NCBI GenBank assembly: GCA_030390025.1
Contig: CM059432.1
Location: 434,001-498,000, forward strand
Direction: 5' to 3'
DNA length: 64,000 bases
From: Squalus acanthias
Taxonomy: Eukaryota
Positions 1 through 64,000 of this stretch are shown piece after piece. The notes below the pieces were generated by a model, which was not told the DNA's origin, did not search any database, and was given only the letters and a program-made list of their open reading frames with translations. Numbering within the stretch: the stretch's first letter is position 1; each line of letters begins with the position of its first letter. A program made the position numbers and the translations under genes.

Positions 1-425
1 GCCCTATCTATGGAGATGGCGTCTAAGAATGCTCGGGAGCTCCGTCCAACTCAAGTGACTAGTGCAGCTGTGATCTACAGTCACAAAGCCACCGCCAAAC
101 CTAAAGCTCTGAGAGCGAGTCAAAAGCATGTCGGTGAGAGCAGTTCAGTGAATTGTTATCGCTCCAAGGAAGTCACTCACCACAGTCCTGCCAAAGCAGA
201 AACGTGAAGTGTTTTCACTGCCTGAAGCAAGGCCATAGTTTAACAGCTTGCAGAGCTGGATCGAAAGCAGGAAGTAAGAACCATTCTAGTGGCAATGCAA
301 AGCAGCGACAACAAAAGGGAGGAGTTCACAGTATTAAAGTGAACACACCTGATGTGGAAGAACTAGGCATCGACAGTATCTATGCCACTAGCGGCAACGC
401 TAGCAGTCGTGAGAAAGACTTTTGA
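1..425 (+). mobile_element. Degenerate Ty3/Gypsy-type gag fragment with tandem zinc knuckles, frameshifted
   Basis: ORFs 10..207 and 153..425 join across a frameshift into NCYRS-x-GSHSPQSC...KCFHCLKQGHSLTACR (a decayed knuckle plus CX2CX4HX4C), the double-knuckle layout of Gypsy gag proteins. Confidence 0.55.
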
Positions 426-434
426 TCAACGGAC

Positions 435-1391
435 GGGAGGACTGCTAACGTTGTACCTTTACTTAAAAAGGGAGAAAAGGATAGACCGAGTAATTACAGG
501 CCAGTCAGCCTAACCTCGGTGGTGGGAAAATCATTGGAAAAAATTCTGAGGGACAGGATAAATCTTCATTTACAAAGACAAGGATTAATTAGGGACAGTC
601 AGCATGGATTTGTTAAGGGAAGGTCGTGTCTGACTAACTTGATTGAATTTTTTCAGGAGGTAACAAGGAGGGTCGATGAGGGTCGTGCGTTTGGTGTAGT
701 CTATATGGATTTTAGCAAGGCTTTTGATCAGGTCCCGCGTGGCAGACTGGTCATGAAAGTAAAAGCCCATGGGATCCAGGGCAAAGTGGCAAGTTGGATC
801 CAAAATTGGCTCAGAGGCAGGAAACAAAGGGTAATGGTCGAAGGATGTTTTTGTAACTGGAAGGCTGTTTCCAGTGGGGTTCCGCAGGGCTCAGTACTGG
901 GTCCTTTGCTTTTTGTGGTATATATCAATGATTTGGACTTGAATGTAGGAAGTATGATTAAGAGGTTTGCAAATGATACAAAAATTGGCCGTGTGGTTGA
1001 TAATGAAGAAGAAAGCTGCAGACTGCAGGAAAATATCAATGGACTGGTCTGGTGGGCAGAACAGTGGCAAATGGAATTCAATCCGGAGAAGTGTGAGGTA
1101 ATGCATTTGGGGAGGGCTAACAAGGCAAGGGAATACACAATAAATGGTAGGACTCTGAGAAGGGGGACCTTGGAATGCATGTCCACAGATCCCTGAAGGT
1201 AGCAGGCCAGGTAGATAAGGTGGTTAAGAAGGCATACGGAATGCTTGCCTTTATTAGCCGTGGCATAGAATACAAGAGCAGGGGGGGTTATGCTTCAACT
1301 GTATAAAACAGTAGTTAGGCCTCAGCTAGAGTACTGCGTGCAGTTCTGGTCACCACATTACAGGAAGGATGTGATTGCACTAGAGAGGGTG
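435..1391 (+). mobile_element. CR1-clade LINE ORF2 reverse transcriptase fragment (truncated, disrupted)
   Basis: ORF 519..1196 has QHGFVKGRSCLTNL, YMDFSKAFD, GVPQGSVLGPLLF, FANDTK (decayed FADD) and WQMEFNPEKC. CR1-like sequence continues out of frame to about 1391. Confidence 0.9.
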
Positions 1392-1790
1392 TCGCTGAGG
1401 GTCAGCATGTAGATGAGAAATAGGAGGGGCCAAGGATAGATCCTTGGAGGACTCCAGAGGTAACGGTGCGGGAGCGGGAAGAGAAGCCCTTGCAGGTTAT
1501 TCATTGGCTACAACTGGATAGATAGGAATAGAACCAGGCGAGGACAGTCCCACCCAGCTGGACAAGGGAGGAGAGGCTCTGAAGGAGGACGGTGTAGTCA
1601 ACCGTGTCAAAGTCTGCCAACAGGTCAAGAAGGACGAGGAGGGATAGTTTAGCACGGTCACAGTTACATCGGGTGTCATTTGTGACTTTGATTCGGGCTG
1701 TTTCAGTGCTGTGGCAGGGGCGGAAACCTGATTGGAGGGATTCACACATGGAGTTGCTGGAAAGATGGGGATGGATTTGGGAGTTCGGGG
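1392..1790 (-). mobile_element. L2-clade LINE reverse transcriptase fragment
   Basis: Minus-strand translation QSGFRPCHSTETARIKVTND...LLDLLADFDTVDY, followed by a GV-QGSILGP-like motif near 1400-1460. Confidence 0.8.
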
Positions 1791-1969
1791 GTTCTGCAGG
1801 AAAAGCTGCTGCATAAACCTAAGGCAATGGGTCTTCGAGGTGTTTTGTAGGTGGTGGTGATCAGCAGGAGGGTTCGTGGCCTTGTCTGATCCGAGGCAAT
1901 GAGACCTGAAGGGCTCCAGAGGCAATGTTGAGGATTCCCATGGTCGCTCCACCCGCCTGTGTAACAGTG

Positions 1970-2500
1970 CCCCCCACCCCCCCCATTCCCCCATTCCCCC
2001 ACTCGCCCCAGCACCCCCACCATCCCGCTCCCCCGCTCCCCCCAGCACCCCCACCATCCCGCTCCCCCACTCCCCCCAGCACCCCCACCATCCCGCTCCC
2101 CCACTCCCCCCAGCACCCTCACCCTCCCCACTCCCCCGCTCGCCCCAGCACCCCCACCACCCCGCTCCCCCCACCACCCCGCTCCCCCCACCATCCCGCT
2201 CCCCCGCTCCCCCACCATCCCGCTCCCCCGCTCCCCCACCATCCCGGTCCCCCCCACCACCCCCACCATCCCGGTCCCCCCCACTCCCCTCCCCCACCCC
2301 CCCACTCCCCCCCACCGCGCTCCCACCACCCTGCTCCGCCCCCTGCTCCCCCCCGCTCCCCCCTGCCCCCCCACCACCCCCACCACCCCCCACTCCCCCC
2401 CGCTCCCCCTACCACCCCGCTCGCCCCAGCACCCTCACCCACCCCACTCCCCCCGCTCCCCCCTGCTCACTGCGCTCCCCCCCGCCCCGCTCCACCAGCA
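1970..2500. repeat. C-rich low-complexity repeat (G-rich minus strand); shorter versions at ~26160-26400, ~35310-35530, ~44180-44390
   Basis: Repeated ccccaccatcccgctccccc-like motifs; length differs between units. Confidence 0.8.
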
Positions 2501-2569
2501 CCTCCAGGGCTCTCTGGTCCCGGCTACCAGGAATGTTTGCTGATAGATACGACTCTGAATACAAACGCG

Positions 2570-3815
2570 GCAACAACAATTTATATAGCGCCTTTAATGT
2601 AGTAAAACGTCCCAAGGCGCTGCACAGGATTCTAAATCAGAGAGAATTTGACACCGAGCCACATATTGGCCCAGAAATTGATCTCGCTCTGTTCCCGCGG
2701 GGGTAAGGAGCAGGCGCGATCTCTCACTCCGCGCTGGCTTTTTCAGATCCAGCTCGCACGAACTTGATGTTCTAGACATCAGCTGGGCAGTGCTTGCGTA
2801 TCCCACCGGCGTAGTGAATTCGTGCGAGCTGTGGGATCACGTGACTCAGTTAGAGCCAATGGCAGCACACCATCTTCCATTCATAAGTTTCACATACGTG
2901 CTGTGAAAGCTAATCTTACACACCCCCAAAATAACAGCTAAACCTCAATTAAATTTTTTTTTAAAAACCATCACATTAATAAAATAAGTATAGTTAAATA
3001 AATTAACCATTTTAAATAAAAAATTAAATTTTTGAAAAAATTTAAAATCTTTTAAAAAGTTATAAAAATAAACTTACCTGTCTTTAAAGTCTCTAAAAAA
3101 GATATACCTGTTAAAAAAAATTCAAAAAAATACTTAATTCACTACTTACCTTGTTAAAAGTGGGTCTTACGCCTCCTTTTTCCATTTCTAAAATCTTCCG
3201 TACTTACCTGCGCGTCCAAAGCACTAAGTGCACAGCGTGCGCGCAGCCTGTAGCGCGCACGCGGTGCACCGAGGAACCGCCCCCTTTTCGAAAGACCAAG
3301 TGCCGGTTTTCAGCGCATGCGCAGTGCATGCAGAAAACCGGCAATTGGAGAGAGAATACGCGAGAGTACGCAGTGCGTACTCTCGCGCAGCGGGATCAAT
3401 TTTTGGCCCAATGAGATATTAGGACAGGTGACCAAGGGGTAGGTTTTAAGAAGCGTCTTAAAGGAGGAGAGAGAGGCGGAGAGGTTTAGGGAGGGAATTC
3501 CAGAGCTTAGGGCCCAGGCAGCTGAAGGCACGGCCACCAATGGTGGAGTGATTATAATCAGGGATACTCAAGAGGCCAGAATTGGAGGAGCGCAGAGATC
3601 TCGGGGGGGTTGTGGGGCTGGAGGAGGTTACAGAGATAGGAAGGGGCGAGGCCATGGAGGGAATTGAACACTAGGATTAAAATTTTAAATCGAGGTGTTG
3701 CCGGACCGGGAGCCAGTGTAGGTCAGTCAGCACAGGGGGTGATGGGTGAACGGGACTTGGTGCGAGTTAGGACACGGGGCAGCAGAGTTTTGGTTGAGCT
3801 GATGTTTACATAGGG
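2570..3815 (-). mobile_element. L2-like LINE 3' end fragment, interrupted by a TIR element in this unit; paralogues at ~26480-26990, ~35605-36100, ~44465-44965
   Basis: Starts caacaatttatatagcgcc (reverse complement of an L2-type 3' tail). Minus ORF reads RSLRSSNSGLLSIP...GGRAFSCLGPKLWNSLP, the L2 ORF2 C-terminal motif. Confidence 0.8.
2665..3412. mobile_element. Non-autonomous DNA transposon (MITE-like), ~750 bp, imperfect ~24-bp TIRs
   Basis: Left end attggcccagaaattgatctcgct; right end reverse complement attgggccaaaaattgatcccgct. Absent from the paralogous site in units 2-4. AT-rich core, no transposase ORF. Confidence 0.8.
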
Positions 3816-4179
3816 TGCAACTATGAGAAGTCTACATTTGGCCTCTCCCGAGCTGGGCACCAGTGACAGGGTCGACTGCTCTTCCAATGTCTGAGTCTTG
3901 TCCTCAAACGATACCTGGGTCGATGCTGCTGAGTCTGTGCAATCTTTCTCTTATTGTGGGTCATACTGAGTTCTTTTCCCGGCGACATTGAGTCAGCCAC
4001 GTGGAGTGGACCAGAGCCACGTGTTACTCTGACCAGGGACTGGGTGGCAGGCTTCCTTCCCCATTTCCCATTGCTCTGCCTCAACTTCCAGATTGTTGAA
4101 GCTGCCCTGGAGGGATGTTGGTCACGCTGCCCCTGTGGCATAGGGACCACGCACTGTACCATGGGATGGTCCTCCCCAT

Positions 4180-4621
4180 GTGTGCACGTGTGTGTGTGTG
4201 AGTGTCTGCCCATGTGTGTGAGTGAGCATACATGTGTGTGCGCTGTATGTTTGTGCACGTGCATGTGTGCGGTATGTGAGCCATGTGTGCGTGTGTGTGT
4301 ATGGTCCTCCCCATGTGTGCACTTGTGTCTGTGTGCATAGGCACACGTGTGTGCCTATGTGAGTGTGCGTGCACGTGTGTGTGCGGTATGTGTGCGCGTG
4401 CATGTGTGTGTGTGTGTGTGCTGTGTGTGCTGTGTGTGCTGTGTGTGTGCTGTGTGTGCTGTGTGTGCTGTGTGTGTGTGTCTGCAGTGCGTGTGTGAGT
4501 TGTATGTGTGTGTGTGTACGCGTACACGTGTGTGTGTATGGTGTGTGTGTGTGTGCTGTGTGTGTACGGTGTGTGTGTGTGTGTGCTGTGTGTGTGTGTG
4601 TGTGTGTACGGTGTGTGTACG

Positions 4622-4652
<31 letters not shown>

Positions 4653-4928
4653 GTGTGTGCGAGTGTGTGTGTGTACGGTGTGTGTTATGCTGTGTGTGTG
4701 TACGGTGTGTGTGTGTGTGTGCTGTGTGTGTGTGTGTGTGTGTACGGTGTGTGTACGGTGTGTGTGTGTACGGTGTGTGTGTGTGTGTGCTGTGTGTACG
4801 GTGTGTGTGTGTACGGTGTGTGTGTGTGTGTGTGTGCAGTGTGTGCTGTGTGTGTGTGTGTGCTGTGTGTGTGTGTGTGTGTACGGTGTGTGTGTGTGTA
4901 CGGTGTGTGCGTGTGTACGGTGTGTGTG
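4180..4928. repeat. Composite (TG)n microsatellite with TACGG and GCTG interruptions; left part of the unit 1 tract, which continues at 12521-12660 and 20459-20703
   Basis: Directly visible. Confidence 0.95.
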
Positions 4929-5216
4929 AATCTTTTATTCAAACCAATAATACAAATTACATAGTAAAACCATTACATTCATCCATCAAAATACAGTACA
5001 AATACCCCCAAACAATACCACACTTTTTTTTTTATATTAAAATAATACATCTCACTTAACTCCACATAAAACAACCCATTTCAACACCACAGTGTACAAA
5101 CACATAGCACCATCACAATCCAACTAAATGCCACATATAACATCCACTCCAATAACCCAAGAAACCTGTTCCGCGCCAGTCCCACTGGCACCGCCCACCC
5201 GACCATCCACTCAATT

Positions 5217-5455
5217 GTTCTCCGTGCTGGGCCTCCCGCCCAGGCCACTCTCCTCTGGGTCTTCCACCTTGGGCCTTCTGCACCGGACCCTCCGCACCGG
5301 CATTCCCCGCGAGCACCTGGGGTGAAGCAACCGCATCTCCTGACTCCACCTCTGCCGACCAGCCGCCCCGCCCTGGGCCCCCCGCCTGGAGTTCTCCGTG
5401 CTGGGCCTCCCGCCCAGGCCACTCTCCTCCGGGTCTTCCACCTTGGGCCTCCTGC
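5217..5455. repeat. 174-bp GC-rich tandem repeat in the Tx1 3' UTR (about 1.4 copies in copy A)
   Basis: gttctccgtgctgggcctcccgcccaggcc recurs at 5217 and 5391. Confidence 0.85.
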
Positions 5456-5477
5456 GAAGCGGACAACTTGGAGTGCA

Positions 5478-8400
5478 TTAAATTAAAATAACATTTCCCG
5501 GGGAAACGATGCACTCCAGTCCCTGCGGCGCCCACCGGTCTCGGAAGGCTTCAAGTGTGCCGGCGGACACCGCATGCTCCATCTCCAGGGCCACCCGGGC
5601 GCGAACATGGCCGCGGAAGAGAGGCAGGCAATTGGGCCGAACGACCCCCTCGACCGCCCGCTGCCTGGACCTGTGAATGGCCACTTTGGCCAGGCCCAGG
5701 AGCAGTCCTACGAGGAGGTCCTCCGACCTGCTCTCTCCCCTCCGCACCAGGTGACCGTAGATCAGGAGCGTGGGACTGAAGTGCAACCAAAAAGCGAGGA
5801 GCAGCCCCTTCAAATATTCAAAGAGGGGCTGCAACCTCTCACATTCCACATAAACGTGGAACACGGACTCCTCGAGGCCGCAAAAAAGACAGGCGGCCTG
5901 GGAGTCCGTGAACCTACTTAGAAACCGATTGCACGGGACTGCTCCGTGCAACACCCTCCAAGCCATGTCCCCAATAGAAAAGGGGAGTACTCCCGCACAG
6001 AGAGCCCTCCATTGGGGACCTTCGCCTCCGCCGGACGGCAAGATAGCACGCCAAGGCGTGTCCGGACGGCAGGCGAAGATGACAAAGTGGAAAGTGTGCA
6101 GGAGCAGCCCGTACAGGAAACCCCTCCGTGCAGAACTGAAGGGCACGGAGGGCATTTCCCCGAGACGGCTCAAGTTGTGAGGCGCCGGTTCCCGAGAGGG
6201 GTTTCGGGGCCGTGCGCCGATGAGGAATTCCGTCCGAACGGAGGTCAGTTCGGACGGGATCGCCCCACGTGCTTGAGCCTCCTCGATACACCTAGTGGAG
6301 TCCGGGCCCAGTGCCACTTTCAGCAACTCGATGGCTTTGGCCGCGCGCCAGACGTCTACCCAGGAGAGGCGCCGCGCCAACTCCTCCGGCGCCATCCAGC
6401 CCGCTCCTCCGCCATCGAGCAGGTCCCTGACTCTGGTCACCTTGCCTGGCACAGCCCTGCCCTCCGCCAGCCAGCCGATCCGTCGGACGTGGAGGTGCGG
6501 ATTCCTGAACAGCGGCTCCCGAAGGAGAGCCGCCACTCCTGCCTGGAGGCGACCTGGTTCCAGACCCATAGCAGTTCCTGGTAAAAGACAGGCAGCTCCC
6601 ACAGGTAGGCTCGCGTGCGGCCCAATTCCACAAACAGGAGCTGCGTGTCGTAGTTGAGGCCGTGCATCTGGCGGAAGAAATACGTCGCCAGCGCACACCA
6701 TCTGGGAGGATTCTCGACGTAAAGGTACCTCTGCAGCGTCTGAAGACGGAAAGTCGCCGCCTGGGTGCGAAGGCAGACCAGCGCCTGACCGCCCTCCCTA
6801 AGCGGGAGACACAGAACCGCGGCAGAGACCCAGTGCTTCCTTTTGTCCCAGAAGAAGTCGATGAGCATCTTCTGTATCTTGGCGACAAACGCAGGGGGAG
6901 GGATCAAAGTGACCAACCGGTACCACAACATGGCGGCCACCAGCTGGTTTATGACCAGCGCTCGACCCCTGTAGGACAACACTCGGAGCAACCCCGTCCA
7001 GCGTCCTAGGCGAGCGGTGACCTTGGCCTCCAGCTCTTGCCAGTTCGCCGGCCAGGTGTCCTCGGCAGGGCCGAGGTAGACTCCCAAGTAGAGGAGGTGT
7101 GTTGTGCTCCAGGCGAAGGGCCTGAACTCCTCCGGCAGGGAGTCCACCCGCCACTGGCCCACCAGGAGTCCAGAACATTTCTCCCAGTTGATCCTGGCGG
7201 AGGATGCGTCCGAGTAAATCTGCTGGCATTCTCGCATCCTCCGCAGGTCGACGGGATCCGTGACCATGAGGAGCACGTCATCGGCGTAAGCCGAGAGGAC
7301 GACCTCCACGCCCGGCCCTTGCAGAGCCAGTCCCGTCAACCTCTTCCGCAAGAGGCGCAGGAAAGGCTCCACGCAAACGGCATATAACTGACCGGACATG
7401 GGGCATCCCTGACGCACCACCCTCCCGAAGCGAAGGGGCGCCGTCAAAGACCCGTTAACTTTAATCAGACACTCCGCGGCGGCGTACAGAAGTCGGATCC
7501 GGGCGACGAAATGCGTCCCGAACCCGAATGCGCGCAGAGTCCCGAAGAGATACTCGTGATCCACCCTGTCGAACGCCTTCTCCTGATCCAGGGAAAGGAA
7601 GGCGACCGACAGACCAGTCCTCTGGGAAAGGTGGACCAGGTCCCGGACCAGATGGATGTTGTCATGGATTGTCCGGCCCGGGACCGTGTAGGACTGGTCG
7701 GGGTGGATCATGTGGGCCAGCACGGTGCCGAGGCGGGCAGACATGGCCCTGGCAAAAATTTTATAGTCCGTGCTGAGGAGGGAGACCGGGCGCCAGTTTT
7801 TTAAAAGGCGGAGATCACCCCTCTTGGGCAGCAGGACAATAACCGCCCTGCGCCAAGAGAGGGGCATCTCCCCGGTCGCCAGACTTTCCCCCAGGACCCG
7901 CGCGTAGTCGCCCCCCAAGACGTCCCAGAACGCCCTGTGGAACTCCACGGTCAGCCCGTCCAGCCCCGGGGACTTTCCCCTCGAGAGCTGGCGCAGGGCG
8001 CTGGTCAGCTCCGCCAAACTTAGCGGAGCGTCCAATTCCTCGGCGCCCTCCGGGCCGACCTTCGGCAGGTCCTCCCACAAAACTCTGCGCGCATCCTCGC
8101 TGGACGGATCCGGAGAGAACAGAGCCCCGTAATAGGCCCGGGTCCCCGCGCTGATCCCCTCCGGATCCGAGACCAGAGATCCGTCGTCGGCCAGCAGCCC
8201 CAAGAGCTGCTTACGGACCCCTCGTCTTTTTTTCCAGCGAGTAGAAGAAGGGGGAGCCGCGGTCCAGGTCCCGCAGGAACTGGATCCGCGACCTCACGTA
8301 CGCGCCTCGGGACCCGACCAGCTGCAGGTCCTTCAGCGCGCCCTTCTTCTCTTCGTACACCTTCCGCAGGGCCGGGTCTTCGACGACTTGACCGAGACGG

Positions 8401-9362
8401 GACTCCAGGTCGAGCACTTCTTTCTCCAATCGCCCGACCCGGGCCTCCCGCCTCTTGGTCGACCCCTTCGCGTACTCCTGACAGAAGAGACGGACGTGAG
8501 CCTTGCCCACGTCCCACCATAGCCTCAAGGAGGGGAAGCCCCCCTGCTTCCTTCTCCAGTCGGCCCAGAACCGGCGAAACGAATCCCGGAACCGCACGTC
8601 CTCCAGCAGCAGGTTGTTAAAATGCCAGTACGCGGACCCCCCCGGCGCCTGCAACGGAGCGAGCTCCGCCCACACCAGGTGGTGGTCCGTGCACGGCACC
8701 GGCCGCATGGAAGCCGCCGGAACGCAGGAGACGTACGCCCGGGAAATATAAAGGCGGTCGATTCTGGACCTTCCTCCTCCAGACCCCACCCAAGTGAAGG
8801 CGCTGGAGTCGGGATGGAGATTTCGCCAGACGTCCACCAAGTCGAAGGACCCGACCAGGTCCCTCAACTTCACCGTCGCCGTCAGGCTTCGCGGAGGGCC
8901 CGAACGGTCCCTCGCCTCGAGGGTACAATTAAAATCCCCCCCGAGGATGATGCACTCGCCGACGTCGACGGTGCCCAGAAGAGCGGACACTTCATCGAAG
9001 AAGCGCACTTGCTGCGCACCGGGCTGGGGGGCGTACACGTTCACTAAATGGAGCGGCACGCCCCCCAGACGAACAGTGACCTGGAGCAAGCGGCCCGGCA
9101 CATGCTCCTTGACCCCCAAGATCTCCGGCTGAAAATGCGGGGCCAGCAAGATAGCCACCCCACCGGAAACGTTGGAGAGGTGACTCATGCTGACCCCTCC
9201 TCGCCACTCCAGGAGCCACGTGGCCTCGTCTCCCGGAACGGTGTGAGTTTCCTGCAGGAAGCACACCGCATGCCTCCCTTCCCGAAGGGACGAGAAGTTA
9301 TTAAATCTACGGCGTGCCTCTCTGCTGCCGTTGATGTTGAGGCTGGCTATGGTTATCTTCAT
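5478..9362 (-). pseudogene. Tx1 ORF2 (APE endonuclease / reverse transcriptase), copy A, disrupted
   Basis: Split into ORFs 8211..9380, 6437..8203 and 5478..6701. Relative to copy B it has one extra T in the T-run at 8227-8233, a 16-bp deletion at 6540/6541, and G>V in GRGVRQGCP. Confidence 0.9.
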
Positions 9363-9393
9363 GACAAGAGCATAGTGCAACCTCTACCTTACT

Positions 9394-11480
9394 CTAACGG
9401 GGGGAGGGAGCGCGGCCGCTAGTCGACCGCCACTCCCTTCCAAGCCCAGCGAGGAAATTCTGGATCCGACGCCACTCGGCCAGGTCCACGTCCCCGTCCG
9501 CGCCCATGGTTTTGACTGCGGCGCGGACGGAGCAAACGAGCAGCGCCAGATCCGACCATTTATCGATGGCCAGCCGGATTATATCCTGGCGACCCTGGCC
9601 CATGGCCACAAAGTCCCGGAGTTCCACAACGGGGATGAGGGGGGACCCGGAGGAGGGCACGAGGGCATCCGCCGCCTCACTGGCGACGGATTCCATATCA
9701 TCCTCAGTGTCCTCCGCCGGGTCCCCGTCCTCCTCCGGGGGGTCGCCATCGGCCAGCCCTACCACTGCCCTGATCCCACCCCCAGGATCGGCAGCAGAGG
9801 AGTCCTCCCTGGGCTCCTCCAGAGGCGCCGGGTCAGGAAGCGGCGGCGGCTCGGGGCCCCCCCCCGCCCCCGGCACCGGGGTGCACAGGGAAACCGGGGA
9901 GCACATTAGTACCAGTTCCCTCAACAACCCCGGCGCCAGCGTCGCAGGCGGAGTCAGGGGGCCTTCCCCTTCACCGCCACCATCCTCCGACCCAGCGGAC
10001 CGGGTACCCTGGTTATATTGCTCAACCAGGTCGAGCAGTGCCTGGGAGTGGTCCTGACCGTACACGGCGGGCTCTGCCTCATCGGCCTCGCCCGCCCCGG
10101 TCCCCAGGATGCCCGACCTGGCGAGAAACAACGGATCAGCGTAACTCCCCACCGCGGGTAGTTCCGCGGCCCCCCCCATGAGCAGGGCCTCTCCCCCATC
10201 CCCGGGAGGCACAGGCTGGACAGACTCATCTGTCATGCCCTCCCGGGGGACAGGCGACCCCTGCTGGATGTCGGTGATGGTGTCGGTGGGGGGGGGGGCA
10301 GCACCCGCGGCGGGCAACGACTCCCCTTGCGAGGGGGGACCCCGTTCCTCGCGGTCCTCCCCCTCATCCAGGATGTCGCGCCTCCTTTTCGAAGAGGAGG
10401 GACACGAAGGTTGGGAGACCTCCATGCATACCGAGGCCTCCATTCCGCTCCCCCCTGTCGATCGGTCTGCTCGGGGGTCCCGGGCCCGGTCACGGCCGCA
10501 GGTCTCGATTTTGCCGCCTTGGCGGATGCGGCCGCAGGCCCGGGCACAAGGCCCCTCGCATTCTCGAATTCCGCCGCCACCCGCGCAAGGTATAGGGGCG
10601 TAAGCTCGGGTAAGTCATTATGTATGTCAAGGGGACCCGCCTGAAGGTGTTTGCTTTTCCTCCGCGCCTTCCTTCCAATCGGACGCTCCCCCTCCCCTTC
10701 GCCGGAGGCCGCGACGGCGTTGACCTCCGGCGTCGACCGCGCATCGGGTGTCGCAGACGCGCGGACAGAAACAGGGGGAGGAGCGGCGGCGGCGCCAGCC
10801 TTGGCCGCCTCAGATGCTTTGGCGGCCTTGGAGGCGGGGCAGTTCTTTCTTATGTGCCCCACCTCCTTACAGGCGTGGCACCGCACACCGTCCGACGTCC
10901 AGAAGACGCGGTAGGCGGTCCCCTCGTGTGTTATGCTAAATGCGCCTTCCGTGTCTTCCTCCCGCGCCAGCTGGATAAACAGCAGGCGCCGGAAGGAGAA
11001 GACGTGCCGGAGGCTGGCCTCCCTCCAGCCGAGCGGGATCGGATTAATCCCCGACCTCACCTCCCCCAGTTGACGTAGGTGGGGGAGGAGGAGCTCAACC
11101 GGAACAAAGGGCGGGACATTCGACAGTATGAGTCGCTGCTCGGTGGCCTCGAGCGGATCCATCGGCAGGAACGTCCCGCCCACGGTGAGCCCCTCGGTGA
11201 CGGCCAGGGACACCGCCCGCTCCGACCGCAGGAAGAACACAGCCTTACCGTACATTTTAGAGGCCGCAACGATGGCTGAGGGGCCGACTACCCCAGCCAT
11301 GGCTTTGACGCAAGCCTCTATGGTCATGTTGGGGTGAGTGTAGCTCTTCACCCCCAGCTTTTTTGTCAATAGCCTGAAAGGCGACGGGGCAGCAGAAGCA
11401 GCGGGACCAGCTGTGGCCATGGCTGCCACACCCGCGTACGACCTTGCTTGCCCCGCCGCCGGCGAAGATGTGCTCGCCAT
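9394..11480 (-). pseudogene. Tx1 ORF1 (gag-like, CCHC knuckle), copy A, one frameshift
   Basis: ATG at 11480 (MASTSSPAAG) and CHACKEVGHIRKNC knuckle. A 1-bp deletion near 10442 relative to copy B shifts the acidic/Pro-rich C-terminus into ORF 9394..10443. Confidence 0.85.
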
Positions 11481-12947
11481 ACTGAGGTGGTATAAAGGGC
11501 TACACCCACCCCAAGTCACAGGCCGGGTGATGTTTAAGTGGCCTTGGGCTTTTTTGTCTTTTCCCCCGAGCAGAGGGGGTTGTTTTGAGAAAAAGAAGGC
11601 ACACCTCTCCCTTTTATGATTGGAATTGGGAGTGGCCTTCTCCCCTCTGCTCAATTGGGTAATAAATAAGGTTTGAGGTGCCTCGTTAGAGAGAGGCAGA
11701 GAGAGAGAGGGGGTGGGAAGGAGGAAGGGGGAAGGCCGCACGGGCCTGCTCGCCACTCAGGATAGTGGGTGGGTGGGTGCTTCCGGGGGAGGGGCACTCT
11801 CCGATGTTAAATAAAGTCTTTGTTGATGTTCTTCTGGTGGGGGGAGAAGATGTCTTCACCTGGGAAAAAATAAAGCTGGAGATGCCCAGGCTCAGTCCAC
11901 AACCAGGTCTTAACAATGTTCTAAAATGTGAAGCAATAGGCAAGGGGTGCTTGTTGATGGTGTGTGTGGCCGAGTTGTTAGCAAGAGCCACACACACTCC
12001 CCTTGCTATCCCGGTCTTCTCCTTCTTCTTTCCTCCCCCCACCTCAAATACAAAGTCTTTTGGAGAGTGCCCTTTTTAACACCCACCTCTCGATGTTGTT
12101 TTCCTTCTCGATGGCTCGCTCTCCCTCCTTCCAAGCAGATGTTGGTCCTGTTCTCCCCTCTCTCCTTCTCTCGTAATGGAGACCAGTTGGGGAGGCAGTG
12201 ATGGATAGGCTTCCCTCTGTTGTTGTTGCTGGTCTCCTCTCTCTCCTCGCCTCTCCTCTCCTCTCTCACCTCAGCAGCAGTCGTGGTTGTAGCTGTAGCT
12301 GCAGGCGTGGTGGAGGTGGAAAGGTCTCCACTCTGTCCTTCGTGGCTCCTTCTCCTTCTAGGCACAGAGAAAAGAGACCTCTCCTTTCCCCTCCTCTTCT
12401 CAGCAAACGGCGCTCACCCGTTCACGCAGCACCAAGTTGAGCTGAGTCCCTTGCAGCCTCAGCCTCTGCCTCCGTCTGTCCTCGCCTGGGTGTTTGAATA
12501 ATGGGGCCTGGGGCCGCACTCGGTGTGTGTGTGTGTGTGTACGGTGTGTGTGCTGTGTGTGTGTACGGTGTGTGTGTGCTGTGTGCTGTGTGTACGGTGT
12601 GTGTACGGTGTGTGTGTGTGTGCTGTGTGTGTGTGTGTGTGTGTGTACGGTGTGTGTGTGAATCTTTTATTCAAACCAATAATACAAATTACATAGTAAA
12701 ACCATTACATTCATCCATCAAAATACAGTACAAATACCCCCAAACAATACCACACTTTTTTTTTATATTAAAATAATACATCTCACTTAACTCCACATAA
12801 AACAATCCATTTCAACACCACAGTGTACAAACACATAGCACCATCACAATCCAACTAAATGCCACATATAACATCCACTCCAATAACCCAAGAAACCTGT
12901 TCCGCGCCAGTCCCACTGGCACCGCCCACCCGACCATCCACTCAATT

Positions 12948-13360
12948 GTTCTCCGTGCTGGGCCTCCCGCCCAGGCCACTCTCCTCCGGGTCTTCCACCT
13001 TGGGCCTTCTGCACCGGACCCTCCGCACCGGCATTCCCCGCGAGCAGCCGGGGTGAATCAACCGCATCTCCCGACTCCACCTCTGCCGACCAGCCGCCCC
13101 GCCCTGGGCCCCCCGCCTGGGGTTCTCCGTGCTGGGCCTCCCGCCCAGGCCACTCTCCTCTGGGTCTTCCACCTTGGGCCTTCTGCACCGGACCCTCCGT
13201 ACCGGCATTCCCCGCGAGCACCCGGGGTGAAGCAACCGCATCTCCTGACTCCACCTCTGCCGACCAGCCGCCCCGCCCTGGGCCCCCCGCCTGGGGTTCT
13301 CCGTGCTGGGCCTCCCGCCCAGGCCACTCTCCTCCGGGTCTTCCACCTTGGGCCTTCTGC
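12948..13360. repeat. 174-bp tandem repeat in the Tx1 3' UTR (about 2.4 copies in copy B)
   Basis: Unit starts at 12948, 13122 and 13296. Confidence 0.85.
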
Positions 13361-13382
13361 GAAGCGGACAACTTGGAGTGCA

Positions 13383-16300
13383 TTAAATTAAAATAACATT
13401 TCCCGGGGAAACGATGCACTCCAGTCCCTGCGGCGCCCACCGGTCTCGGAAGGCTTCAAGTGTGCCGGCGGACACCGCATGCTCCATCTCCAGGGCCACC
13501 CGGGCGCGAACATAGCCGCGGAAGAGAGGCAGGCAATTGGGCCGAACGACCCCCTCGACCGCCCGCTGCCTGGACCTGTTAATGGCCACTTTGGCCAGGC
13601 CCAGGAGCAGTCCTACGAGGAGGTCCTCCGACCTGCTCTCTCCCCTCCGCACCGGGTGACCGTAGATCAGGAGCGTGGGACTGAAGTGCAACCAAAAAGC
13701 GAGGAGCAGCCCCTTCAAATATTCAAAGAGGGGCTGCAACCTCTCACATTCCACATAAACGTGGAACACGGACTCCTCGAGGCCGCAAAAAAGACAGGCG
13801 GCCTGGGAGTCCGTGAACCTACTTAAAAACCGATTGCACGGGACTGCTCCGTGCAACACCCTCCAGGCCATGTCCCCAATAGAAAAGGGGAGTACTCCCG
13901 CATGGAGAGCCCTCCATTGGGGACCTTCGCCTCCGCCGGACGGCAAGATGGCACGCCAAGGCGTGTCTGGACGGCAGGCGAAGATGACAAAGTGGAAAGT
14001 GTGCAGGAGCAGCCCGTACAGGAAACCCCTCCGTGCAGAACTGAAGGGCACGGAGGGCATTTCCCCGAGACGGCTCAAGTTGTGAGGCGCCGGTTCCCGA
14101 GAGGGGTTTCGGGGCCGTGCGCCGATGAGGAATTCCGTCCGAACGGAGGTCAGTTCGGACGGGATCGCCCCACGTGCTTGAGCCTCCTCGATACACCTAG
14201 TGGAGTCCGGGCCCAGTGCCACTTTCAGCAACTCGATGGCTTTGGCCGCGCGCCAGACGTCTGCCCAGGAGAGGCGCCGCGCCAACTCCTCTGGCGCCAT
14301 CCAGCCCGCTCCTCCGCCATCGAGCAGGTCCCTGACTCTGGTCACCTTGCCTGGCACAGCCCTGCCCTCCGCCAGCCAGCCGATCCGTCGGACGTGGAGG
14401 TGCGGATTCCTGAACAGCGGCTCCCGAAGGAGAGCCGCCACTCCTGACGGGGGAGAACTCCGCCTGGAGGCGACCTGGTTCCAGACCCATAGCAGTTCCT
14501 GGTAAAAGACAGGCAGCTCCCACAGGTAGGCTCGCGTGCGGCCCAATTCCACAAACAGGAGCTGCGTGTCGTAGTTGAGGCCGTGCATCTGGCGGAAGAA
14601 ATACGTCGCCAGCGCACACCATCTGGGAGGATTCTCGACGTAAAGGTACCTCTGCAGCGTCTGAAGACGGAAAGTCGCCGCCTGGGTGCGAAGGCACACC
14701 AGCGCCTGACCGCCCTCCCTAAGCGGGAGACACAGAACCGCGGCAGAGACCCAGTGCTTCCTTTTGTCCCAGAAGAAGTCGATGAGCATCTTCTGTATCT
14801 TGGCGACAAACGCAGGGGGAGGGATCAAAGTGACCAACCGGTACCACAACATGGCGGCCACCAGCTGGTTTATGACCAGCGCTCGACCCCTGTAGGACAA
14901 CACTCGGAGCAACCCCGTCCAGCGTCCTAGGCGAGCGGTGACCTTGGCCTCCAGCTCTTGCCAGTTCGCCGGCCAGGTGTCCTCGGCAGGGCTGAGGTAG
15001 ACTCCCAAGTAGAGGAGGTGTGTTGTGCTCCAGGCGAAGGGCCTGAACTCCTCCGGCAGGGAGTCCACCTGCCACTGGCCCACCAGGAGTCCAGAACATT
15101 TCTCCCAGTTGATCCTGGCGGAGGATGCGTCCGAGTAAATCTGCTGGCATTCTCGCATCCTCCGCAGGTCGACGGGATCCGTGACCATGAGGAGCACGTC
15201 ATCGGCGTAAGCCGAGAGGACGACCTCCATGCCCGGCCCTTGCAGAGCCAGTCCCGTCAACCTCTTCCGCAAGAGGCGCAGGAAAGGCTCCACGCAAACG
15301 GCATATAACTGACCGGACATGGGGCATCCCTGACGCACCCCCCTCCCGAAGCGAAGGGGCGCCGTCAAAGACCCGTTAACTTTAATCAGACACTCCGCGG
15401 CGGCGTACAGAAGTCGGATCCGGGCGACGAAATGCGTCCCGAACCCGAATGCGCGCAGAGTCCCGAAGAGATACTCGTGATCCACCCTGTCGAACGCCTT
15501 CTCCTGATCCAGGGAAAGGAAGGCGACCGACAGACCAGCCCTCTGGGAATGGTGGACCAGGTCCCGGACCAGATGGATGTTATCGTGGATGGTCCGGCCC
15601 GGGACCGTGTAGGACTGGTCGGGGTGGATCATGTGGGCCAGCACGGTGCCGAGGCGGGCAGACATGGCCCTGGCAAAAATTTTATAGTCCGTGCTGAGGA
15701 GGGAGACCGGGCGCCAGTTTTTTAAAAGGCGGAGATCACCCCTCTTGGGCAGCAGGACGATAACCGCCCTGCGCCAAGAGAGGGGCATCTCCCCGGTCGC
15801 CAGACTTTCCCCCAGGACCCGCGCGTAGTCGCCCCCCAAGACGTCCCAGAACGCCCTGTGGAACTCCACGGTCAGCCCGTCCAGCCCCGGGGACTTTCCC
15901 CTCGAGAGCTGGCGCAGGGCGCCGGTCAGCTCCGCCAAACTTAGCGGAGCGTCCAATTCTTCGGCGCCCTCCGGGCCGACCTTCGGCAGGTCCTCCCACA
16001 AAACTCTGCGCGCATCCTCGCTGGACGGATCCGGAGAGAACAGAGCCCCGTAATAGGCCCGGGTCCCCGCGCTGATCCCCTCCGGATCCGAGACCAGAGA
16101 TCCGTCGTCGGCCAGCAGCCCCAAGAGCTGCTTACGGACCCCTCGTCTTTTTTCCAGCGAGTAGAAGAAGGGGGAGCCGCGGTCCAGGTCCCGCAGGAAC
16201 TGGATTCGCGACCTCACGTACGCGCCTCGGGACCCGACCAGCTGCAGGTCCTTCAGCGCGCCCTTCTTCTCTTCGTACACCTTCCGCAGGGCCGGGTCTT

Positions 16301-17282
16301 CGACGACTTGACCGAGACAGGACTCCAGGTCGAGCACTTCTTTCTCCAATCGCCCGACCCGGGCCTCCCGCCTCTTGGTCGACCCCTTCGCGTACTCCTG
16401 ACAGAAGAGACGGACGTGAGCCTTGCCCACGTCCCACCATAGCCTCAAGGAGGGGAAGCCCCCCTGCTTCCTTCTCCAGTCGGCCCAGAACCGGCGAAAC
16501 GAATCCCGGAACCGCACGTCCTCCAGCAGCAGGTTGTTAAAATGCCAGTACGCGGACCCCCCCGGCGCCTGCAACGGAGCGAGCTCCGCCCACACCAGGT
16601 GGTGGTCCGTGCACGGCACCAGCCGCATGGAAGCCGCCGGAACGCAGGAGACGTACGCCCGGGAAATGTAAAGGCGGTCGATTCTGGACCTTCCTCCTCC
16701 AGACCCCACCCAAGTGAAGGCGCTGGAGTCGGGATGGAGATTTCGCCAGACGTCCACCAAGTCGAAGGACCCGACCAGGTCCCTCAACTTCACCGTCGCC
16801 GTCAGGCTTCGCGAAGGGCCCGAACGGTCCCTCGCCTCGAGGGTACAATTAAAATCCCCCCCGAGGATGATGCACTCGCCGACGTCGACGGTGCCCAGAA
16901 GAGCGGACACTTCATCGAAGAAGCGCACTTGCTGCGCACCGGGCTGGGGGGCGTACACGTTCACTAAATGGAGCGGCACGCCCCCCAGACGAACAGTGAC
17001 CTGGAGCAAGCGGCCCGGCACATGCTCCTTGACCCCCAAGATCTCCGGCTGAAAATGCGGGGCCAGCAAGATAGCCACCCCACCGGAAACGTTGGAGAGG
17101 TGACTCATGCTGACCCCTCCTCGCCACTCCAGGAGCCACGTGGCCTCGTCTCCCGGAACGGTGTGAGTTTCCTGCAGGAAGCACACCGCATGCCTCCCTT
17201 CCCGAAGGACCGAGAAGTTATTAAATCTACGGCGTGCCTCTCTGCTGCCGTTGATGTTGAGGCTGGCTATGGTTATCTTCAT
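13383..17282 (-). CDS. Tx1-like ORF2 polyprotein (APE endonuclease + reverse transcriptase + C-terminal CCHC), 1299 aa from the first ATG
   Basis: Uninterrupted ORF. APE motifs SLNING, LQETH, GGDFN, SRID, TDH; RT motifs WRPVSLL, LDQEKAFDRV, RQGCPMS, YADD; C-terminal CLFCG...H...C. Confidence 0.93.
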   Translation of the reverse strand: MKITIASLNINGSREARRRFNNFSVLREGRHAVCFLQETHTVPGDEATWLLEWRGGVSMSHLSNVSGGVAILLAPHFQPEILGVKEHVPGRLLQVTVRLGGVPLHLVNVYAPQPGAQQVRFFDEVSALLGTVDVGECIILGGDFNCTLEARDRSGPSRSLTATVKLRDLVGSFDLVDVWRNLHPDSSAFTWVGSGGGRSRIDRLYISRAYVSCVPAASMRLVPCTDHHLVWAELAPLQAPGGSAYWHFNNLLLEDVRFRDSFRRFWADWRRKQGGFPSLRLWWDVGKAHVRLFCQEYAKGSTKRREARVGRLEKEVLDLESCLGQVVEDPALRKVYEEKKGALKDLQLVGSRGAYVRSRIQFLRDLDRGSPFFYSLEKRRGVRKQLLGLLADDGSLVSDPEGISAGTRAYYGALFSPDPSSEDARRVLWEDLPKVGPEGAEELDAPLSLAELTGALRQLSRGKSPGLDGLTVEFHRAFWDVLGGDYARVLGESLATGEMPLSWRRAVIVLLPKRGDLRLLKNWRPVSLLSTDYKIFARAMSARLGTVLAHMIHPDQSYTVPGRTIHDNIHLVRDLVHHSQRAGLSVAFLSLDQEKAFDRVDHEYLFGTLRAFGFGTHFVARIRLLYAAAECLIKVNGSLTAPLRFGRGVRQGCPMSGQLYAVCVEPFLRLLRKRLTGLALQGPGMEVVLSAYADDVLLMVTDPVDLRRMRECQQIYSDASSARINWEKCSGLLVGQWQVDSLPEEFRPFAWSTTHLLYLGVYLSPAEDTWPANWQELEAKVTARLGRWTGLLRVLSYRGRALVINQLVAAMLWYRLVTLIPPPAFVAKIQKMLIDFFWDKRKHWVSAAVLCLPLREGGQALVCLRTQAATFRLQTLQRYLYVENPPRWCALATYFFRQMHGLNYDTQLLFVELGRTRAYLWELPVFYQELLWVWNQVASRRSSPPSGVAALLREPLFRNPHLHVRRIGWLAEGRAVPGKVTRVRDLLDGGGAGWMAPEELARRLSWADVWRAAKAIELLKVALGPDSTRCIEEAQARGAIPSELTSVRTEFLIGARPRNPSREPAPHNLSRLGEMPSVPFSSARRGFLYGLLLHTFHFVIFACRPDTPWRAILPSGGGEGPQWRALHAGVLPFSIGDMAWRVLHGAVPCNRFLSRFTDSQAACLFCGLEESVFHVYVECERLQPLFEYLKGLLLAFWLHFSPTLLIYGHPVRRGESRSEDLLVGLLLGLAKVAINRSRQRAVEGVVRPNCLPLFRGYVRARVALEMEHAVSAGTLEAFRDRWAPQGLECIVSPGNVILI

Positions 17283-17313
17283 GACAAGAGCATAGTGCAA
17301 CCTCTACCTTACT

Positions 17314-19401
17314 CTAACGGGAGGAGGGAGCGCGGCCGCTAGTCGACCGCCACTCCCTTCCAAGCCCAGCGAGGAAATTCTGGATCCGACGCCGCTCGGC
17401 CAGGCCCACGCCCCCGTCCGCGCCCATGGTTTTGACTGCGGCGCGGACGGAGCAAACGAGCAGCGCCAGATCCAACCATTTATCGATGGCCAGCCGGATT
17501 ATATCCTGGCGACCCTGGCCCATGGCCACAAAGTCCCGGAGTTCCACAACGGGGATGAGGGGGGACCCGGAGGAGGGCACGAGGGCATCCGCCGCCTCAC
17601 TGGCGACGGATTCCATATCATCCTCAGTGTCCTCCGCCGGGTCCCCGTCCTCCTCCGGGGGGTCGCCATCGGCCAGCCCTACCTCTGCCCCGATCCCACC
17701 CCCAGGATCGGCAGCAGAGGAGTCCTCCCTGGGCTCCTCCAGAGGCGCCGGGTCAGGAAGCGGCGGCGGCTCGGGGCCCCCCTCCGCCCCCGGCACCGGG
17801 GTGCACGGGGAAACCGGGGAGCACATTAGTGCCAGTTCCCTCAACAACCCCGGCGCCAGCGTCGCAGACGGAGTCAGGGGGCCTTCCCCTTCACCGCCAC
17901 CATCCTCCGACCCAGCGGACCAGGTACCCTGGTTATATTGCTCAACCAGGTCGAGCAGTGCCTGGGAGTGGTCCTGACCGTACACGGCGGGCTCTGCCTC
18001 ATCGGCCTCGCCCGCCCCGGTCCCCAGGATGCCCGACCTGGCGAGAAACAACGGATCAGCGTAACTCCCCACCGCGGGTAGTTCCGCGGCCCCCCCCATG
18101 AGCAGGGCCTCTCCCCCATCCCCAGGAGGCACAGGCTGGACAGACTCATCTGTCATGCCCTCCCGGGGGACAGGCGGCCCCTGCCGGATCTCGGTGATGG
18201 TGTCGGTGGGGGGGGGGCAGCACCCGCGGCGGGCAACGACTCCCCTTGCGAGGGGGGACCCCGTTCCTCGCGGTCCTCCCCCTCATCCAGGATGTCGCGC
18301 CTCCTTTTCGAAGAGGAGGGACACGAAGGTTGGGAGACCTCCATGCATACCGAGGCCTCCACCTCCGCTCCCCCCTGTCGATCGGTCTGCTCGGGGGTCC
18401 CGGGCCCGGTCACGGCCGCAGGTCTCGATTTTGCCGCCTTGGCGGATGCGGCCGCAGGCCCGGGCACAAGGTCCCCTCGCATTCTCGAACTCCGCCGCCA
18501 CCCGCGCAAGGTGTAGGGGCGTAAGCTCGGGTAAGTCATCATATATGTGAAGGGGACCCGCCTGAAGGTGTTTGCTTTTCCTCCGCGCCTTCCTTCCAGT
18601 CGGACGCTCCCCCTCCCCTTCGCCGGATGCCGCGACGGCGTTGACCTCCGGCGTCGACCGCGCATCGGGTGTCGCAGACGTGCGGACAGAAACAGGGGGA
18701 GGAGCGGCGGCGGCGCCAGCCTTGGCCGCCTCAGATGCTTTGGCGGCCTTGGAGGCGGGGCAGTTCTTTCTTATGTGCCCCACCTCCTTACAGGCGTGGC
18801 ACCGCACACCGTCCGACGTCCAGAAGACGCGGTAGGCGGTCCCCTCGTGTGTTATGCTAAATGCGCCTTCCGTGTCTTCCTCCCGCGCCAGCTGGATAAA
18901 CAGCTGGCGCCGGAAGGAGAAGACGTGCCGGAGGCTGGCCTCCCTCCAGCCGAGCGGGATCGGATTAATCCCCGACCTCACCTCCCCCAGTTGACGTAGG
19001 TGGGGGAGGAGGAGCTCAACCGGAACAAATGGCGGGACATTCGATAGTATGAGTCGCTGCTCGGTGGCCTCGAGCGGATCCACCGGCAGGAAGGTCCCGC
19101 CCACGGTGAGCCCCTCGGTGACGGCCAGGGACACCGCCCGCTCCGACCGCAGGAAGAACACAGCCTTACCGTACATTTTAGAGGCCGCAACGATGGCTGA
19201 GGGGCCGACTACCCCAGCCATGGCTTTGACGCAAGCCTCTATGGTCATGTTGGGGTGAGTGTAGCTCTTCACCCCCAGCTTTTTTGTCAATAGCCTGAAA
19301 GGCGACGGGGCAGCAGAAGCAGCGGGACCAGCTGTGGCCGTGGCTGCCACACCCGCGTACGACCTTGCTTGCCCCGCCGCCGGCGAAGATGTGCTCGCCA
19401 T
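17314..19401 (-). pseudogene. Tx1 ORF1, copy B, disrupted
   Basis: ATG at 19401 and CCHC knuckle. A +1 base near 18472 and a -1 in the G-run at 18208-18217 compensate, but a stop at 18283 lies between them. Confidence 0.85.
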
Positions 19402-21009
19402 ACTGAGGTGGTATAAAGGGCTACACCCACCCCAAGTCACAGGCCGGGTGATGTTTAAGTGGCCTTGGGCTTTTTTGTCTTTTCCCCCGAGCAGAGGGGG
19501 TTGTTTTGAGAAAAAGAAGGCACACCTCTCCCTTTTATGATTGGAATTGGGAGTGGCCTTCTCCCCTCTGCTCAATTGGGTAATAAATAAGGTTTGAGGT
19601 GCCTCATTAGAGAGAGGCAGAGAGAGAGAGAGAGAGAGAGAGGGGGTGGGAAGGAGGAAGGGGGAAGGCCGCACGGGCCTATTCGCCACTCAGGATAGTG
19701 GGTGGGTGGGTGCCTCCTTGGGGGGGGGGCACTCTTCGATGATAAATAAAGTCTTTGTTGATGTTCTTCTGGTGGGGGGAGAAGATGTCTTCACCTGGGA
19801 AAAAAATAAAGCTGGAGATGCCCAGGCTCAGTCTACAACCAGGTCTTAACAATGTTCTAAAATGTGAAGCAATAGGCAAGGGGTGCTTGTTGATGGTGTG
19901 TGTGGCCGAGTTGTTAGCAAGAGCCACACACTCACACACACCCCTTGCTATCCCGGTCTTCTCCTTCTTCTTTCCTCCCCCCACCTCAAATACAAAGTCT
20001 TTTGGAGAGTGCCCTTTTTAACACCCACCTCTCGATGTTGTTTTCCTTCTCGATGGCTCGCTCTCCCTCCTTCCAAGCAGATGTTGGTCTTGTTCTCCCC
20101 TCTCTCCCTCTCTCGTAATGGAGACCAGTTGGGGAGGCAGTGATGGAAAGGCTTCCCTCTGTTGCTGTTGCTGGTCTCCTCTCTCTCCTCTCCTCTCCTC
20201 TCTCACCTCAGCAGCAGTCGTGGTTGTAGCTGTAGCTGCAGGCGTGGTGGAGGTGGAAAAGGTCTCCACTCTGTCCTTCGTGGCTCCTTCTCCTTCTAGG
20301 CACAGAGAAAAGAGACCTCTCCTTTCCCCTCCTCTTCTCAGCAAACGGCGCTCACCCGTTCACGCAGCACCGAGTTGAGCTGAGTCCCTTGCAGCCTCAG
20401 CCTCTGCCTCCGTCTGTCCTCGCCTGGGTGTTTGAATAATGGGGCCTGGGGCCGCACTCGGTGTGTGTGTGTGTGTGTACGGTGTGTGTGCTGTGTGTGT
20501 GTACGGTGTGTGTGTGTGTGTGCTGTGTGTACGGTGTGTGTACGGTGTGTGTGTGTGTGTGTGTGTGTACGGTGTGTGTACGGTGTGTGTGTGTGTGCTG
20601 TGTGTGTGTGTGTGTGTGTGTACGGTGTGTGTGTGTGTGTGTGTGCTGTGTGTGTGTGCTGTGTGTGCTGTGTGTGTACGGTGTGTGTGCTGTGTGTGCG
20701 TGCAGTGGGATGGGAAACACTTGTGCGTACTGATGGATTTGTCAGATTCCAATCCCAGACAGGGAGGTGCCCGGGGACTGAGGAATGGGACCCCAGCCTG
20801 ACTCAACACCTCCAGGGAGGGGGAAAGAGAGTGGAGGGAAATTGGGCAAACGGGAGAGCCGGGCACTTACATAGTTACATTGCGCAGCAGCTTTGGAGAA
20901 AAGATTAATATTAAAAATAGATAAGAACGAGAAAAAGTTTATTGTTCCAAAAACGGAAGGTGCAAAAGGTGCCAATAAATGAATGATATTCTCAGCTCCT
21001 TCCCCTGCA

Positions 21010-21234
21010 CCTCAATTGGTTGTTCTTGGCTCCTCCCCCTGTGCCTCAATTGGTTGTTCTTGGCTCCTCCCCCTGTGCCTCAATTGGTTGTTCTTGGCTC
21101 CTCCCACTGTGCCTCAATTGGTTGTTCTTGGCTCCTCCCCTTGTGCCTCAATTGGTTGTTCTTGGCTCCTCCCCCTGCGCCTCAGTGGCTGGCTACCCTC
21201 TGATGGGACAGGGAGGGGTCCAGTGCAGTATAAA
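21010..21234 (+). promoter_or_regulatory. Actin copy 1 promoter: 5 x 34-bp repeat (CCTCAATTGG, inverted CCAAT / CArG-like) plus TATA box
   Basis: Repeat spans 21010-21179; TATAAA at 21229-21234. Confidence 0.7.
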
Positions 21235-21260
21235 GGATTAGGAAGGCAATCTGATGATGC

Positions 21261-21311
21261 ATTTTGTTTCTCCCTTGGGTCAGGAGTGCAGATATTATTC
21301 AGTGAGTGACA
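21261..21311 (+). other. Predicted non-coding first exon of actin copy 1 (conserved in all four copies)
   Basis: About 30 bp downstream of TATA. Candidate donors GTGAGT (21302) and GTAAGT (21312); polypyrimidine tract with AG acceptors ending at 21640 and 21653, before aaaccATGG. Confidence 0.55.
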
Positions 21312-21660
21312 GTAAGTGGACTCTGGCAATCAAGGTGTGGCAGGAGGAAGGGATTGGGGTTTGTTTTAAAGTGATTGTAATAAGTTTGGATCTAACTTTT
21401 GAACATTGTGTGTTTTGCTGGGTCTTCTTCTAAAGACTTGAGTTTGTGTTGGTTTCTGTTTAGTTGTGAGGTTTGTGTTGGGAACTTATTTTCTAAAAAG
21501 GGAACTGTCATGTTAGAGTGGGACTGGCTTTAATTTGGTGACTAGTTGATCTGAAATGTGTTGTGTGGTTTGGGGCTGTGTTCTTGTGTCTCTGTTAATG
21601 GTTTTTCTCTTTCCTTTCCCCCCCCCCTTCTCTGTTTCAGTCACTCCCTGCAGATTCTAA

Positions 21661-25045
<3,385 letters not shown>

Positions 25046-27349
25046 TGTGCCGTAGGGATCAGATCTTGTCCACTTACAATATGACCATCTGCTTCTACTC
25101 TTTCACCAGGTCCACTCTTAAATTTGCATTTGGCCAGTGATTTATTGCATACACCCTGCCTCCTCTTCTGTTTATATTACTCGCCCTTCAAACCCCCTTT
25201 CCTCCCCCCCCCCCCCCCAACCTCCATTAAAGCTAACTTGAGAAAAGGAGCCTTTAATTAAATTGGATAATGGCAACCATGTCACATTTTGTATGAATTG
25301 GTACAATTGCCTATGTGTGGGGGGGAAGGGTTTTAAAGGGAGTCACTCCCCTTTAGGGGAGGGAGTGGGCAAGTCTATAAACATCTCTCCCAAAAGGTGT
25401 CGATGCTTACAGCTGAGAATTTGCTTTGTAATGGAGTCTTGTATTTTGCAATTTGGCAGAAATAACTAATGTTCTGAATAAAGTGTTTTTTGCCAATGAT
25501 TTCTCCCTCTCTCGTCTTGTATGTTCAGGGCTCTTATGGTAAGAGAATTGCTGATTAAAATCAGGTCGGTCTGTCATTCAGAGAAGGATTTTCTGCAGGA
25601 TTTCAACCCAGAAATGTTTCAAATTCTTGGAGCCACTGGTGGTGATGGTGGCCTTAATCTCGGTTGCTGGTTAGGTATAATTTAATAAAAGTTCGGTCCT
25701 CTCTTGAAGATCACATACACTTTGCTCCTCATTGTGCCCTCTATATAGGCGTATCCAGTACAAATTTCTGCATTTCCTACAATAGTAACTACACAAGTGC
25801 TTTGGATGTCCTGAGGTCATGAAAGGTGTTCTATAAATGCAAGTCTTATTTGTTGTTAGGTCAGCCCTGGAATAAGTTTTCTCCCAAAGCAATATGTGAC
25901 AAATCAAGATATTAAGTTGCACAGATAGGGTTGAGTCTAGGACTAGGGGGCACAGTCTTAATAAAAATTAGAGCCAGGCATGAAATTGGGAAACACTTCT
26001 ACACACAGGGTGGTAGAAGTTTGGAATTCTCATCCACAAATGATGGTGATCAGCAGGAGGGTTCGTGGCCTTGTCTGATCCGAGGCAATGAGACCTGAAG
26101 GGCTCCAGAGGCCATGTTGAGGATTCCCATGGTCGCTCCACCCGCCTGTGTAACAGTGCCCCCCCCCCCCCCCCCCCAGCACCCCCACCATCCCGGTCCC
26201 CCTGCTCCCCCCACCATCCGGCTCGCCCCGCTTCCCCCAGCACCCTCACCCCACCACCCCCCCCCCCCCCCATTCGCCCGCTCCCCCCAGCACCCTCACT
26301 ACCCCCACCATCCCGCTCCCCGATCGCCCTACCACCCTCACTCCCCCCAGCACCCTGCTCCCCCCCTGCTCGCCCCAGCCCCCCACCACTCCCTGCTCCA
26401 CCAGCACCTCCAGGGCTCTCTGGTCCCGGCTACCAGGAATGTTTGCTGATAGATACGAATCTGAATACAAACGGGGCAACAACAATTTATATAGCGCCTT
26501 TAATGTAGTAAAACGTCCCAAGGCGCTGCACAGGATTGTAAATCAGAGAGAATTTGACACCGAGCCACATGAGATATTAGGACAGGTGACCAAGGGGTAG
26601 GTTTTAAGAAGCGTCTTAAAGGAGGAAGAGAGGCAGAGAGGTAGAGAGGCGGAGAGGTTTAGGGAGGGAATTCCAGAGCTTAGGGCCCAGGCAGCTGAAG
26701 GCACGGCCGCCGATGGTGGAGCGATTATAATCAGGGATACTCAAGAGGCCAGAATTGGAGGAGCGCAGAGATCTCGGGAGGGTTGTGGGGCTGGAGGAGG
26801 TTACAGAGATAGGAAGGGGCGAGGCAGTGGAGGGATTTGAACAATAGGATTAGAATTTTAAATCGAGGTGTTGCCGGACCGGGAGCCAGTGTAGGTCAGT
26901 GAGCACAGGGGGTGATGGGTGAACGGGACTTGGTGCGAGTTAGGACACGGGGCAGCAGAGCTTTGGTTGAGCTGATGTTTACATAGGGTGCAACTATGAG
27001 AAGTCTACATTTGGCCTCTCCCGAGCTGGGCACCAGTGACAGGGTCGACTGCTCTTCCAATGTCTGAGTCTTGTCCTCAAACGATACCTGGGTCGATGCT
27101 GCTGCGTCTGTCCAATCTTTCTCTTATTGTGGGTCATACTGAGTTCTTTTCCGGGCGACATTGAGTCAGCCACGTGGAGTGGACCAGAGCCACGTGTTAC
27201 TCTGACCAGGGACTGGATGGCAGGCTTCCTTCCCCATTTCCCATTGCTCTGCCTCAACTTCCAGATTGTTGAAGCTGCCCTGGAGGGATGTTGGTCATGC
27301 TGCCCCTGTGGCATAGGGACCACGCACTGTACCATGGGATGGTCCTCCC

Positions 27350-28158
27350 CATGTGTGCACGTGTGTGTGTGTGAGTGTCTGCCCATGTGTGTGAGTGAGC
27401 GTACATGTGTGTGCGCTGTATGTTTGTGCACGTGCATGTGTGCGGTATGTGAGTCATGTGTGCGTGTGTGTATGGTCCTCCCCATGTGTGCACTTGTGTC
27501 TGTGTGCATAGGCACACGTGTGTGCCTATGTGAGTGTGTGTGCGGTATGTGTGCGCGTGTGTGTGTGCTGTGTGTGCTGTGTGTGTATGGTGTATGTGTG
27601 TGTGTGTCTGCAGTGCGTGTGTGTGTTGTATGTGTGTGTGTGTACGCGTGCACGTGTGTGTGTACTGTGTGTGTGTGTGCTGTGTGTGTACGGTGTGTGT
27701 GTGTGTGTGCTGTGTGTGTACGGTGTGTGTGTGCTGTGTGTGTACGGTGTGTGTGTGTGTGCTGTGTGTGTACGGTGTGTGTGTGTGTGCTGTGTGTTAT
27801 GCTGTGTGTGTGTGTGTGTACAGTGTGTGTGTGTGTACGGTGTGTGCTGTGTGTGTTGTGTGTGTGTGCTGTGTGTACGGTGTGTGTGTGTACGGTGTGT
27901 GTGTGTGTGCTGTGTGTGTACGGTGTGTGTGTGTACGGTGTGTGTGTGTACAATGTGTGTGCTGTGTGTGTACGGTGTGTGTGTGCTGTGTGTGTGTGTG
28001 TGTGCTGTGTGTGTGTGTGCTGTGTGTGTACGGTGTGTGTGTGCTGTGTGTGTACGGTGTGTGTGTGTGTGCTGTGTGTGTACGGTGTGTGCTGTGTGTG
28101 CTGTGTGTGTACGGTGTGTGTGCTGTGTGTGTACGGTGTGTGTGCTGTGTGTGCGTGC
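27350..28158. repeat. Composite (TG)n microsatellite, unit 2 (no Tx1 insertion)
   Basis: Directly visible; same flanks as the unit 1 tract. Confidence 0.95.
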
Positions 28159-28465
28159 AGTGGGATGGGAAACACTTGTGCGTACTGATGGCTTTGTCGG
28201 ATTCCAATCCCAGACAGGGAGGTGCCCGGGGACTGAGGAATGGGACCCCAGCCTGACTCAACACCTCCAGGGAGGGGGGAAAGAGAGTGGAGGGAAATTG
28301 GGCAAACGGGAGAGCCGGGCACTTACATAGTTACATTGCACAGCAGCTTTGGAGCAAAGATTAATATTAAAAATAGATAAGAACGAGAAAAAGTTTATTG
28401 TTCAAAAAACTGAAGGTGCAAAAGGTGCCAATAAATGAATGATATTCTCAGCTCCTTCCCCTGCA

Positions 28466-28621
28466 CCTCAATTGGTTGTTCTTGGCTCCTCCCCTGTGCC
28501 TCAATTGGTTGTTCTTGGCTCCTCCCCTTGTGCCTCAATTGGTTGTTCTTGGCTCCTCCCCCTGCGCCTCAGTGGCTGGCTGCCCTCTGATGGGACAGGG
28601 AGGGGTCCAGTGCAGTATAAA
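28466..28621 (+). promoter_or_regulatory. Actin copy 2 promoter: 3 x ~34-bp repeat plus TATA
   Basis: TATAAA at 28616-28621. Confidence 0.7.
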
Positions 28622-29055
28622 GGATTAGGAAGGCAATCTGATGATGCATTTTGTTCCTCCCTTGGGTCAGGAGTGCAGATATTATTCAGTGAGTGACAGT
28701 AAGTGGACTCTGGCAATCAAGGTGTGGCAGGAGGAAGGGATTGGGGTTTGTTTTAAAGTGATTGTAATAAGTTTGGATCTAACTTTTGAACATTGTGTGT
28801 TTTGCTGGGTCTTGTTCTAAAGACTTGAGTTTGTGTTGGTTTCTGTTTAGTTGTGAGGTTTGTGTTGGGAACTTATTTTCTAAAAAGGGAACTGTCATGT
28901 TAGAGTGGGACTGGCTTTAATTTGGTGACTAGTTGATCTGAAATGTGTTGTGTGGTTTGGGGCTGTGTTCTTGTGTCTCTCTTAATGGTTTTTCTCTTTC
29001 TTTCCCCCCCCCCCCCCCCCCCTTCTCTGTTTCAGTCACTCCCTGCAGATTCTAA

Positions 29056-34196
<5,141 letters not shown>

Positions 34197-36461
34197 TGTG
34201 CCGTAGGGATCAGATCTTGTCCACTTACAATATGACCATCTGCTTCTACTCTTTCACCAGGTCCACTCTTAAATTTGCATTTGGCCAGTGATTTATTGCA
34301 TACACCCTGCCTCCTCTTCTGTTTATTTTACTCGCCCTTCAAACCCCCTTTCCCCCCCCCCCCCCCCCCACCTCCATTAAAGCTAACTTGAGAAAAGGAG
34401 CCTTTAATTAAATTGGATAATGGCAACCATGTCACATTTTGTATGAATTGGTACAATTGCCTGTGTGTGGGGGGGGGAAGGGTTTTAAAGGGAGTCACTG
34501 ACCTTTAGGGGAGGGAGTGGGCAAGTCTATAAACATCTCTCCCAAAAGGTGTCGATGCTTACAGCTGAGAATTTGCTTTGTAATGGAGTCTTGTATTTTG
34601 CAATTTGGCAGAAATAACTAATGTTCTGAATAAAGTGTTTTTTGCCAATGATTTCTCCCTCTCTTGTCTTGTATGTTCAGGGCTCTTATGGTAAGAGAAT
34701 TGCTGATTAAAATCAGGTCGGTCTGTCATTCAGAGAAGGATTTTCTGCAGGATTTCAACCCAGAAATGTTTCAAATTCTTGGAGCCACTGGTGGTGATGG
34801 TGGCCTTAATCTCGGTTGCTGGTTAGGTATAATTTAATAAAAGTTGGGTCCTCTCTTGAAGATCACATACACTTTGCTCCTCATTGTGCCCTCTATATAG
34901 GCGTACCCAGTACAAATTTCTGCATTTCCTACAATAGTAACTACACAAGTGCTTTGGATGTCCTGAGGTCATGAAAGGTGTTCTATAAATGCAAGTCTTA
35001 TTTGTTGTTAGGTCAGCCCTGGAATAAGTTTTCTCCCAAAGCAATATGTGACAAATCAAGATATTAAGTTGCAGAGATAGGGTTGAGTCTAGGACTAGGG
35101 GGCACAGTCTTAATAAAAATTAGAGCCAGGCATGAAATTGGGAAACACTTCTACACACAAAGGGTGGTAGAAGTTTGGAATTCTCATCCACAAATGATGG
35201 TGATCAGCAGGAGGGTTCGTGGCCTTGTCTGATCCGAGGCAATGAGACCTGAAGGGCTCCAGAGGCAATGTTGAGGATTCCCATGGTCGCTCCACCCGAC
35301 TGTGTAACAGTGCCCCACTCCCCCCAGTACCCCCCATCCCGGTCCCCCCGCTCCCCCCACCATCCGGCTCGCGCCGCTTCCCCCAGCACCCTCACCCCAC
35401 CCCCCCCCCCCCCCCCCCATTCGCCCGCTCCCCCCAGCACCCTCACTACCCCCACCATCCCGATCGCCCTACCACCCTCACTCCCCCAGCACCCTGCTCG
35501 CCCCAGCCCCCACCACTCCCTGCTCCACCAGCACCTCCAGGGCTCTCTGGTCCCGGCTACCAGGAATGTTTGCTGATAGATACGACTCTGAATACAAACG
35601 CGGCAACAACAATTTATATAGCGCCTTTAATGTAGTAAAACGTCCCAAGGCGCTGCACAGGATTGTAAATCAGAGAGAATTTGACACCGAGCCACATGAG
35701 ATATTAGGACAGGTGACCAAGGGGTAGGTTTTAAGAAGCGTCTTAAAGGAGGAAAGAGAGGCGGAGAGGTTTAGGGAGGGAATTCCAGAGCTTAGGGCCC
35801 AGGCAGCTGAAGGCACGGCCACCAGTGGTGGAACGATTATAATCAGGGATACTCAAGAGGCCAGAATTGGAGGAGCGCAGAGATCTCGGGGGGGTTGTGG
35901 GGCTGGAGGAGGTTACAGAGATAGGAAGGGGCGAGGCCATGGAGGGAATTGAACACTAGGATTAGAATTTTAAATCGAGGTGTTGCCGGACCGGGAGCCA
36001 GTGTAGGTCAGTGAGCACAGGGGGTGATGGGTGAACGGGACTTGGTGCGAGTTAGGACACGGGGCAGCAGAGTTTTGGTTGAGCTGATGTTTACATAGGG
36101 TGCAACTATGAGAAGTCTACATTTGGCCTCTCCCGAGCTGGGCACCAGTGGCAGGGTCGACTGCTCTTCCAATGTCTGAGTCTTGTCCTCAAACGATACC
36201 TGGGTCGATGCTGCTGCGTCTGTCCAATCTTTCTCTTATTGTGGGTCATACTGAGTTCTTTTCCCGGCGACATTGAGTCAGCCACGTGGAGTGGACCAGA
36301 GCCACGTGTTACTCTGACCAGGGACTGGGTGGCAGGCTTCCTTCCCCATTTCCCATTGCTCTGCCTCAACTTCCAGATTGTTGAAACTGCCCTGGAGGGA
36401 TGTTGGTCATGCTGCCCCTGTGGCATAGGGACCACGCACTGTACCATGGGATGGTCCTCCC

Positions 36462-36962
36462 CATGTGTGCACGTGTGTGTGTGTGAGTGTCTGCCCATGT
36501 GTGTGAGTGAGCGTACATGTGTGTGCGCTGTATGTTTGTGCACGTGCATGTGTGCGGTATGTGAGTCATGTGTGCGTGTGTGTATGGTCCTCCCCATGTG
36601 TGCACTTGTGTCTGTGTGCATAGGCACACGTGTGTGCCTATGTGAGTGTGTGTGCGGTATGTGTGCGCGTGTGTGTGTGCTGTGTGTGCTGTGTGTGTAT
36701 GGTGTATGTGTGTGTGTGTCTGCAGTGCGTGTGTGTGTTGTATGTGTGTGTGTGTGTGTGTACGCGTGCACGTGTGTGTGTACTGTGTGTGTGTGTGCTG
36801 TGTGTGTACGGTGTGTGTGTGTGTACTGTGTGTGTACGGTGTGTGTGTGTGTGTGCTGTGTATTATGCTGTGTGTGTGCTGTGTGTACGGTGTATGTGTG
36901 TGTGTGTGCTGTGTGTGTACGGTGTGGGCTGTGTGTACGGTGTGTGTGCTGTGTGTGCGTGC
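36462..36962. repeat. Composite (TG)n microsatellite, unit 3
   Basis: Directly visible. Confidence 0.95.
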
Positions 36963-37268
36963 AGTGGGATGGGAAACACTTGTGCGTACTGATGGCTTTG
37001 TCGGATTCCAATCCCAGACAGGGAGGTGCCCGGGGACTGAGGAATGGGACCCCAGCCTGACTCAACACCTCCAGGGAGGGGGAAAGAGAGTGGAGGGAAA
37101 TTGGGCAAACGGGAGAGCCGGCCACTTACATAGTTACATTGCACAGCAGCTTTGGAGCAAAGATTAATATTAAAAATAGATAAGAACGAGAAAAAGTTTA
37201 TTGTTCAAAAAACTGAAGGTGCAAAAGGTGCCAATAAATGAATGATATTCTCAGCTCCTTCCCCTGCA

Positions 37269-37425
37269 CCTCAATTGGTTGTTCTTGGCTCCTCCCCCTG
37301 TGCCTCAATTGGTTGTTCTTGGCTCCTCCCCTTGTGCCTCAATTGGTTGTTCTTGGCTCCTCCCCCTGCGCCTCAGTGGCTGGCTGCCCTCTGATGGGAC
37401 AGGGAGGGGTCCAGTGCAGTATAAA
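37269..37425 (+). promoter_or_regulatory. Actin copy 3 promoter: 3 x 34-bp repeat plus TATA
   Basis: TATAAA at 37420-37425. Confidence 0.7.
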
Positions 37426-37855
37426 GGAAGTAGGAAGGCAATCTGATGATGCATTTTGTTCCTCCCTTGGGTCAGGAGTGCAGATATTATTCAGTGAGTG
37501 ACAGTAAGTGGACTCTGGCAATCAAGGTGTGGCAGGAGGAAGGGATTGGGGTTTGTTTTAAAGTGATTGTAATAAGTTTGGATCTAACTTTTGAACATTG
37601 TGTGTTTTGCTGGGTCTTGTTCTAAAGACTTGAGTTTGTGTTGGTTTCTGTTTAGTTGTGAGGTTTGTGTTGGGAACTTATTTTCTAAAAAGGGAACCGT
37701 CATGTTAGAGTGGGGCTGGCTTTAATTTGGTGACTAGTTGATCTGAAATGTGTTGTGTGGTTTGGGGCTGTGTTCTTGTGTCTCTGTTAATGGTTTTTCT
37801 CTTTCCCCTCTTCCCCCACCCCTTCTCTGTTTCAGTCACTCCCTGCAGATTCTAA

Positions 37856-43072
<5,217 letters not shown>

Positions 43073-45327
43073 TGTGCCGTAGGGATCAGATCTTGTCCAC
43101 TTACAATATGACCATCCGCTTCTACTCTTTCACCAGGTCCACTCTTAAATTTGCATTTGGCCAGTGATTTATTGCATACACCCTGCCTCCTCTTCTGTTT
43201 ATTTTACTCTCCCTTTCTTCAAACCCCTTTTCCCCCCCACCTCCATTAAAGCTAACTTGAGAAAAGGAGCCTTTAATTAAATTGGATAATGGCAACCATG
43301 TCACATTTTGTATGAATTGGTACAATTGCCTATGTGTGGGGGGTGTGGGGGGGGGGGGGGGAAGGGAAGGTTTTAAAGGGAGTCACTGACCTTTAGGGGA
43401 GGGAGTGGGCAAGTCTATAAACATCTCTCCCAAAAGGTGTCGATGCTTACAGCTGAGAATTTGCTTTGTAATGGAGTCTTGTATTTTGCAATTTGGCAGA
43501 AATAACTAATGTTCTGAATAAAGTGTTTTTTGCCAATGATTTCTCCCTCTCTTGTCTTGTATGTTCAGGGCTCTTATGGTAAGAGAATTGCTGATTAAAA
43601 TCAGGTCGGGCTGTCATTCAGAGAAGGATTTTCTGCAGGATTTCAACCCAGAAATGTTTCAAATTCTTGGAGCCACTGGTGGTGATGGTGGCCTTAATCT
43701 CGGTTGCTGGTTAGGTATAATTTAATAAAAGTTGGGTCCTCTCTTGAAGATCACATACACTTTGCTCCTCATTGTGCCCTCTATATAGGCGTACCCAGTA
43801 CAAATTTCTGCATTTCCTACAATAGTAACTACACAAGTGCTTTGGATGTCCTGAGGTCATGAAAGGTGTTCTATAAATGCAAGTCTTATTTCTTGTTAGG
43901 TCAGCCCTGGAATAAATTGTGACAAATCAAGATATTAAGTTGCACAGATAGGGTTGAGTCTAGGACTAGGGGGCACAGTCTTAATAAAAATTAGAGCCAG
44001 GCATGAAATTGGGAAACACTTCTACACACAAAGGGTGGTAGACGTTTGGAATTCTCAGCCACAAATGATGGTGATCAGCAGGAGGGTTCGTGGCCTTGTC
44101 TGATCCGAGGCAATGAGACCTGAAGGGCTCCAGAGGCAATGTTGAGGATTCCCATGGTCGATCCACCCGACTGTGTAACAATGCCCCCCACCCAGTACCC
44201 CCTCCATCCCGGTCCCCCCGCTCCCCCCACCATCTGGCTTCCCCCCGCACCCCCACCCGCTCCCCCAGCACCCTCACTACCCCCACCAGCCCACTCGCCC
44301 GCTCCCCTCACTACCCCCACCATCCCGGTCCCCCCCACCACCCCCTGCTCCACCACTGCTCGCCCCAGACCCCCACCACCCCCTGCTCCACCAGCACCTC
44401 CAGGGCTCTCTGGTCCCGGCTACCAGGAATGTTTGCTGATAGATACGACTCTGAATACAAACGCGGCAACAACAATTTATATAGCGCCTTTAATGTAGTA
44501 AAACGTCCCAAGGCGCTGCACAGGATTGTAAATCAGAGAGAATTTGACACCGAGCCACATAATGAGATATTGGGACAGGTGACCAAGGGGTAGGTTTTAA
44601 GAAGCGTCTTAAAGGAGGAGAGAGAGGCGGAGAGGTTTAGGGAGGGAATTCCAGAGCTTAGGGCCCAGGCAGCTGAAGGCACGGCCGCCAATGGTGGAGC
44701 GATTATAATCAGGGATGCTCAAGAGGGCAGAATTAGAGGAGCGCAGATATCTCGGGGGGTTGTGGGGCTGGAGGAGGTTACAGAGATAGGAAGGGGCGAG
44801 GCCATGGAGGGATTTGAACACTAGGATTAGAATTTTAAATCGAGGTGTTGCCGGACCGGGAGCCAGTGTAGGTCAGTGAGCACAGGGGGTGATGGGTGAA
44901 CGGGACTTGGTGCGAGTTAGGACACGGGGCAGCAGAGTTTTGGTTGAGCTGATGTTTACATAGGGTGCAACTATGAGAAGTCTACATTTGGCCTCTCCCG
45001 AGCTGGGCACCAGTGGCAGGGTCGACTGCTCTTCCAATGTCTGAGTCTTGTTCTCAAACGATACCTGGGTCGATGCTGCTGAGTCTGTGCAATCTTTCTC
45101 TTATTGTGGGTCATACTGAGTTCTTTTCCCGGCGACATTGAGTCAGCCACGTGGAGTGGACCAGAGCCACGTGTTACTCTGACCAGGGACTGGGTGGCAG
45201 GCTTCCTTCCCCATTTCCCATTGCTCTGCCTCAACTTCCAGATTGTTGAAGCTGCCCTGATGGGATGTTGGTCACGCTGCCCCTGTGGCATAGCGACCAC
45301 GCACTGTACCATGGGATGGTCCTCCCC

Positions 45328-46568
45328 ATGTGTGCACGTGTGTGTGTGTGAGTGAGCGTACATGTGTGTGCGCTGTATGTTTGTGCACGTGCATGTGTGC
45401 GGTATGTGAGCCATGTGTGCGTGTGTGTATGGTCCTCCCCATGTGTGCACTTGTCTGTGTGCATAGGCACACGTGTGTGCATAGGCACACGTGTGTGCCT
45501 ATGTCAGTGTGCGTGCACGTGTGTGTGCGGTATGTGTGCGCGTGCATGTGTGTGTGTGTACGCGTGCACGTGTGTGTGTACGGTGTATGTGTGTGTGTGT
45601 CTGCAGTGCGTGGGTGTGCTGTATGTGTGTGTGTGTGCTGTGTGTGTACTGTGTGTGTGTACGCGTGCACGTGTGTGTGTACGGTGTGTGTGTGTGCTGT
45701 GTGTGTGTGTACGATGTGTGTGTGTACGGTGTGTGTGTGTGTACGATGTGTGTGTGTGTGTGTGTACGATGTGTGTGTGTGTACGGTGTGTGCTGTGTGT
45801 GTGTGTGTGTGCTGTGTGTGTGTACGATGTGTGCTGTGTGTGTGTGTGTGTGCTGTGTGTGTGTACGATGTGTGTGTGTACGGTGTGTGCTGTGTGTGCT
45901 GTGTGTGTGTACGATGTGTGTGTGTGCTGTGTGTGTGTACGATGTGTGTGTGTGTACGGTGTGTGTGTGTGTGTGCTGTGTGTACGATGTGTGTGTGTGC
46001 TGTGTGTGTGTGTGTACGATGTGTGTGTGTGTGCTGTGTGTGTGTGTGTGCTGTGTGTGTGTGTACTGTGTGTGTGCTGTGTGTGTACGGTGTGTGTGTA
46101 CTGTGTGTGTACGGTGTGTGCTGTGTGTGTACGGTGTGTGTGTGTGTACGGTGTGTGTGTACTGTGTGTGTACGGTGTGTGTGTGTGTACGGTGTGTGTG
46201 TGTGTACGGTGTGTGTGTGTGTACGGTGTGTGTACGGTGTGTGTGCTGTGTGTGCTGTGTGTGTACGGTGTGTGTGTGCACGGTGTGTGTGCTGTGTGTA
46301 CGGTGTGTTTGTGTACGGTGTGTTTGTGTACGGTGTGTGTGTGTACGGTGTGTGCTGTGTGTGTGCTGTGTGTGTACGGTGTGTGCTGTGTGTGTGTTTG
46401 TGGACGGTGTGTTTGTGGACGGTGTGTGCTGTGTGTGTGCTGTGTGTGCTGTGTGTGTACGGTGTGTGTGTGTGCTGTGTGTGTGTGTGTGTGTGCTGTG
46501 TGTGTGTGTGTGTGTGTGCTGTGTGTGTACGGTGTGTGTGTGTGCTGTGTTTGTGCTGTGTGTGCGTG
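45328..46568. repeat. Composite (TG)n microsatellite, unit 4 (longest uninterrupted tract)
   Basis: Directly visible; contains unit-specific TACGATG variants. Confidence 0.95.
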
Positions 46569-46875
46569 CAGTGGGATGGGAAACACTTGTGCGTACTGAT
46601 GGCTTTGTCGGATTCCAATCCCAGACAGGGAGGTGCCCGGGGACTGAGGAATGGGACCCCAGCCTGACTCAACACCTCCAGGGAGGGGGAAAGAGAGTGG
46701 AGGGAAATTGGGCAAACGGGAGAGCCAGGCACTTACATAGTTACATTGCACAGCAGCTTTGGAGCAAAGATTAATATTAAAAATAGATAAGAACGAGAAA
46801 AAGTTTATTGTTCAAAAAACTGAAGGTGCAAAAGGTGCCAATAAATGAATGATATTCTCAGCTCCTTCCCCTGCA

Positions 46876-47032
46876 CCTCAATTGGTTGTTCTTGGCTCCT
46901 CCCCCTGTGCCTCAATTGGTTGTTCTTGGCTCCTCCCCCTGTGCCTCAATTGGTTGTTCTTGGCTCCTCCCCCTGCGCCTCAGTGGCTGGCTGCCCTCTG
47001 ATGGGACAGGGAGGGGTCCAGTGCAGTATAAA
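46876..47032 (+). promoter_or_regulatory. Actin copy 4 promoter: 3 x 34-bp repeat plus TATA
   Basis: TATAAA at 47027-47032. Confidence 0.7.
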
Positions 47033-47476
47033 GGAAGTAGGAAGGCAATCTGATGATGCATTTTGTTCCTCCCTTGGGTCAGGAGTGCAGATATTATTCA
47101 GTGAGTGACAGTAAGTGGACTCTGGCAATCAAGGTGTGGCAGGAGGAAGGGATTGGGGTTTGTTTTAAAGTGATTGTAATAAGTTTGGATCTAACTTTTG
47201 AACATTGTGTGTTTTGCTGGGTCTTGTTCTAAAGACTTGAGTTTGTGTTGGTTTCTGTTTAGTTGTGAGGTTTGTGTTGGGAACTTATTTTCTAAAAAGG
47301 GAACTGTCATGTTAGAGTGGGGCTGGCTTTAATTTGGTGACTAGTTGATCTGAAATGTGTTGTGTGGTTTGGGGCTGTGTTCTTGTGTCTCTGTTAATGG
47401 TTTTTCTCTTTCTCTCTCTCTCTCCCTCCCCCCCCCCCCCCCCTTCTCTGTTTCAGTCACTCCCTGCAGATTCTAA

Positions 47477-52648
<5,172 letters not shown>

Positions 52649-53849
52649 TGTGCCGTAGTGATCAGATCTTGTCCACTTACAATATGACCATCTGCTTCTA
52701 CTCTTTTTCACCAGGTCCACTCTTAAATTTGCATTTGGCCAGTGATTTATTGCATACACCCTGCCTCCCTCCTCTTCTGTTTATTTTACTCTCCCTTTCT
52801 TCAAACCCCTTTTTCCCCCCCCACCTCCATTAAAGCTAACTTGAGAAAAGGAGCCTTTAATTAAATTGGATAATGGCAACCATGTCACATTTTGTATGAA
52901 TTGGTACAATTGCCTGTGTGTGGGGGGAAGGGTTTTAAAGGGAGTCACTGACCTTTAGGGGAGGGAGTGGGCAAGTCTATAAACATCTCTCCCAAAAGGT
53001 GTCGATGCTTACAGCTGAGAATTTGCTTTGTAATGGAGTCTTGTATTTTGCAATTTGGCAGAAATAACTAATGTTCTGAATAAAGTGTTTTTTGCCAATG
53101 ATTTCTCCCTCTCTTGTCTTGTATGTTCAGGGCTCTTATGGTAAGAGAATTGCTGATTAAAATCAGGTCGGTCTGTCATTCAGAGAAGGATTTTCTGCAG
53201 GATTTCAACCCAGAAATGTTTCAAATTCTTGGAGCCACTGGTGGTGATGGTGGCCTTAATCTCGGTTGCTGGTTAGGTATAATTTAATAAAAGTTCGGTC
53301 CTCTCTTGAAGATCACAGACACTTTGCTCCTCATTGTGCCCTCTATATAGGCGTACCCAGTACAAATTTCTGCATTTCCTACAATAGTAACTACACAAGT
53401 GCTTTGGATGTCCTGAGGTCATGAAAGGTGTTCTATAAATGCAAGTCTTATTTCTTGTTAGGTCAGCCCTGGAATAAGTTTTCTCCCAAAGCAATATGTG
53501 ACAAATCAAGATATTAAGTTGCACAGATAGGGTTGAGTCTAGGACTAGGGGGCACAGTCTTAATAAAAATTAGAGCCAGGCATGAAATTGGGAAACACTT
53601 CTACACACAAGGGTGGTAGACGTTTGGAATTCTCAGCCACAAATGGCAATTAATGCTAGAACAATTGGCAATTTTAAATCTGATTGATCAAACATATGAA
53701 AGGTACAACACACTGTCAGTCTTGCTGTCCCAAACCACTATGAAGAATAAAACCTGACAAAACACTAGGCATCAGATTCGGACACCAAGCCCAGGTAACC
53801 CTGCAAAGTCCTCCTCACTAACTGCTGAGGGCTTGTGCCAACATTCCAA

Positions 53850-54543
53850 TTTTTTTTACTAATTCATGGGATCTGGGCAGCGCTGGCAAGGCCAGCATTT
53901 ATTACCCAGCCCTAGTTGCCCTTGAGAAGGTGGTGGTGAGCCGCCTTGAACCGCTGCAGTCCGTGTGGTGAAGGTGCTCCCACTGTGCTGTTAGGGAGGG
54001 AGTTCCAGGATTTTGACCCAGCGACGATGAAGGATCAGTGATATACTTCCAAGTCAGGATGATGCGTGACTTGGAGGGGAACTTGGAGGTGCTGGTGTTC
54101 CCATGCGCCTGCTGCCCTTGTCCTTCTAGGTGGTAGAGGTCGCGGGTTTGGGAGGTGCTGCCAAAGAAGCCTTGGCGAGTTGCTGCAGTGCATCTTGTAG
54201 ATGGTACACACTGCAGCCACAGTATGCCAGTGGTGGAGGGAGTGAAGATTTAAGGTGGTGGATGGGGTGCCAATCAAGCGGACTGCTTTGTCCTGGATGA
54301 TGTCGAGCTTCGAGTGTTGTTGGAGCTGCACTCATCCAGGCAAGTGGAGAGTATTCCATCACACTCCTGACTTGTAAATAGTGGAAAGGCTTTGGGGAGT
54401 CAGGAGGTGAGACACTCGCCGCAGAATACCCAGCCTCTGACCTGCTCTTGTTGCCACAGTATTTATGTGGCGGTCCAATTAAGTTTCTGTTCAATGGTGA
54501 CTCCCAGGATGTTAATGGTGGAGGATTCGGCGATGGTAATGCC
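53850..54543 (-). mobile_element. CR1-group LINE 3' fragment
   Basis: Minus translation QVRSVMEYSPLAW...LDIIQDKAVRLIG...LHSLHHWHTVAA, an ORF2 C-terminal region, with frameshifts. Confidence 0.7.
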
Positions 54544-54948
54544 AGGTGGGATTTGAACCCACCACCTCTGGACTGCGAGTCCAGTACCAGAACCGCTAGA
54601 TGACCGTACCCATTCTCTGACAGGGACATCCTGCCCCCCCGAACTAAACCTCTCAGCATGAGCGTTCCCATCCCCCTTCACTAGTTGCCAAACCTGCCGC
54701 TCCTACACACGGCACTCTCCTGCACTTGAGTTTTCTTCCATATAAGGTGTGGAATGCAGAGAGTACCTGCTGTTTACGCTGGGACAGGCTCCTGCCCTCG
54801 GGGCTCTCTCCATGTAGCAATGCCTTCCCACCTCGTTGGCCCATGTTCAGGCCTGTTTTAGAGTCTCCAGCTTCCCAGTGTCTGCGTCTAACTGTCTTTG
54901 CAAGTTTTCTGTGTCGCTTGTTTTGCTGGGAGTTAGGGGGAGGGGTGG

Positions 54949-55448
54949 NNNNNNNNNNNNNNNNNNNNNNNNNNNNNNNNNNNNNNNNNNNNNNNNNNNN
55001 NNNNNNNNNNNNNNNNNNNNNNNNNNNNNNNNNNNNNNNNNNNNNNNNNNNNNNNNNNNNNNNNNNNNNNNNNNNNNNNNNNNNNNNNNNNNNNNNNNNN
55101 NNNNNNNNNNNNNNNNNNNNNNNNNNNNNNNNNNNNNNNNNNNNNNNNNNNNNNNNNNNNNNNNNNNNNNNNNNNNNNNNNNNNNNNNNNNNNNNNNNNN
55201 NNNNNNNNNNNNNNNNNNNNNNNNNNNNNNNNNNNNNNNNNNNNNNNNNNNNNNNNNNNNNNNNNNNNNNNNNNNNNNNNNNNNNNNNNNNNNNNNNNNN
55301 NNNNNNNNNNNNNNNNNNNNNNNNNNNNNNNNNNNNNNNNNNNNNNNNNNNNNNNNNNNNNNNNNNNNNNNNNNNNNNNNNNNNNNNNNNNNNNNNNNNN
55401 NNNNNNNNNNNNNNNNNNNNNNNNNNNNNNNNNNNNNNNNNNNNNNNN
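54949..55448. other. Assembly gap (500 N)
   Basis: Run of N. Confidence 1.
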
Positions 55449-55706
55449 CTCTCTCTCTCTCTGGGGCAGTGGGCCTCTCTCTCTCTCTCTGGGGGCAGTG
55501 GGCCTCTCTCTCTCTCTCTCTGGGGGCAGTGGGCCTCTCTCTCTCTCTCTCTGGGGGCAGTGGGCCTCTCTCTCTCTCTCTGGGGGCAGTGGGCCTCTCT
55601 CTCTCTCTCTCTGGGGGCAGTGGGCCTCTCTCTCTCTCTCTCTCTCTGGGGGCCTCTCTCTCTCTCTCTCTGGGGGCAGTGGGCCTCTCTCTCTCTCTCT
55701 CTGGGG
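55449..55706. repeat. Minisatellite (CT)n-gggggcagtgggc, ~30 bp unit
   Basis: Directly visible; truncated by the gap. Confidence 0.95.
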
Positions 55707-55800
55707 GAAAATCCCACAAAACAAAATGGCGCCGGTTCTCTCAGCCCCGCCCCCTTGACGTCAACGGTGGAGCTTCTGTTGGCGCCGCCATTCCGGGAGA
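55704..55800. promoter_or_regulatory. Candidate CpG-rich promoter core (kB-like, YY1 x2, GC box, CRE)
   Basis: GGGAAAATCCC, CAAAATGGCG (55722), GCCCCGCCCC (55744), TGACGTCA (55756), GCCGCCATT (55784). Confidence 0.5.
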
Positions 55801-56482
55801 GAGTCCGGCCCCGGGACACAGGCCCAGAGAGAGAGTCCGGCCCCGGGACACAGGCCCAGAGAGAGAGTCCGGCCCCGGGACACAGGCCCAGAGAGAGAGT
55901 CCGGCCCCGGGACACAGGCCCAGAGAGAGAGTCCGGCCCCGGGACACAGGCCCAGAGAGAGAGTCCGGCCCCGGGACACAGGCCCAGAGAGAGAGAGAGT
56001 CCGGCCCCGGGACACAGGCCGAGAGAGAGAGTCCGGCCCCGGGACACAGGCCCAGAGAGAGAGAGAGTCCGGCCCCGGGACACAGGCCCAGAGAGAGAGA
56101 GAGTCCGGCCCCGGGACACAGGCCCAGAGAGAGAGAGAGTCCGGCCCCGGGACACAGGCCGAGGGAGAGAGTCCGGCCCCGGGACACAGGCCGAGAGAGA
56201 GAGAGTCCGGCCCCGGGACACAGGCCGAGAGAGAGAGAGTCCGGCCCCGGGACACAGGCCGAGAGAGAGAGTCCGGCCCCGGGACACAGGCCCAGAGAGA
56301 GAGTCCGGCCCCGGGACACAGGCCGAGAGAGAGAGAGTCCGGCCCCGGGACACAGGCCGAGAGAGAGAGTCCGGCCCCGGGACACAGGCCCAGAGAGAGA
56401 GTCCGGCCCCGGGACACAGGCCCAGAGAGAGAGTCCGGCCCCGGGACACAGGCCCAGAGAGAGAGTCCGGCCCCGGGACAGG
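55797..56482. repeat. Minisatellite (GA)n-gtccggccccgggacacaggccca, ~32-36 bp unit, ~20 copies
   Basis: Directly visible. Confidence 0.95.
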
Positions 56483-56871
56483 CCTCAGGCCCCCCCCCAG
56501 GTCCAATAGAGAGAAGGAGGCGGCCCGGGCCCGGCCTCAGACACCAAATCCGGGACCCTGGTCTCGGCCCAAACCCCCGGGCTTCAGTCACCGACCGCCT
56601 CGGCGGCGACAGACCTGCCCGGGCAAGGCCCTGGTCCCCGGTCTCTGGCCCGCTTCCAGCCCGCCCGCCGCAGAGTGTGTGCGGGGTGTCGGGCCCCCGG
56701 GACAGGATGGAGCCGCTCACCGCGCCCGGCCCACAGCCCTGGAAAACCAAGGTACAAACCCCCGGCCCCTCACTCTCATCATTGCAGCCTCGCTGCTCCT
56801 TGTGTTGTGAGCTGCCGAAACAGGCGGGTGTGTGTGTGATTGTTGAGATGAGAGAAAAAGTTGCGTTTCTG

Positions 56872-59152
56872 GGTCAGCGAATGGCTCAGTGGTTATCACT
56901 TTCTCCTCTGAGTCACCATGTTGTGGGTTCAAGTCCCGCTCCACAGACTGGAGCACAAAATACAGGCCAACAGTCCCAGTGTCGGTACTGAGGGAGCGCC
57001 GCACTGTCGGAGGGGCGGTACTGAGGGAGCGCCGCACTGTCGGAGGGGCGGTACTGAGGGAGCGCTGCACTGTCGGAGGGGCAGTACTGAGGGAGCGCTG
57101 CACTGTCGGAGGGGCAGTACTGATGGAGCGCTGCACTGTCGGAGGGGCAGTACTGAGGGAGCGCCGCACTGTCGGAGGGGCGGTACTGAGGGAGCGCCGC
57201 ACTGTCGGAGGGGCAGTACTGAGGGAGTGCCGCACTGTCGGAGGGGCAGTACTGAGGGAGGGCCGCACTGTCGGAGGGGCAGTACTGAGGGAGCGCCGCA
57301 CTGTCGGAGGGGCAGTACTGAGGGAGCGCCACACTGTCGGAGGGGCAGTACTGAGGGAGCGCTGCACTGTCGGAGGGGCGGTACTGAGGGAGCGCCGCAC
57401 TGTCGGAGGGGCAGTACTGAGGGAGCGCCGCACTGTCGGAGGGACGGTACTGAGGGAGCGCTGCACTGTCGGAGGGGCAGTACTGAGGGAGTGCCGCACT
57501 GTCGGAGGGGCAGTACTGAGGGAGTGCTGCACTGTCTGAGGGGCAGTACTGAGGGAGTGCCGCACTGTCTGAGGGGCAGTACTGAGGGAGTGCCGCACTG
57601 TCTGAGGGGCAGTACTGAGGGAGTGCCGCACTGTCTGAGGGGCAGTACTGAGGGAGCGCCGCACTGTCGGAGGGGCGGTACTGAGGGAGCGCCGCACTGT
57701 CGGAGGGGCAGTACTGAGGGAGCGCCGCACTGTCGGAGGGACGGTACTGAGGGAGCGCCGCACTGTCAGAGGGGCAGTACTGAGGGAGCGCCGCACTGTC
57801 GGAGGGGCGGTACTGAGGGAGCGCCGCACTGTCAGAGGGGCAGTACTGAGGGAGCGCCGCACTATCGGAGGGGCGGTACTGAGGGAGCGCCGCACTGTCG
57901 GAGGGGCAGTACTGAGGGAGCGCAGCACTGTCGGAGGGGCAGTACTGAGGGAGCGCTGCACTGTCAGAGGGGCAGTACTGAGGGAGCGCCACACTGTCGG
58001 AGGGGCAGTACTGAGGGAGTGCTGCACTGTCGGAGGGGCAGTACTGAGGGAGCGCCGCACTGTCGGAGGGGCGGTACTGAGGGAGCGCCGCACTGTCGGA
58101 GGGGCAGTACTGAGGGAGCGCCACACTGTCGGAGGGGCGGTACTGAGGGAGCGCCGCACTGTCAGAGGGGCAGTACTGAGGGAGCGCCACACTGTCGGAG
58201 GGGCGGTACTGAGGGAGCGCCGCACTGTCGGAGGGGCAGTACTGAGGGAGCGCAGCACTGTCGGAGGGGCAGTACTGAGGGAGCGCTGCACTGTCAGAGG
58301 GGCAGTACTGAGGGAGCGCCACACTGTCGGAGGGGCGGTACTGAGGGAGCGCCGCACTGTCGGAGGGGCAGTACTGAGGGAGCGCCACACTGTCGGAGGG
58401 GCGGTACTGAGGGAGCGCCGCACTGTCGGAGGGGCAGTACTGAGGGAGCGCAGCACTGTCGGAGGGGCAGTACTGAGGGAGCGCCGCACTGTCGGAGGGG
58501 CGGGTACTGAGGGAGCGCTGCACTGTCAGAGGGGCGGTACTGAGGGAGCGCCGCACTGTCGGAGGGGCGGTACTGAGGGAGCGCCGCACTGTCGGAGGGG
58601 CAGTACTGAGGGAGAGCGCCGCACTGTCGGAGGGGCAGTACTGAGGGAGTGCGGCACTGTCGGAGGGGCAGTACTGAGGGCACTGTCGGAGTGGCAGTAC
58701 TGAGGGAGCGCCGCACTGTCGGAGGGGCAGTACTGAGGGAGTGCGGCACTGTCGGAGGGGCAGTACTGAGGGAGTGCCGCACTGTCGGAGGGGCGGTACT
58801 GAGGGAGTGCCGCACTGTCTGAGGTGCCGTCTTTCGGACGAGACGTTAAACTGAGGCCCCGTCTGCGCTCTCAGGTGGATGTAAAAGATCCCACGGCACT
58901 ATTTTGAAGGAGATGAGGGGAGTTCTCCCCAATGCTCTGGCCAATATTTATCCCTCGAGCAACCTCACTAAAAAAACAGGTTATCTGGTCATTATCACAT
59001 TGCTGTTTGTGGGAGCTTGCTGTGTGCTTATTGGCTGCCACGTTTCGAACACTACAACAGTGACTGCGCTTCAAATATACTTCATTGGCTGTCAAGGGCT
59101 TTGGGACGTCTGGTGGTCGTGAAAGGCGTTATATGAATGCAAATCTTTCTTT
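56872..59152 (+). mobile_element. tRNA-derived DeuSINE (SacSINE1-like) with expanded internal minisatellite
   Basis: A box TGGCTCAGTGG (56882) and B box GGTTCAAGTCC (56926). After the array the body resumes (gaggtgccgtctttcggacgagacgttaaac...aaaagatccca) and ends in a LINE-like tail gtgaaaggcgttatatgaatgcaa. Confidence 0.8.
56983..58824. repeat. 33-bp minisatellite cagtactgagggagcgccgcactgtcggagggg, ~55 copies
   Basis: Directly visible, contiguous units without spacers. Confidence 0.97.
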
Positions 59153-59389
59153 ACCATTTAAAAAAAAAGTCTGTGTTGCAGTGGAAGAGACCAGATAATT
59201 CTGGATGGATGATTTCAAATGGATTGAATGGGTTTCCTGATCCGTAATGATCATGTGATCATAACCCTGTCTGTTGGTGTTTTGTTCTGTTCCAATGTTG
59301 TTGATGCCGGATTATCGCACAGCATACCACTGTCGAATATAACCATCGTCAGACCACGTTTAGTTGATTTTGCCTCGGCCTCTTGAATC

Positions 59390-59885
59390 AACAACATCAA
59401 CTTGCATTTATATAGCGCCTGTAAAACATCCCAAGATGCTTCTTTAGGAGCGATTATCAAACAAAATTTGACCCCGAGCCACATAAGCAGATATAAGGAC
59501 AGGTGACCAAAAGCTTGGTCGAAGGAGGTAGGTTTTCAGGAGTGTCTTGAAGGAGGAAAGAGATAGAGAGCAGCCGTCTGGAGCTGCCGCGCACGCTGCT
59601 TGCCGTCTTTACAATAGGAAAGACCGCACATGCGTGGGAATTTGAATGGGCCGTGCAGCCCCAAAAAATGAAGGGAACATTGGTAGAGAGGCGGAGCGGT
59701 GTAGGGAGGGAATTCCAGAGCTTGGGGCCTAGGCAACAGAAGTCGGGGCCGCCAATGGTGGAGCCATTAAAATCGGGGATGCTGAAGAGGCCAGAATTGG
59801 AGGAGCGCAGAGATCTTGGTGGAGGGGGGAGGGTGGGGTTGGTGGGTTGTGGGGCTGGAGGAGGTTACAGAGATAGGGAGGGGCG
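59390..59885 (-). mobile_element. L2-like LINE 3' fragment, interrupted at ~59570-59680
   Basis: Same family as the 2570-3815 fragment (atttatatagcgcc...ggagcgcagagatc). Confidence 0.7.
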
Positions 59886-59981
59886 ATCTGCCTGCTTCTG
59901 CACTTGGAGCTTACTTGTAAATGTTTCAGCGTATTAAGATTTGTTTTGGTCACAATATAAAGTAATACCATAATAAATAGG

Positions 59982-60168
59982 GAGAAGTCGCACAACACCA
60001 GGTTATAGTCCAACAGCTTTATTTGAAATCACAAGCTTTCGGAGTGCTGCTCCTTCGTCAGCACTCTGAAAGCTTGTGATTTCAAATAAAGCTGTTGGAC
60101 TATAACCTGGTGTTGTGCGACTTCTCACTTTTGTCCACCCCAGTCCAACACCGGCATCTCCGCATCAT
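59982..60168. mobile_element. Short Penelope-like element remnant with inverted duplication and direct-repeat flanks
   Basis: 68-bp inverted arms (59982-60049 / 60059-60126); cataataaataggg repeated at 59969 and 60166; hammerhead core on the minus strand. Confidence 0.7.
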
Positions 60169-60669
60169 AATAAATAGGGTCATACAGCACAGGAGGCCAT
60201 TCGGCCCATTGAGCCTGTGCCAGCTCTGAAAGAGCTATTCAATTAGTCCCACTCCCCTGCTCTTTCCCCATAGCCCTGTAAATATTTTCTTTGTATAACT
60301 CACTGATCTGACTCATTGCCTTTGCATTGATTTTTGGTAATTCTGATAAGGGGGGGGGGGGGGAGAATGTGCTGTTCATCACCTCTGCTCTTGTATAACA
60401 CTCTTCCTGCTGCACTGTTTCCTTTCCCCAGATGTGCCTACAGAAAGCAGAGGCACAAGACAGTTTCGAAACACGGGAGAACAACACGCAATTAGGTTTG
60501 GAGCCGCTTTCCCAAAACTCTCAAAAATGAGCCAAAAAAACAGGATTACGTAGAATTATACGGAACTTACAACACAAAAACAGGCCAGTCGGCCCATCCA
60601 GTCTGTGCTGGTGTCTATCCTCCATACAAGCAGTAGTTCTGAACCCATGTGCCCACCTTGTTCCCATAG

Positions 60670-60945
60670 GGAACTTTTAGAACTGAGATGAGGAGGAATT
60701 TCTTCTCTCAGAGGGTCGTAAATCTGTGGAATTCTCTGCCCCAGAGAACCGTGGAGGCTGGGTCATTAAATACATTTAAGGTAGAGATAGACAAATTTTT
60801 GCCACATATGGGAGTGAAGGGTTATGGGGAGCGGGCGGGGAAGTGGCTTTGAGCCCAAGATCAGCCATGATCTTATTGAATGGCGGAGCAGGCTCGAGGG
60901 GCCGTATGGCCGACTCCTGCTCGCTCTTGTTATGTTCTTGTATCC
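60670..60945 (+). mobile_element. CR1 3' end fragment
   Basis: RRNFFSQRVVNLWNSLP and CR1-type 3' tail (gatcagccatgatcttattgaatggcgg). Confidence 0.8.
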
Positions 60946-62572
60946 CATTACTCCAGAGTTCATTTAAACCTAGGTCACCCGCGGGAGAAGCTTTTGCCGG
61001 CTCGTCCTGTTGCCATGACCTATTTTATGCATTAACGATTCGGTTGATTTACCCTATCCAGTACTAAAATGTGATGCAATTATTTCTGCCCATCCCTTGT
61101 TGCCCGAGGTTTGATACAAATGATTGCTTTGCTAGGTCACTTCAGAGGGCAGTTAAGACTCAATCGCACGCACACACGCGCGTGGCTCTTTAGGGGAAAA
61201 AAAACCAGCTGATCCGTCGCGTGTTCCCCACACCTCGTGATGACTGGAGCCTCATGACAACTCCACAGGCGTGTAATTTCCTGGGAGAGGCAAATAAAAA
61301 GAGAGAAAACCCTGAATATTTGTGTTGTGAGGGAAGTTCCTTTTTATGTTTCATATTAGTCAGCTTGTACTATTTATAACGGTGATTGCAGTGTGTTGAC
61401 ACAAGTACGCTTAACTTGTATGAGTCAGAATGAATGTCCTGAGATGGAGCGAGCAGAGTTTCCCCCATTAACACTGTCACTCATTTTTGATGGGAGATTC
61501 CGTCTCCAAGGTGCCTGCTCTGACTCCATTGATCTTGTTCACAGTGTCCTTGGGGATCGCCTCCTTCCACAGAGACCCCCTGCTCCCTTTCCGATGTAAT
61601 GAGCGAAGAGCTTGCTAAAGAATTGCAGCAACGGGAAGACGATGCAATGTTCCCTCGCGTCATTGGGTATGTGACCAGTTCTTTTTCAAACATTGGTGGG
61701 GGGGAGCGACAATTAATACGTTTAATTTCACTGGGGACAGCAATCCAATTTTCAACCCGCAACTACCCAGTCCGGGGGTTGCTAGACAGCAGTCAAGAGC
61801 AGGGACTATAGCTTCTGTTTTTGTTGCAGCCAAAGAATCTTGATGCCAACAATAGTTCGTCCGCTGCCACCTTGGCTGAGACGTGTTAACTTTGCACAGA
61901 CCAGAGATCAAACCTGGCACTTGCCCAGCCAATATGGTTCAGTAACGGTGTGCAGGCGTTGCCGACTCTGGGCGGACGTATTCCCGGAGGTGTCATCACA
62001 TGACCGCCTGCCTCCAACCGCCCCGCCCCCACACTCCCGCCATTGGTCACCAGACACGTCCATCCACACGGCCCACCTTCCAACGGCCAATTGGAAAGCG
62101 ACAAGACTCTTCATTGCCCAATTGGATGGTTCTTGGCCGTCAGCCAAAACGCCCTTTTTCCCCCATCTCCAATATTTTTAGAACTAGTGTTCAAAGAAAA
62201 TGAAGAAGGCGCTTTTTTATTATTTCAATGCCCCTCTGATTTTTCTCCGGGGTTTGCTCACAGCAGTGTCCGTTCCCGGAGGGCCCAGGCCAATTCCCGG
62301 AGCGTTGGCCACTGCAGTGGTGTGGTGTGCATTTACACACTCCAGCACTGAGGCTTCAAATGGGAATGATTTAAAATGGTTAATTTTACCCTGTCCAATG
62401 GTCATGATGCAACTGTGCTGCAGAAATTGGTAGTAATCCTAAAACCTCGTTTGCCCCACAATAGCGGACTATTAAAATTGCACGGCCACCTCTGATCAGT
62501 TCCATGTATCTCGCAACTTGCATCCCTCTTCCAACTCCACTGCCTTCTGCATTCGTACCTGGCAAAAGCTCT

Positions 62573-62573
<1 letters not shown>

Positions 62574-62631
<58 letters not shown>
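62574..62631. repeat. Poly-C homopolymer (~58 nt)
   Basis: Directly visible. Confidence 0.95.
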
Positions 62632-62633
<2 letters not shown>

Positions 62634-62839
62634 GTCATGTACAATGGCCCTTTCAAAACGCCCAACGGCCTAGACTTTGGCCCTCATTTCGCCACTATAT
62701 TTCTGCAGCTATTGATCTGTTCAATTACACCCTCACCTTTAATGCCCCAGCCCCCAGTAATACTCTTAACTCTCTTCTTATCCTGGCCTTTCCCCGGTAC
62801 AGGCCCCCATACTCGCCCCTTTAAATCCAAGGGGTGCAA

Positions 62840-64000
62840 ACTTGAACATTGAACAATTTAGCCATTCATCGCCAGATCTGGCTGGACCACATCAAGCACT
62901 CTTGGGACCTGCTCACTACCCAGGATTATCCTGGAATGCAAAGATAAACCCTGGTTTCTCTTCTCCCCAACCAACCAACCGCCTCCTTTAGCCCCTGTCT
63001 CCTCCACCCTCACCTCCAACGAGTTTGAGCTCATGGACTTCTTTGTCACTGAGATCAAGAGCATCCAATCAGCTGCCTCTGCCGCTTCCCTCCCTTCCCC
63101 TAGCCCACCAGGCCGAGGCTCCCTTCCCCTAGCCCACCAGGCCGAGGTTCGGTCCTCTCCTCTCGCTCATCTTCCTCTAGTTTCTCTCCTATCTCCACTC
63201 ATGCCGCCTCCTGCTCTTTCAACCAAAGTCCCACTAAACCTCTGACCACCCAACTTCCATTCCTGGCCCCCATACTAGCTGATGCTGTAAATGGTTCTCT
63301 CTCCTCCGGTACTGTCCCTCTCCATTTCAGATCTGCAGTCATCCCATGTCCCCGTCCCCTCTTTACAAAATCCACCTTTGACCTCGCTGTCCTTGCAAAC
63401 TACCGCCCCATCTCCAACCTCCCTTTCATTCCATTCCCAAAGTCCATGAACGTGTTGTCGCTTCCCAAATCCATGCCTATCTTTCCCGCAGCTCCAAGTT
63501 TGAATCTCTCCAATCAGGTTTCCGCCCCTGCCGCCATACTGAAATGGCTCTCGTCAAAGTCACAAATGACATCCTATGTGACTGTGACGGTGGTAAACTA
63601 GCCTTCCTTGTCCCTCTCGACCTGTCTGCAGCCTTTGACACGATTGACCACGTCACCTTCCTCCAGCGTTTCCCCTTTGTGGTGGGGCTGCTGGGTGGGA
63701 TTGCCCTCGCCTAGTTCCAGTCATAGCCAGAGAATCTCCTGCAATGACATCTCTCCCTGCCCCTGCACCATTGCCTCTGGAGTCCCCCAAGGATCTATCC
63801 TCAGCCCCCTCCTATTTCTCATCTACATACTGCCCCTCGGCGACATCATCTGAAGACATCAGATTACACATGTACAATAACAACACCTAGCTCTACCTCA
63901 CCACCACCACTTTCGACCCCTCCACTGCCTCTGTTGTCAGCCTGCATGTCGGACACCCAGTCCTGGGTGAGCTGCGATTTCCTCCCAACTAAATATTGGG
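62840..64000 (+). mobile_element. Degenerate L2-clade LINE ORF2 (RT) fragment, running off the window
   Basis: [28 protein letters not shown] and [17 protein letters not shown] motifs, with stops and frameshifts. Confidence 0.85.

What the first reader, a model, noticed from the sequence alone, without database searches (positions are those of the whole stretch)
4918..20471. Candidate microsatellite-specific Tx1 retrotransposon: two full-length copies inserted at the same register in a (TG)n-TACGG tract
Seen: copy A (4929-12520) and copy B (12661-20458) lie in the same orientation, 140 bp apart, inside the composite TG tract. Both right junctions are ...gccgcact|CGGTGTGTG. Both left junctions end in CGG(TG)n, giving apparent target-site duplications of 11 bp (cggtgtgtgtg) and 13 bp (cggtgtgtgtgtg), each starting at the same TA|CGG interruption. 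The three paralogous tracts are empty. Established: the Tx1 clade includes sequence-specific families (Tx1L/Tx2L, Keno in U2 snRNA genes, Dewa in tRNA spacers, Kibi and Koshi in TC and TTC repeats). Inference: this is a young family whose APE domain targets (CA)n/(TG)n, possibly the TACGG-punctuated variant. Whether it is already catalogued cannot be judged here.
Basis: partly seen in the sequence, partly recalled or inferred. Interest (0 to 1): 0.85.

Follow-up and report, generated by a model that had tools for sequence, protein, structure and literature searches.

The report
CAC-landing Tx1 LINE nesting in relatives
The two elements are copies of a young Tx1-type jumping gene that almost always lands just before the letters CAC rather than in this microsatellite, whose long copies mostly sit inside the leader hairpin of related Tx1 elements, and whose RNA likely runs on into, and pairs with, the landing site.

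Summary
Two minus-strand Tx1-clade LINEs (98.9% identical; ORF2 50% identical to Xenopus Tx1L) lie where described. The microsatellite/TACGG reading fails. Of 223 exact 3' ends in the genome, 219 abut CAC. Only A and B sit at the TACGG register, and only 7 ends follow 5.5 or more TG units. Elsewhere, insertions carry 12-17 bp duplications starting CAC. The hot spot is the (TG)n/(CA)n hairpin in the 5' UTR of the family itself and of a sister Tx1 (43 of 223 by exact pattern; 16 of 21 long versus 1 of 39 short sampled copies). The two right junctions are one event: the C of 'CGG' is the element's own end, A and B share a private 5' tip, and the 140-bp spacer duplicates B's right flank, although B's body comes from a younger source. 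Six poly(A)-tailed copies show the RNA reading 7-13 bases past the end into CAC..., so RNA-target pairing likely sharpens a loose endonuclease preference. The scan noted this nesting before on other DNA (e1-8036630). New member of a known, transposon-targeting kind.

The parts
4929..12521 (-). Copy A, full-length Tx1-clade LINE, older (31 private substitutions); ORF1 (ATG 11480) and ORF2 (ATG 9362) both frameshifted
12661..20459 (-). Copy B, full-length Tx1-clade LINE; body of the young subfamily, 5' tip shared with A
13383..17282 (-). ORF2 of B, open, 1299 aa from ATG: APE endonuclease, RT (YADD), C-terminal zf-RVT; 50% identical to Xenopus Tx1L ORF2
17314..19401 (-). ORF1 of B with CCHC knuckle; frame broken by 1-bp indels in the assembly (695 aa in intact genomic copies such as L098, L124, L128, L140)
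19869..19953 (-). 5' UTR hairpin of B with a (TG)n arm and a (CA)n arm; the homologous hairpin in other copies and in the sister family is the main insertion hot spot of this family
   Evidence: (z -4.3 RNA, -3.8 DNA)
11933..12011 (-). 5' UTR hairpin of A
12661..12675 (-). 3' terminus of B: AATAAA signal 5 bases before the end, no poly(A) tail; followed by target CAC
4929..4943 (-). 3' terminus of A, same structure
12948..13360 (-). 174-bp tandem repeat in the 3' UTR of B (A has one unit fewer)
12522..12660 (.). Spacer between A and B: a duplicate of the first part of B's right flank, not an independent stretch of tract
4375..4928 (.). Left part of the composite (TG)n/TACGG tract
20460..20702 (.). 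Right part of the composite tract
21664..25045 (+). Host context: cytoplasmic-type actin gene (coding exons 21664-21789 and 24041-25045) of the first of four tandem ~9.1-kb units; the tract lies ~1 kb upstream of its ATG

Best explanation
A and B are copies of a young Tx1-clade LINE that inserts immediately before a short CAC(C/A)C motif with 12-17 bp target duplications and accumulates as long copies in the (TG)n/(CA)n hairpin of its own and a sister Tx1's 5' UTR; its endonuclease likely nicks loosely at A|CAC-type sites and its read-through RNA likely pairs with the nicked strand to start reverse transcription. SHOWN: the CAC rule, the duplications, the hot spots, poly(A)-tailed copies that include 7-13 flank bases beginning CAC. 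INFERRED: transcripts are cut and polyadenylated downstream of the AATAAA that lies 5 bases before the element end, so the RNA ends ...AGAUU-CAC(C/A)C..-A(n); after the APE nick the freed strand anneals to the RNA's CAC(C/A)C and copying starts exactly at the element end, which is why almost no copy has a poly(A) tail. The actin-unit TG tract is hit only because it offers a CAC every two bases. INFERRED for this locus: A inserted first; a younger-subfamily RNA was later primed 140 bp beyond A's 5' end, and its cDNA was joined by copying the homologous 5' tip of A plus the 140 bp next to it, giving B its A-type tip and the duplicated spacer.
For: 219 of 223 exact 3' ends follow GTG on the + strand. 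24 of 38 sampled copies outside repeats of this family have a 10+ bp duplication, 22 starting CAC, 2 CTC; lengths 12-17 except one tandem pair. +4 C 18 of 35, +4 G 0 of 35, +5 C 21 of 35 (p 8e-6 against local CAC background); -1 A in 12 of 22 (p 0.002), which the RNA (U at -1) cannot supply and so points to the enzyme. Hairpin arms: 44 pattern matches, one a read-through copy, so 43 of 223; 16 of 21 long vs 1 of 39 short sampled copies (Fisher 2e-9; 13 of 18 vs 1 of 39 without the three sense-arm chimeras, 4e-8); host flanks differ by median 2.3% and 5.0% while inserts differ by 0.65% (9 loci), so mostly separate insertions. Six loci carry end + CAC... + poly(A), the read-through matching the own 5' end or the UTR arm in five; three of them have A-starting duplications. 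L125: target copy begins TGA, 3' copy begins CAC, i.e. RNA-templated. C4 array: 21 listed 3' ends, short copies with different 5' breakpoints separated by one repeated duplication. Homology-type 5' joining has a second example: L135 has an older-subfamily leader up to the hairpin (43 of 423 differences from L140) on a young body (10 of 7239). B's left flank matches the right-hand tract, not A's left flank.
Against: RNA templating is clear in only 1 copy (L125; L091 ambiguous) among the 18 re-examined. No biochemistry: enzyme and RNA contributions to CAC are not separated. Host and insert distances correlate weakly (Spearman 0.34, p 0.04, non-independent pairs), so some nested copies may have been duplicated together. 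The excess of long copies in hairpins could be survival bias rather than targeting. A and B also share one private site deep in ORF1 (position 1516), and A, B and the third actin-unit copy L108 share other sites, so gene conversion has blurred their history. 14 of 38 copies gave no 10+ bp duplication (4 further candidates).
Confidence: 0.68

Rival explanations
1. Endonuclease-only targeting: the APE domain recognises A|CAC(C/A)C, the RT starts at a fixed RNA position set by 3' UTR structure, and read-through sequence plays no part.
For: -1 A bias (12 of 22); CTC/CAA exceptions keep the target base in both duplicate copies (L106, L136); the sister family shows a related, stricter junction (AACAC in 100 of 100 listed); Tx1L EN is reported to read ~10 bp (PMC1919474, Discussion, citing Christensen 2000).
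Against: RNA demonstrably extends into CAC... (6 poly(A) loci); L125 has CAC that is absent from its target copy; the preferred +4/+5 bases match the commonest read-through (CACCC/CACAC).
Confidence: 0.2
2. CAC is simply the element's own 3' tail and targets are chosen only by 3-5 bases of microhomology after a non-specific nick (as for L2/CR1-type tails; recalled).
For: RNA carries CAC; motif is short; most short copies are scattered.
Against: CAC is present in the 5' copy of the duplication, so it pre-existed (22 of 24); -1 A bias; strong hot spots and repeated re-use of one site on C4.
Confidence: 0.08
3. One reading: a (CA)n/(TG)n-microsatellite-specific, possibly TACGG-specific, family with two independent insertions at one register.
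For: A, B and a third copy (L108, inverted actin unit 60 kb away) lie in this tract type; both left junctions are 4-5 repeats from TACGG, a position held by 111 of 651 CAC sites in the three empty tracts.
Against: 2 TACGG-register and 7 (TG)5.5+ ends genome-wide against 223+ copies; L108 is at TACAG(TG)4 with a four-C 5' end; right junctions are one copied event.
Confidence: 0.02
4. For the local tandem only: one insertion duplicated by unequal crossover (or a haplotype misjoin in the assembly), with B later overwritten by gene conversion from a young copy.
For: Identical 5' tip and right flank; shared private sites 72 and 1516; host is a tandem array.
Against: B lacks A's alleles at nearly all informative sites from position 271 to the 3' end; B's left flank derives from the right-hand tract, so the crossover would have to fall in ~13 bases.
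Confidence: 0.2

Closest known systems
Tx1L of Xenopus laevis (type element of the Tx1 clade; UniRef YTX2 record, P0018)
   Same: ORF2 50% identical over 1303 aa; RT groups with it at 100/100; APE-RT-zinc finger layout; inserts into another mobile element (Tx1D, per PMC4494074 Introduction).
   Different: Host here is the 5' UTR of Tx1 elements themselves, on both strands of a hairpin; most short copies are dispersed at a 3-5 base motif.
Tx1-Mar, Tx1-8_Crp, Tx1-4_AMi, Tx1-9_AMi of crocodilians (PMC4494074, sections 15-16 read)
   Same: Preference for other transposons; two hot spots in one host element used in opposite orientations.
   Different: Hosts there are Mariner, LTR and Harbinger elements, and the two hot spots have no similarity; here they are the two arms of one inverted repeat in a Tx1 leader.
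Kibi (TC)n, Koshi (TTC)n, crocodilian (TTCC)n/(TTTC)n Tx1; R1-clade MinoAg1 (AC)n and Waldo (ACAY)n (PMC4494074, PMC3812793, passages read)
   Same: APE-type LINEs found in simple repeats; Mino/Waldo use AC-rich repeats.
   Different: Only about 3% of copies here follow a long TG run (7 of 223+); Mino and Waldo are R1 clade.
SART1Bm / R1Bm priming by RNA-target annealing (PMC7265360, passages read)
   Same: Three-base RNA-target matches proposed to start reverse transcription at internal RNA positions; 3' transduction from read-through RNA.
   Different: SART1 copies normally end in poly(A); here tail-less, CAC-primed junctions are the rule (6 poly(A) loci found).

Membership tests
Tx1 clade | Two ORFs: ORF1 with CCHC knuckle, ORF2 with APE, RT and C-terminal zinc finger | tested here: met
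   Pfam Exo_endo_phos, RVT_1, zf-RVT; zf-CCHC just under cut-off; knuckle motif in intact ORF1; catalytic motifs present
Tx1 clade | RT phylogeny with Tx1L | tested here: met
   100/100 clade with Tx1L, sturgeon and turtle proteins in an 18-row tree; 50% full-length identity
Tx1 clade | Target-primed insertion with target-site duplications and 5' truncation | tested here: met
   24 of 38 dispersed copies with 10+ bp duplications; 39 of 60 copies truncated
Microsatellite-specific Tx1 (Kibi/Koshi type) | More than 20% of flanks are the microsatellite (criterion in PMC4494074 Methods) | tested here: not met
   7 ends after (TG)5.5+ and 2 at TACGG versus 223+ copies; 1 of 60 sampled
Microsatellite-specific Tx1 (Kibi/Koshi type) | Phylogenetic position beside Kibi/Koshi | not testable with these tools
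   No Kibi/Koshi sequence was returned; Repbase/Dfam not available
Transposon-targeting Tx1 (Tx1L, Tx1-Mar type) | More than 20% of flanks are one transposon type | tested here: met
   17 of 60 sampled (28%); 43 of 223 by an exact pattern that misses variants (19%), so near the threshold genome-wide
Transposon-targeting Tx1 (Tx1L, Tx1-Mar type) | Endonuclease cleaves the target sequence specifically in vitro | not testable with these tools
   needs a nicking assay

The most novel reading that the evidence does not exclude
Target choice in this family is partly programmed by RNA and inherited through the flank: a donor nested in a Tx1 leader hairpin (or in tandem before its own 5' end) makes RNA ending in that site's CACCCC/CACAC, which favours new insertions at like sites, while 5' ends are closed by homology with the resident element. 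That would be a self-reinforcing, protein-independent route by which Tx1 families acquire and switch targets, here caught between a strict sister family and a loose derivative.
Probability: 0.2. Interest if true: 0.7.

Novelty: new member of a known kind. Interest (0 to 1): 0.36.

Why it matters
It removes a high-scored false lead (no TACGG- or (CA)n-specific retrotransposon) and leaves a testable pair: two close Tx1 families in one genome, one strict (AACACCAGGT in 90 of 100 listed ends) and one loose (CAC), with intact copies of the loose one and natural read-through products. That pair could separate how much of Tx1 target choice is made by the APE domain and how much by RNA-target pairing, an open point for site-specific LINEs.

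Tried and rejected
TACGG register and microsatellite specificity: rejected. A and B as sister copies: rejected for the body. A separate SINE sharing the 3' end: ten copies with a different 3' UTR turned out to be a variant subfamily attached to ORF2 in L121, not a SINE. Rfam search of four loci covering the sister family's landing site: 0 matches at E<=1, so its Penelope/hammerhead identity is taken from earlier scan notes and my recall, not shown here. Expression: no RNA holder listed on record; four runs laid as contigs, RNA status guessed; in X1 and X2 one contig runs past the element end through CAC into unrelated flank, which is no evidence of transcription. alignment used wrong coordinates for two rows and is void; replaced by single-sequence folds. 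crashed; repeated. PDB search gave only L1-type endonucleases and chimeras, no Tx1 structure among 10 hits. Literature: searches found no description of a Tx1 family that targets CAC, (CA)n or a Tx1 5' UTR; Kojima and Fujiwara 2004, Christensen 2000, Anzai 2005 and the STITCHR survey (DOI recalled) were not held, supplements and Fig. 3 target labels of PMC4494074 could not be read, and Repbase/Dfam cannot be searched, so prior cataloguing is not excluded.
Full report
Observation. Copies A (4929-12521) and B (12661-20459) are minus-strand elements 98.9% identical inside a TG tract with TACGG interruptions. The tract belongs to the first of four ~9.1-kb tandem units, each with a cytoplasmic-type actin gene whose ATG lies ~1 kb downstream; the other three tracts are empty. 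B's ORF2 is open (1299 aa from ATG; APE, RT, zf-RVT), 50% identical over its length to Xenopus Tx1L ORF2 and grouped with it at 100/100. A's ORF2 and both ORF1s carry 1-16 bp indels. The nearest named hits include a shark and a ray protein, so the host is likely a cartilaginous fish (inference). Among 21 long genomic copies examined, four have both ORFs intact (L098, L124, L128, L140) and most differ from B by 0.4-1.2%: a young family.

Genome-wide target. The 25-base 3' terminus occurs 223 times; 219 are preceded on the + strand by GTG, i.e. followed by CAC in element sense. The TACGG(TG)n register occurs twice, at A and B; 5.5 or more TG units precede only 7 ends, 5 of them UTR-hairpin arms. 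I fetched 60 copies from the first 100 listed sites (large contigs; the C4 array, the window's two copies and several neighbours or later-listed sites were left out) and read both ends: 13 in the TG arm and 4 in the CA arm of a Tx1 5' UTR hairpin, 1 in tandem before the own 5' end, 1 in a TG tract (L108, an inverted actin unit 60 kb away), 3 read-through poly(A) copies, 38 elsewhere. Of the 38, 35 begin with CAC; 24 show a duplication of 10+ bases (12-17, one tandem pair apart), 22 starting CAC and 2 CTC, so CAC was in the target before insertion. Against local CAC background, +4 is C or A (G 0 of 35), +5 is C (21 of 35, p 8e-6) and -1 is A (12 of 22, p 0.002). On C4, 21 listed ends form an array of short copies with different breakpoints separated by one repeated duplication, i.e. 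re-use of a regenerated site, partly amplified afterwards.

Hot spot. Each element carries at 19869-19953 (B) an inverted repeat with a (TG)n arm and a (CA)n arm (z -4.3 as RNA, -3.8 as DNA), kept in diverged relatives. Both arms offer CAC, on opposite strands. 43 of 223 ends lie in such arms by an exact pattern (44 matches less one read-through copy; 34 TG arm, 9 CA arm). Long copies concentrate there: 16 of 21 versus 1 of 39 short ones (13 of 18 without three chimeric sense-arm cases). Most hosts are a sister Tx1 (~80% identical); host flanks differ more than the inserts (2.3% and 5.0% vs 0.65%). The sister is stricter: AACAC follows its 3' end in 100 of 100 listed matches and AACACCAGGT in 90 (hand count; 586 matches in all). 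Earlier scan notes call that site a Penelope-like tail (e1-7857660, e1-7852016) and one already describes this nesting (e1-8036630); I found these after my own tests and did not verify the Penelope identity (empty).

RNA end. Nearly all copies lack poly(A), and AATAAA lies 5 bases before the end. Six loci have end + 7-13 bases beginning CAC + A-run; in five the extra bases match the element's own 5' end or the UTR arm, the places where donors sit, and three have A-starting duplications. So transcripts read into the flank (shown by these retro-copies). In L125 the target copy begins TGA while the 3' copy begins CAC, as expected if RNA paired further in and templated the first bases. The -1 A bias cannot come from RNA. 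I therefore infer a loose APE preference plus RNA-target pairing; short RNA-target annealing has been proposed for SART1Bm (PMC7265360, passages read), and Tx1L EN is reported to read about 10 bp (PMC1919474, Discussion read).

The A-B tandem. B's body carries young-subfamily alleles, A older ones with 31 private changes: two sources. But both have the long 5' form with two C's and a private base at position 72 (0 of 38 other records); their right flanks agree for 57 bases and the whole spacer matches B's right flank. The 'CGG' is at least partly the element's end (C in 27 of 27; four C's in 24 of 27). B's left junction maps to a (TG)10 run present in the right tract. Most likely B was primed 140 bp beyond A and closed its 5' end by copying A's tip and the adjacent flank; L135 shows the same kind of host-leader/young-body chimera. 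Unequal crossover with conversion, or a misjoin, stays possible.

Comparison and verdict. Tx1 families that prefer other transposons or microsatellites are known (PMC4494074 Introduction, Methods passage, sections 15-16; PMC3812793 and PMC3747384 passages). By the 20% criterion of PMC4494074 this family is not microsatellite-specific and is about at or above threshold for a transposon target. Nine paper searches found no account of this target, but key papers, supplements and Repbase/Dfam were out of reach.

Noticed in passing
window 21664-25045, 29059-34196, 37859-43072, 47480-52648; L167:1575-2576: Tandem array of cytoplasmic-type actin genes with identical second-exon protein in four units and only one coding intron (after codon 42); a further inverted unit (99% aa, ~92% nt) lies ~70 kb upstream.
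   Followed up: partly
G000:C4:43928424-43935402 (L073-L090): Array of 21 short 5'-truncated 3' ends of this family, each followed by the same target duplication.
   Followed up: partly
L033, L035, L040, L043-L050, L058: A group of long-form 5' ends on small contigs shares one upstream flank that itself contains an inverted copy of the element's 5' tip ~350 bp away; probably one insertion amplified with a larger repeat.
   Followed up: no
L036-L038, L042 (G000:C2628:203650-234762): Head-to-tail array of full-length copies joined by CAC(AC)nCCC.
   Followed up: partly
L093, L097, L100, L102, L117, L121, L122, L146, L147, L149: Variant subfamily with a different distal 3' UTR but the same terminus and the same CAC rule.
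   Followed up: partly
L091, L105, L107, L108, L126, L139: ORF1 is broken at the same place (418 + 324 aa pieces) in six copies: shared source mutation or recurrent assembly error.
   Followed up: no
window 55449-58824: Three adjacent minisatellites (31, 32 and 33 bp units), not related to the finding.
   Followed up: no
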